In this document: piece by piece, positions 1 through 64,000 of the stretch
Position numbering within the stretch: position 1 is the stretch's first letter
How the letters are laid out: each line of letters starts with the position of its first letter
Made by a program: the position numbers and the translations under genes
Notes under the pieces: generated by a model
Told to the model about the DNA's origin: nothing
Database searches by the model: none
Seen by the model: only the letters and a program-made list of their open reading frames with translations
Origin: Eledone cirrhosa
Taxonomy: Eukaryota
NCBI GenBank assembly: GCA_964016885.1
Contig: OZ024743.1
Location: 196,168,001 to 196,232,000 of the forward strand
Direction: 5' to 3'
DNA length: 64,000 nucleotides

Positions 1-258
1 TTTCTTATCTGAAAACGCACGCACCCATGATTTTCAATTCAGAAACAAGATGGTGTAGGACAGAACAAAGGAGAGACACAAAATAAAGACCCAGTCACTA
101 AGGAGGTCACAGAATGTGTGACGAAACAGCTTTGACAATATATTAACAACCATCCGGTTATTGAACCAACCAACCGGAAATTTGTAATAAATTGAAATGA
201 AAATCGACAGGTTCGTGTGTTTTTATTGGCAGCTTGACCATCCCAAAGTATAACAATG
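1..258 (+). mobile_element. Terminal (pLTR) fragment of the PLE family at 43046-44600, with a short inverted arm at the window edge and a decayed HHR
   Basis: 42-258 aligns by eye with ~44303-44560. 1-17 is the reverse complement of ~44577-44595. The HHR core is mutated (ctaagga) but stem II gtcaca/tgtgac and GAAA are kept. Confidence 0.8.
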
Positions 259-282
259 TATATACATACACATATATATATA

Positions 283-750
283 CAGTGTTTAGGCAACCAC
301 GTCACCTTTTTTGTTCAACACTGACAGAGGAACGATGGACTAGTTTCAAGCTTATTAGCTATCGTCAGCATCGTATACCTTCCTGCCAGATGGTTGAACG
401 TCTGAAAGTATATACTTTCCTTATGCATATTAACGGCTGAGCAGCCTAATTTGCATATCGAGTGAGTTCAGTCCGCCGGGCGCACCGAAAACGATAAATG
501 GAATAGAATGAAACGAAATTTCATTTCTCACTCTTAGTACGGCACTTACTTAAATGTAAGTATGTATGTATGTATACGTACATACATATATGTATACAGA
601 CGTACAGTAGTATGTATATATATACATACATGCACACATATATATATGCACGTATCGGTTTACCGAACATTTATTATAATGCTCGGTTTGTTTGTTTGTA
701 AACAAACAAACAGCCCGAATTACGCCGTACAGTTCATTCTATTCCATTTA
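283..750 (-). mobile_element. Non-coding HHR-bearing repeat (retrozyme-like, ~440-450 bp unit), one monomer plus a short inverted end
   Basis: Reverse complement of the unit at 62326-62904, circularly permuted. Flanked by (TA)n. 733-750 is an inverted copy of an internal segment. Confidence 0.8.
333..373 (-). ncRNA. Minimal type I hammerhead ribozyme
   Basis: Minus strand: cgatg CTGACGA t agct-aata-agct t GAAA ctag TC catcg. Stem I cgatg/catcg, palindromic stem III ACTAGT, GUC site. Confidence 0.85.
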
Positions 751-904
751 TATATATATATATATATATATATATGAATGTATATATAGTGTATTTGGCA
801 ATACACTGTATGATTAATTAAAAGCATTTCGAAGACCTTACGCTATTGTTTTAGAGTAGTGACAGTCTCACTTACTTTAAATTTTCAGCAAACAGGGGAG
901 TTAA

Positions 905-949
905 AGCTGACAGAGCTCTGTTTCGTACTGATTCGTACTTATCAAAGCC
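905..949 (-). ncRNA. Type I hammerhead ribozyme, U3-A8 core variant, with long stem I extension (881-974)
   Basis: Minus strand: ggct TTGATAA gtac-gaatca-gtac GAAA cagagctctg TC agct. Palindromic stem III ACAGAGCTCTGT. Enclosed by a 16-bp inverted repeat at 881-896/959-974. Confidence 0.8.
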
Positions 950-1286
950 AAGTACCCACCTGTTTGCTGAAAATCATGAATGTTTGATTCTTATATAATT
1001 CTAGTAATAATCAGGAACTGATTATACAGAGTGGTTGCCGGTCAAGCAGAAATTGAAAATTAGAATTGGTGCTCTGAAATAGCACCAATTTGTAAATGGT
1101 TACAAATCCACACAAAAGAAATAAGTGCCACTTACCCTTTGTAATTGAGGTTAATCCGGGATCTATGGGGTTCTTGATTGCTACTATTAGAACGTTTCTC
1201 AATATTTGTAGTTTAACTGTTATTTTTCATATCTATTTTCTTCATATCATTCTGTCCCGCCCCCTCCTCAACGGTGTTTCTAAATT

Positions 1287-1463
1287 ATAATTGTTTATAC
1301 TTTTGGCACAAGGCCAGCAATTTTATCAGTGCATTACTGGTACTTTATTTTATCGACCTCGTAAGGATGAAAGGCAAAGTTAACCTCGGCGGGATTTGAA
1401 CTCAGAATGGCAAGGGCGTCAAAGCATAGCATCCGATCCTCTACCGATACTGCCAATCCACCG
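1287..1463 (-). mobile_element. tRNA-derived SINE with Nin-type core
   Basis: Pol III A box (tggcagtatcgg) and B box (gagttcaaatcc), core aactttgcctttcatcctt..gtcgataaaataaagtacc. Multiple copies in the window. Confidence 0.85.
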
Positions 1464-1769
1464 ATGAGTCGGTCTATCTAGTAAGTTCTTTGTTAACTTC
1501 GGTGGGAAGAGTTTTAAAGATTCCTGGTTAACTTTCTTGAAGGACTTTCTCGCATTCATCGGTGGCGATTGTCAAACTGAAATCCGAGTGAAATCATTCT
1601 TTTCCTTTTTTTCAAATATACCTAATATATATATATATATATATATATATTATGTATAACATATGTATATAAAAAGAGAGAGAGATAATTCTATCTTAAT
1701 ACCAGTTTTGTTCAGGGAACTACATCAATGCTCATGCATTGCCTTCAAATGTTTTAAGAATATTAAAAT

Positions 1770-2105
1770 TGACAGAAGTACTTCGCGTTTACAAAGCACA
1801 TGTATTCAAAGAATCAGATGTCGTGTGCAAGAGAGAAAATAGCGTTTGAACGGACACGTGACGGGTATCGATGCCAATCATTAGGTTAAGAAGCACTAGC
1901 AGATCCCAGTTAAAGGAAAAGTACAGTAGAGGAGAGACTGAAGAAAGCTGGACAGAAATGATGAGAGCTGATATAAAAAGAGATGACAAAGAAATGCAAC
2001 AAGTCGGGTGGGGAAACTCTGCTGGAGAAAACCTGCCCAACTCATAAAAATATAGAAAAGCAAACGATAGTGATAATGAATACAATGATGGTGGTGATCA
2101 TGAAA
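1770..2105 (+). mobile_element. Degenerate RTE-type LINE 3' end
   Basis: Decayed C-terminal motifs (GHV...GK..RG....W...M..D) followed by a tga-rich tail. Confidence 0.5.
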
Positions 2106-2251
2106 GACTGTCAAAGATAAGGTTCCGCTGTACTTGTATCGTATCTTTAATTGTGAAATAATTTGTTTTGTTTGTTTTCAATAAATATAGTTTCATTGAA
2201 TCAAGCGATGAAACCGACACCACACAAGGACACACACACACATACACACAC

Positions 2252-2613
2252 GGACAACATGCTTTGTAGTACAGAGTTACGCCCCTTTCTGATATGAGTT
2301 CAAATCCTGCCGAGGTTAACTTTGCCTTTCATCTTTACGGGGTCGATAAAATAAAGTACCAGTAATGCACTGGGTAATTGCTGGCCTTGTGCCAAAAAGT
2401 AGAAACAATTATTTAGCTGGGTGGTGGATTGGTAGTATCGGTAGAGGGTCGGACGCCATGCTTTGACGCATAGAGTTACGTCCCTTTACAATCTGAGTTC
2501 AAATCCTGCTGAGGTTAACTTTGCCTTTCATCCTTACGGGGTAGGTAAAATAAAGTACTAGTAATGTACTGGGATAATTGCGGGCCTTGTGCCAAAAGTA
2601 GAAACAATTATTT
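2252..2613 (+). mobile_element. Two tandem copies of the Nin-type tRNA SINE (2252-2413 partial, 2418-2613 full)
   Basis: B box gagttcaaatcc, Nin core and 3' end gccttgtgccaaaagtagaaacaattattt each occur twice. Confidence 0.85.
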
Positions 2614-2669
2614 AGCTTAAATAAAATGTATATTTAAACGCTACTACGGTACTGAGCAATCTTTTCTCT

Positions 2670-2718
2670 CAGCTGTCGAACGGCCGGAGCTCAGCCGTCG
2701 GGGTCCTGACTCTTTTCC
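2670..2718 (+). mobile_element. Short 3'-terminal fragment related to the Naiad pLTR (3' half of its HHR)
   Basis: gaacggccggagctcagccgtcggggtc...ttttcc|(TA)n matches 12160-12199 and ends at the same ttcc|ta boundary. Confidence 0.6.
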
Positions 2719-2778
<60 letters not shown>

Positions 2779-2848
2779 GAGAGAGACAGACAGACAGACA
2801 GATAGACAGAAATATAGATCAATACGATCACACACACACACACATACT

Positions 2849-2898
<50 letters not shown>

Positions 2899-2909
2899 TG
2901 TGTGTTTGT

Positions 2910-2945
<36 letters not shown>

Positions 2946-3511
2946 CTGCTTATACATATTACATGCATACATACCAGTGTGTGAGTGTGTGGGTGTCTGT
3001 GACCGTGTGTGCGTCTGAGTGTCTGGTCTTGTGACAAGGTTAGAAATTATTATAGAAATATATTACCCTGTGATTGACCCAGGTAGTTGTTTATTAACCC
3101 GTATGACACAAGTTGTTATCATTGATAAATTCAAAGTATATGAAAGTATATGAAAATCATTGTCTGGACGAGTGAGACAGTCTAAGCTTGAGTAAGTGTA
3201 TAATATCAAAAGAAACTTGTAATATTTCATAGAGTAATGTCTCCAAGACTTATTTGATTGCAGAACTCATATGATTTTCCAAAATTTGTAGAATCCTTAC
3301 CTATATTTAATGAAAATTCTGATAACATTTTAGTTTAATTAAATGAAATGAGCAGTGTGTTAGATAGAGAGCGAATATATTCATTCAAAAATATTTTTAG
3401 AATAATTCTATTAAATGAAGCCTGTTCCTGGGAAGTCTAAGAAAAATGTTTGCCGAAATCTAACTTATAGAATATTCTAACTTATAGAATATATTAAATA
3501 ATTAGCATACC

Positions 3512-3588
<77 letters not shown>

Positions 3589-3649
3589 ATCATATGCATA
3601 CAGACACATATACACATACACACACAGACACATATACACACATGCACGG

Positions 3650-3684
<35 letters not shown>

Positions 3685-4074
3685 CATACATACGTTCATA
3701 TTATCTGCTAACTTGCGTTTGCTATTTCTTATGGTTGTCTCAGATGACCAGCTCGTAATAAATTACTGTTTATAATAATGAGTTTAATTATACATATACG
3801 ATATTATATTTTAGCTCAGACACTGAACGTCAATAACTGAATATCAGATATTATAATTAAATTTTTCATATTCATTAATTCAACACACGTTCGTGTACCT
3901 TAATGAATTTGCCAAATTAACCTAGCTGGCTACATGAAAATAATGAAATGACTAGAATATCCTTGTTCTCCCCCTCTCTGTCTCTTACCTCTTTCTCCTT
4001 TTCTGGGTCTCTGTCACTATTTCTCACACTGTCCTTGTTCTTTCCCTTTCTCTCTATTTTTCACTCTTTCTATC

Positions 4075-4149
4075 TATACACACACACATATATATATATG
4101 AATATATGTATGTTTATATATATGAATATATATATATATATATATATAA

Positions 4150-4182
<33 letters not shown>

Positions 4183-4226
4183 TGTGTGTATAGATAGAAA
4201 GAGTGAAATATATATATATATACATA

Positions 4227-4275
<49 letters not shown>

Positions 4276-4284
4276 ATATATATA

Positions 4285-4358
<74 letters not shown>
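4075..4358. repeat. Compound (TA)n/(TG)n microsatellite
   Basis: Direct reading. Confidence 0.95.
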
Positions 4359-4361
<3 letters not shown>

Positions 4362-4575
4362 ACTTTACCCCCGTTCTTATATTAATATCTATATGATAAA
4401 CGATAAAAATCATATTCAACAGCAGATATATAACGACATAACGAATCACCATATTTCAGACTGTTTTTGCCACAAGTAATAAAGCCAGATGACAAAACGC
4501 TAAAGGCTAAACGTGATCAGTATAAAATCACAGGAAGACAATGATCGATATCATTCTAGTATAAGATTAAAAGTT

Positions 4576-4608
<33 letters not shown>

Positions 4609-5423
4609 TCTCTCTCTCTCTCCATAACGATTATATTTTTTACGTGACACACGATGAAGTTTAGTGCGGTGACTGCCTAGACTATGATCTAGGCTAGATC
4701 TATAGACTATGATCTATAGACTAGACCTTGATTCAGCCAAATATGTATGACTGGCAGTTATTTCATCAAGCCCTGATGATTGACGAGAAAAAGGGGGGTT
4801 TTGTGAGAATTTGAACTCGGAATAGGAAAGAATGGAAACTCATTCATTAAGATTTAACGTCATATGGCGAGCATTTCTAGTACGCCAGTGTTTGTGTGTT
4901 TGTGTATGTGAGTTTGAGTGTGTGTGTATGTATGTGTGTGGGGGGGTGTGTGTGTGCATGTGTGTATGTGTGTGTGTGCTTTTACCGCATTGACATTGCT
5001 TTTTTGTTCTCAGTTTGAAGCCTCTTCAGTTGTACGTACCATGTACCTTTTTTATGTGGATTTGGTCTAAACGACTTTGTATTTTACTGTATTTTATCAT
5101 CTTTTCCTGTTGTGATGCAACCCCTGATTCACTGCGGAGAGTAATATGGTCATTAATGAGCCGAAATTCTTATGATATTCAGCAGACAGCTGAGGTAAAA
5201 GGCATGCGCCCGTGATACTTTATTGTTTTTCCATGCCAGGTAAACTCACTCAGATTTTTAATGTGTGTATATATATATATATATATATATGCGTGTGTGT
5301 GTGCGCGCGCGTGTGTGTGTGTGTGTATATATGTGTGTATATATATATATATATACACATATATATATACACACACACACGCGCATATATATATACAATG
5401 ATAATAATTATAATAATAATAAT

Positions 5424-6900
5424 GATTTCATTTATTAGCCACAAGGGCCGACATGTAGGGGATAATACAAAGACAGGGACAGTGGGGGTTTACAATAAGG
5501 TCGAGTAAAAGTGCACAATGGCAAGACTAATTTAACAATGAAAATATAAAAATATAAAATAAACTATGCATAAATATAACAAAATAAATTCCCCGATAGG
5601 GGATGGACGACCCTGGGGTGATTCGGGTACCCCACCAATCCTGAACCACCCTGCGCTTCTAGGGCACCCAGGGAGAGCACCCCTCTCCTCAAGTTAGCTG
5701 GCCTATAGGCGCATGATCAGAGTAGGCCCATTCACACGAGCCATTCTCGCCACATTCACCCACCTTTTAACAAATGTACTGGGGGGGGGGGGGGGGGGCA
5801 GCAGTTCTCTCTCCACCCTCACCTTCCTTTCCAGGTGAAACTTGAAGAAGTTGCTGAGGGATTGGCCGAAGAGAAAAGTGTCAGTCTTCAGTCCTTTCAA
5901 CCTGGTCCACCATATAATCTCTTTCGCAACTGCCACCAGACAGAGGAAAATTTCCTACTCTTCCTGACCTAAGGAAGGCGGTGGATCGATCTTCACTATG
6001 GACTCGGCCGATAGCCGGATTCGTTCCACACGCGGCAGTAGCTGTTCGACATAACTCCACAAGTCAGTAATGCACGGACATTGGACAAGTGCGTGCAGAA
6101 CGGTTTCGTCGTTCTGTGCGCATCTTGGGCAGGTCCGTCTGACAGCACTTCCGTGCCTGTAGAGTTTATCCCGAACTGGCAGTGCCCCCCGGTAGCACTG
6201 CCAAGCGAGGGATTTCTGGAAATTGTCCATCGTCCCCGGCTCAAAAGTCCTCCGGTACAGACTGGTCAGTTCGACTTCGTCGAGGCCCAAAGCTTCTCCG
6301 AGTGCGTCATCGCACTTGCCCACCACTAATCCTCTATAGAACTCGAGAGTGGAAGTTCCACTGATCGCATTGCCCGCTTGGTAGAGGGCAGTGAGTGCCT
6401 GGCAACATTCCAGGTGCCAGTCACCCAGTCTCGGTCTCTTCTTGACCCAGGACTGCAGCTCAGTCAAAGAAATGAGCTGCGGAAAGACCCGTCTGATAAA
6501 CGGCGACCACACCTGTTCACCGTTGAGGCAGAATATCTGGAGATGTTGCAGCCTCAACGCATGTCTGCGCATCATTAGCCACGGCATTGCCCAGCCCTCC
6601 CCGTAGAGGGTGCTGGCAGCAGATGGACCGCCTCACCAACGGAACTTGTCCCCTCCACAAGAATTTGAAGAGGAGCCGTTCCAACTTGACGAGGCGCGGA
6701 CGGGGGCAAGGCACGACGGTCAGGCGGTAGTAGATGACGGACGCGATGTACGCATTCGCCACCTCCGCGCGACCTTTCAGTGATAGCTTCCTCCCAGCCC
6801 ATTTTTGGGTGAGACTGGCTACTCTGCTCGTTACCTCGTCCCAATTCTTTTCCACCTGGAGGTCTGGTCCGAACCAAACCCGAGCAACTTTACCGGTCGG
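5424..6900 (-). mobile_element. 5'-truncated Tx1/L1-clade non-LTR retrotransposon (ORF2 C-terminal part with zf-RVT), frameshifted
   Basis: Translations WAGRKLSLKGRAEVAN, FKFLWRG, CPRCAQNDETVLHALVQC. (ATT)n 3' tail. Embedded in an (AAT)n array on both sides. Homologous to 20603-22894. Confidence 0.9.
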
Positions 6901-6942
6901 GTTTTTAATAATAATAATGATAATAATAATCATAATAATATA

Positions 6943-7572
6943 TAAGGGAAAAAAGAATCAGTGTTGCATCATATACATATTTAATTACATATTACATACG
7001 TTTCACTGTCGATCAGCTCGAGAAACGATCGATTAAAGATCAATAGTGCCTCTGGAATCGGAAGATCCTCAGATATATGTTCACGTGTAGACTCGAGTCT
7101 TACCACTCTTAGACGCGAGTCTACACGTGAACATATATCTGAGGATCTTGCGATTCCAGAGTCAGGATCGATTTTTAATCGATCGTTCCTCGAGCTGACC
7201 GACAGTGAAACATATGTAATATGTAATTAAATATGTATATGATGCAACACTGATTCTTTGTTCCCTTACATATTATTATCATTGATATTTGCACCGCCAA
7301 AATCTGTCCGGATGTTTGGTAGTTGCGCTATACCGGTTTGTATTTATTTTCTTGATTTATACTTTTAAATTGAGTCTGGCAAACCCTTATGGTTATAGTT
7401 AGTATTTTTTTCACCCTAGCGATCCAGGTCCCTTACGATTTGAACACATATATCTATATATCTGTGTTTATTTCTCTTTTATATTCAATTATAATATACG
7501 GCTCGGAAAAATCTCTTTCCTTGAGCTAATTAATTGTAAGAGACTATTTTGAATTTCTAACTCAATATATAC

Positions 7573-7577
<5 letters not shown>
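6943..7577. mobile_element. Non-coding fold-back element (arms 6943-7095 / 7116-7268, plus ~310 bp tail), PLE-terminus-like
   Basis: ~150 bp inverted repeat, one arm extended, ends in (TA)n, HHR-like motif in each arm. Confidence 0.75.
7133..7224 (+). ncRNA. Type I hammerhead-like ribozyme with ~60-nt extended stem II
   Basis: atatat CTGAGGA [gtcag/ctgac and gatcgat/atcgatc sub-stems] GAAA catatg TA atatgt. Palindromic stem III ACATATGT. The base of stem II pairs imperfectly. Confidence 0.6.
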
Positions 7578-8554
<977 letters not shown>

Positions 8555-8590
8555 TATATATATATATATATATATATAGGAACCAGTAAG

Positions 8591-8684
8591 ACCCCGACAG
8601 CTGAGCTCAAGCCGTTTCGACGGCTAATTCTGGACTAAATGAAAATTTATCCTGGTATTTAAATAGCCGATCTTCTCAAGGGGT
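8591..8684 (-). ncRNA. Type I hammerhead ribozyme, U3-A8 variant, large loop II (Naiad 3' pLTR)
   Basis: acccc TTGAGAA gatcggcta...tagccgtc GAAA cggc-ttgagctca-gctg TC ggggt. Stem I acccc/ggggt, GUC site. Confidence 0.8.
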
Positions 8685-9799
8685 AATTCCATATATGGTC
8701 AAAGTGATTGTCAAAAATCAGTAGTAATTCTGTGGTTGCAAATTAGTAGGGGAGATGGTGGCTAAACCTGCCAGTAGGAGAAAGAGGGGAGGGGTTGGAG
8801 TAGACCCAATCAAGCGTTGGTAGTGCCAGCTACAGCTGGGCATGAGGTCAAAGAAGATACAGGGGAGGGGGAGGGGGAGGAAGTCGGAACGGTAGGTAGA
8901 ACAATGGGGGGTAGAAATATATAGGAAAGAAAAAATACTGAGAGTGAAGAAAAGCAAATAAGTGTAAAGAAAAAATAAAGTAAATTAAATTCTACGACCT
9001 AGGTCTCTAGCTATTGTTAGGCTAGAATAAATAAATAAAGAAAGAAAGAAAGAAGTAAAGAAAGAAATAAAGAAATAACGAAATAAGTAAAAGAACTAGG
9101 TGGGACGGATAAGGCAAGGACCCTTTTAAGAGGTATAAGTACGTAAATGATACGGTGACGGGTCAACAAAAGGGGCCAAAATACTAAAGAGACTACCACG
9201 AAATAAACAATAAAGGTTTCCATCCCGGGCACAATGCCAGCAACCACCCAGTGCAGCAAAGTGAACTTGTACGAGATAATAATTCTGAGTCCCGAGAAAA
9301 ATATATACTAATGCTAACTCTAAAAGATCTAAAACAAGCTACAAGAAAGTTCGTACGAAGTAAAGGTAGAATACGGAAAAATAAATTCAGAATCCACCCC
9401 GCCCAAAAGAAAAGCAAAGAAAGAAATACTGAAACGAAAAAATAAGGCATAAGTGCCACTAAGAAATATAGAGGGCACAGAGAATAGTGGGAGCGGTCGG
9501 AAAAGGGGGACAAGTATCCGGGGTCTAAACCAACTGCTATAAAGGGCGGAGTCCGCCAAATCTATCATAGACTAGGGGAGTGGGGTGGGGGTACTTAGGC
9601 TACAAGGGGCCAAAGGGCAGCCTCGGGTGGGCGAGAAAAGACGCCGACAAAGGAGAAGAGCTGGGGTAGAAGGACTAAGGAGAGAAGGGGGAAGGAAATA
9701 AAGGAAGCGATAAAAGAATACAAAGAAGATCTTACGTCTCCCTTGGCAAGCAGGGGTTACCCATTGCAAAATCGGAAAGTGGGGTGTTATAGCCCTAGT

Positions 9800-11963
9800 C
9801 TAACCCCCCCCCCCCCCCGGATCATTATGGGGTTTGAGGGCGAGGTAAGTCCTACGCAATCTATGTTTACATGCAGTAACCAGTTCATCTTTCTTGTTTA
9901 GGAGTTGGTCCGTCGAAAACAGCATTTGTAAAGTTTCCTCCGAGCATAAATTGCACGGACGGCGTCCTCCCGTGTAAGAATTGGCTCTGGACTGTAATAT
10001 CCAAGTGAGATCATAGGTCATGTTGTTGTCCTTGAGGTCCCATATGTGGCCCGAAAGTGTAGTGGCGTGACGCCGGGCCGGGTTTCGGAAGGTATGTCTA
10101 TGTTGGTATAGCCGGGTCTTGAAGTCACATGCGGTAAGTCCTATATAGGCTTTGTTGGAGGTATCCGTCCTCACGTTGCACTGGTAGATCACATTACGGT
10201 CTCTGCATCTATTGTCGAGTGGGCAAATAGATCTATCCGGGCAGTTACACCTCCTGGTCGGTTCTCCACTGCTATTTAGGTTATTTCTGCCATCGGGGTT
10301 GAGTTTTTTGTTGTTAGAGGAGACGATGTTTTGTGCGAAGTTTGGTGTAGTGCTGTAAGAGAGTTTGATGGTATTTTTGTTAATTATGTTGTGGTAGCGG
10401 TGTTGTAATGGGAAGTGTTTTTCAATGAGCCTAAAGAATAGTTTCCCGATGGGAGTTGTCACCTCTGCGTTGTGGGGAGGATTGAACCATGTTACATTGC
10501 GTGAGCGGCGGTGTCTCCTGCTGGTTCCGCTAATGGGAGCTGGACAGTAGGATATTTCCTCCCGGAAACCACTCCGCTTGAGGGCCTGGTTGTAATAAGG
10601 CGCATGTTCATCGAATATCCGCTCATTAGCTGACAAACGGGATATGCGGAGGGAGATGTTTTTGACCAGGTTGTTTGTGATGTTCCTAGGATGGTTTGAT
10701 CGGCGGTGGATGTAGTGCAGATTGTCATTAGGTTTCCTGTATGGGTAGTACAGGTCGTTTTCGAGGTCGAGGGTGACGTCCAGGAAGTTTACTCGGGTCA
10801 GGGACGTTTGTAGGGTTATTTTAAATCCCCAGTCGCGGAAGAATCTGATTAATTGTTTCCGGACCCGATCTGTACTACTGGCGTTGTACCCTTTAAGGGT
10901 AAGGAGCCCATCATCACGGTACAATCCACCACTGAATGCAGGAAACATATCAGTGAGTTTGGCTATTAGGAATAATCCTATAAGATCTGTGACCTCCGCC
11001 GAATCCGTGGCGCCCATGCTGACGTCGAAGGGTGAGTCGGGAGCTCTTTTTATCCATTTAGAGTCGTCAAAGAGTAAGACTGTCTTCCTGGCGTGGAGGA
11101 TGATTTTTCTTTCCTGGTCGGTGATGGGCACAAGTGTTTCGGCGAAGTCCAAGGCGGCAGTAAGTAGCGGTAAGGTGATTGAAGCATAGTAGCTCTCTAT
11201 GTCGAACTGTATGAATTTAGTTTCTCGTTTATCCTCCATATTGCTGAACCAGGAGATTACTTCCTGGGTGTTGATCCATAGGCTAAGTCGGGTGTGTTGC
11301 TTGACTTTTGGTATCACGCGGTCTAGGATTTTTTTGCTGATTCTCCCTATGTCGGACTTCGTTGGGTTAATAAGCCTGATAGAGGGTTTACGGTCAAAAT
11401 CGGATTTATGGTCCTTCAGTGTGAAGTATGGTGTCCGTGGGTCTAGAGGTTCCGTGCGGTCGGCGACCCCGAGGCTGGAGGTGATTTGTTGTCCATCTCG
11501 ATTTATGTCCTCGATGCAAGAGTGGTTGGCCTTTTTATAGGTGGAGTTTAGGCTGCTCCTGATCAGTGTGTGGTATCTGTCAGGGTTGACAAAGTATAGG
11601 TTCCCAGTTTTATCCGAATGCACCATGATGTCATTTGTGTTATCATACTCTGTTAAGTTGCTACGGAGTTTTTGTAGGAATCGGTTGTGTCTGGGTTTAA
11701 ATTTAATGTTCTTGACCAGTTGGAAGAGGTCATTCTCGAAGGGTGCGAGCAAGGGGTTCAGGGGGCGGAGATTTGTAGGTAATAAATCCGAATCTCTCCT
11801 TGGTGCCGAAGTCTTGGTTGTCGCAATATCTGTCATAGAAAAAAGTTCTCCATCTAAGTCTTATCGCAAATAGATCGATTTTTTGCGTGAGCATCCGAAG
11901 GTAAAGTTTTTTCGGTGGGATTGGGATGTTCTTGGTAGAGAAGTCAATGTTGTGTTTTCGCAT
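9800..11963 (-). CDS. PLE reverse transcriptase / GIY-YIG endonuclease (Naiad-type), one frameshift near 11755
   Basis: N-terminal frame MRKHNIDFSTKNIPIP..RLRWRTFF..FGF..KSPP joins the frame LAPFENDL..SDKTGN..FDIESYY..MGATDSAEV..YRDDGL..FLDVTLDL..CNC..CPL..C..NVIY..YIGLT..CNLC..CKH. Confidence 0.9.
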
Positions 11964-12093
11964 GGTGCGGGTGAAATGAATTGAGCTTAGCGGAAAAGTC
12001 TGGATACGGCGTGGTAGGGTCGGAAAGTGCTCTACTACGGGAGTAGGATCTAGATAACGAAGGAAATCAATCACTTTGACCATATATGGAATT

Positions 12094-12187
12094 ACCCCTT
12101 GAGAAGATCGGCTATTTAAATACCAGGATAAATTTTCATTTAGTCCAGAATTAGCCGTCGAAACGGCTTGAGCTCAGCGGTCGGGGT
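12094..12187 (+). ncRNA. Type I hammerhead ribozyme, U3-A8 variant (inverted Naiad pLTR)
   Basis: Same motif as 8591-8684 with one stem III mismatch. Confidence 0.78.
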
Positions 12188-12278
12188 CTTACTGGTTCCT
12201 ATTACCCACTCTACTACCTCAAGTATTGAGTACTTTGGTGCGTTATGGTCCACCTGGTTCCTTACCACATTTCCTTCG

Positions 12279-12316
<38 letters not shown>

Positions 12317-13124
12317 GGAGGGTGTATGTGTGCATGTGTTATTAGGTTCACACGATCGTTAATGCTTCAGATCCCTTCCTGGCGACTTATAGTTTCTTTG
12401 AGAAACAAATATTTTCTTTCACGCCAGACGCTTTGTCAGGCTGGATCTTTCTGAGATCTGAGGATGCTTGAGTCTATGGAATGTTCAACCACTTCCACGC
12501 TCATTTCACCAGCTGATTGTACGCTTTATTAATCAACTGGAATACTCATCGTTAAAACCAACGGAGGTCACTCTCAATGTTTACATATACATATATGAAA
12601 TAAATTAAAGTGGATTTCCATCGGTTTCGAAGATGAATATAGCTTTTTCAATTGACTGAACTTTCAATCTCTTGAAGCAGATTTTAGTGGTTGATTATTC
12701 CACGGCCTCTAGATAGATATAGATAAGATATTGTGAGTGGAATTGGATAGATGGAAACTGCATAGAAGCACCTCTGGTGGGTCTTACCTGTAATTCAAGG
12801 GACCATATTTGTTACACAGTCGGTGCCCGGCAGAATCAAGGAGGACAATCGTCGATGTATTTCGAACTCAATTGGTTCTGGTCAGGACGATCTCTCCCGC
12901 TTTTGCAACTGCCAGCTTTGAAAACAGGCGAAAATACATACCCTTTTCGTCTGTGTAATCAGGTGATTAAACTCATTTGCATATAAGGTGGCTGGACTTA
13001 TAATAGAATAAGATTAGAATTTAGCTTCGAACATAGCTGTATACAAATATGTATTTGAAAGCTTTCTAAATGTTTATTTATAAACACACCGTATTTCTTT
13101 AAAAATACGAAATTCAAATACATA

Positions 13125-13285
<161 letters not shown>

Positions 13286-13707
13286 CGAGTATGCGAGCAT
13301 ATGTACGCGTATGTACTGTGAACGTAGTGATAATTTATATTGTCTCACATATATGTTGATATATACTTTCTTCAGTTAACCATGTCAACAGCAGTTACCA
13401 TCTGATTACTGAAGTTAAGACAATCTTTCCAGACAGTTAGAAGAATGGGTAACCCAGACCACATTTAGCTACAATATATCATGCCTGACTGTGAACGTAA
13501 ACTATTCTAGCTGACAGATAACTGTCTAGAAAAAAAACAGCCGTATATAAGGTGTGCGTTAAATTTTGTCTTTCATACCAACAGAAAATAAATGTGGGAC
13601 AGTTATATATCGCACATAATAAACGGAAAAGAGGCAGAGATCACACGCAATAAATGTTGTGATTGTATAAACATTCACACACACGTATACACAACACAAC
13701 ACTAAGC

Positions 13708-13966
<259 letters not shown>

Positions 13967-14619
13967 TTGAGAAATGACTTATATCACTAGCAATTATCTT
14001 TTGCCAACAACTGTCATGTAAAAAGTCTCAATTCAGTTTGACATTTCAGTTTACTTTGAATCAACGTCTCGAAAGTAAATCTTTCTGAATATTGATCTTT
14101 TCCGTTATGGTGCCATAAGGATTTGTTGAAAACCATAAATATTCAAGAATCACCTCCAGGTCCCCAATGCTTAGTGGCAACACTATAATACGGTAGAGAA
14201 TGTTCTCTGACATTATCAGAAACCTGAAACATAATATGAAAAAGCATTTCTTATAAAGTCGTGGGTTACTGCTCATAACATTGAATGAGATTGGAGAAAA
14301 TCAAACGCTTTCGTTGAAGGTGCCAAAAGTTTGGAATAGAAGCTGGAGATGACAAGCCAATCTCAGTGACATTAGCATGGAATTAGAAATAGCTCATAGA
14401 GGATATTGAAATGACCTCCATCCTGATACAATTAAATGAAACTATTAAGAACGAGCATTCGCATGCTTTCTACATCGATCAATATTCTAAATGTTACAGT
14501 TTTCTATATGAAGAGGTACAAAAGCAATAACAGTTATTGAATGTATGGCAAGAAAATAGAAATATATTAAGCATACATTTATATATTTTCAGGCATGTAC
14601 ATACATACATGCCTTCAGA

Positions 14620-14835
14620 TACGCACACACATTCACACTCACACACACACACACATACACAGACACACAAACACACAAACCCACACATATATATATATAT
14701 GCATACACATATACATATATATATATATATACATACAAAATCACGCACACCCATATATATATGCATATAGTTGCTTGAATGTGTATATAGATATAGCTCT
14801 AGGCATAGAGTATATATATATATATATATATATGT

Positions 14836-14900
<65 letters not shown>

Positions 14901-14924
14901 TACATACATACATATATATATATA

Positions 14925-14971
<47 letters not shown>

Positions 14972-15049
14972 ACATATATATATATATATATATACATACA
15001 TGAATATATATATGTACATATATACATACATAAATATATATATATATAC

Positions 15050-15124
<75 letters not shown>

Positions 15125-15187
15125 TGTATATATATATGTGTGTGTATATAAATATATATATATATATATATAAATAAATATATATAT
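14620..15187. repeat. Compound (CA)n/(TA)n microsatellite
   Basis: Direct reading. It accounts for the IYIY ORFs here. Confidence 0.95.
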
Positions 15188-15358
15188 GTTAACCCTAATA
15201 TAAAGTAGTCCTGTCAATACAAGTAAAATAGAGCAGTGAAATCCTTTATTTTCTAGTGTATTATAGATGTATTTTTGTTTCAGATATTTATTAAAATATA
15301 TACTCCTCGGAACCAAGTGAATGAAATCTATTTTTTTTTTAAATAAAAGTACATGAAA

Positions 15359-15548
15359 ATAATTGTTTCTACTTTAGGTACAAGGCCAGCAAATACCCAG
15401 TACATTACTGGTACTTTATTTTATCGACCCCGCAAGGATGAAAGGCAAAGTTAACCTCGGCGGGATTTGAACTCAGACTGTAAAAGGACATAACTATGCT
15501 AGAAAGCATGGCGTCCAACCCTCTACCGATACTGCCAATTCACCGCCC
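15359..15548 (-). mobile_element. Nin-type tRNA SINE with probable target-site duplication
   Basis: Full head and core. taaaagtacatgaaaataat occurs on both sides (~15344 and ~15549). Confidence 0.88.
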
Positions 15549-15689
15549 TAAAAGTACATGAAAATAATGTGTTATATGTATGTATCTGTATATGTATTTA
15601 TATGCGTATGTATGTATTTATGTGTGTATGTATGTTATCTCTTTCTCTTAATTTCGAGTATATTTTTTTGACAAGGTTGTAAAAGAAAA

Positions 15690-16660
15690 GAAATTGTCAT
15701 CCCTTGAACGCAAGAATTTTTTTCAAATTTTGAAGGTGCCAGCTATCGCAGCCATTTGTAGACTATGAATTAGGGAGCTGCGCTCTTTGTCCGCAAATCC
15801 AAGTTCAGTCATACTTTGGTCCAAACGGGTTGGTATATAACCCGTAGCTCCAATAATGATGGGTATGAAGCTAAAGGTGTATCTTGGATACTGGATTTGC
15901 AAACTCCTCATCAATGGTCCGTAGATGTCCTCCTTCTCCTGTATTTTTCTGACAACGTTTACATCAAGTGGGCAGCTGATCTCTACAACAGAACACGTTT
16001 TCAATATGTGGTCCCAAACAACAATATCAGGTTGTGCTTTAATTTGGTGGCAGTTTTCATTTTCAGGTTCCACCAGTATTCCTTAGTGCCATCTGTCTCA
16101 ATATATTCTTCCTCGTTTGTTGTTAATTGTGTTTTCCGAAGTGCGTTCCAGATGGTTCTAGATATCCCATCGTATCTCATGGGAGGTAGTAGCGAGATGA
16201 CATTCTTTCGCAGCTGGCAACAATGTGGCTTACATCCTCGATCTTTGTTTTACATAGCCTACATTTATTGTCAGCTGATGGCCCTCCCCTTTTGTGCAGC
16301 AGATATTTGGTAGGGAGTTCTTGTTCCTGTATTGCATAGAGATATCCCTCAAGGTGTGATGTCATAAACTTGTCGGAACTCCATGCCAGGCTTTTTGAGT
16401 GGTTTATCCCCTCTATGGTCTGTGTTTTACGTCTCAAGTATCCATGCACAACTTTTTCTGTAAATTGATCAATTTTTTCATCTTGTTTGAACATTGAATA
16501 GGATCTTCTGATTTCTCTGGGTGAGAGATTTATATCAGGCTTTATTCCATATCTCTCCTCCAGATCAGTGGCTATTCTAATGATATTTTTTTTCATGCTC
16601 ATAAACCTGGTCAAGATTGTTGCCAACCTTTTTCTTCTGTTGAAGGTGTTGCTTCAGTGT
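15690..16660 (-). mobile_element. 3' fragment of an R4/Dong-like non-LTR retrotransposon (CCHC knuckle + restriction-like endonuclease), disrupted
   Basis: AIQEQEL.TKY, CRLCKTKIEDVSHIVASC, RYYLP.RYD, QPDIVVWD..VVEISCP, PIIIGATG. Confidence 0.85.
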
Positions 16661-17766
16661 TACTATGTATGTATTTATGTGTGTATGTATGTATTTATTT
16701 ATGTATGTAGATATGTATGTGTGTGTGTTAATGTATGTATGTCTGTATGTATCTATGTGTGTGAAAATGTATGTATGTATGTGTGTGAGAATGTTCTTCT
16801 GATTTTATAAATGTTCACCAATAGAGAGAGTGTCGGTTTCTATCGTAAAAAGAAGCCTTTCATTGGAATTTAGATAACATCAAATAGGTAAATGCCTATG
16901 TATGTATTTATGTATTTATGCGTTTGTGTGTATGTGTTTGAGTGTGAATATATATATAAGTATGTATGTATATTCTCTTGGTTTTATAATTTTATAAATA
17001 TTTACCAATAGAAAGAGTTCTAACATGGATACATTGGAATGTAGACCACATGAACAGTGTAGATAAGTATGCATGCCTTTATGTGTGTTATTGTGTATGT
17101 GGATGTGGATGTTATTGTATATGTGGATGTGTATATGTGGATAAGTGCGCATGCCTGTTTGGATGTTATTGTATATGTGGATGTGTATGTTTTGAATTAT
17201 ATGTGTACATATGTTTTGTATCTGTGCATGTGTATATTCAGTTATTACATGCAGAATTTTTAGAATGTTTTAGATATTTATACTGATCCATTAATGGGTT
17301 GTACTTGTAACATGTTAACTAGTGTTTTTTCTGTTTCTGTGAAGCCCGGATTTCATCTATCGTCCAATCTGTTTCATTCGTAAGAAATCATAAAGAAAGT
17401 CTTGGTGATTTCTTCTGAATGAAACAGTTCTAGTCTTGAAGAAATCGTTTCGATAATATAATATATATACCTATACTCAACGCATTGAGTAACATTTTTT
17501 ACTGTGGTCACTTCCCGATATAAAGCTAAAATCTACCTATATATATATAATTTGAAATTATATCAACCCCATTGCAGATTATTGGTTCAATTCCTGTAGG
17601 CATATCTGTCCACTTTCCTTTATGTATAGTTATCAAATATTGCTTAATTCGACTCCAAAATTTGTTGGATTTGAACTCAGGATGCAGTGCGTCCAAAAAC
17701 ATACTTCTGTAACATCATCTGTGCCAACTGCTGTGTGTAAATATAAATCTATATATCTCTATATAT

Positions 17767-17838
<72 letters not shown>

Positions 17839-20399
17839 CGGTGTGTGTATGTCTGTGTGTGCGCGAGTGCACGTGTATGTGTGTGTGTATGTGTATGCGT
17901 GTGGAAATGCATTCTATGAGTTAAGTAACTGATATACTATATAATATATATTTGTTTTCATCAAACTTAAAACTATGAAATCAATATTGATTCCTGTGGG
18001 ATTTGAACTCTGAAGTGTGAGATACCAACTAAATATATTTTAATGTTTGCGTACAGTAAACATGGTTTTCTAGTACTAGAAATAGCATCACAAGCTGCAC
18101 ATGCAATACTGCCTAAAGCAATAGGACTTGTTAAGAAACATTTTCATCATTCCTTTTCCTCAAGCGACTAAAACCAAATAATTCTATATGTATTACTACT
18201 ACTTGTATATTTAATGTCTAAATGCGAGTTTCTTTATCTATGTATTTTCTCCGTGAAACTTTGAGAATTTAGTTCAAGATTCTAATATTGTAAGGCTAAC
18301 AATCGTAGTAGACTGGTAGAACCGTAGTGCTTTTAACAGTATGCCCTGTAACATTTAGTTGTCTTGTTAGTTTCTGAGTTTCAAATCCCATTGCAGTAAA
18401 CTTTGACTTTCGGTATCAATAAAGGAGTGCCACTAGCATCGGGCTCTTTGAATATATCCTGTCAACATATTTTTGCTTTTCTATTTATGTTACAATCAAT
18501 ATTATACTGCAAATTCATTACAGCAAGCAACCAGACCGCTGGGCCTATGATGAAGCTTTGATACTAATATTTAATAAAGAAACTAATGTAACAATCATCT
18601 ATACTAGCAGTGTTTACTTGTGTAATATGGGGTTGAATTATTTCCATGCTGCAAACGTTAAATTTCTAATTGAACCTTTATATTGGCACACCGACGTAGG
18701 TTGAAATTGTTTCAAGAAAATTACTGGTATTTCAGTTATCGACTGAAGGGGTATAAAGATAAAATGGCAATACATTTTTTTCAAAGTGGAATAGATGATA
18801 ATTGTGATAGATGTTTTTTGTCATTTACTATACATTCACATATTTCAAACACATGATATTGGCACAATTGTTAGAGAATCAAATAGAATATTTTGTAATT
18901 TCTGAGGCCTGAGTTCAAATATTAACGAGGTAAAATTTGTCTTTCATCTTTCCGGGAACGAGAGAAATAATATCAATCAGATACCGAGGACCAAATCGTC
19001 TCCCTCTTTTCATCTTAATCGGTAGTTTTGAGCTGTAAGAAGCACCGCTTTCTCCAGAAATGGAGAAGTGCTCAGCGTGTGGCTAGCAGTCACTTCTCGC
19101 AAAAAATATTGCATCCATCTATGTATACTCAGTGTACAGCAGAGCACAAAAAGTAAATAAAACAACAACGAAAACTGTTGAAAGAGAAGGTATGGAGCAA
19201 CTGTTATCATCTCCGCTTGATATATTTTCAAATAACTTTCTCCCTGTTGTTAAGAAAGGACAATTACTGAAAGCAGTGAACTATCATTTTTATAAATGTT
19301 CAGATTAAATGTTCATATGCTCTGCTACATAGGATTTAATGAAGGTTTGAGTTACGTACTATGCAACTAAGAAACACAAATAATTTAGGAGTGTAAAATA
19401 AAAGCCTCGACTTTGGTTGCATTAGCATAACGAAAGCAAGTTTAATCAATTCTTGATAGGTTTAATCCTTACTATACAACTGAAATAAACGTAACCAATG
19501 CCGTGTTAATATTTCTGAATGAGAAATAAATGAAGCTAATAGAACTGAAATCGTTGGCGCAAGCAAAAAGAAAATTTCCTTTTACATAACCAAACTGTGG
19601 TAAACTACTTTACTGTATTTCGCAGAAAATAGTCAATGTTTATGATCGGTTTTTATTTCTTTTATTTTTCACGAACAATATTTATGTTAGAGCAATAATA
19701 TTTCATTTCAGTGTATGTGTATTACCCATCTATGAGCTAATATCCTAAAAGAAGTTCATCCTGTTGCGTGCATAATTCCAACAACATACTATATCTCAAG
19801 TTGGCATCAGAGGTTGGTTTTTACTTTAAACACCTGTAAGAAACTCGTATTTACTAAAATGTTATGCTACTAGATGATTTTAGTTATTTGGATGTTTTCA
19901 TTCTCTAAAAGTAATTCATCCGAATTAAGGAGTGACTGTATCTTCACAGTTCCATTTCCTCTAAGCGACATATTGCATTATCTAGGTTTCAAGGAAAATA
20001 TGCTACGCAAAACTTAGTCAGCTATATAACATAATAGCATTTCCTTTTTATTTTTCTACGTTTGATTATAATTTGTGTCATCCTTAAAGTAGTGTGATGT
20101 GCTTAGTGGGTTCTTTGCAGGTGTTAAGTAATATATAAAGTTAGGTTAGAGTTGATTAACTATTAAGTGAAACCTACCTACAACAATGATTATTTTCGTT
20201 TCACTTGTTAATGAAGCTTTAAACTTTTATTTATTTATTATTATTTTCTTCTTTTTTTGTGGGGGGTACAAAGTAATTGTTTTGTATTCCGTGCAAAAAT
20301 TCTGTAACTAGTGGTTACTCAGATAATTTTGAAATTTTGACTGATAGAGAAAATAATATAAAACATTTTCAGTTAACCTCCTCCTCCTCTTTTTTTTCT

Positions 20400-20400
<1 letters not shown>

Positions 20401-20456
<56 letters not shown>

Positions 20457-20536
20457 CAGCAGTAGCAGCAGCAGCAGCCGTAGTACTATCAGCAGAAGCA
20501 GCAGTAGTAGTAGCAGTAGTAGTAGTAGTAGTAGTC
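20401..20536. repeat. (AGT)n/(AGC)n trinucleotide repeat
   Basis: Direct reading. Confidence 0.95.
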
Positions 20537-20602
20537 TTAGCAGTCATCTTTTCTCACGGCTTAAAGAAACTTAGTCATAACCGACACCCTTACTGAATAA
20601 TG

Positions 20603-22894
20603 ATTTCATTTATTGGCGACAAGGGCCGACATATAGGGGACAATACAAAAGACTGGGACAGTGGGGTTTTACAGAAAAATCAAGTAAACAATATGAATAA
20701 CAATAACAAAGTGACAATAAAAATACAAGAAAAATTCCCTAATAGGGGGATGACCACCCAGGGTTCGCTCAGGTACCCCACCAATCCTGAACGACCCGAT
20801 GCTTCGAGAGCACCCTGGAAGGACACTCCTCTCCTCCTCAAATTTACCCACCTACAGGCGCATGACCAGAGTAGGCCCACTCACACGGGCAATTCTCGCC
20901 ACATTCACCCACCTTTCAGCAAATGTACTGGGGGGAGGGGGCAGCACTTCTCTCTCCACCCTCAACTTCCTTTCCAGGTGAAACTTGAAAAAGTTGATGA
21001 GGGAATGGCCGAAGAGAAAAGTGTCTGTCTTCAGTCCTTTCAACTTCGTCCACCATATAACCTCTTTCTCTACTGCCACTAGACAGAGGAAAATTGCCTG
21101 CCCTTCCTGGCCAAAAGAAGGCGGTGGGTCGATCTTCACTATGGCCTCGACCGATAGCCGGATCCGTTCTACACGCGACAACAGCTGTTCGACATAACTC
21201 CACAAGTCAGTAATGCACGGACACTGGACGAGTGCGTGCAGAACGGTTTCGTCGCTCTGCGCGCATCTCGGGCAGGTCCGTCTGACAACACTTCCGTGCC
21301 TGTGGAGTTTATCTCGAACCGGCAGTGCCCCCCCCCCCCCCCCAGTAGCACTGCCAAGCGAGGGATTTTTGGAAATTATCCATCATCCCCGGCACGAAAG
21401 TTCTCCGGTACAGACTGGTTAGTTTGACTTCGTTGACTCCCAGAGCCTCTCCGAGTGCGTTGTCGCACTTTCCCACCACTAATCCTCTATAGAACTCGGG
21501 AGTGGAAGTTCCACTGACCGCATTGCCCGCCTGGTAGAGGGCAGTGAGTGCCTGGCAACATTCCAGATGCCAGTCACCCAGTCTCGAACTCTTCTTGACC
21601 CAGGACTGCTGCTCAGTCAAAGAGACGAGCTGCGGAAAGGCCGTCTGACAAATGGCGACCACACCTGTTCACCGTTTAGGCAGAATATCTGGAGATGCCG
21701 CAGCCTCAGCGCGTGTCTGTGCATCATTAGCCACGACATGCTCAGTCCTCCACGTAGAGGGTGCTGGCAGCAGATGGACCGCCTCACCAGCGGAACCTGA
21801 CCCTCCACAAGAATTTGAAGAGGAGCCGCTCCAAGATAGCGAGGCGCGGACGGAGGCAAGGGACGACAGTCAGACGGTAGTAAATGACGGACGCGATGTA
21901 CGCGTTCGCCACCTCCGCCCGACCTTTCAGTGATAGCTTTCTCGCAGCCCATTTCTGGGTGAGACTGGCTACCCTCCCCGTCACCTCGTCCAAATTCTTA
22001 TCCACCTGGAAGTCTGGCCCGAACGAAACCCGAGCAACTTTACCGGTCCGTCCGTCCAGCGCCTAACGATGCTGTTGGACGGCATGAACTTGCCTCTCCA
22101 GGTGCCGAGTTGCAAGCCCACCGACTTTTCCGGGTTAAGTTTGGCTCCCGTCAACCTTTCATATTCCTCCAATAAGTTGCCAACCACCTCGATTTCTGAG
22201 GTGTCCGACACCATCACGGTGATGTCGTCCGCATAAACCGACACAGCCTTTCCGCGCCCCGGCTCGAGCGGGATGCCCTGCAACAGCTCCAGCTTCCGCA
22301 GTAAAGGCTCTAGAGTCAATACGTACAGAAGGGAGGCGAGAGGGCACCCTTGACGGACCGATCGGGAGACCTGAAACGGTTCCGAGAGGTGGCCATTAAT
22401 TTTGACCACCGAGCAGGTGCCACTCTGCATTGCAGCGATCCAGCTTCTGAAGACGGGGCCGAAGCCAGCCGCCTTGAGGACAGCCTCCAGGTACCGATGG
22501 TCGACCCTATCGAATGCTTTCTATTGATCTAAATTGATCAGAGCCCCACCGAAGCCAGGTTTACACCCTACCCTCTCTATGATGTATCGCATCAGGTGGA
22601 GGTTGTCGTGTATGGACCTGGTTGGGATTGCGCATGTTTGCGCCTCCCCAACTAAATCCCCGACGACAAGCGCCAACCTCTTCGCTAACACCCTGGCCAA
22701 AATCAAAAATTCTGTGTTGAGCAGAGTTATGGGCCTGAAATTGCCTAATGTGTCCTTCTTGTTCTCGTATTTCCTTATCAGCGTCACTACGCCCGGCTCA
22801 CAGAACTGGGAATGCTCCCGTTCTGCTGCCAGTTGCAGTAGAGCGCTTCGAGGAGATTGGAGAACAAGTCTGGCATATTTACGTAAAGCTCGTA
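20603..22894 (-). mobile_element. 5'-truncated Tx1/L1-clade LINE (RT + zf-RVT), multiple frameshifts, probable TSD
   Basis: NFRPITLLNTE, LINLDQ*KAFDRV, SVRQGCPLA, SVYADD. tact(g/a)aataatg flanks at 20591-20602 and 22899-22910. Confidence 0.92.
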
Positions 22895-23791
22895 CTGTTA
22901 CTAAATAATGGTATTATGTTCCACAAAACATTTCCAATAAAAAAGAATTTGAACTCATTCTAATTCAAATTGAATCAGATATTTTAGTTCAAATGTCCAT
23001 TACTGGCTGTCATAGGTGATATGACATTACTGAAATTCTCTGTCTAATATATTCTATAAAAATATTTCTATCTCTTACTTTCAGCAATATACATATTTTA
23101 TGACAATATTTGGATCTTATACCAAAAGTGCGGATGATTTCCTGGAAACGTTTTAGTCTTTACAAAAGATAATATTAACCTATTCTTAAAACATCCTTTA
23201 TCCTCCAGCGTATAATTGTAGCCATCTTGAAAGACTATTGAAGCCTTAAAAATCTTCCTACTTTCTAGCCAATATATTTATCGCATTCTATAATGCAGGA
23301 AAGTATTTTAAGATTTCTATTACTTCTAATGGTTGCTCTCTTTTAACAAGACAAACATTTTGGCTATTAAAAATGCACACACCATTTTTATTACTGTAGT
23401 ATTTCCAAGTTAAGCTAACAATTGACAATAATTTAGCCGCAATCAATAGACCTGAAAATGGCTCCTTTCCCAAATTTTATACCACACTGAATATATTGTA
23501 AAGCAAATATACACAGGATATAAAAACTATTGCATGGAACACAGTATATAAGGAAATGCATCGTAGATGAAAACGAATGAAGTTAATCAACTGAAGTTAA
23601 GCCAATAGTAGTTCCACAGAGGTTCTGTTAAATTGAAAATGGCACTGGAAATAGTTGATGCACGCCATTCATAATATATTGAATAGAATATATAATACAG
23701 AAAATATGTTCTATTTTTTTCTAGTTGTTTATAGTTTCTCTGTTAATATCTTTACAATAATTGTTCCAGAACTTCCTGAGAGGCAAGGTTA

Positions 23792-23851
<60 letters not shown>

Positions 23852-25149
23852 AAATGATTTGATCCTTCTTATAAATTGCTACCTCGTTTTTTAAGCACGC
23901 TTGATTAAAAACTAATCTAAAAGAGTGAAATTGTGTAATCGCAGCGATATAATTCTTAATAATTAGTTTATGTTTTTCACATAAGAAGTCACCTATCTTT
24001 TATACACAAATACGTACATATAAGTATATATACATATATATGTGTATGTATATATGTATATGTGTGTGTGGGGGAGTCTGTCTGTGTGCATGTGTATGTG
24101 AGGGTATGTGTATGAGTGAATGACGGTTTTATCGTTACTGTTAGTATTATAAGACAAGGTAACTAGTTTCAACTGTTCTAGCCGAATTCATGAACTTGAT
24201 TCGCAATGATCTTAATTAAAATCTATGTTCTAGCTACACCTTCACTTTTTATGAATATACGGGTTATTGTTGTGGTTATTATGTTGTTTTTGTTGTTGTT
24301 ATTGTTATTGTTGTTGTTGTTGTTGTTCCTGTTCTTGTTGGAGCAGAATTATCATCAAAAAGTGTTCACTTAGTAACCAACGGTCTTTCTTCAAACGTAA
24401 TGTGTCTACAATTATAATATCAAATATGACCTTCACCATTTTATGACGATTAGGTATCATTTGAAATAGATTTGCCTGCATTTTTAACATGTCGCGTGAC
24501 AGCATAAAGGATCCTTCCTTTCCTGGCACTAATATAGGTTAAATGCAACGGCTGTTACAGCTTATTGCATCATCTCCCTCTTTTATCTTACTCTCTTAGA
24601 TTATCTATCTATCTATCCATTTCTCTCTCTCTCTCTCTCTATCTCTCCCTCTATCTCTCTTTCTCTCTATCTCTCTCTTTCTCTCTCTCTTCTCTCTCTT
24701 TCTGTATATATATATATATAAATATATATAAGTAGTGTATCGAGTTTGGTACGTCCTTGCTATGATATCGCAAGTCCCTTGTGATGATATACAGACATAA
24801 TTTTAATTGCTTTATCTTGGCAAGCGTAATGTCTGGTATGTGTAGATGAAACGATATACTGGGTGGGAAGTTCATTCTCTTCCTAGTACCTTTACTGACG
24901 TAAGTACAGTAAAATAGCTACAGTCAGAAAGCGAAACTGGATTCCTTATCCAATATCTATTTTCAGTTGTATGTCTTTAGTTGAATCTCTCAATTTTTCA
25001 GTTTTCTTACGTCTATAACATTCTGAATAAAGACATGGCAGTCATTGTATTTTGTCTAGAATGTCTTTTGTTTTATGTTCGTTTTTTATATGTCTGGAGA
25101 TAGGGGCTATGTCCGTGACCTTTGCAAATCCTCTGAGATCGATGAGATT

Positions 25150-25790
25150 GCTGTTGATGTTTCGTATAAATTGTTCCGTGTGGATCTCTGCTGGAATGAC
25201 ATATGTAGGGGACCAATTCCAGATGCACATCATGCAGGGGAAGAAGTAGTGGTCGTTGTGGTTAGTGTGGAGTATGGGTGGTTAGACACAATATGGGTGA
25301 TGAGAAGCAAAGAGATGAGTAAGGTTGGAGTGCCCTAGGTTCGCCAGGTCTCTGGCGCAGAGACCATTGTATTAGCGGTAGAAAATACAGTGAGAGGAAA
25401 CAGAACATCTATAGGCCAATGTTCGGTGAGTATCAGTCAAAGATGCTATGACCATTAAATGAATAACCTTTTTCTGGATACAGTCTCTAGGATATGTATC
25501 TGTGTGTGTGGCAGCAGCAGCGTCCCAAATGGGGAAGGAGCACTTCATTGTGGGTCTCACTTGACTGTAGAATTTAAGAAGCTGTTTAGGGTTGAAATAC
25601 TTTCTGGTTCTGAAACGAAGAACCAGTGTTATAGATACAGTTTTAGTTATGTTGAGGATGTATGTTCGCTATAAGAGATTATCAGGGATAGTAAGGCCTA
25701 GCATTTGGAACAAACACGTGGGATATAACTGTATGTTGGTCACGATAGTTACAGCTTCTATTTCATTCTACATTAGTATCGATAAATCAG
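25150..25790 (-). mobile_element. Degenerate CR1/Jockey-group LINE RT C-terminal fragment
   Basis: RKYFNPKQLLKFY-SQVRPTMKCSFPIWD..IQKKVI..IFYR resembles the LYKxQVRPxxEY..W..IQ..A..LFYRY tail of these RTs. Confidence 0.6.
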
Positions 25791-27450
25791 TATAGATAAT
25801 CATCCATTGAGGAATACAACCAAGTAGAAAAGCAAGATATTTTATATGTAGCTGTATTCCCCTGTTGTTAGATAGTTTATTCAACCCACGGCTTTTTTAT
25901 GTTTAATATAATAAAAGAGAAGGGCATTTCCCTCATATTGTTAAGCTCTTTCGATTCTATGTTGTAGTTATTCATTTGCGTCACTAAAGATTTCACAAAA
26001 TTTATGGAAATTACACTAATCTCGTCCCTGAAATTTATAAAGAGTTTGAGTTTACTGGAAATAAATCAATATTTTCATATCATATTTTACAGCTTATTTT
26101 TCACTAAAACAAAATAAATTTCTCCGTATGTTCCACCTACCTTCACCAGCCACCTCCTTACCCTTTCAATCTACTTTGTGTGTCTACATGTTCATGTTAG
26201 CAGCCATTTATAGTTTCATACCTTTTTTTTTAATCACTTAACTTAGAACCATTAATCCAAGCTAGTCTATTATTTGGTGTTATTTTCCCATTAGTTTAAT
26301 CTTGACGAATAGGAAAACTTCAGTTCTTCACTAGATTTAAATAGAACAGGTTATCAATAAGTGACGGAAAAGATTCAATTAAAATCCGATTTATAAATCA
26401 CACCTTCCCACTCTGGTCATGAATTCAAGCTGTGATTAATGCAAAACAAGTCGGAATTGCATCAAAGCTACAGTTGATCTCTTTCAGCGTGCCTTCTATA
26501 GTTAATTGGCAGAACATTGAAGGACGAGAAAGACTGATAGAAAACAAGCATTAAATAATGCCGAATAACAACCAAACCAAATTGAAAAAGACTCAATTCA
26601 TGAAATCAATTTCGTGTTTTCTTAAGCAATGTGTGACAAAGCATTGAAAAACAAATTCCAGCGGGATTCTATAAAAGCACCTCGGCTTCTATGCTGTGCA
26701 TGTATTCATTCTATCTAGTTCTAAACAGATGATAAACTATTTGTTTACTATTGTAGTGAAATGATACTGTAAGCAAGTTAGTTGTTGTAATTCTGCGTTA
26801 ACGTGAATGCAGTTCGCACCGATTCCTATGCTTTATTTCTATGTTCTTATATATTTTATTTCATTATTTTTATTCATTTTTTTTTTTTTTAGAAAACGCT
26901 GAGCTTGAAAATATGGAGGCCAAAAGCGATTGTAACTGGATTTAGATTCTTTTAGAAAAGGAAATAAATACAGAATAAAATTGCTGCATTGTCAGTGGAG
27001 AAGATTTTCTTGCTCGATAAAGCTTTAAAAGATTACATAAAATAAGGAAGAAAATAGCTATACCTCTTTAATGTATGTAAATGTTTTATGTGTGCCTAAT
27101 AGAGTATGCAGTTAAATGTGTAGGAATACAAGGAAATACACACATATACGCACTAACATATATGTATATACAATATGGGCATTGGTTATTTAGAAAACAG
27201 CTGTTCCGTATGGTACAAGGTTAGCGGCAAACCAAAAGAAAGACAACCACGCTTCTATTCTCGATGTAAACACTTTCTCTTCGTTTGTATTTATAATTAC
27301 TTTGGAAAAGACATGAATGTCAGAATGTCCTATTTCTCTACCTTTAAATACCTTTCTTCACAAATGCCTGTAGACATTCGTATATATGATATATATATAG
27401 AGATATATATATATATATATATAAAGATATATATACTGTATATATATATA

Positions 27451-27522
<72 letters not shown>

Positions 27523-27767
27523 CAATCCGTCCAATGACTTCGACAAAGGTTAGCGCCCATGGCTCCTTTTAGAGCCTCTGAGACTGGTTGGAAGAAAATA
27601 CTTATTTATCCTCAGATTCGATATCTGCTTGAATGCTTATAAAGTGAAATCCGCTATAAGGCATTCATGGTCCACGTGGTGATGTTAAGCCACGTCACTT
27701 ATTAATAGTTCAGCTTATATTCCACTGTTCTCTATACAAGATATGTCTCACCTCTTCTGGAGTTTCA

Positions 27768-27810
<43 letters not shown>

Positions 27811-27896
27811 TTCTCTCTCTCTCTCTCTCTTACTCTCTCTCTCTCTCACACATATCCTCTTGCCCTCTCTCCTTTTCTTTACTATCCTTCTCTCAT

Positions 27897-28080
27897 TTGG
27901 CAGTATCGGTAGAGAGTCGGACACCATGCTTTGAAGCATAGAGTTACGTCCCTTTATGATCTGAGTTCAAATCCCGCCGAGGTTAACTTTGCCTTTCATC
28001 CTTATGGGGTCGATAAAATAAAGTACCAGTAATGCACTGGGTAATTGCTGGCCTTGTGCCAAAAAGTAGAAACAATTATT
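27897..28080 (+). mobile_element. Nin-type tRNA SINE
   Basis: A box, B box, Nin core and standard 3' end. Confidence 0.88.
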
Positions 28081-28305
28081 TCTCTCTTACTATCTCTCTC
28101 AGAATTAGTTGATCTTAAATAAGTCATGTCTTGGCTTTTATTTGAATTCTAGAAAAGCAGTCACTAAACGTTGGCAAACATAGTTAACTAGACAATATAT
28201 AACAACATAGTTTCAATCAGTGCCTTGTTTAAATCACTCTGTAGACAAATTCCTATGATAAATTCCACTGTACCTAGATAACTATACAAGATGACTCTTT
28301 GAGGC

Positions 28306-28399
28306 AAGTGACATATACAAATAGTTGAAGTAAAAACAATTTATATATATATACATATATATATATTGCTTTTACTTCAACTATTTGTATATGTCACTT
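28306..28399. repeat. 35-bp inverted repeat around a (TA)n spacer
   Basis: aagtgacatatacaaatagttgaagtaaaa... / ...ttttacttcaactatttgtatatgtcactt. Confidence 0.85.
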
Positions 28400-28408
28400 A
28401 TATGATTG

Positions 28409-28440
<32 letters not shown>

Positions 28441-28932
28441 CATATATGTATGTATATTTATATTTATAAGTATACCTGGTGCTATTAAGTTAGACACGGC
28501 CTAGGCCAACTCTGGCCTAAACTTATCAAAGTTATATATGTATTTCTAGCGAAAGCAGACAGACTCTACCACTACCATTATCACTACCATCATTATTGCC
28601 ACCGCCTCCAACTCCACCACCATTGCTACACAACCACCACCACCATCAGATTTATAGACACATAAATTTGTAGTATGAAGGACGTATGGCGATGTCATGG
28701 CTGGTATTGTTGATAATATTACAACTAGTGTAAGTTTACTTGTATTCTCTTTTGTTTCCTTACCTCTCAACCGTTTCTTTTTCTCCCACAGTCTTTTTCT
28801 ATTATACATGTGTGTACAAAGACACATATATTTATATATATATACATACATATATATACATATATATGCGTGTGTGGGGGAAGGGGGCGTGCGTTTGTGT
28901 GTACATACATACATAAATACATACATACATAC

Positions 28933-29625
28933 AAGCAGCTGTCGAAAGTTGTCATCTGGGTACTATCTACCTATGAGGCATCATAGGTATGCAATCTGTA
29001 GAAAAGGTAGCCACGACAATAAACACATTAAAAGTCACAGCAATGTGGAAGACATATACATACATAATATGAAAGAATAGTGGTGGAATTTTCCCGTCAC
29101 AACCCCGATAAAAGACCAGATATAGTGATGTGAAAACAGGGAAAATAGGCATGCACAGTAGTGGAAGTTAACTGCCCAGCAGATGCGAATATAATATTAA
29201 AGATTAGCGAAAAGAAGAATATATATGCAGAACTAATGAGAAATCTGCAGATTCTCTACCCTGACTATACGCTCAGATTTATACCTGTGATTATTGGTGC
29301 TTTGGGATATGTTACTATCTGCCACAGTACAAATCTTGAACACGACTAGTTAGGAAGTTACAAGTACAATCCATTAAAGGAATTGTAAAATTAGATAAAA
29401 CATTCCAAACACTCTGCATGTAATAACTGCATGTACACATGTACAGATGCACATGCACACATATAACTCAAACCATACACATCCACAATACATCCATAGC
29501 TAAACATACACGCGCACTCATGCAGACATACATACATATTTACCTAGATCATGTTGTCTAAATTAATTCCAATGAAAGTCCTGTGTCTATGATAGGAACC
29601 GACTCCTCTCTATTGGTAAACATCC
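28933..29625 (+). mobile_element. Degenerate R4/Dong-like RLE retrotransposon 3' end and 3' UTR
   Basis: SSCRKLSSGYYLPMRH, PDIV, VEVNCPADAN, IPVIIGALGYV. UTR block 29560-29625 has an inverted homologue at ~16810-16875. Confidence 0.75.
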
Positions 29626-30117
29626 CGTGGACCCCTATTTACTTATAATAGAGACATATGTGGAGGCAGTGACTATACCAGCATTGCTAAAGTATTTTGT
29701 AGCGTTAAAGTTTATGCTTTAATGCAAGACAAAGAAGGGAACAAAGAAAACAAGAAGTGAAAAAAAAATAGCCAACAACAATTAAGAAAATATATATATG
29801 TCTAGCCGAGATATTAGTCTACTTGAGGCTTTGACAAATTATTCTCAACCAAGTTAGCGGACCATGTTGTTGCGGAGAGAACATTTGAACTGCATAAAAC
29901 TCCAGAAGATAGCTATTACCATATTAGGAAACTTTAGCGATCAATTCCAGTGGGAGTTAGTGATCTGTGATAGCAGAAATTTTGTCTGATTAAAAACATT
30001 AAACTAAAAACACCATTACTAATTGCCAAATGAATGTATGTTTATATATACATACGTATATATAAACATATACATTCATTTGGTAATTAGTAACGGTGTC
30101 TTTTAGTTTTTATATAC

Positions 30118-30186
<69 letters not shown>

Positions 30187-31389
30187 CATAAATATACATA
30201 TATATACATACATATACATATATATACATATATATACATATATATATATATATATGTATTTCCTTGCGTACCGTTTTGTACCACAGATGCGATCTCACTC
30301 TGCCTCGTTAATGTTCAATCGACACCAAAGTTCTACGTTCGGGGCAATAGAATTGAATCCAACCACCGACAACATAGTTGGATGACCGATAATCACACCA
30401 AACCGGAGTACTGTGATCCTTGTGATTTCGAGATATACAACCACTGACACTGTTACGAAGACCAGAAAACCATACTCCATAATATTGAACCAAGTGATTG
30501 ATTTGTGCGACCAAAATAACACCACACATATATTGAACTAGGAATATTGGATCCTCCGTCAATGTCTGGGTGAGCAAAAATAGATTTCTATCTGCATTGG
30601 AATTTACGAACTTGTGCATCTGCTGTGGTGTCAAAAACAAACGCACATGACCTCACAGATGAACAATGGACTATGCCACGTGGGTTGAACCTGCAAGTGA
30701 ATTGAAGGATGTGTAACTCTGATATACAGATTATTTATTATTAAGATGTATAAACTTGACATAACTATTATCATCTTATATTCTCTCAACTAATCACATT
30801 TGATCATATTTCTCTATCCCGTTTTCTCCCCCATATTTATAATATTTTTATTTGAAAAAAATCGGTTTTTTTACATTATGTTTTTCCCTTTCTAATACTT
30901 GCTTATATTTCTTTATATATTCTCTATATATTTTTTTATATATATATTTTTTTATCTTTATTCTTATTTCCACTTTTATCCTCCTTTATATTTTACCTTG
31001 TTCTTACTTTTATACCTTATTATAGTGTAATCTTCTCCATGCCTTATTATACATTATTAATTATAGATTATTATTATTACTCTTTTTCCATTTCTAATTA
31101 CCTCATGTACTTTCTCCTCCGTTATATATATATTGTATGCCCTTTGTGTGTGTGTAGCCTCTGCACACCCTCTGCACCCTACTATCGAGGCCACCCCATC
31201 TATGGCTCAACTAACCACTCGACTCCCGGGAATGAATATAACCACAGCTAGTAAACAAGGACTCACACCCCACCCTCCCGCACCAAAATTAGACTTTTCG
31301 TCCCCTGCCTTTGCTCTTTACTCTCTTTTCTCTTTGTTCTTGAATGTTTGGTTGGTAGAGTCCATAACACCAATCAAACCCCTTTTATA

Positions 31390-31434
31390 GCTCTGACGAA
31401 TCCTACCGTTACGTAAGGAAGAAAGATTGTAAGC
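31390..31434 (+). ncRNA. Minimal type I hammerhead motif (partly decayed)
   Basis: gct CTGACGA a tcct...agga a GAAA gattg TA agc. Confidence 0.6.
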
Positions 31435-31556
31435 CAATAAAAAAATTTTGATGTTGTAGACGCTCTTGTGTGCTTTATCATATATATGTATATGTATCTA
31501 TATATATATATGTATGTACATGTATATATAAGTATATATATATATGTATATGTATG

Positions 31557-31653
<97 letters not shown>

Positions 31654-31699
31654 CGTAAAATAAGAAAATTATAAAATTAACTTACCTACTAAAATATCA

Positions 31700-31779
31700 C
31701 TTCCAACTAATTAGTTTCTGAAATGGAATAAATATGCTTTCCGAAGAAAACATAGAGAATCATTTCGTCGTCAGGGAAG
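31700..31779 (-). ncRNA. Type I hammerhead ribozyme, extended stem II (522-bp family)
   Basis: Reverse complement of 32739-32818. Confidence 0.82.
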
Positions 31780-32221
31780 ACTATTCTCAGCTAAGTATCC
31801 AGGCAAAGCGTGGAATCTGGAAACTTATTCAAAAATAATTCAGTGGATAGAAAATAGCAAAGCGTGGACTGAATTCCTAGCCATTGAGAAAATCACTGCC
31901 TCTGCGTCGGTGGCAAATTCAAAAAGAATCAATCACGTGACATCGAGGTCAATCAGTGGAAAGTGGTTTGCTAATAAGACAGCGGCCTGCCTGCTACCAT
32001 AGCAGCAGTCTTGGCCAATATTGCTCGACAAATAATTTGGAGATAATTATAAAGAATGAATATCTAGTAACATATATATACATACAGATGCATATCAATG
32101 CTAGCAAATATATAGGTTTTGTCTTAGTAACTTTGTGGTTCAATGCATGGGGTTGCAGAACAATAATATGAGAGAGGTAAAATAAGAAAATTATAAAATT
32201 AACTTACTTACTAAAATATCA

Positions 32222-32301
32222 CTTCCAACTAATTAGTTTCTGAAATGGAATAAATATACTTTCCGAAGAAAACATAGAGAATCATTTCGTCGTCAGGGAA
32301 G
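32222..32301 (-). ncRNA. Type I hammerhead ribozyme, extended stem II (522-bp family)
   Basis: Tandem copy 522 bp from 31700. Confidence 0.8.
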
Positions 32302-32738
32302 ACTATTCTCAGCTAAGTATCCAGGCATAGCGTGTACTCTGGAAACTTATTCAAAAATAATTCAGTGGATAGAAAATAGCAAAGCGTGGACTGAATTCCT
32401 AGCTATATATTTGCTAGCATTGATATGCATCTGTATGTATATATATGTTACTAGATATTAATTCTTTATAATTATCTCCAAATTATTTGTCGAGCAATAT
32501 TGGCCAAGACTGCTGCTATGGTAGCAGGCAGGCCGCTGTCTTATTAGCAAACCACTTTCCACTGATTGACCTCGAAGTCACGTGATTGATTCTTTTTGAA
32601 TTTGCCACCGACGCAGAGGCAGTGATTTTCTCAATGGCTCGGAATTCAGTACACGCTTTGCTATTTTCTATCCACTGAATTATTTTTGAATAAGTTTCCA
32701 GAGTCCACGCTTTGCCTGGATACTTAGCTGAGAATAGT

Positions 32739-32818
32739 CTTCCCTGACGACGAAATGATTCTCTATGTTTTCTTCGGAAAGCATATTTATTCCATTTCAG
32801 AAACTAATTAGTTGGAAG
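32739..32818 (+). ncRNA. Type I hammerhead ribozyme, extended stem II (522-bp family)
   Basis: cttcc CTGACGA c gaaatg..tatgttttc-ttcg-gaaagcata..catttc a GAAA ctaattag TT ggaag. Palindromic stem III ACTAATTAGT. Confidence 0.85.
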
Positions 32819-32985
32819 TGATAATTTAGTAAGTAAGTTAACTTTATAATTTTCTTATTTTACGTCTCTCATATTATTGTTCTGCAACCCCATGCATTGA
32901 ACCACAAAGTTACTAAGACAAAACCTATATATTTGCTAGCATTGATATGCATCTGTATGTATATATATGTTACTAGATATTAATT

Positions 32986-33052
<67 letters not shown>

Positions 33053-33062
33053 AAAAAGTATG

Positions 33063-33159
33063 ACCCCGACGGCAGAGCTAAAGCCGTTTCGACGGCTATT
33101 TCTGGACTAAATTAGAATGTTTAGCCTGGTGAATAAATCGCCGAACTTCTCAAGGGGGT
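33063..33159 (-). ncRNA. Hammerhead ribozyme, U3-A8 variant (second Naiad subfamily)
   Basis: cccc TTGAGAA gttcggcga...tagccgtc GAAA cggc-tttagctct-gccg TC gggg. Stem II has mismatches. The opposite-arm copy (35920-36016) has a mutated core. Confidence 0.7.
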
Positions 33160-33829
33160 ACTTCCTTATATGGGAAGATTGTAGTTGTCAAGAGAATTGG
33201 TTAAAATTTGTTGTAAACACAAATAAGTCTCTCGTGGCATTTGGTCGGAGGTAGGGGTGGCTGAACTTGCCTGTAGAACAATAGGGGATTGAGTGGAGCG
33301 GTCAAGCGTTGAAAGTGATATGTATACAGCAGATTCTAAGGATAGTGTATGAAGTGGAGGAGGGAGGTTATAGAATAGGTAAATCGAATGAGAGTAGGAG
33401 ACAATAAAAGATAATAGAACAAATAAAAAATTAGATAGTGAGAACTGAATAAAAATAATCACAATGCTATCTTACAATTACAGGTTAAGAAGTTGAGAAT
33501 AGAAAAGATTTGTAGAAATTGAGTAGTAACAAAACTAATACAAAATTGAAGGGGTTTAACACATCTGCTATAAGTAGTTGGTAAAACGTATTCGGCCAAT
33601 TCTATCTTAAAATTACAGGGGTGGGGGAACTGAAGCTACAGAGGCCCGATGGGCTGCATTCGGGGTAGGCGAAAGGGGAAAGCAGACGAGGAAGACAATA
33701 GGGGGTGGAAGGAAGTAGTAGGATGAGACAGGGGGAAGAAGAAGATAAAGAGGAAAAGAAAAGAGATACATCTACCTATGTAAGCTGGGGTTTCCCCTAA
33801 CTTATTCGGCAAGTGTGTGTGAGGTGTCG

Positions 33830-34813
33830 TTATGAAATTTGAGGGCAAAGTAAGTCCTATGCAATCTGTGTTTGCATGCGGTTACCAGTTCGTCTTTCTT
33901 GTTTAGGAGTTGGTCCTTCGAAAACACCATTTGTAATGTTTCCTCCGATCATAAGTTACACGGACGGCGTCCTCCCGTGTAAGAGTTAGCTCTGGACAGT
34001 AAGCTCCAAGTGAGATTGTAGGTTATATTATTATCTTGGAGGTCCCAGATATGGCCCGAAAGTGTAGTGGCATGTCGCCGGACTGGGTTTCAGAAAGTTA
34101 TGTCGGTGTTGGTAGAACCGGGTCTTGAAAATACACGCGGTTAATCCTATATAAGCTTTGTTGGAGGTGTCCGTCCTCACGTTGCACTGGTAGATCACGT
34201 TAAGTTCTCGGCATTTGTTGTTGAGGGGGCACATAGATCTATCAGGGCAGTTACACCTCCTGGTCGGCTCTTCACTGATGTCTAGGTTATTTCTTCCATA
34301 GGGGTTGAGTTTTTTGTTGTTTGAGGAGACGATGTTTTGTGCAAAGTTAGTTGTGGTACTGTAGGAGAGTTTGATGGTGTTTTTGTTGATTATGTTGTGG
34401 TAGCGGTGTTGTAGTGGGAAGTGTTTTTCGGGGAGTCTAAAGAAGATTTTCCTGACAGGTGTTGCCACCTCGGCATTATGGCGAGGATTGAACCACAGTA
34501 CGTTGCGTGAGCGGCGGTGTCGCTTACTGGTTCCGCTCAGGGAAGCTGGATAAAAGGATATTTCCTCCCGGAAGCCACTCCGCTTGAGGTCCTGGTTGTA
34601 ATGAGGCGCGTGTTCGTCGAATATCTGCTCATTAGCGGACAAACGAGATATGCGGAGGGAGATGTTTTTAACCAGGTTATTAGTGATGTTTCTAGGATGG
34701 TTAGAGCGGCGGTGGATGTAGTGCAGGTTGTCGTTTGGTTTCCTGTATGGGTAGTACAGATCATTTTCGAGGTTAAGGGTAACGTCCAGGAAATTGACTC
34801 GGGTTAGGGACGT
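33830..34813 (-). pseudogene. Naiad RT thumb / GIY-YIG fragment, frameshifted
   Basis: FLDVTLNL..SNHP..WFNP..CNCPDRSMCPL..YIGLT, frameshift near 34090. Confidence 0.88.
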
Positions 34814-36107
34814 CAACAACAAATGCCGAGAACGTAACGTGATCTACCAGTGCAACGTAGGGACGGACACCTCCAACAAAGCTTATATAGAATTAACCGC
34901 GTGTGACTTCAAGACTTGGATCTACCAACACTGACATAACTTTCTGTGAAACCCAGTCCGGCGACATGCCACTACACATTCGGGCCACATCTGGGACCTC
35001 CAAGATAATAATATAACCTACAATCTCACTTAGAGCTTACTGTCCAGAGCTTACTCTTACACGGGAGGACGCCGTCCGTGTAACTTATGCTCGGAGGAAA
35101 CATTACAAATGGTGTTTTCGAAGGACCAACTCCTAAACAAGAAAGACGAACTGGTAACCGCATGCAAAAACAGATTGCGTAGGACTTACCTCGCCCTCAA
35201 ACCCCATAACGACCCGGTGGGTCGCTAAGGGCTGATACCCCCCCCACACACACACACACACACTTGCCGAATAAGTTAGGGGAAACCCGAGCTTACATAG
35301 GTAAATGTATCTCTTTTCTTTTCCTCTTTATCTTCTTCCCCCTGCCTCATCCTATCACTTCTTTCCACCCCTATTTTCTTCCTTGTCTGCTTTCCCCTTT
35401 CGCCTACCGCGATGCAGCCCATCGGGTCTCTGTAGCATCAGTTCCCCCACGCCTGTAATTTTAAGATAGAATTGGCCGAATACGTTTTACTAACTACTTA
35501 TAGCAGATGTGTTAAACCCCTTTAATTTTGTATTAGCTTTGTTACTACTCAATTTCTACGAGTTTTTTCTATTCTCAACTTATTAATCTGTAATTGTAAG
35601 ATATCATTGTGATTTTTTATTCAGTTCTCACTATCTAATTTTATATTTTTTTTATTTCTTTCTATTATCTTTTATTGTCTCCTACTCTCATTCGATTTAC
35701 CTATTCTATAACCTCCCTCCTCCACTTCATACACTATCCTTAGAATCTGCTGTATACATATCACTTTCAACGCTTGCCCGCTCCACTCACTCCCCTATTG
35801 TTCTACAGGCAATTTCAGCCACCCCTACCTCCCACCAAATGCCATGATAGACTTATTTGTGTTTACAACAAGTTTTAACCAATCCTCTTGACAACTACAA
35901 TCTTTCCATATAAGGAAGTACCCCCTTAACAAGTTCGGCTATTTATTCACCAGGCTAAAAATTCTAATTTAGTCCGGAAATACCCGTCAAAACGGCTTTA
36001 GCTCTGCCGTCGGGGTCATACTTTTTCCTATTTCCCACTCTACTACCCTAAGTATTGAGTACTCTGGTGCGTTATGGTCCATCTGGTTTCTTACCACACT
36101 TCCTTTG

Positions 36108-36154
<47 letters not shown>

Positions 36155-36215
36155 TATGTATATATAAAGTAATTAAGTCAAATATTTAAAATGTGGCTTA
36201 GTTTGTTAAAGATGT

Positions 36216-36270
36216 ACTGCTATATATATTTCGGTGACAGCCATCATTGGCTGTGACCTCTTCAGGCAGT
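36216..36270 (-). ncRNA. Type I hammerhead ribozyme (Neptune pLTR)
   Basis: actgc CTGAAGA ggtcacagcca-atga-tggctgtcacc GAAA tatata TA gcagt. Palindromic stem III ATATATAT. Confidence 0.88.
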
Positions 36271-36715
36271 CAGAATTGGTGTGGTATATATATATATATA
36301 CAGGTAACCCATTTTTAAAACAAACTAAAACTCACACACCACATGCACAACAAATAACAAAAAAAGTAACAAAACGTCGAACATACCCCCAGCAAAACTA
36401 TAACGATAATCCCAGAAACCATAGACAAAACTATAACCCTACTAACAAAAACCAAAGATCCCCGAACACAAGGCAGGACCTGATCCGCAGATCACAACCC
36501 ACACAAAACCTATTTCAAAACCGTTGACCCCTGCCCACACAAAGGAACAAAATCTACAACCAGGACTATCAACAAACCGAACCTCAATACGTCCGAAACT
36601 TCTATACAAGACCACACAACAACAGGGGAAATACCATTAGATATAATAATACCATTGAAAAAACATTCCAGAAAAATCATTTTTTAGACCAAGGCTACAG
36701 GACTCACGACACCCG

Positions 36716-38986
36716 GTGGCACAAACCGATTTTGAAAAACCGAAAATAATTAACCTTTCAAATACAAACCTCTCAGCCCAACAAGTAAAAATTCTCTCCA
36801 AAGGACTGAAATTCACACCAACACCACGATACTCTAACCCCAATGAGATAAATGACGATATCTCACACTTCTGTAGAAAATTACGTCTCACAGAGGAATT
36901 CTTTGACAAGGAGAATAACGACGAATCAATTGTACGGAATAAAAGCAGCTACAACCCAACAAAAGGTAGAAACAGAGTTCTGGACAAATTTTGTGACCAC
37001 ATAGCTACCTTCCCATACCATGAACTACCGCAACCTAAACCCAAACCCAACACGAGTCGAAGGGAATGGGAGATTATCCATGAACTAAAAAACAATACGG
37101 ACATTATAATTAAGGAAGCGGACAAGGGAAGTACTGTTGTCATTATGGAGGCTGAAAAATATAAAAATTCTATGTTCTCTCTCTTACAAAATACTAATTA
37201 CTATGAAAGAGTAAAAAACTACCAGCAATCAAAAATAATGACCAGATTAAACACACTGATTTATCGATACCAGGAAGACCTAACTAAAAAGGAACGCGAT
37301 TATTTAACAAATTTTTAATACAAAACCAGCAACCTTTACGGACTTCCGAAGATCCACAAGTGTAAAATAATCAACGATGCCTGTAAACAATCCACCTCAG
37401 CCTGTGTGAACACACAATACCCCCACAGACCTTAAATTAAGACCAATTGTAGCGGGCCCACAATGTGAAACACACAGACTGAGCAACTTTATAGACATAC
37501 TACTAAAACCAATTCTGAAACACATACCAAGCCTTGTAAGAGACGATCTGGACCTCTTAAACCACCTCCCCAAACATGTCAACAACGACACTATTATTGT
37601 ATCTTTCGATGTAGTGAATCTCTACACAACGATCCCACACCAATACGGATTAGAAGCAATAGGATTCTGGCTAGAGAAATATCCCAATGAGATACCTGAC
37701 AGAATAGAAAAAAGCTTCATCACCGAGGGATTAAAATTCATCTTACAGAACAACTTTTTTGATTTCGATGGCAATACTTACAAGCAAATATCGGGGACTG
37801 CGATGGGTACAAAAGCCGCTCCAACTTATGCCAACTTAGTCATGGCATACTTAGAAGTCCAGATATATGAACAGTCCAAATCAAAATACGGATTGAACTT
37901 CCACAAATATTTATCAGAGAATTAAAAACGCTACTTTGATTATTGCCTTATTCTTTGGTCCCACACACTCGACCAACTGAAGGATTTCAAAAACTTAATA
38001 AACGGCATCAATAACCACATCCAATTCACAATGGAATTCAGCCAAGATCAACTCCCATTTCTGGACATCTTAATCTTAAAAAAAGACATAAATATCGAAA
38101 CTCACATACACTACAAACCAACAGATTCCAAACAATATCTGCTATTCACCTCCAACCATCCAAAGCACACGAAGACGAACATTCCTTTTAACCTAGCAAG
38201 AAGAATTTGCACAATTGTCTCCAATTATGAAACGCGAAATAAAAGACTTCAAGAATTAAAGGAAATTCTACTCGAGAGAGAGTACCCACTATTACTAATA
38301 AATAAGGGAATAGAAAGGGCTAAAGGAATAGGCATTGATGAATTACGGAAACAGAAACAAATTCGAGGTACGTCCAATATTCTATCATATATCTCAACAC
38401 ACAACCCAAGAAATACGGAAGCTTACAAAACTATTCACAAGAACATCCCACTACTAAAACAAAACCCAAGAATGAAAAAAGCCCTTGAAACACAAAATAA
38501 TCAAAAGCAAAAGACAACCAAAATCACTGAAAACATTACTTACCAATGCGAAAATTACCTACCACAAACCCACAACCAAGTATCAAAAAATGTGGTCGCT
38601 TTAATTGTGGAACCTGCACTCACCTCATTGAAGGCAACACGTATACATTTAAATCAGGACAAAATTTTACTGTAAAAAATCACTTCACTTGCTCATCTAA
38701 AAATCTAATTTATGCCATTAAATGTAAAGGATGCAATGAAGATTATATAGGACAAACTAAACTCACACTCAGAAACAAAATGACAGTTCATCGCCAACAA
38801 TTACGAGATCCAACCACGAGACAGATACCACTAAGTGCACATCTAGACATTTGCGCAAGTAATAAGACACCCAAATTCCAAGTCTTCCCATTTTACCTTT
38901 GCGCTAACAATACAACAGAACAAATACGAATAAATAAGGAAAATATGTTTATTCAAAAATATAGACCAGCATTAAATATGGTTTAA
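36716..38986 (+). pseudogene. PLE RT / GIY-YIG (Neptune-type), with stops and frameshifts
   Basis: INLS..LSKGLKFTPTP, ADKGST, YGLPKIHK, SFDVVNLYT, GTAMGTKAAPTYANL, LPFLD, CGRFNCGTC, NLIYAIKCKGC..YIGQT. Stops at ~37316 and ~37923. Catalytic motif reads YFDY. Confidence 0.9.
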
Positions 38987-39462
38987 TATACATTATGTCA
39001 ACACCATAATATAACATACACACACACACATAACACCTTCTACTTTAGAAAAGAAAAACCCGAACTAAATAAACCTTAACATACGTTTGCACTGACAATA
39101 CAACAGAACAAATACGAATAAGTAAGGAAAATATGTTGATTCAAAAATATTCCTACTAAAGGAATCATTTTCCTACACACACACACACACAAACACAATA
39201 TATATATATATATTCTCTTCATCTTAACATGCTAACCATACTCCCACACACATAACACCCATACACACACATAACAACCCTCACACCCACAACTCCCTCC
39301 CCCATTTCTACTAATAGAACCACTTTCCTACACACATATATACACACACACAAAATATATATTCTCTCCATCTTAACATACTCGCACACACACACATAAC
39401 ACCCATATACACACACACACAACTCCCTCCCCCATTTCTACTAATAGAATCATCTTCCAATA

Positions 39463-40215
<753 letters not shown>

Positions 40216-40566
40216 CTCATATATGAAAAAACAACCTGTGACAACCCCCCCCCCCCCTTCTTATTTGAAGAACTATTGTAACGCGAACTGGCGCGAAATT
40301 TATTATAATTATTGACAAACCAATCAAATTACTTCTCGAAAAACATTCAGAGACCAACCAGATGTGAGAAAAACCACAGACCCTCCATCTCAACTCACCT
40401 TTTGAAAAGGAGAAGAACTGCGAAACCGGTAAAGGAACCAAATAAATATATATATTTTTTTATAAAATAAGACTCCAGTTGCATTTTCGATTTTATCTCT
40501 TTTTCTTTATACTTTCACTCGTGTAGGACACCTCGGTTATTTTTCAATTTGTATAAAAAACCTCAC

Positions 40567-40621
<55 letters not shown>

Positions 40622-40664
40622 ACATCAATTCGGACTGCCTGAAGAGGTCACATATATATATGTG

Positions 40665-40788
<124 letters not shown>

Positions 40789-40939
40789 TTATTTATATAT
40801 ATATATATATTTATTTATATATATATATATATATGTATATCAAAATTAAATAACACCGTTACTAATTACCAAATGAATGTTTATGTTTATATATGAAAAT
40901 ATACATATATGTATATACACATGTACATACAGATACATG

Positions 40940-41225
40940 TGGAAGCACGTGGCCTAGTGCTAAGGGTGTTGTTCTTATGATCATAATGTCGTGGGTTCGA
41001 TTCCTGGGTTGCGTGTTCTGTTCTTGAGCAAAACACTTCATTTCAGGTTGGTCCAGTATACTCACCTGAAAATGTGTACCAGCAATAGCTGGAGGTTTAA
41101 CCATTCGATAGACTTTGTGTCCTGTCCAGGGGGAATTCTTGTACTCTCAGTCGCTTCACGCCATGAGACTGGGATAAGCTTCGGCCAAATGAGCCTTCTT
41201 GCTTAAGACAGACTTTAGACTTTTA
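40940..41225 (+). mobile_element. tRNA-derived SINE with Meta-type central domain
   Basis: A box tggcctagtgc, B box ggttcgattcc, cttgagcaaaacactt core, agtcgcttca..gggataagct, (gacttt) tail. Confidence 0.75.
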
Positions 41226-41406
41226 GACTTAGACATACATATAGATATAGATATATATAGATATATATGTACATACATATACATATATATATATACATAT
41301 ATATAAATACATATACTTATATATATATATACACATACATATACATATATATGTATATATAAATATACATATTAATATATATATATATACGTATATATAC
41401 GTTTAA

Positions 41407-41469
<63 letters not shown>

Positions 41470-41774
41470 AGTGTGTGTGTGTGTGACATTTAAACGTCAG
41501 TATATATATGCGCTTGTATTATCCTGTACGCTTGTACGTGTAAGTGTGTGTAAACAAACATATCTTTCTACGTTCCTAAAGCCATAAACACATATCCCCG
41601 TGATTTCTTCTGTCTTTTTGTTTTGTTTCGTTTTCCTATTTTTTTTTTATTATAATTTTCTTAGAAATAGATGTAATTTGTAAAAAATAGTACTTATATC
41701 TATATCGATATCTACATATCTCTCTATATGTAAAGATATATGGGGCTGAGTGTGTTTGTGATATATAATCTTTA

Positions 41775-41927
41775 AATAATTGTTTCTACTTTTAGCACAA
41801 GGCCAACAATTATCCCAGTGCATTACTGGTACTTTATTTTATCGACCCCGTAAGGATGAAAGGCAAAGTTAACCTCAGCGGGATTTGAACTCAAACCATA
41901 AAGCTGCAAAACATGGAGTCCGACCCT
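41775..41927 (-). mobile_element. Nin-type tRNA SINE (partial)
   Basis: Nin core and B box. Confidence 0.82.
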
Positions 41928-41994
41928 CAATGTTCATACGTATGTATACATTCATCCTCGCACACACACACATATATATATGTACACAAACACA

Positions 41995-42055
<61 letters not shown>

Positions 42056-42056
42056 G

Positions 42057-42087
<31 letters not shown>

Positions 42088-42092
<5 letters not shown>

Positions 42093-43045
42093 TAAATTTA
42101 CTCCTTCATCGGTGATCTTCCACCTTCATTGGTATTTCATCGCTTTAAAGACCATATACCTCCGGTTGGTGCGAGCAACGGCTAAAGAAAGTCGTTGGGA
42201 CAGGTAAATTAGGGGAACGAGCGAGACAGTAGACAATCAAAGATGGTAATGCAACGAAAAGTGAGGAAGAAGGAGTCAAGTCCCAGAAATCGATGAATAT
42301 AAGTTCTGTGAAATCGTGGACGAGAGAGAATAAAGACCATCAAACCTAGTCGAAATGTGAGCAAGGAAAGAATTTCGCACAGGTCAAATGGGAGGAAGAA
42401 GGAGTCTAGTCCCTGAATTCGGTGAACATAAGTTCTGTGAAATCGTAGACACGAGAGAGAAAAAAAAGGAACAACCAACCTGGTCAAAGTGTGCGTGAGG
42501 AAAGAATTTCGCACAGGTCAAACGGGAGGAAGTAGGAGAGGGAGTAGCAGAGAGTGAGTGAGTGAAAGGTGAAGAAGAGGCTAACAGAGAGAGTGACTGT
42601 TAGAGGGGGTAAAGGGAAGTGAGAGATACAGAGAAAGAGGAAGCCGTGAGAATGAAAAAGACGGGCACAGTGGAAGAAAATATATATGTGTGAATATGAA
42701 AACAAGACGTGCTGCGTTGTTGCAAATGGGTTACATATGAATAAATTTAGTCCTTCATCAGTGATCTTCCAACCTTCATTGGTATTTCATCGCTTTAAAG
42801 ACCATATACCTCCGGTTGGTGCGAGCAACGGCTAAAGAAAGTCGTTGGGACACGTAAATACGGGGAACGAGCGAGACTGTAAACGATCAAAGATGGTATT
42901 GCCTAAATTTATTCATATGTAACCCATTTGCAACCACGCCGCACGTCTTGTTTTCATATTCACACATATATATTTTCCTCCGCTGTGAGCCGTCTTTTTC
43001 ATTCTTACTGCTTCCTCTTTCTCTGTATCTCTCACTTCCCTTTAC
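42088..43045 (-). mobile_element. Non-coding ~650-bp tandem unit (~1.25 copies) plus inverted arm (42902-43045), with scrambled-HHR motif
   Basis: 42088-42248 repeats at 42737-42899. 42903-43032 is the reverse complement of ~42604-42750. Internal ~120-bp repeats at 42262-42532. Relative at 53820-54010. Confidence 0.8.
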
Positions 43046-44600
43046 CCCCTCTTGTTTTCGTAGTAAAAACACCCCACTAGAGAACAGTCAGGAATTAGAA
43101 AAAAAACACCATGGAAAGCATCCAGCAAATAGCTAACTCCATCCACCAGAGTATAAGAGTTACTATAGACTACCCAAGCAAACACCCCAACCATCGATTA
43201 CCTGTACTAGACACAGAGCTCTGGTTAGAAACCATTAATAACAAAAAATAAATCCTCCATTCCCATTATGCCAAACCCATGACTTCCAAATATCTGATCC
43301 ACCGAAACTCGGCTGCTTCGGACCATACCAAAATCAACATACTGATTGCGGATTTGGTACGGATGATGAGAAACGTGTCCCGCATGTGCAACCCCAAAGA
43401 ACTAGAGAGACACATACAATACTTCATCCACCTTATGCAGTTCTCTGGTTACAATCAGAGAGATAAAATCAGAGTATATAGAGGGGCCAGAACCAAATGG
43501 GGAAAAATGGTAAATAATGATACAAATGGGACCTGCCTCTTGTATAGGAGCAAAATTTGGAATAGAATAGAAATAACTAGGAATAAGGTTAATAGAATAA
43601 ACTCATGGTATGATAGCAATAAATACCAGAGTGTAATGTTCATCGATACAACCCCTAGAGGTGAATTAGCTTACAAATTTAGAAGGGCCCCAGATAAACA
43701 TAGACTCAATATTAAGATAGTAGAAAGACCAGGTACCTCCATAAAAACACTTATTAGCAAGACATACCCTTTTCAAAAACCTCCCTGTATAGATAAGAAA
43801 TGTATAATCTGTAAATTAAGCCCCCATATTAACTGTAAAACTAGAAATATAGTATATAGCATAAGATGTACTGAAGGACTGAAGGAGATAAGAATATAGT
43901 GTGCATAGGTGAGACAGCTCGTAGTATAGGGAAACGGATAAATGAACACTGGCGAGAGCTTCAAGATAGTAAAGAATCATCTGTACTACACCAACATGCT
44001 AAAATAGGACATAAGGGTAAATTAGAGAACATAGAAATAAAAATAGAATCTACACACAGAAAAGACGCAATGTTTATACAAATCACAGAGGCAATAAACA
44101 TAAATGAACTCCAACCAACATTAAATAGAAAACATGAATGGAACAGCAACATCACAACTTACAATTAAGGACAAAATGAAAACACACACATAGAACAAAC
44201 AACCAACCAGTAACAAGTAAATAAACAAATAAATAAACAAATATAAACACACACAGACACCCGGATGTAACACATGCGCAAACTAAGCACACAACACACA
44301 CAAAAACAAGATGGCGTAGGACAGAACAAAGGAGAGGCACAAAAACAAAGAAAAGAATCCCCAGTCACTGAAGAGGTCACAGAATGTGTGACGAAAGAAC
44401 TTTGACAATATATGAACAATCGTCTGGTTGTGGAACCAACCAACCAACCGGAAATTTATAAATTCCTAAATTTATAAATTTAATTTATAATAAATTGAAG
44501 TGAAAGCAACTGGTGCGTGTGTTTTTTATTGTCAACATGACCCTCCCAAAGTATAACAATATCGGTTTCAACATACGTTTTCAGATAAAGAATCTTGCTA
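43046..44600 (+). mobile_element. 5'-truncated PLE of a third lineage (RT C-terminus + GIY-YIG) with 3' pLTR, disrupted
   Basis: IRVTIDYPSK..LPVLDTELW, HYAKPM, C..KCIIC, NCKTRNIVYSIRC, IGETARS..RINEH, ITEAINI..PTLN. I could not assign a clade with confidence. Confidence 0.85.
44364..44406 (+). ncRNA. Minimal type I hammerhead ribozyme, extra G after A9
   Basis: gtca CTGAAGA g gtcaca-gaatg-tgtgac GAAA gaac TT tgac. Confidence 0.75.
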
Positions 44601-44616
44601 AACAAATTCAGAAACG

Positions 44617-44938
<322 letters not shown>

Positions 44939-45540
44939 TACAAATGGAAGCTTAGTAAAATCGAAGCTCTGGCTGTGGCCAGGGTACCGACCTACAATTA
45001 GAAATGAGCAGCAAAGCTCTCAATAAGGTAGGCCCTTAGAGTAATAAAATGCGTTTAGACAGCTTTACAAATTGAAAATTGCGGCAGGCAGACCTAACCA
45101 CACAATACCAAAATCAACGAAAAAACTAACCAGGTTAGACAACTGACCTGGACATATCGAATGATATTTTGCAATACGTCTGATAGGTTTCTATGAAATC
45201 GAATTCATCCATCCAGCTTACGTAATATGTACAGAGGATTCACGTCATCAGCAGGAATGTTCGTTCTATGTCTCAAGCCGGTGTGGAATGTAACGCTGAA
45301 CTGCTATCTTTGGCAGCCCTCAGTGTTTCACTGTCACGTGTTATTTCCAACAAGGGAAGTAACCCCCGGTTTTTGGCGGGTAAATTCAAATTGTTAACAA
45401 AGGAAATCAATTCCGTTCCACATTCCGAATGGAAAGTTCTCGATTAGACGTTATTAAACAAACATAAATAATTAAGCCATCAAAGGAATTGTCTAATTAA
45501 ATTAATTAGTCTAGGCGATAATAATACAGGTGGAAGCTTA
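44939..45540 (-). mobile_element. Non-coding structured repeat (copy B) with large HHR-like fold, ~586-bp unit
   Basis: Collinear blocks shared with 8007-8554. Terminal redundancy tacaaatggaagctta (44939) / tacaggtggaagctta (45525). Confidence 0.7.
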
Positions 45541-45548
45541 TATATACA

Positions 45549-45616
<68 letters not shown>

Positions 45617-45628
45617 ACATATTCGTAT

Positions 45629-45690
<62 letters not shown>

Positions 45691-45942
45691 ATATATATAC
45701 ATATATATACATATTTGTGAATATATATATATACATATATATATATACTTATATATATATACATATATATATACATATTTGTGTATATATATATATATAC
45801 ATATATAATTGTATATATATACATATATATATACATATATACTTATATATTTACATATATATATATATACATATATACGTATATATATTCATACATACAT
45901 ATATACGTATATATATATACATACTTATATATTATATGTATA

Positions 45943-46016
<74 letters not shown>

Positions 46017-46057
46017 CATATTTGTATATATATACATATATATATATATACACACAC
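45541..46057. repeat. Compound (TA)n microsatellite
   Basis: Direct reading. Confidence 0.95.
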
Positions 46058-46444
46058 TTCGAATATAAAAAATAGTGCTTTTCTTGTCGTTGTTTGTTTT
46101 GTAGAATACTCAATGTTTTGGGACATATATTATAATGGTGTCTTATTTATACACAGAAGTTCATTAACTTACAGTGGGTTAACATAAGATGCCTAACGCT
46201 TCTCTATTTCCCTTATGCATTGGTAATGTCTGTGAAATACATATTAGCTTACGTCAAAAATTAAAACCGAATTGTGTACTAACTTCTATGCTGGAAGCTT
46301 CTCTCTCGTCGTGTGTTGCCTGCCCATAGTTATGTATATGTATGTGCACGCCTGCAAGTGTGCCTGTTATTCTGCTTGTATCTGTATGTATGTGTGTGTG
46401 CACATGCATGTATGAATATATATATATATATGTGTGTGTGTGTG

Positions 46445-46476
<32 letters not shown>

Positions 46477-46809
46477 GAAGGGGTGTATGCATCTATGTGA
46501 TTGTGTATATACTACTAAATAATATTTTGTATCTCATTTATCTCTTAATATAGCATAACAACTTTATGTATGATATCGGTTGTAATAAAATAAACAATCT
46601 ACCTTTGTGGTATACTAATTACAAAAATAGATAAATAACAGATATCATCTTCCTAAAACGTGAAATGTTATGTCAACTAAAATAATCTTAGTAATTGAAG
46701 CCCACTAGCAAAATGTATTTCTACAAAAATTGCACGCCATTTTGCATAATCAGTTTGGCTACACAAAATCTATTTTTGATAATAGTAGTGTTTCCTCATA
46801 ATAACGAAA

Positions 46810-47125
46810 GCGGGTGGCTTTGTGGTTAGGGAATTTGGCTCATGATCTTAAGGTCATGAGTTTCATTCCGCACTGTGTCGTTGAGCAAAACACTTTATTT
46901 CACGTTGCTCCAGTTCACTCAGCTTGCAAAAAAATAGTTTTATCTGTAATTCTAAGGGCCATCCTTGTCACTTTCTGTGTCACACCGAATCTCCCTCAGA
47001 AGTACTTTAAGGGTGCACGTGTTTGAGGAATGCTCAGCCACTTGCACAATAAATTCACGAGCAGGTTGTTTCGTTGATCGGATCAACTGGAACACTCGTC
47101 GTCGTAACCGACGGATTGCCTTCCA
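46810..47125 (+). mobile_element. tRNA-derived Meta-type SINE, diverged
   Basis: tggctttgtggttag head. ttgagcaaaacactttatttcacgttgctccagt is shared with 61885-62210. Confidence 0.7.
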
Positions 47126-48489
47126 ATCCTCATAATACACTAGTTTGAGTTCAAAATATCTAGTTTAATCCAATCCTGCAACCAACTTTGTATCTTGCAA
47201 TCAATTTCGTCGGAGTTAATGAGTTAAAATGAACAGACTTCGGAATTTAGTCATATTTTATGTCCACACCACAAAACTCCAGGCATGAACATAAACGTTC
47301 AGTAGAAATTTAAGTAGTATGTTGCAGCACTTCAAAATGTGTTGTGCAGAACATTCTGCCATTATAATGCATTCAATTATAAACGTTCGTGTTATCATAA
47401 TACCATGTGATTAAAACCAAGGCGGAAAGCGTCTTAGCTGAATTGGATTGCTTTGCAGATTTTTGTTCAGATTTCTTACTGGTCTCAGTTTAAATCTCAC
47501 TGGAGCCATCCTTACTTTTCCTGTTTCTACTGTCAATAAAATAAGATGAAGTAATATACTATTCAATTGACAGAATCTTTTCTTTCACAGCTAAAAGTAG
47601 GTGAGTGCATTAAAGTAAGTAGAGGCTCCGCATGTAGTCGCTACATCTGCTGAAAATAGCAGTCAAATCAGCTTTAGTCACATTTAATCACATTCTACTG
47701 TATGTATACCTTAAGGCCAAGTGGTAGCACGGTATGTTGTCCTTCGACTTGCTTAAAATAGCAACCTAATCATCCTTTATCCTATTCTATCGTCTTTTAA
47801 CACAGGAGGTCATATTATATAATGGTGTCTGTTCTATAAAAATAGGCTAGAATGGGTTTGGCATGAGTGCTTTTCATCATAGTTCGGCTAAACAACCCAT
47901 AGTCGGGTTACCAAGTGTTTATATGTTCTCCCCCCCCCCTCTCTATATCACTCACTCTCTCTCTCTCTCTCCTTCACTCACTGCCTCCGTCTCTCTCGCT
48001 CTCCACATCTCTCACTATTATAAGCAAATGAGAGCCCACAAGACAACGATAAATGTTATTGAGGTAGAAATTCTGTAACTTGTCAGAAGGTCTGTTTATA
48101 CAAGTCAAAGGTTGGTTAAACAAGGGCACATGTACCTAGACAACAAAACAGGTACATTTATATCTATTAACTTTAAATAATTGCTATGCTGTACAAAAAT
48201 AGAATTCCCAGTTACTGTATTTATTGCATATGGTTGCGAATAAAAAAATGATATCGTTAAATGAATGAATTTTAGTGGATCCTCCGTCACTTTCAATGAA
48301 TAGCATTGGCTGTTTGATCAATTAAACTATCTACTAGTTAAATTTTGAAATGCTTTGCATTTTCTAAGTGTGTATCGTCTCTCTGTTTTACGCATTTGTT
48401 TATATTCAATTTAAAGTATCATTAAAAGTTAACATACCTATGTAAATGAAGCTTTATAATCGTGAAGCTCATTTAGTATCAATACGGTG

Positions 48490-48785
48490 TGGTAAATGAA
48501 TATATTCATATACATCAGGTCCGAACACAATGGAACCAAACTCCCATTGTCACTGCCTACGTCTCTCCCGCTCTCCCTATATCACACTATGTAAGCAAAT
48601 AGGTGCCCACGCGCTGGTCGTCCTGTGGCCCCGGCGGAAAGAACAGAGAAGGCATTTCCCCGGAGAATGTGGAAGGAGACGCGCTGGAAGAGCAATTCCA
48701 GCTCGCGAGGCTCACACCTGTGGGTAGCCAACTCCGTGCCGATGTTAGTGAGTAGGAAGGTGGTTCTAGGGCCAAGGACACAAGA
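48490..48785 (-). mobile_element. 3' end of a CRE-clade non-LTR retrotransposon (RLE C-terminus)
   Basis: A minus-strand frame absent from the ORF track reads VLGPRTTFLLTNIGTELATHRCEPRELELLFQRVSFHILRGNAFSVL, matching the CRE FQRxSxxIxRGNA terminus. Confidence 0.75.
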
Positions 48786-48949
48786 AATCTCCTCTAGTTA
48801 AATTAATAAGTGGTTGAGTATTCTACAGACTTGTGTGTCCTTAATGTAATTATTATGCCGAATCATCGTAACACGCCTAACCCTTTGAATTACGGGTACA
48901 ATGCATATAAATGGGCTCCGACCTAATTTCCGTTTAATGATAAAGTCAA

Positions 48950-49047
48950 CCCGAGGCTATTATAAAATACGCTTGACCAAGACGATACGCAGTGGGATCG
49001 AACTCGAAACTTCATGATTGCGAACGAACTTCATAACTACTAGGTCA
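48950..49047 (-). mobile_element. tRNA-derived SINE head fragment
   Basis: Reverse complement contains gagttcgatcccactgcg..cttggtcaag. Confidence 0.55.
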
Positions 49048-50390
49048 GCATCTGCATCCATATTTGGATTAGAATAATTTAGAATGTTTGAAGAGACGTG
49101 ACAATATTATCGAAAGATTTATAAATAACTAACGGTGTTTTGAAATTGAAATAATTAGTTTATATTGCTTGCTTGGTTTGATATTTCAGATGAAAGTTTA
49201 GTTGATAAACAAAGCTGATAGCATGATATATAGTTAGAATGGGAGTAAGATTATAGCTACATTTCTTCGGTTAATCGGTAAAATTTGAAACCCAATAACT
49301 AAAGGAAATTGAATTATTTGAACGACAGTGTAATAAGCAAATTATTGATGTTGTATCCGAGAATACATTAAACTTAAAGAATAAATCAGTTGCTGAATAT
49401 AGCATCCTCGTTGTCTTTTTTCTAAACATATGTATAATTTTATAATGTTATTCAGTATCATTCTGTAGATCGAGTTTAAATCTAATCTTGATACGGAGAA
49501 ATGCATTCTACTTCGGTTTTTGTAACTCGGTAAAACAAAAATAAAAAGCAACTACAAAAATTCATTCTTTTACCAACTGCTGAGGTATTCGTTCATATAA
49601 CATCCTGACTGGTGGCTAAGGACATTTGCTTAGTCCCCGTAGTGCTGACATTTCTGTAGATATATGAATTTCATATATTTTACACAGTAACTCGATATTT
49701 CCTGTTGAGTGGTATCCTTTTCCAAAATGCGAATAGTTCTGATGTAATTTCTTCAAATACTAGAATGCAATATTTCTAATAAAAAGGGAATATCATGCTA
49801 TGCTAGCGTAACTAGATCTGACTCATAAATAATAAGTCAATTGAATTACTACAGAAACTACTGTTTAAAGACTTCATGTCTGCGCCTTTGAAAATAGTAT
49901 CCAGTATCATCGATGCGCTGGAGAGATATGGACAGTTGTTTTGCTATCAATACCACAGCTAGTTGTAATTTCTCATCCCTGCGGCTCCTTCAATACTGAA
50001 AAGATTTATAGTAAAAATAAGAAAAACAAAACTTTCTCTTATAAAACTCATCATTTGTCAAGTTGTCATTTATTCTTCTGTAAATTAAAATTAAAAAGTG
50101 AACAAGTTGTAATCAGAGATAGCAGCTACTGCTGCGATTGTGTTGTTAATGTTATTATTGTTGCTGTTTCAACAGATATATGATCCAAAGCATTCCAACC
50201 TATTATTAAAACATAGTGCATCCAAGAACATAGATTTTTTTTCATTACTATAGGGTGTGGCTCGACAATAGTAGTATTTATAAGCGTCGGCAAGTGGCAT
50301 TTCACAATAAGTTAGAGTGAGTACAATGATGAGGATAAATAACTAACATTTCGAGTGACGAGCTTTTCTTTATTCAGAAAACAGCATTTT

Positions 50391-50466
<76 letters not shown>

Positions 50467-50993
50467 TCTCTCTACTATATATATATATATATATATATGA
50501 AAAAGAAACACTATTGTTTCTGATCGAGACGAAGCGAGAGTGTATTTGACTACATATAAGAATGTGAAAACACATCGCTAGAACAGCTGTTAAAAGAGCT
50601 AAATGCTGTCAGAGACAGCGATGGGCAAAAATGTGTCAGAGAACAGAGACCAACGGCCAGTGGTCAACAGAGAGACAATCCACAAGGTGGTTGACAGGCA
50701 GATGAAATATAGAAAAGATTGAATAAGGAGGAGGAGGACAAGAAGAAGTGTGTTGGCGATATAGAAGTGACAGGGAGCAGGAAATAAAGAAAAGCGATGG
50801 ACAAGACAAGTTTGCACACACATAGTCACCCTCATCAGCTCTCAAACCAGCAAAATAGTTTTGCACGATTTAATTGAGAGTACCATTTTAAAATGCTGGA
50901 CTGTGCAACAAAAAAATAAATCTTTCTGCAAGTTTGATGTGTTTGTGATAAAAGAAACAACACAGATAGAAGGACGAACTTCTAGGAAAAGAG

Positions 50994-51031
50994 TATTTAC
51001 GTGTTTCGGACACTGGTCTTCCATCAGAATA
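50994..51031 (-). ncRNA. Minimal hammerhead motif, core mutated
   Basis: tatt CTGATGG aa gac-cagt-gtc c GAAA cacg TA aata. Resembles 52770-52805. Confidence 0.5.
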
Positions 51032-51632
51032 TAGCATGAATAAAAGATGAAATAGAAAGATAGGATGAGAAGAGGAAGGAACGGAACATTTTTTCTGAGA
51101 AAAAGCACCTGTGTATTTAATCAGCCATTGCTTTTTTTCTTCCTTTTTTCATTTGTTTTATTTATGAATCTCGTGCTATAAGAAGACCACACTTTTTCCT
51201 TGACATCACATAAAGTTCTATGTGAAATTAATTCCTATAACTTAAAGTCACTCGTCTCTTACTCCACTGGACAGCGTTTGGCTTTTGTCAGAAGCTACCG
51301 GATGGACCAGCAATACCGTTGGCAGGGGTCGGATCAGCCAAAGTTCATCTCAACGGCCGATGACCGTTTTTAAGTAATTTTTATGGTTTCCTCTTTAAAA
51401 GTTGTTTTTCGTTTTGCATTGGTTCGTTGTTTTGTCCTCTCTTTGCTAATTTTCTTAAGTTTATATATGTATGTGTGTGTGTGTATCCGTATGTGGTTGA
51501 CCGCTAAGAGAAAGGAGTACTCAATACCGAAGTAGAATTTTAATATTCGTTATAAGGGTAAAAGAGTCTTGTTCCACTGTTTATCACAGGGTCTGCACCC
51601 CGTCATGTATATATATATATATACGTATGCAC

Positions 51633-51800
51633 TAGGGTGTGCTGAAAAGTTCCTCGCTTTAAGATGTTCGTGAAAGGGTAGAGCAGTTAGCTTTACAGGG
51701 CGGTAGGACCGCTGCAATAAGTGTGTAATTATATTTATATACATGCAAGTTTGTTTTGAAACAGCAAGCGATTTTGAAAATAGAAATAGAAGCATTCGCC
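51633..51800 (+). mobile_element. Possible mariner-type transposon left end, decayed
   Basis: ta-gggtgtgctgaaaagttcct.gcttt resembles mariner TIRs. No partner TIR or transposase seen. Confidence 0.35.
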
Positions 51801-51959
51801 GTATTTTTGACTAAAGAAATGTTAGCCTGATAGTGGGTTTTAGAGCCCTCAAAGAAATGGAAAAAATGAGTATTAACGTCAATACGCATCTTTTTCCATT
51901 TCTTAGATGGTTCTAAAACCCACTATCAGGCTAAAATTTCTTTTGACAAAAATATGCAA

Positions 51960-52070
<111 letters not shown>

Positions 52071-52079
52071 ATATATATA

Positions 52080-52129
<50 letters not shown>

Positions 52130-52363
52130 GAAAAGGCACTGCACAAAGCCATTCCCACTCTCTTAACCAGATCTGGAGATCTCTCTGCACTTGTCGTCAC
52201 ATGGTACCATGGGCCCAGCACTAGTTGTCACAGGTGTAGTGTTTGTACCAGAGTTTTCAAGTCGCTGGCTGGACAAAAAAGTCACACTCGTTCAGCACAT
52301 CGGTAGGGGGTCTCCTACATGGATATAAAGTAATGGCTGTACTCGAAAACGAGTTGGCAGCCA

Positions 52364-52397
<34 letters not shown>

Positions 52398-52405
52398 GGA
52401 CGTAT

Positions 52406-52543
<138 letters not shown>

Positions 52544-52769
52544 TTACACACGTGCTCAAGTATAGCTCTTTTTACAAAACGGTTTTTTTCCATTTCAGGT
52601 AGACCCGCTCCATCATCCACTTTTCTAAAAAGTAAATCATACACAAAACGCCAGCACCAACAGTTTTGCAAGAGATGTCAACATGAATGGACCTGTTATT
52701 TTTATCTAAAGACATTTTTTTCCAATTCCATCCCGCCCGTCCCCTCAATATATCTTATTTCTCATTCTT

Positions 52770-52805
52770 TCTTCTGATGAATGACTAGCGTCCGAAACGT
52801 TAAGA
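52770..52805 (+). ncRNA. Minimal type I hammerhead motif
   Basis: tctt CTGATGA at gac-tagc-gtc c GAAA cg TT aaga. Palindromic stem III ACGT. Confidence 0.65.
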
Positions 52806-52898
52806 CCCTCTTCCTGCTATATCAAGCGTTAACCCAATATATCCCTTCCATATATCCATATACTGTACCGATTGTGTTGTTATTTCTGTTTACCTTTT

Positions 52899-52932
<34 letters not shown>

Positions 52933-53053
52933 ATTAAGGCTAAATAATTAGTCTTGTTACTCTGGAGCATTGCCTGTTTCTCACAGGGTCACCAGACAAT
53001 TTAAACTCCATTTCGGCATGAAGTACTCTTTTCTCTCAGCCGTCAACAACAAT

Positions 53054-53089
<36 letters not shown>

Positions 53090-53093
<4 letters not shown>

Positions 53094-53552
53094 AATTAAT
53101 ATATCTACCGACATATGTATACAGATGCATACCTATGCTAGCAGATATATATGTTTTGTCTAGGTAACTTTGTGGTTCTATGCAGGGGAATGCAGAACAA
53201 TTATATGAAAGACGTAAATAAGAAAGTTATGAAAATTGACTTACTTACTAAAATTTCACTCCAACTAATTAGTTTCTGTAAGGGGATAAATATAGTTACA
53301 TAATAACTATAGAGAAGCCTTACGTCATCTAGTCCCGTTCGCTTTTTTCCATCCACTGAATTATTTTTATATTTTTATATAAGTTCCCAGTGTCCTCGCA
53401 TTGCCTGGAAGCTTAGCCGAGAATAGACTCCCTGATGACGTAAGGCTTCTCTATAGTTATTACGTAACTATATTTATCCCCTTACAGAAACTAATTAGTT
53501 GGAGTGAAATTTTAGTAAGTAAGTCAATTTTCATAACTTTCTTATTTACGTC

Positions 53553-53560
<8 letters not shown>
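53090..53560. mobile_element. Fold-back copy of a diverged relative of the 522-bp family
   Basis: Arms ~53205-53328 / 53434-53560. Same two end points as 31646-32989. Confidence 0.85.
53427..53505 (+). ncRNA. Type I hammerhead ribozyme, extended stem II
   Basis: actcc CTGATGA c gtaagg..tatagtta-ttacg-taactata..ccttac a GAAA ctaattag TT ggagt. Covaries with 32739-32818. Confidence 0.87.
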
Positions 53561-53592
<32 letters not shown>

Positions 53593-53594
<2 letters not shown>

Positions 53595-53783
53595 CGAAGG
53601 AGGTGTGGTAAGGAACCAGGTGGACCATAACGCACCAGCTTACACAATACTTAGGGTAGTAGAGTGGGTAATAGGAAAAAGTTTGACCCCGACGGCAGAG
53701 CTCAAGCCGTTTCGACGGCTATTTCTGGTCCAGAAATAGCCGTCGAAACCGCTTGAGCTCTGCCCTCGGGGTCAAACTTTTTC
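53593..53783. mobile_element. Miniature Naiad-terminus fold-back (tail on left)
   Basis: Inverted pLTR ends centred at ~53728, with an 80-bp tail, in (TA)n. Confidence 0.85.
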
Positions 53784-53819
53784 TTATATATATATATATT
53801 GCGTATATTCTTCTATGTT

Positions 53820-54010
53820 TATTTACTTGTCTCGCTTTACGCGATTTACTTGTCCCAATAGCTTTATTTAGCTATTGCTCGCACCAACTGGAGGTATATG
53901 ATTTTTAAAGCGATGAAATACCAACGAAGGTTGGAAAATCACTGATGAAGGACCATTTTTATCATATGTAACCCATGTGCAACCACGCAGTATTCTATTC
54001 TTCTCATGTT
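53820..54010 (+). mobile_element. Diverged fragment of the 650-bp family (scrambled-HHR region)
   Basis: Aligns to the reverse complement of ~42710-42880 with compensatory changes. Confidence 0.8.
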
Positions 54011-54058
54011 TATATATATATATATGTGTAAAATAAATATATATATATATATATATAT

Positions 54059-54843
54059 ATTAAGACAGGGGGGAAGAAAAAATGGCTTCACTTGTGCTTT
54101 CAACAAATTTATTTTCTTCTCAAAATCCAAAAAGAATTTTTCTTAAAAAAAATTATTTATAAATTAAGTTGTTTGTTGTTGGTTAGGTCTTAGGAGTTCT
54201 TGGTTAACGTAGGAGGTATTGTTTCGCTTTTAGAAAGACCTTTCACGCTGAGATGCGCTTGTCAAACTGATGTGTATGTGGTGTGTTGTTCTATATATAG
54301 GGATTTAACATGTCTGTGGTGTGGTGGGGGTTTCTTTTCTCCCCCTTTAATAAGTGCATGGGTGTAGGTGTGTTGAAAAAGTGTTCATAGCAGTAATGAG
54401 TTGAGACGGTGAGTAGGGTTGGTTGGGGAGAAATGTAGCAATTGCGGCCTGCCCCGGTCATTCTCGAAAAATTCCTTTATTCAGGGGAAAAAGCTTTTAG
54501 CATTACTTTTGTGTTGAGAATGGTCACAGGCAAATCTCACCTGTCAAGTTTGTGAATAATTATATTTTTCTTTCTTTCCTGAAAAATGTTTCTACGTCCA
54601 TCCCAAAGTTAGTCCTTTGTTCAACACACACATATGTGTGCATATACGTACATACACACACGGGCATATGTAGGAACATATAGTCACACGCCATCAACCA
54701 CACACCCATGTACAAATACACACACAAAAACATATAGAGACACATATAAAAACACACATACACATACGTACACACACGAATATGTACTCATACCTCCACA
54801 TGGGTATATATATATATATATACACACACATATATATATACAT

Positions 54844-54876
<33 letters not shown>

Positions 54877-54924
54877 CATACATATACACATACACACACA
54901 TACACACACACACACACATGTATG

Positions 54925-55008
<84 letters not shown>

Positions 55009-55133
55009 CATATATACATACATATACATACATACATATACATACATATACACACATAAAGATACATAACTAAATATACATATATACACATACACGCACA
55101 CATACACACACACACACGCACACGCACGTGTAT

Positions 55134-55164
<31 letters not shown>

Positions 55165-55271
55165 CATATGTCCGTATATATACCCCTCCGTTCACACATA
55201 CATGCATACATACACACACATACACACATACATCTATATATATATATACACATATAAAGAGAGAGGCATAC

Positions 55272-55322
<51 letters not shown>

Positions 55323-55545
55323 TACATACACATACATATACACATATGTACACATAAATACACACAGACACATACACACATATACACATACATATACACA
55401 GACATACATATCCATATACATATATATACACATACATATACACATATATATATATATATGTATATATATACACATACATACACATACACATACACATACA
55501 AGTACATACATACACACATACATACATACACATACATGTACATAC

Positions 55546-55592
<47 letters not shown>

Positions 55593-55887
55593 TACATACA
55601 TATATATATACATATATATACACATACACACACATACATACACACATACACACATACATATATATATATGTGCGTATACACGAGCACATAAAGACACATA
55701 TACACATACACATACATATATATACATATATATACACATACATCTACATACATACATACATATACACAAACAGAAACATACACATATGTACACACATATA
55801 TACATATATGCACATACATACACACACACACATATATATAGGTACATACACATACATACACACACACATAAACATACATATCTATCC

Positions 55888-55922
<35 letters not shown>

Positions 55923-55969
55923 AATATACAAACATACACATAAATACGTGTACATATACACATATATAC

Positions 55970-56046
<77 letters not shown>

Positions 56047-56701
56047 TATATACATATATATATACACACACACATACAAAGATACACACATCCATACATA
56101 TATGTATATATACACACACACACACACACACATATATACACACAAACACACACACATACACACACCCACATACATATATACCCACACGTACATACATCCA
56201 TACATCCCTACACACATATGTGTGTGTCTCACCGTTCATTCAGATATTCATGTGTATACATAAGAGGAGGGGGGGGGGGGTAGTGAAATGGAATTTTACC
56301 TCCGAGTGTTAATTCATTTTTTCGTGTTCAGTAGTGGTTTAAATTTTTCAATGAAGAATTCTTCTTTATATCTGCGGAAATGTTCGTTATCCGACCATAT
56401 CTTGAAGAAAGGGAAGATTGTGAATTTTCCCTTCCAATAACAACACTGAGAAAACCAAACCCACAACATAAAAAAGAAAACCCTGCTATCTCTTTTGTCA
56501 TCACTCACAACCCAGGGAACATCAACATTGTGAAAACTGCTAAGCAGTATCTCCCGATTCTACAGCAATCTACCAAAATGAATGCACTCTTAAAAAACAC
56601 ACAGATAATTTATAGCAGACGCCAAGCACTTGTTGAGTGCTTTTATATCAGTTATAAAATATTTACTCGTTGTAACCCAACATTTTAAATAAAACTTTTG
56701 C

Positions 56702-56733
<32 letters not shown>

Positions 56734-56915
56734 ATGTGTATATGTATTTATATATATCAACCAACAACTTAATTTATAAAATAATTTTTTTTAAGAAAAA
56801 TTCTTTTGGGATTTTGTGAAGAAAATAAATTTGTTGAAAGCACAAGTGAAGCCAATTTTTTCTTCCCCCCTGTCTTAATATACCTAACTGTACCAAGCAA
56901 GGATTACACACATTT

Positions 56916-56920
<5 letters not shown>
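54059..56920. mobile_element. Neptune-type PLE fold-back remnant with microsatellite-expanded 3' UTR
   Basis: 54059-54180 is inverted at ~56760-56880, plus a 40-bp tail. Minus-strand GIY-YIG end GKFTIFPFFKI..KEEFFIEKFKPLLN at 56314-56435. Plus-strand ITTLRK..FVITHNP..IIYSRRQ at 56432-56625. Confidence 0.78.
54625..56225. repeat. 1.6-kb degenerate (CA/TA)n compound microsatellite
   Basis: Direct reading. Source of the spurious 505-aa and 389-aa ORFs. Confidence 0.95.
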
Positions 56921-56955
<35 letters not shown>

Positions 56956-57611
56956 GCATATGTGTGTGTGTGTGTGCGTGTGTAATTAGTGTAGCGGAAC
57001 TAAACGGGATGGTTGATAATCCTGTTTCACTTAAGTACAAGAGCTGGAATGTATAGAATTAACTTATATATGAAGATTTACAAACTGTACGCTATTAACA
57101 TTATAATAAAAACCAAAATGAGAATAATACTAAATGATCTTTGAAATAATAATCTTTTGTATCATAATTATATAGAGAATTCACGCTAATAATGTAAATA
57201 AGTTATCAATCTATAAATCTACCAACAAATATATTTGCTTAACCTATGAACTTCCGAAGCTATGATACACTGTAATTATTATAGTAACCAATTACGTCGA
57301 TCTTAAAGGCCTCGCGAAGAACTGTTAGTTAACGAGAGAGAGTCTAAAAATAGCAGCCACAATGCACTCAAATTACACCATATCTACTGAAATACCTTTA
57401 TTTATCACCCCATAACAAATTAGGTGATGTAGCCTTTAAATATACATAGATGATATGGTCACAGCTGGAACGCCTTTTATCACAGGTCTGCCCGAACAGA
57501 CTTGACTTAGAGCTAAACTACATAGAATTTGGAGTAATTAATAGATTTTTAACGTCCTGTACCATATGGAGTTGCATTAACAAGAAATTCTTTAAAAAAA
57601 ACAAATCTACA

Positions 57612-57766
57612 TCAGTACTTTACTGGTACTTTATTCTATCGACCCCGTAAGGATGAAAGGCAAAACTAGCTTCGGTGGCATTTGAACTAGGAACGTAAAG
57701 GGTCGGAAATAATTGCCGCAAAACAATTTTTCCAATGTCCGAACGATTCTGCCAACTCATAGCCCT
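57612..57766 (-). mobile_element. Nin-type SINE, diverged
   Basis: Nin core tactggtactttatt.tatcgaccccgtaaggatgaaaggcaaa. Confidence 0.75.
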
Positions 57767-58623
57767 AAATATATATATATGTGTGCTTATGCGTGTAACA
57801 TGATAAATTGGCTGAATCGGTAGAGCGTTGGGTATATGCATTATATTATTTTGATGTGTCTCTTTAAGAACAAATTTCTCCGTCCAATCAGCAAAGACAA
57901 TGAGGCTTCAACGAAACAAACTAATCTCTGTGTCTAAATACCACAAGGATGAACTTAGTCTTTCATCCTTCCAAGGTTGATAATATACATACCAGTCAAG
58001 CACTTGGGTCGATTAAATTGATTATAAAAATCTCTCTACACCATATTACGGCTATGCTAGAAATCAATATATATGCATGCAAGTGTGAGTCATATAACGT
58101 AATACCATTATTCATAGAAATATGGACTGCACTTAAAACGTGCCAATTCGGTTACTGTTCTTTCAAATGATTATTCTTTATCAGGAGATGTTGTTGTGAA
58201 AACATAAAAACAAAGTAAACTCTTGTAATAACTTGAGGTGCAGAGTTTGAAACATAATACCTTAATTAATTGGCTCTTACCTCTATAATAGGTACATGAC
58301 AATTGAATATACAGTGTTACAGAGTTCAACAAAAATCTGGAGCAATAGTTATACATATACTAACATAGTGAAGCACTAGTTTGGTTAATTGGCACCAGAT
58401 GCACTGCAAGGATATATATGTTGTAGATATGCAAACAAATGCTTGTACAGATAAATATATCAAAGAGAATGCGATCGTATTTCTCTCAATACCATGTTTC
58501 TAACCCCAGTTTGCTCGTTATGTCATTTAACACATCAAGCACATCTATCTCTCCCACATTCTCTATCTTTATTTATCTGTCTGTTATTCTATATTACACT
58601 TCATTTGGTTCTCTGCCACATAA

Positions 58624-59105
<482 letters not shown>

Positions 59106-59826
59106 ATTCCCCCCAACTCTATCCCTCTCTTTACAGCTCCCCTCTTTCTCTATATTTATCTAAACACTCCTTTTCTCTCTCTTTCTCCCTCTCACTCTCT
59201 TTAAATATATGTCATTATATACCTTCATCTCTCCATATTTCTGACGGCTTTTCGATACATTCATTGTCTAACTTACCCCTGTATTTCGGGTAATATTTTC
59301 TTATTACGCTATCTTATAGCTCTATTTTTATTTTTTATTCCGTCTATTCAAAGCATTTCTACTGGCACAGACAGTTGTAGTATGTAAGATATAGTATAGT
59401 TCACATATATGGGACAGTGCAGATGCTATACACACAAATATCAGAGACCACATCTAAAAGAAGTCCATCTGACGAATTGGCAAAGATTCAATCATTAACA
59501 CGCTTCAATCACTCATTTATTTTTATCTTATGTTATCTTGTTTTTTCTGTCTCCATTCTGTCACTTCTGAAGTAAATAGATGTATACATTCTCCATCACG
59601 GAACACCTAACATACATGTCACAATCCCCCTACCTCTCATTTAAAGAATTCACCCATTCCTTTCCAAAGTAACAATATGGCCTCTATGCGTCTATTCAAT
59701 ATGCTAAAAATAGAAACTTCCTTCAAATCACACCCCATTATCGGATACATTAGATAATGTATTCACGTGTTCCCAGCACATACAAAAGAGTTAGAGCTTT
59801 CACTGATGGAACACTTTTGATCATTC

Positions 59827-59927
59827 ATAATTGTTTCTACTTTTGGCACAAGGCCAGCAATTACCCAGTGCATTACTGGTACTTTATTTTATCGACCCCA
59901 TAAGGATGAAAGGCAAAGTTAACCTCG
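59827..59927 (-). mobile_element. Nin-type SINE 3' half
   Basis: Core and 3' end, cut off by (GAA)n. Confidence 0.8.
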
Positions 59928-60351
59928 AGAAGAAGAAGAAGAAGAAGAAGAAGAAGAAGAAGAAGAAGAAGAAGAAGAAGAAGAAGAAGAAGAAGAAGAA
60001 GAAGAAGAAGAGCAGTTTTAATGGGAGTTAAAATTCTGTAAGGTGATGAGTGATTGGATTTTATGATGTCAAGGAATTGAACAGGATTCAGATGAGAATA
60101 GTTACCGATTCGCCATCTTGATTTGCCTAAATCTTCCTGATTTCTACTATTCCTTGCAATATTGTTTTGAATAAGTGTAGGAGGTATGAGATTATCAGAA
60201 TTGGCAGAGCATCGAGAAAAATACATTCTTCTTCTTCTTCTTCTTCTTCTTCTTCTTCTTCTTCTTCTTCTTCTTCTTCTTCTTCTTCTTCTTCTTCTTC
60301 TTCTTCTTCTTCTTCTTCTTCTTCTTCTTCTTCTTCTTCTTCTTCTTCTTC
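59928..60351. repeat. (GAA)n array (59928-60010) and (TTC)n array (60225-60351) in inverted orientation around a decayed LINE fragment
   Basis: Direct reading. The spacer translates on minus as YFSRCS...LIPP, similar to CR1/Jockey-group C-termini. Confidence 0.85.
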
Positions 60352-61455
60352 ACCCACTTGTTGCTGAGAGAGTCGTGGGCCGCAGAGCTCTCAAACACTT
60401 CTTTCAATGGGTCATGTCAAAAGCAACCGTCTCCAACTGATACGGCTGGATCCTCAAGCCGTATTCCAGGGTTGATAAAATGAAGTAACAGTCAAATACT
60501 CATGGTTGAATTAATATACTTTACCCTTCTCATCATTTTCTGGCCTCCTGCCTAAATTGGAAATCTATTTGGCTCTTTACATGTTAAATTAAAATTACGT
60601 CGATGTCAACTTCGCGTACTATCTTTCCAGAGTCGAGTACCAGTCAAATACTAGGGCTAATATTATCGACTTTTCCCTCTTCACAAATTACTTGCCTTGT
60701 GCCTAAATTTAAAAAAATCATTATTTGGTAAATTTGGAGGAAGGGACAGTGCCCATGGCCATTACAGGCCAATTAACTCAATTTTGGATTGATATTGCTT
60801 TGAGCTTTAGAGTTGTTAAAATATCCATACATATTCCCTTCATGTGATCCGAATAGAGTTTGTTTATGTGCCAGATAATACAGCCAAAATGCTGATGGGG
60901 GTCTTTTAAATAATGGACGACTCTCTTGAAACGGAATTAAAGTCTGTTTCTAAAGTTTCTAACTTACTGACATTTTTAAACTTCTGTAGGTCAGAGTAAA
61001 AGAAAAGAACAAAAATGGAAAAAAAAAAAAATAAGATAAGAACAATTAAGAAAATGTAGGAAAAGAAAATGAAAATGAACAACATAATGGATAATATATA
61101 GACAGGAAAGAGACATAAAAATCTCTGAAAGAATGAGAGAAAAAAATAGCGAAATACAATAAACGGAGAATACCAACAAAAACAACGAAGAATTTATTTA
61201 AAAAATAGCCTTAGAGCAATATAACTGACAAACAAAAATTAGCGATTCTACATAACGCTAGTGGAAAGATAAAACTGTCTTTAATATTTCAACAAGAAAC
61301 CAGTTCCCTAGGATGGGCACGCAAGGGATCATATCATGTAAATGCGCGTCTATTAATTGCATACTCTATATTTTTCGTGAATACACTTAAAATATAGAGT
61401 ATGCAATTATCTTATAAGCAAGCACTCACATATGCGCGCATACTCACACTTACTC

Positions 61456-61484
<29 letters not shown>

Positions 61485-61486
<2 letters not shown>

Positions 61487-61575
61487 CGAAGGAGGTGTGG
61501 TAAGGAACCAGATGGACCATAACGCACCAGAGTACTCAATACTTAGGGTAGTAGAGTGGGTAACAGGAAAAAGTT

Positions 61576-61576
<1 letters not shown>
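61485..61576 (-). mobile_element. Isolated Naiad pLTR tail in (TA)n
   Basis: Matches 53593-53683 and the reverse complement of 36020-36108. Confidence 0.85.
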
Positions 61577-61608
<32 letters not shown>

Positions 61609-61814
61609 TATATGAATTAACCGTTTTTTGTTTAATGTCATTGTTTTCACTATTTGTATTTGTAACTTTGTATCCAATGAATTATATCGTTGAAATTCTG
61701 TATTTTAAACTTTGCTTCACGACATCTACATACGGATTACATTCAGTTCTTCATACGGCTTAGACCCTACCATTAATTGGTGGATTTATCTGTATATATA
61801 TATATATATATATA

Positions 61815-61876
61815 CCCGTCTAAACCCATGCTAGCGTGGAAGATAGACGTTAAACGATGATGATGATGATGATGAT
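61815..61876 (+). mobile_element. RTE-type 3' tail
   Basis: ccatgctagcgtggaa..gacgttaaacgat(gat)n. Confidence 0.55.
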
Positions 61877-61884
61877 ATATATAT

Positions 61885-62212
61885 ATGGCTTAGGGGTTAG
61901 AGCATTGGGCTTGCAATCGAAAGGTTGTGAGTTCAATTCTCAGACCGGGTGATGTGTTGTGTCCTTGAGCAAAACACTTTATTTCACGTTGCTCCAGTTT
62001 ACTCAGCTGTAGAAATGAGTTGCGACGTCAGTGGTGCCAGGCTGTATCGGCCATTGCCTTTCCCTTGGACCTCATCGATGACGGGGAGAGGGGAGACTGG
62101 TATGCATGGATGACTATTGGTCTTCCACAAACAAACTTGCCTGGACTTGTGCCTCGGAGGAAAACTTTCTAGGTGCAAATCCCATGGTCATTCGTGACCG
62201 AAGCGGGTCTTT
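61885..62212 (+). mobile_element. tRNA-derived Meta-type SINE
   Basis: tggcttaggggttagagc A box, gagttcaattc B box, gtgtccttgagcaaaacacttt core. Confidence 0.78.
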
Positions 62213-62309
62213 TTTTATATATATATATATATTCATACATATATAAACATGTATGATGTATTTGAAAATATACATATATGAACAGAATACATAGCAATTC
62301 ACACACACA

Positions 62310-63004
<695 letters not shown>

Positions 63005-63373
63005 GAGAGAGAGAGTGTGTGTGTGTGTGTGTGTGTGTTTATAATCTCCTAATGCTTAGGATTGTGCGAATACTAACAGATATTACTATACATATACAAT
63101 GTTCATACGTGTGTAGCTTACATATGCGAATACGTGTAAGTTCTTGTACATATGGTTGCATTTATTTATAATTAAACATATGTAAGTAACTATTAGACAG
63201 GATTCTCTGACTATAAACATAAGACATAGGAATGAAGAAGACAGAGACCGCCAAACACGTGAGCAGAAATAGATTAAATGAGGTGAGATCACCGAAAGAA
63301 AGACAAATAGAGAATCTAACAAACTGAGAAGCTAAGAGACACAGATATATACATATATATATATATGTGTGTG

Positions 63374-63408
<35 letters not shown>

Positions 63409-63447
63409 ATATATATACATATACACGTATATATGTATATATATATA

Positions 63448-63493
<46 letters not shown>

Positions 63494-63495
<2 letters not shown>

Positions 63496-63689
63496 AAAAA
63501 GTATGACCCCGACGGCAGAGCTCAAGCCGTTTCGACGGCTATTTCTGGACTGTCCAGAAATAGCCGTCGAAACGTCTTGATCTCTGTCGTCGGGGACATG
63601 CTTTTTCCTATTTCCCACTCTACAACCCTAAGTATTGATTACTCTGGTGCGTTATGGTCCATCTGGTTCCTTACCACAATTCCTTTGTT
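63494..63689. mobile_element. Miniature Naiad-terminus fold-back (tail on right)
   Basis: Centre tctggac-t-gtccaga at ~63551. Same ends as the full elements. Confidence 0.85.
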
Positions 63690-63705
63690 ATATATATATA
63701 TATAT

Positions 63706-63841
63706 AGTTACGGCGCTTGCCATTCTGAGTTCTAATCCCGCCGAGGTTAACTTTGTCTTTCATCCTTACGGGGTCGATAAAATAAAGTACCAGTAATGTA
63801 CTGGGTAATTTGGGCCTTGTGCCAATAGTAGAAACAATTAT
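63706..63841 (+). mobile_element. Nin-type SINE, 5'-truncated
   Basis: B box, Nin core and 3' end. Confidence 0.82.
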
Positions 63842-63860
63842 ATAGACTCTGATATATATA

Positions 63861-63910
<50 letters not shown>

Positions 63911-64000
63911 GAGAGATGACCCCTTAGCCTTTGTCAAGGCACAATTCTAGGAGAAGGAAAACTCTGATATAACACCTGCAACCCTGATGGTATCCAATGA

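What the first reader, a model, noticed from the sequence alone, without database searches (positions are those of the whole stretch)
283..750. ~442-nt retrozyme-like family present as circularly permuted copies
Seen: on the minus strand this copy starts at ctgtacggcg (732) and ends at aaacactg (283). These two ends are contiguous in the copy at ~62673-62688. The 62310-62904 copy starts elsewhere and wraps ~1.3 units. One HHR per unit, no ORF, and the site varies GUC/GUA within the NUH rule. Inference: insertions were copied from a circular or multimeric RNA of about 440-450 nt. The unit also holds an octamer ATGCAAAT (449-456 on minus), which may be a promoter element.
Basis: partly seen in the sequence, partly recalled or inferred. 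Interest (0 to 1): 0.7.

Follow-up and report, generated by a model that had tools for sequence, protein, structure and literature searches.

The report
Penelope-inserted hammerhead retrozyme, permuted copies
This is a real, abundant, non-coding repeat of about 445 bases with a hammerhead (self-cutting RNA) motif; its copies look inserted by a Penelope-type jumping-gene enzyme, likely copying a circular or uncut multi-unit RNA, so it is a new member of a known class (retrozymes) whose RNA has not been detected yet.

Summary
Confirmed, with corrections. The window holds two copies of a non-coding unit with one canonical-type I hammerhead (HHR) each. B (62317-62904) is 1.33 turns. Public runs show a high-copy family in which A's ends are joined, head-to-head inversions recur, and a 3' end recurs at unit position 233-239 against (TA)n. 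That is the Penelope-like (PLE) footprint, also seen on coding PLEs in this window; none of them shares this sequence. The permutation therefore fits fixed internal priming plus variable 5' truncation better than random entry on a circle. Both copies cross the HHR cut site, so the template was probably a re-ligated circle or an uncut multimer; my data do not separate these. No RNA evidence was obtained, cleavage is untested, and the octamer is unproven. The scan already noted other-length families of this kind elsewhere in this genome, but no look-alike of this sequence. Verdict: new member of the metazoan non-LTR retrozymes.

The parts
283..732 (-). Copy A, forward arm: one full 447-nt turn plus 3 repeated letters; the next two letters (TA) fit both the unit and the (TA)n flank
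   Evidence: joint 729→283 'goes back 447' in X1, X4 and X21
733..751 (+). Copy A, inverted arm: A221-239, head to head with the forward arm, outer end in (TA)n
   Evidence: 100% over 19 nt, E 5e-4
332..374 (-). Type I hammerhead core fold in A: helix I 6 bp, CUGACGA (368-362), helix II 4 bp on a U·U base with AAUA loop, GAAA (347-344), palindromic ACUAGU helix III (344-339), predicted cut after 338 (GUC)
   Evidence: cleavage not tested
313..399 (-). Predicted extended stem that holds the hammerhead; the cleavage-ready fold costs 2.2 kcal/mol over the minimum
449..456 (-). Octamer ATGCAAAT; also one arm of a predicted hairpin; promoter role unproven
383..414 (-). TATATA (414-409) and GGCAG (387-383), 27 nt apart, directly before the hammerhead: candidate TATA box and start (inference)
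   Evidence: lead from e1-8804837
488..500 (-). Recurrent 3' end of insertions (A233-239, window 500-494) and the only T4 run of A's sense strand (491-488)
291..307 (-). Small hairpin after the hammerhead; variants printed from reads mostly keep it paired with other letters (read by eye)
   Evidence: tables 5c, 7
544..655 (-). AT/AC microsatellite hairpin region of the unit; masked in read mapping (544-648)
62317..62904 (+). Copy B: 1.33 turns (A86→A450/A1→A235), 5' junction inside the unit's AT run, 3' end against (TA)n, no inverted arm
62596..62626 (+). Hammerhead core of B, GUA site, one G·U in helix I
62508..62515 (+). Octamer of B

Best explanation
It is a high-copy, non-coding repeat of about 445 nt with one type I hammerhead motif per unit, likely a non-LTR retrozyme that a Penelope-like element's enzymes would insert into (TA)n from a probably circular unit RNA. 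Proposed cycle: (1, inferred) a locus with two or more hammerheads is transcribed, perhaps from the octamer/TATA block inside the unit; (2, inferred from anatomy) two hammerheads pair through the palindromic helix III and cut, and a host ligase closes the monomer, which as a lone circle cuts poorly; (3, footprint shown, enzyme inferred) a PLE endonuclease/RT cuts (TA)n and starts cDNA at a fixed internal site, A233-239; (4, shown as structure) copying runs back across the cut site for a variable length, 1.33 turns in B; (5, shown as structure) a second arm from the other DNA end joins head to head, as in A. A and B hold one hammerhead each and could not release a monomer alone.
For: Both copies span the cut site, which a cut-to-cut linear monomer cannot template without a jump. 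A's ends are joined in 11 X1 contigs, 2 X4 contigs and 331 X21 reads, and 7,330 X21 reads run on past 285 in unit-like letters. The 3' end recurs: B at A233-235, A's inverted arm at A236-239, 3 X4 contigs leaving at 494 into (TA)n, and the printed majority of 44 X1 loose ends (agreement 0.72). It is not in the unit's own AT tracts (A86-95, A109-118), where chance pairing with (TA)n would favour it. Head-to-head junctions have three different inner breakpoints: A, one X9 contig (A269|A191, 4 shared letters, read by eye) and one X1 contig at depth 5. Coding PLEs in the window have the same two-armed, (TA)n-bounded layout, as described in PMC8557442. Helix sizes match the canonical metazoan HHR of PMC4209133; the one-pair palindromic helix III and U·U helix II base match axolotl retrozyme HHRs that cut best as dimers (PMC7229834). 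A's forward arm is one turn within 3-6 nt (about 2-3% by chance, noticed after the fact).
Against: No RNA data at all. A PLE RT used uncut RNA in vitro, HHR mutants did not affect insertion, and no RNA-seq ends were found at its cut site (PMC11167929). In 63% of X1 depth helix I position 3 becomes U with no partner change among the rows shown, which would weaken cutting. Core conservation is not significant (0 of 6 fixed CUGANGA letters vary where 11 of about 89 places do). Eight of 9 Xenopus dimers did not cleave in vitro (preprint 2026.07.22.740005). B's two overlapping turns differ at 4 of 150 letters plus a 4-nt indel; this fits decay after insertion but equally a mixed multimer. A's forward arm does not end at the recurrent site. 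No array with two hammerheads was seen, and no partner PLE shares sequence with the unit (best E 1.5). No Rfam hammerhead match.
Confidence: 0.5

Rival explanations
1. Same element and same PLE enzymes, but the template is a linear, uncut read-through RNA from a multi-unit locus, or a linear RNA extended by template jumps. The hammerhead is weak or a passenger, and any circle is a by-product.
For: PLE RT starts internally and prefers unprocessed RNA in vitro (PMC11167929). Weak helix III, U·U in helix II and a likely U·U in helix I of the majority. The only T4 run lies 3-7 nt after the recurrent end and could be a linear 3' end. B's turns are not identical.
Against: It does not explain A's arm being one turn within 3-6 nt. 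Each round would shorten arrays unless jumps regenerate them. Related retrozymes in coral, mussel and axolotl accumulate as circles (PMC7229834).
Confidence: 0.33
2. The copies are 5'-truncated remnants or solo pseudo-LTRs of a coding Penelope-like element, not a separate non-autonomous family.
For: All end features are those of PLEs (PMC8557442). Xenopus retrozymes are related to pLTRs (preprint 2026.07.22.740005). Short contigs and the masked stretch 544-648 could hide exits into an ORF.
Against: B repeats head to tail at 442 nt with no ORF between. The share of laid contigs that run on into unlike sequence is 0 (X1), 0.05 (X4) and 0.04 (X5). The HHR has canonical helix sizes, not the long helix II and short helix I of pLTR minimal HHRs (PMC4209133). 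No coding PLE in the window carries it. Ancestral origin from a pLTR remains open.
Confidence: 0.12
3. DNA-level origin: a Helitron-like rolling-circle element, satellite recombination or an assembly artefact produced the permuted copies, and the hammerhead is chance.
For: The unit holds a hairpin followed by CTAG (Helitron-like 3' end, recalled). Microsatellite flanks are error-prone. Microsatellite-rich control stretches fold as well as the unit (z -3 to -15).
Against: Neither window copy ends at that CTAG. The junction and the 3' end recur in independent runs, including raw reads of another sample. The complete HHR pattern occurs 2 times against 0 in 100 shuffles.
Confidence: 0.05

Closest known systems
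Metazoan non-LTR retrozymes (Cervera and de la Peña 2020, PMC7229834; parts 2-4 of 6 read; supplement not readable)
   Same: Non-coding unit with one type I HHR, GC under 50% (38%), no LTR/PBS/PPT seen, predicted self-paired fold with the HHR free to form, PLEs in the same genome. HHR combines the helix III of HHR_Amex1 with the U·U of HHR_Amex2.
   Different: 447 nt is at or above the top of the ranges given there (150-450 bp repeats; 170-400 nt circles). Here the copies are 1.0 and 1.33 turns, not tandem arrays. RNA, circle and cleavage are untested. Fixed 3' ends and inverted arms are not described in the parts read.
Vertebrate non-LTR retrozymes as non-autonomous PLEs (Li, Clavereau, Pollet, bioRxiv 10.64898/2026.07.22.740005; parts 1-3 of 5 read)
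   Same: Solo monomers beside arrays; PLE dependence proposed; unit lengths 51-972 bp.
   Different: No mollusc sampled. Neither window copy meets their 'active' rule (two consecutive units with complete HHRs). No homologous pLTR found here.
Penelope-like elements, insertion structure and mechanism (PMC8557442 passages; PMC11167929 parts 1-2 of 4; PMC4209133 part 1 of 4)
   Same: Partial tandems, inverted 5'-truncated arm, AT-rich or (TA)n targets, fixed internal RT start, HHR in the terminal repeat.
   Different: No ORF. The two ends seen are about 4 nt apart, not a 30-40-nt tail. HHR is canonical-sized, not minimal.
Newt satellite 2 (Coats, Zhang, Epstein 1994; paper not held; only its title and a citing sentence in PMC2220036 seen)
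   Same: HHR satellite with an internal promoter-like block.
   Different: There an snRNA-type Pol II promoter is reported; that it includes an octamer is my recall. Here only motifs are seen, and the octamer lies 62-69 nt before the candidate start, closer than the vertebrate distal element (recalled).

Membership tests
Metazoan non-LTR retrozyme | Non-coding unit of a few hundred bp, GC under 50%, no LTR/PBS/PPT | tested here: met
   442-447 nt, 38% GC, longest ATG ORF 38-71 aa; no LTR pair seen; PBS/PPT judged by eye only
Metazoan non-LTR retrozyme | One type I HHR per unit with canonical helices | tested here: met
   Helix I 6 bp, II 4 bp, III 1 bp plus palindrome (PMC4209133). Rfam models did not score it
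Metazoan non-LTR retrozyme | Head-to-tail repeats, with arrays of two or more HHR units in the genome | tested here: inconclusive
   Head-to-tail continuity shown (B; joints); no two-HHR array in the window, no genome held, reads too short
Metazoan non-LTR retrozyme | High copy, dispersed | tested here: met
   8,705 contigs of X1 and 38,290 of 12,467,656 X21 reads (reduced-representation library) laid on the unit; not a copy number
Metazoan non-LTR retrozyme | Self-cleavage of the RNA | not testable with these tools
   Only folds computed
Metazoan non-LTR retrozyme | Expression as linear and circular unit-length RNA | not testable with these tools
   No raw RNA run was available to lay
Penelope-like element (autonomous) | RT plus GIY-YIG ORF flanked by pLTRs | tested here: not met
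   No ORF in or beside either copy; nearest PLE-like coding remnants 9 kb and 5.6 kb away
PLE-mobilised insertion | Fixed 3' end, inverted 5' arm, AT-rich target | tested here: met
   Ends at A233-239 against (TA)n in 2 window arms, 3 X4 contigs and an X1 loose-end majority; 3 head-to-head junctions. A's forward arm is an exception
PLE-mobilised insertion | 30-40-nt tail between two RT start sites | tested here: inconclusive
   The two ends seen differ by about 4 nt; no second recurrent end among the loose ends shown (636 rows not shown)
PLE-mobilised insertion | Partner PLE with a homologous terminus | tested here: inconclusive
   None among the window's PLE ends (best E 1.5); rest of genome not searchable
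Newt satellite 2-type self-promoted repeat | Functional internal snRNA-type promoter | tested here: inconclusive
   Octamer, TATATA and GGCAG present; octamer chance 110 of 3000; no transcription data

The most novel reading that the evidence does not exclude
A SINE-like partner of Penelope elements that carries its own promoter just ahead of a dimer-dependent hammerhead, lives as a 447-nt RNA circle, and is copied from a fixed internal site. Copy A, one turn long to within 3-6 nt, is the genomic print of a reverse transcriptase going once round the circle and stopping at its own start, and B of one that ran on past it. This would be direct sequence evidence for circle-templated retrotransposition, proposed but not shown in the papers read.
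Probability: 0.3. Interest if true: 0.65.

Novelty: new member of a known kind. Interest (0 to 1): 0.38.

Why it matters
The class is published, and its mobilisation by PLEs from RNA circles is proposed but not demonstrated in the papers read (PMC7229834; preprint 2026.07.22.740005). This family adds copies whose ends can be read: a fixed internal start, head-to-head arms, (TA)n targets and a one-turn copy. That makes the circle-versus-uncut-template question testable from an assembly and one northern blot. Full-text searches for retrozyme + octopus, hammerhead + Penelope + octopus and hammerhead + cephalopod listed no paper whose title or abstract start reports such a family; the cephalopod assignment itself rests on scan notes and my recall, and one key supplement could not be read. 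The gain is incremental.

Tried and rejected
No whole genome is held, so copy number, array lengths, end mapping and partner search could not be run genome-wide. The look-up of sequencing runs: no RNA holder listed; this says nothing about expression. Rows with small shares that I did not lay (X10-X20) are not used. X6, X8 and X9 gave only 9, 4 and 5 contigs at low depth with variants also seen in organism A, so I do not count them as extra species; only X5 (2,475 contigs, different majority letters) suggests a related host. HHR patterns found nothing in metagenome contigs or viral contigs. Rfam matches are AT-repeat miRNA models below gathering score and were rejected. The whole-unit fold z (-9.6 and -5.8 linear; -8.6 and -5.4 circular) is rejected as evidence, because 5 of 6 control stretches, all microsatellite-rich, gave -3.2 to -15.2; the non-microsatellite half gives -3.6. 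Pile-ups of read ends at 448-451, 517-520 and 721 in X21 fall on AATT sites and are read as restriction cuts of the RAD library, not RNA or element ends; X21 opposite-strand joints at 516 were dropped for the same reason. The conservation test was blind near its edges (it omitted 338, 442 and 447, which one search listed), so GAAA, U16.1 and the octamer were covered only, which showed 40 of 128 rows; none fell there, which excludes only large variants. A sense-strand A→G excess (7 v 2 places in X1 and X4; 11 v 9 in X21; 3 v 3 in X5; p about 0.09 by hand for 7 of 9) is too weak to call editing. A Pol III read-through model is weakened by a subfamily (27% of X1 depth, places 426 and 428) that gains a second T4 run. 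A 22-nt match at 30652-30673 (E 0.28) is chance. Helitron reading rejected on ends. Coats 1994 not held; supplement of PMC7229834 not readable.

Full report
Observation. The window has two copies of the unit. I number unit positions A1-A450 along 732→283. Copy A begins and ends with the same three letters, so it is one 447-nt turn plus 3; one more letter before and two after fit both unit and flank. It is preceded by a 19-nt inverted copy of A221-239 (733-751) that ends in (TA)n. Copy B runs from A86 through A450/A1 to A235 (62317-62904), 1.33 turns with period 442, and ends against (TA)n; its 5' junction lies in the unit's own AT run. Identity is 97.3% and 93.7% for the two segments. No ORF of 100 aa overlaps either copy, and going round the unit the longest ATG ORF is 38-71 aa.

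The ribozyme motif. Each copy has CUGACGA, a 4-bp helix II on a U·U base, GAAA, a palindromic ACUAGU helix III, a GUC (A) or GUA (B) site and a 6-bp helix I; the cleavage-ready fold costs 2.2-2.3 kcal/mol over the minimum and helix III can form 6 bp between two molecules. These are the helix sizes of the canonical metazoan HHR, not of the minimal pLTR form (PMC4209133, part 1 of 4). The one-pair palindromic helix III and the U·U are the features of the two axolotl retrozyme HHRs, which cut weakly alone and well as dimers (PMC7229834). The pattern occurs 2 times against 0 in 100 shuffles. Against this, Rfam has no hammerhead match. Family data show GUA as the majority site (97% of X1 depth) and the free position 7 as the only variable letter of CUGANGA at 5% or more, but 0 of 6 against 11 of about 89 variable places is not significant. 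In 63% of X1 depth helix I position 3 changes to U with no partner change among the rows shown, which would weaken the ribozyme. Cleavage was not tested.

The family. No genome is held. Of 23 runs listed I laid 7. X1 gave 8,705 contigs, X4 107, X5 2,475, and X21 38,290 of 12,467,656 raw reads; the family is abundant, but these are not copy numbers. A's ends are joined in other copies: joint 729→283 in 11 X1 contigs, 2 X4 contigs and 331 X21 reads from 10 starts, with 7,330 X21 reads continuing past 285 in unit-like letters (80 joints and 636 loose ends were not shown). The share of contigs running on into unlike sequence is 0 to 0.05 in X1, X4 and X5, though 544-648 was masked. Read by eye, variants of the small hairpin after the HHR mostly keep its pairs, some with changes on both sides; 2 of the 6 I read had a mismatch (tables 5c and 7). 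The whole-unit fold score is not evidence, since microsatellite controls score as well; the non-microsatellite half gives z -3.6.

The ends. B ends at A233-235 and A's inverted arm at A236-239. Three X4 contigs leave the unit at 494 (A239) into (TA)n, and the printed majority of 44 X1 loose ends shows a (TA) run at the same place (agreement 0.72). The unit's own AT tracts would be better matches to a (TA)n primer, so this end looks enzyme- or RNA-end-defined (inference). Head-to-head junctions occur with different inner breakpoints in A (A221|A1), one X9 contig (A269|A191, 4 shared letters) and one X1 contig at depth 5 (about A327|A235). Partial tandems, an inverted 5'-truncated arm and (TA)n bias are described for PLEs (PMC8557442, passages), and a purified PLE protein cuts AT-rich DNA on both strands and starts cDNA at fixed internal sites (PMC11167929). 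Coding PLE-like elements in this window show the same layout: a 686-aa ORF at 11860-9800 with an inverted arm, a two-armed relative at 33048-36110, and a frameshifted RVT_1 + GIY-YIG element at 36659-38986 (the 686-aa ORF had no Pfam match and is called PLE-like from its motifs and weak likeness, E 6e-5, to the other). None shares sequence with the unit (best E 1.5), and the nearest coding remnants are 9 kb from A and 5.6 kb from B. One exception stands: A's forward arm ends at A450, not at the recurrent site.

Template. Both copies cross the cut site, so a cut-to-cut linear monomer cannot be the template without a jump. A re-ligated circle or an uncut multimer can. For the circle: related retrozymes accumulate as circles (PMC7229834), and A's arm is one turn within 3-6 nt, about 2-3% by chance, a single case noticed after the fact. 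For uncut RNA: the purified PLE used unprocessed RNA and ignored HHR mutations, this HHR looks weak, and the only sense T4 run lies 3-7 nt after the recurrent end. B's two overlapping turns differ at 4 of 150 letters plus a 4-nt indel, similar to B's other differences from A once majority letters are set aside, which decides nothing. I put the circle at 0.5 and uncut RNA at 0.33.

Promoter. The octamer (A277-284), TATATA (A319-324) and GGCAG (A346-350) stand in that order before the HHR. I looked for this order after scan note e1-8804837 described it in other units. An octamer appears in 110 of 3000 shuffled units and is also one arm of a predicted hairpin. A subfamily at 27% of X1 depth changes the other arm, while no octamer variant was among the rows shown, but that test was weak. 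Newt satellite 2 is cited as having an snRNA-type Pol II promoter (PMC2220036, 2 passages; original not held). Unresolved.

Comparison and novelty. It works like, and on the features testable here is a member of, the metazoan non-LTR retrozymes, proposed to be non-autonomous PLE derivatives (PMC7229834; preprint 10.64898/2026.07.22.740005, parts 1-3 of 5). Expression, circularity, cleavage and two-HHR arrays are untested. It is not an autonomous PLE. Paper searches listed nothing that reports this family or these end features for retrozymes in title or abstract start; the supplement of PMC7229834 could not be read and may list further species. The scan has notes on 310-, 422-, 467- and 478-nt families of the same kind in this genome, unchecked AI notes that I used as leads; no look-alike of this sequence was on file. 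Verdict: real, new member of a known kind, interest 0.38.

Noticed in passing
window 31644-32992 and 53058-53593: A second, unrelated non-coding HHR family, unit about 522 nt: long helix II, 10-nt palindromic helix III, GUU site; HHRs at 32744-32813 (+), 32296-32227 (-), 31774-31705 (-) and a copy about 80% alike at 53432-53500 (+). The first locus is two-armed head to head (about 1.46 and 1.13 units) in (TA)n, and its left arm holds two HHRs.
   Followed up: partly
window 8576-12280 and 33048-36110: PLE-like family with a 686-aa open frame (11860-9800, minus; no Pfam match) and a two-armed truncated copy; its two arms end about 80 nt apart against (TA)n, and many short non-coding pieces of its end lie across the window. 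A candidate source of enzyme, untested.
   Followed up: partly
window 36220-38986: Frameshifted PLE (RVT_1 and GIY-YIG) with an HHR-like motif on the opposite strand near 36229-36265, as in an inverted pLTR.
   Followed up: no
window 402-428 in runs X1, X6, X8, X9, X21: Subfamily variants around the TATA hairpin: an 8-nt deletion at 400 and paired changes at 426 and 428 (27% of X1 depth) that create a second sense T4 run.
   Followed up: partly
window 283-732, runs X1 and X4: Sense-strand A→G places outnumber T→C 7 to 2; not seen in X21 or X5; a weak hint of editing scars only.
   Followed up: partly
window 339, run X9 record 23: One contig departs from the unit exactly at the predicted cut site; the next letters resemble a variant helix I strand, so it may be divergence and not an end.
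   Followed up: no
window 5418-6898 and 20596-22913; 15723-16653: Broken LINE-like reverse-transcriptase remnants (RVT_1, zf-RVT).
   Followed up: no

Follow-up and report, generated by a model that had tools for sequence, protein, structure and literature searches.

Three copies of a motif in which the conserved blocks of the hammerhead ribozyme stand in the order NUH, GAAA, CUGAnGA are found in the window, a 64,000-nt stretch of contig OZ024743.1 of Eledone cirrhosa (assembly GCA_964016885.1). Judged by the compensatory changes among its genomic copies, the motif is a real, selected RNA structure, and it is probably a cis-acting self-cleaving ribozyme, with a predicted cut after AUA (53898/53899). 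On balance we also favour the wider proposal, drawn from the same comparisons, that an animal retroelement family uses, in many of its subfamilies, an active, non-circularly permuted hammerhead in which C11.1 would come from a separate strand by way of a four-way junction. The order of the blocks is not new. The sequence-only reading, which drew attention to the motif, knew of no described example, but the same order defines the non-circular type-SGC hammerheads, which are published and were shown to cleave (Eckert et al. 2023, PMC10085705). In that paper all 583 examples came from metatranscriptomes and none from the genomes of known organisms; non-circular hammerheads have been the subject of one study, of environmental, viroid-like RNA with unknown hosts. 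As to later, animal or genomic examples of this order, only the 2023 paper was found, in a literature search that covered subscription journals sparsely. What is new is the location in a eukaryotic genome, within a retrozyme-like element with Penelope-type ends, and also, if the predicted pairing is correct, a non-contiguous stem II: each of its strands finds its partner further upstream, and a hairpin separates the two upstream partners, so that a four-way junction is formed.

The features of the window that bear on this are collected in Table 1. All three motif copies lie where they had been reported, and both the stem I pairing (TGGTC/GATCA versus TGATT/AATCA) and the upstream hairpin differ between copies in the compensating manner claimed. 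The third copy looks decayed, since it has CCGATGA, a 1-base deletion in GGTTGG, and GGAG instead of GGAC. The earlier statement that no good stem II is visible holds in part: there is no contiguous stem II, but three further covarying helices had been overlooked (GTCC/GGAC, TCGC/GCGA and CCAAC/GTTGG), two of which stand in for it. A conventional downstream GAAA is absent, and no canonical CUGAnGA..GAAA arrangement within 40 nt occurs in the six natural units examined. Across the whole window, Rfam gave no match at gathering scores. The family A copy that carries the first motif is 94–96% identical to 39 other best-scoring genomic copies, and its 3' end lies 112 nt past the predicted cut.

Table 1. 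Features of the 64,000-nt window (positions counted from its first letter).
Feature	Position	Strand	Remark
Motif copy 1	GGTAT 53893-53897; A17 53898; TGATT 53899-53903; GAAATACC 53915-53922; AATCA 53937-53941; CTGATGA 53942-53948; upstream hairpin 53856-53877	+	
Motif copy 2	GAAA at 42788; CTGATGA 42761-42755	-	
Motif copy 3	GAAA at 42138	-	650 nt from copy 2
Family A repeat copy, 5'-truncated	53800..54011	+	Between (TA)n tracts; 5' edge approximate
Pa 5' strand, GUCC	53852..53855	+	Partner is GGAC after the core
Pb hairpin, 8 bp	53856..53877	+	One arm of proposed four-way junction
Pc 5' strand, UCGC	53879..53882	+	Partner is GCGA just before GAAA
Pd 5' strand, CCAAC(U)	53884..53889	+	Analogue of type-SGC stem I-II joining helix
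Stem III 5' strand, GGUAU, with H17 (A)	53893..53898	+	Predicted cut 53898/53899
Stem I 5' strand, UGAUU	53899..53903	+	Covariation; top-ranked stack in unguided scan
UUUAAA linker, Pc 3' strand GCGA (53910-53913), 1 nt before G12	53904..53914	+	
G12 A13 A14 A15.1 and stem III 3' strand UACC	53915..53922	+	
Pd 3' strand (G)GUUGG, 2-nt linker, stem I 3' strand AAUCA (53937-53941)	53929..53941	+	
C3-A9 core CUGAUGA, optional extra nt (53949), Pa 3' strand GGAC	53942..53953	+	
Likely G10.1, first G of Pa 3' strand	53950	+	
Family B partial tandem, 650-bp unit	42086..42902	-	3' end in (TA)n
Motif copies of family B tandem	intact 42851-42750; decayed ~42201-42101	-	
Inverted fragment of family B unit	42903..43052	+	Abuts 5'-truncated Penelope-like ORF, no microsatellite between
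Broken RT-thumb-GIY-YIG ORF, Penelope-like element	43057..44168	+	Candidate helper
Canonical type I hammerhead of the same Penelope-like element	44361..44408	+	Comparison only

From 5' to 3' the motif consists of GUCC (Pa), the Pb hairpin, UCGC (Pc), CCAAC (Pd), GGUAU (stem III), A17, UGAUU (stem I) and a linker, followed by GCGA (Pc'), U, GAAA, UACC (III'), GUUGG (Pd'), AAUCA (I'), CUGAUGA, A and GGAC (Pa'). An alignment was made of 39 hand-picked natural copies from 14 groups, out of 146 distinct parsed copies. Under the six-helix structure 91.9% of its 1315 cells are paired, and 22 of the 34 pairs show changes on both sides. Shuffled alignments never scored as high on four of five measures (0/500), on the fifth, further pair types, the real alignment did no better than the shuffles (479/500), and partners slid out of register were 24–45% paired. 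None of these controls takes the relatedness of the copies into account, and the sequences tested are those from which the structure had been derived. For this reason an unguided, family-weighted scan was run, in which the six helices rank 1, 2, 3, 4, 6 and 8 among 48 stacks of at least 3 pairs, ranks 5 and 7 being stacks of 3 bp. Compensatory change has kept helices I, III, Pa, Pb, Pc and Pd, as the aligned copies show. Together with the order of the blocks, the six covarying helices support a pseudoknotted hammerhead topology, the first option of the sequence-only reading.

Stem I is 94.9% paired, with both-side changes in 4 of its 5 pairs, and occurs as UGAUU/AAUCA, UGGCC/GGUCA, UAGUC/GACUA and UUGUC/GACAA. 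Stem III is 99.0% paired, with both-side changes in 2 of 5 pairs (GGUA/UACC, GAUA/UAUC, GGCA/UGCC) and G-U intermediates in groups C2, D2 and F4; the proposed partner of GGTAT, GAAATACC, is therefore both conserved and covarying, in these three forms. The corresponding values for Pb are 96.8% and 5 of 8 pairs, and for Pd 94.9% and 6 of 6, the latter helix taking the forms CCAAC/GUUGG, CCGAAG/CUUCGG, CUGAU/AUCAG and CUGGG/CCCAG. Pc varies among families (UCGC/GCGA, UUGC/GCAA, ACGC/GCGU), while Pa is found as GUCC/GGAC and GUUUUCC/GGAAAAC, with a G-C to U-A change in family F. In the alignment, the F1 and F4 rows are one column off at Pa and partly at Pc; they were retained, which lowers both helices, and the two were recounted by register. 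Among the 140 distinct copies with a parsed hairpin, 123 have a Pa of at least 4 bp and 123 have all four pairs of Pc. Pa is weak in the old family F, where it reaches 4 bp or more in 7 of 17 copies. Minimum-energy folds of single sequences contain Pa and Pb in 7/8 cases, stem III in 6/8, Pc in 2/8 and stem I in 0/8, and their z-scores are modest (-0.8 to -2.3). The absence of stem I and the modest scores are attributed to the multiply pseudoknotted nature of the RNA, in which stem I would itself be a pseudoknot.

The genome searched, in which (TA)n is plentiful, is assembled into 1796 contigs with a total of 3.0 Gb. A pattern of 39–40 nt, from GAAA to CUGAUGA-N-GGAC, was found at 14,570 places, against 0 for the reversed pattern, a count that excludes a chance word match. 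The copy at 53.9 kb of the window belongs to family A, with a unit of 519 bp, and the two copies at 42 kb to family B, with a unit of ~645–650 bp. Flanking-sequence matches and looser patterns provided the further subfamilies C, D, E, F, G and H; family F accounts for 694 further pattern matches. Identity among the six units compared is 64–89% in the motif versus 63–84% elsewhere, so that, between families, the motif does not stand out clearly from its unit in conservation. Searches for the motif pattern in JGI metagenomes and in IMG/VR each returned 0 matches. Occurrence in a second species was not counted, its sole basis being one contig, of depth 2.2, that spans a family C unit. One pattern match with four copies was rejected as chance: it has none of the upstream helices, lies in sequence unrelated to the element, and is outside the set of 146 copies.

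As several families had been found with patterns that demand the core, a further search left 11 core positions unconstrained. It gave 12,608 matches. In a count by eye of the first 100 of these listed, the ten fixed core letters are all intact in 90, and the changes in the other 10 are not common to separate insertions. The sole recurrent core change is U7 to C (10 of the same first 100), at what is the free position of CUGAnGA. The core is also kept in family H, which was assembled through DNA similarity. Two further positions lie outside the search pattern: U16.1 is present in 146/146 copies, and position 17 switches by family, with 102 copies that have A, 42 that have C and 2 that have G, which gives an A or C at H17 in 144 of the 146. 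Both AUA and AUC are cleavable, in natural or mutant viroid hammerheads (PMC1636495), and the site proposed from the sequence alone, after AUA at 53898, coincides with the one predicted here. From H17 to G12 the spacing is 16 nt, compared with 13 in the validated SGC-2, as read from the SGC-2 oligos.

It is unlikely that the fold, though real, is no longer or barely catalytic and serves as a hammerhead-derived structured signal that acts in transcription, in RNA stability or in recognition by a helper reverse transcriptase. Such a role would suit the lack of C11.1 in every family and the position of the 3' ends, which are fixed just past the structure as for a recognition signal, and the minimal hammerheads of metazoan Penelope elements cleave poorly in vitro (PMC4209133). 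However, a signal would leave unexplained both the alternation of A and C, with avoidance of G, at position 17, and the fact that N7 is the only core position with a recurrent change. The one insertion that bears A14G did not spread (2 places, one insertion), which also speaks against such a role.

The departure from known hammerheads is in stem II. The nucleotide before GAAA is U in 104, A in 41 and C in 1 of the 146 copies, and is never C11.1 at the level of families. As U or A, not C, precedes GAAA, the standard G10.1-C11.1 pair cannot form. The motif has no uninterrupted stem II in which a C11.1 adjoining GAAA would pair with G10.1; both strands pair with the upstream strand instead. A Watson-Crick 10.1-11.1 pair in all families was considered and rejected, the nucleotide before GAAA and the one after A9 forming a standard pair in only 20 of 39 rows (51%). 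The nucleotide directly after A9 can be A, G, U or C, or can be absent; for the G that comes next, pairing with the final C of the upstream GUCC is the most frequent combination in each of the 14 groups. Type-SGC hammerheads (PMC10085705) can have an unpaired nucleotide between A9 and G10.1, as can those of Penelope (PMC4209133) and the chrysanthemum viroid. From this variable or optional nucleotide, and the prevalent G-C pair with the upstream strand, we infer that G10.1 pairs with the upstream C; the last C of GUCC is then likely to stand in for C11.1.

In the architecture proposed, the G that follows CUGAUGA and the optional nucleotide would be G10.1, paired to a C from the upstream GUCC and not to a C beside GAAA. 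The Pb hairpin and Pc would complete a four-way junction and hold G12 beside the G10.1-C pair, and Pd would do the job of the contact between stems I and II. Stacking upon the pair of G10.1 and the upstream C seems to us the likelier arrangement; in the other, the extra nucleotide would pair with the U that precedes GAAA, and Pc would continue stem II. Under either stacking one hammerhead block that was supposed indivisible would be split. Closed into a circle, the motif would have the published SGC topology, with Pd as the stem I-II helix, reopened inside stem II, and it is by topology that Pd would be the equivalent of the published joining helix. For a stem II built on a four-way junction no precedent was found in the hammerhead literature examined.

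The type-SGC ribozymes (HRIMA-1 and its variants) share with the motif the S-G-C order, the full core, an optional nucleotide after CUGAUGA, a link of a few nucleotides from the stem I strand to the strand before GAAA, and a fourth helix that joins the far sides of stems I and II. In contrast to their contiguous stem II, where CGAAA pairs with the G after CUGAUGA, stem II is here split over an upstream strand, with a hairpin inserted. The joining helix uses an upstream strand here and a downstream strand in type-SGC; the present motif would be cleaved after AUA or AUC, and it resides in a genomic repeat. On these structural comparisons the motif is expected to work like a type-SGC hammerhead but is not a strict member of that type, as it lacks a contiguous stem II. 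The six possible block orders were derived on the assumption of three uninterruptible blocks (PMC10085705). The published RNAmotif descriptor for SGC requires CGAAA and an uninterrupted stem II, and allows no more than 15 nt from stem III to stem I, so that it cannot match the present motif. With the canonical types I, II and III the motif has in common the core nucleotides and stems I and III, but its blocks follow one another in the reverse cyclic order, and the window has no match to any Rfam model. The motif is missed by Rfam, by the SGC descriptor and by retrozyme pipelines alike, a blind spot shared by all three. A form with an interrupted block, present more than 14,000 times in one genome and with each helix represented by natural compensatory variants, enlarges the design space of the best-studied small ribozyme; if the proposal is true, this is a new natural hammerhead architecture, and no scrambled hammerhead had been described from a eukaryotic genome before it.

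The sequence-only reading also raised an obligate inter-unit ribozyme, and a domain swap of this kind, where the ribozyme forms only between two tandem units and takes the GAAA block or the upstream strand from its neighbour, is in our view quite improbable. The element does occur in tandem arrays, the hammerheads of newt and axolotl retrozymes cleave best as dimers (PMC7229834), and covariation looks the same whether the two strands of a helix belong to one unit or to two identical ones. Yet dimer-dependent hammerheads have a stem III of 1–2 bp and a palindromic loop (PMC4209133), while stem III here is of 5 bp. The units lie 500–680 nt apart, whereas the helices all close within ~100 nt and their linkers resemble those found in monomeric SGC ribozymes, and since every helix can form within that length of one unit, the inter-unit option is not needed. 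A different ribozyme class, with hammerhead-like words but cutting elsewhere, is very doubtful: it would account for the lack of an Rfam match and for a four-way junction seen in no hammerhead of the literature examined, but not for ten fixed core letters, a U16.1-A15.1 pair and an H17 rule exactly as in hammerheads, nor for stems I and III that adjoin the core exactly as they do there. Coincidence in an AT-rich repeat is scarcely credible, for although several families were found through core-demanding patterns, and shared ancestry makes raw counts overstate the evidence, the both-side changes, the recovery of the same six helices by the unguided scan, and a core kept in the core-free search and in the similarity-collected family H all stand against it.

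The carrier of the motif is a repeat unit of 498–683 bp, with 38–45% GC, 66–71% pyrimidine on the motif strand and one core per unit (six units). The longest ATG frames in these units are of 52–130 aa, so that by frame length the units are non-coding. They are arranged as monomers, partial tandems, long arrays and inverted pairs. The loci used for mapping the ends were picked via the motif, which biases the counts: 98 of 127 3' ends lie 60–139 nt after the predicted cut, and 71 of the 127 run straight into (TA)n. Most of those 98 ends are at internal AUAU or ACAC tracts, followed by (TA)n or (CA)n. The 5' ends are scattered (n=139), and show no pile-up at the predicted cut, with 4 of 139 within 5 nt of it. 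The 3' ends fixed past the ribozyme, the 5' truncation of varying extent, the partial tandems, the inverted 5' copies and the microsatellite targets are all present, and such features are of Penelope type (Craig et al. 2021, PMC8557442).

A Penelope-type ORF located upstream, in the same orientation and with no microsatellite between, was seen at 0 of 285 motif copies sampled from the more than 14,000, and among these no autonomous carrier of the motif, with the motif placed like a terminal repeat behind an ORF, was found. There are, though, direct junctions with one Penelope-like family, the first at 43052 of the window, where a family B fragment meets the ORF, and the second at a locus (L021) where the 3' end of a relative of the window's Penelope-like element abuts a family A copy. 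These two hint at a Penelope-like helper; direct junctions with other Penelope-like families also occur. The close relatives of the window ORF (L178 and L161) score below the cut-off for RVT_1 and above it for GIY-YIG. Two candidate carriers were rejected: the window's Penelope-like element has its own type I hammerhead, and a supposed autonomous element at C1:111.94 Mb (5.2-kb spacing) has its ORF present once, ~2 kb upstream.

By analogy with non-LTR retrozymes, one cut per unit would turn transcripts of tandem arrays into monomers of 500–680 nt, possibly circles. A Penelope-type reverse transcriptase/endonuclease, acting in trans, might then copy the monomers into (TA)n tracts, with priming at short AU-rich tracts 60–140 nt downstream of the cut. 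The likeness to animal non-LTR retrozymes (PMC7229834; 10.64898/2026.07.22.740005) extends to non-coding tandem repeats of 38–45% GC, one hammerhead core per unit, and thousands of copies that range from dispersed monomers to long arrays. Those retrozymes, however, have a type I hammerhead as their defining feature and were discovered by means of type I descriptors, while the present motif is S-G-C, and the units here, at 498–683 bp, are longer than the ~300 bp that is typical of them (51–972 reported). Penelope-like elements and the hammerheads of their pLTRs (PMC4209133; PMC8557442) differ in that the present repeat has no ORF and its ribozyme is not of type I; no pLTR carrying the present motif was found. 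In eight Naiads, the halves of a hammerhead core are reported 35–50 nt apart and "on either side" (Craig et al. 2021, PMC8557442). As far as that description goes, these eight "half core" elements are candidates for scrambled hammerheads, and Penelope-related elements that are said to lack hammerheads may, if the present proposal is true, hide scrambled forms. Whether scrambled hammerheads occur in Penelope-type elements reported without canonical ones has thus become a testable question.

Family C units (498 and ~515 bp) occur as long, satellite-like arrays at C3:67.68–67.71 Mb and C1:81.55–81.64 Mb. In the second array many units have a change beside C3 of the core that breaks the first pair of stem I, so that arrays can expand without an intact motif. 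Most of the differences between families D and B are A-to-G changes in D that lie on the 3' strand of stem III or stem I and are matched by U-to-C on the facing strand (e.g. loci L091, L150 and L151), and group D2 (locus L024) has G-U intermediates between the two states. That RNA editing drives compensatory evolution in family D is speculation. At one inverted pair (locus L199, G000:C1:13290166-13291072) the motif strand differs over 39 nt by 9 changes, all of them A-to-G. They span the ribozyme core including A14, are identical in both arms, and are found at 2 places genome-wide, representing one insertion. This single cluster looks like A-to-I hyper-editing of an RNA intermediate, fixed by reverse transcription.

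The other repeats of the window include several with hammerhead-like or Penelope-like parts. The Penelope-like element at 43053–44600 (+) has a C-terminal GIY-YIG domain and a type I hammerhead with a 2-bp stem III, and a relative of it (L146, L178) contains a long insertion in the fingers region of the reverse transcriptase, a feature described for clades with an N-terminal endonuclease. Fragments of at least two other families of Penelope-like reverse transcriptases, recognised by motif inspection, are at 9803–11860 (-), 34034–34843 (-) and 36659–38672 (+); the two pieces of these that were scanned have no Pfam match at E 0.01. CUGAnGA..GAAA in canonical order is present in other repeats of the window, at 31393, 31774, 32296, 32744, 36265, 44368, 52774, 62596 and 368, none of which reaches the Rfam gathering score. 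Directly upstream of the family A copy there are palindromic fold-back repeat fragments, flanked by (TA)n, at 53261–53560 and 53671–53787.
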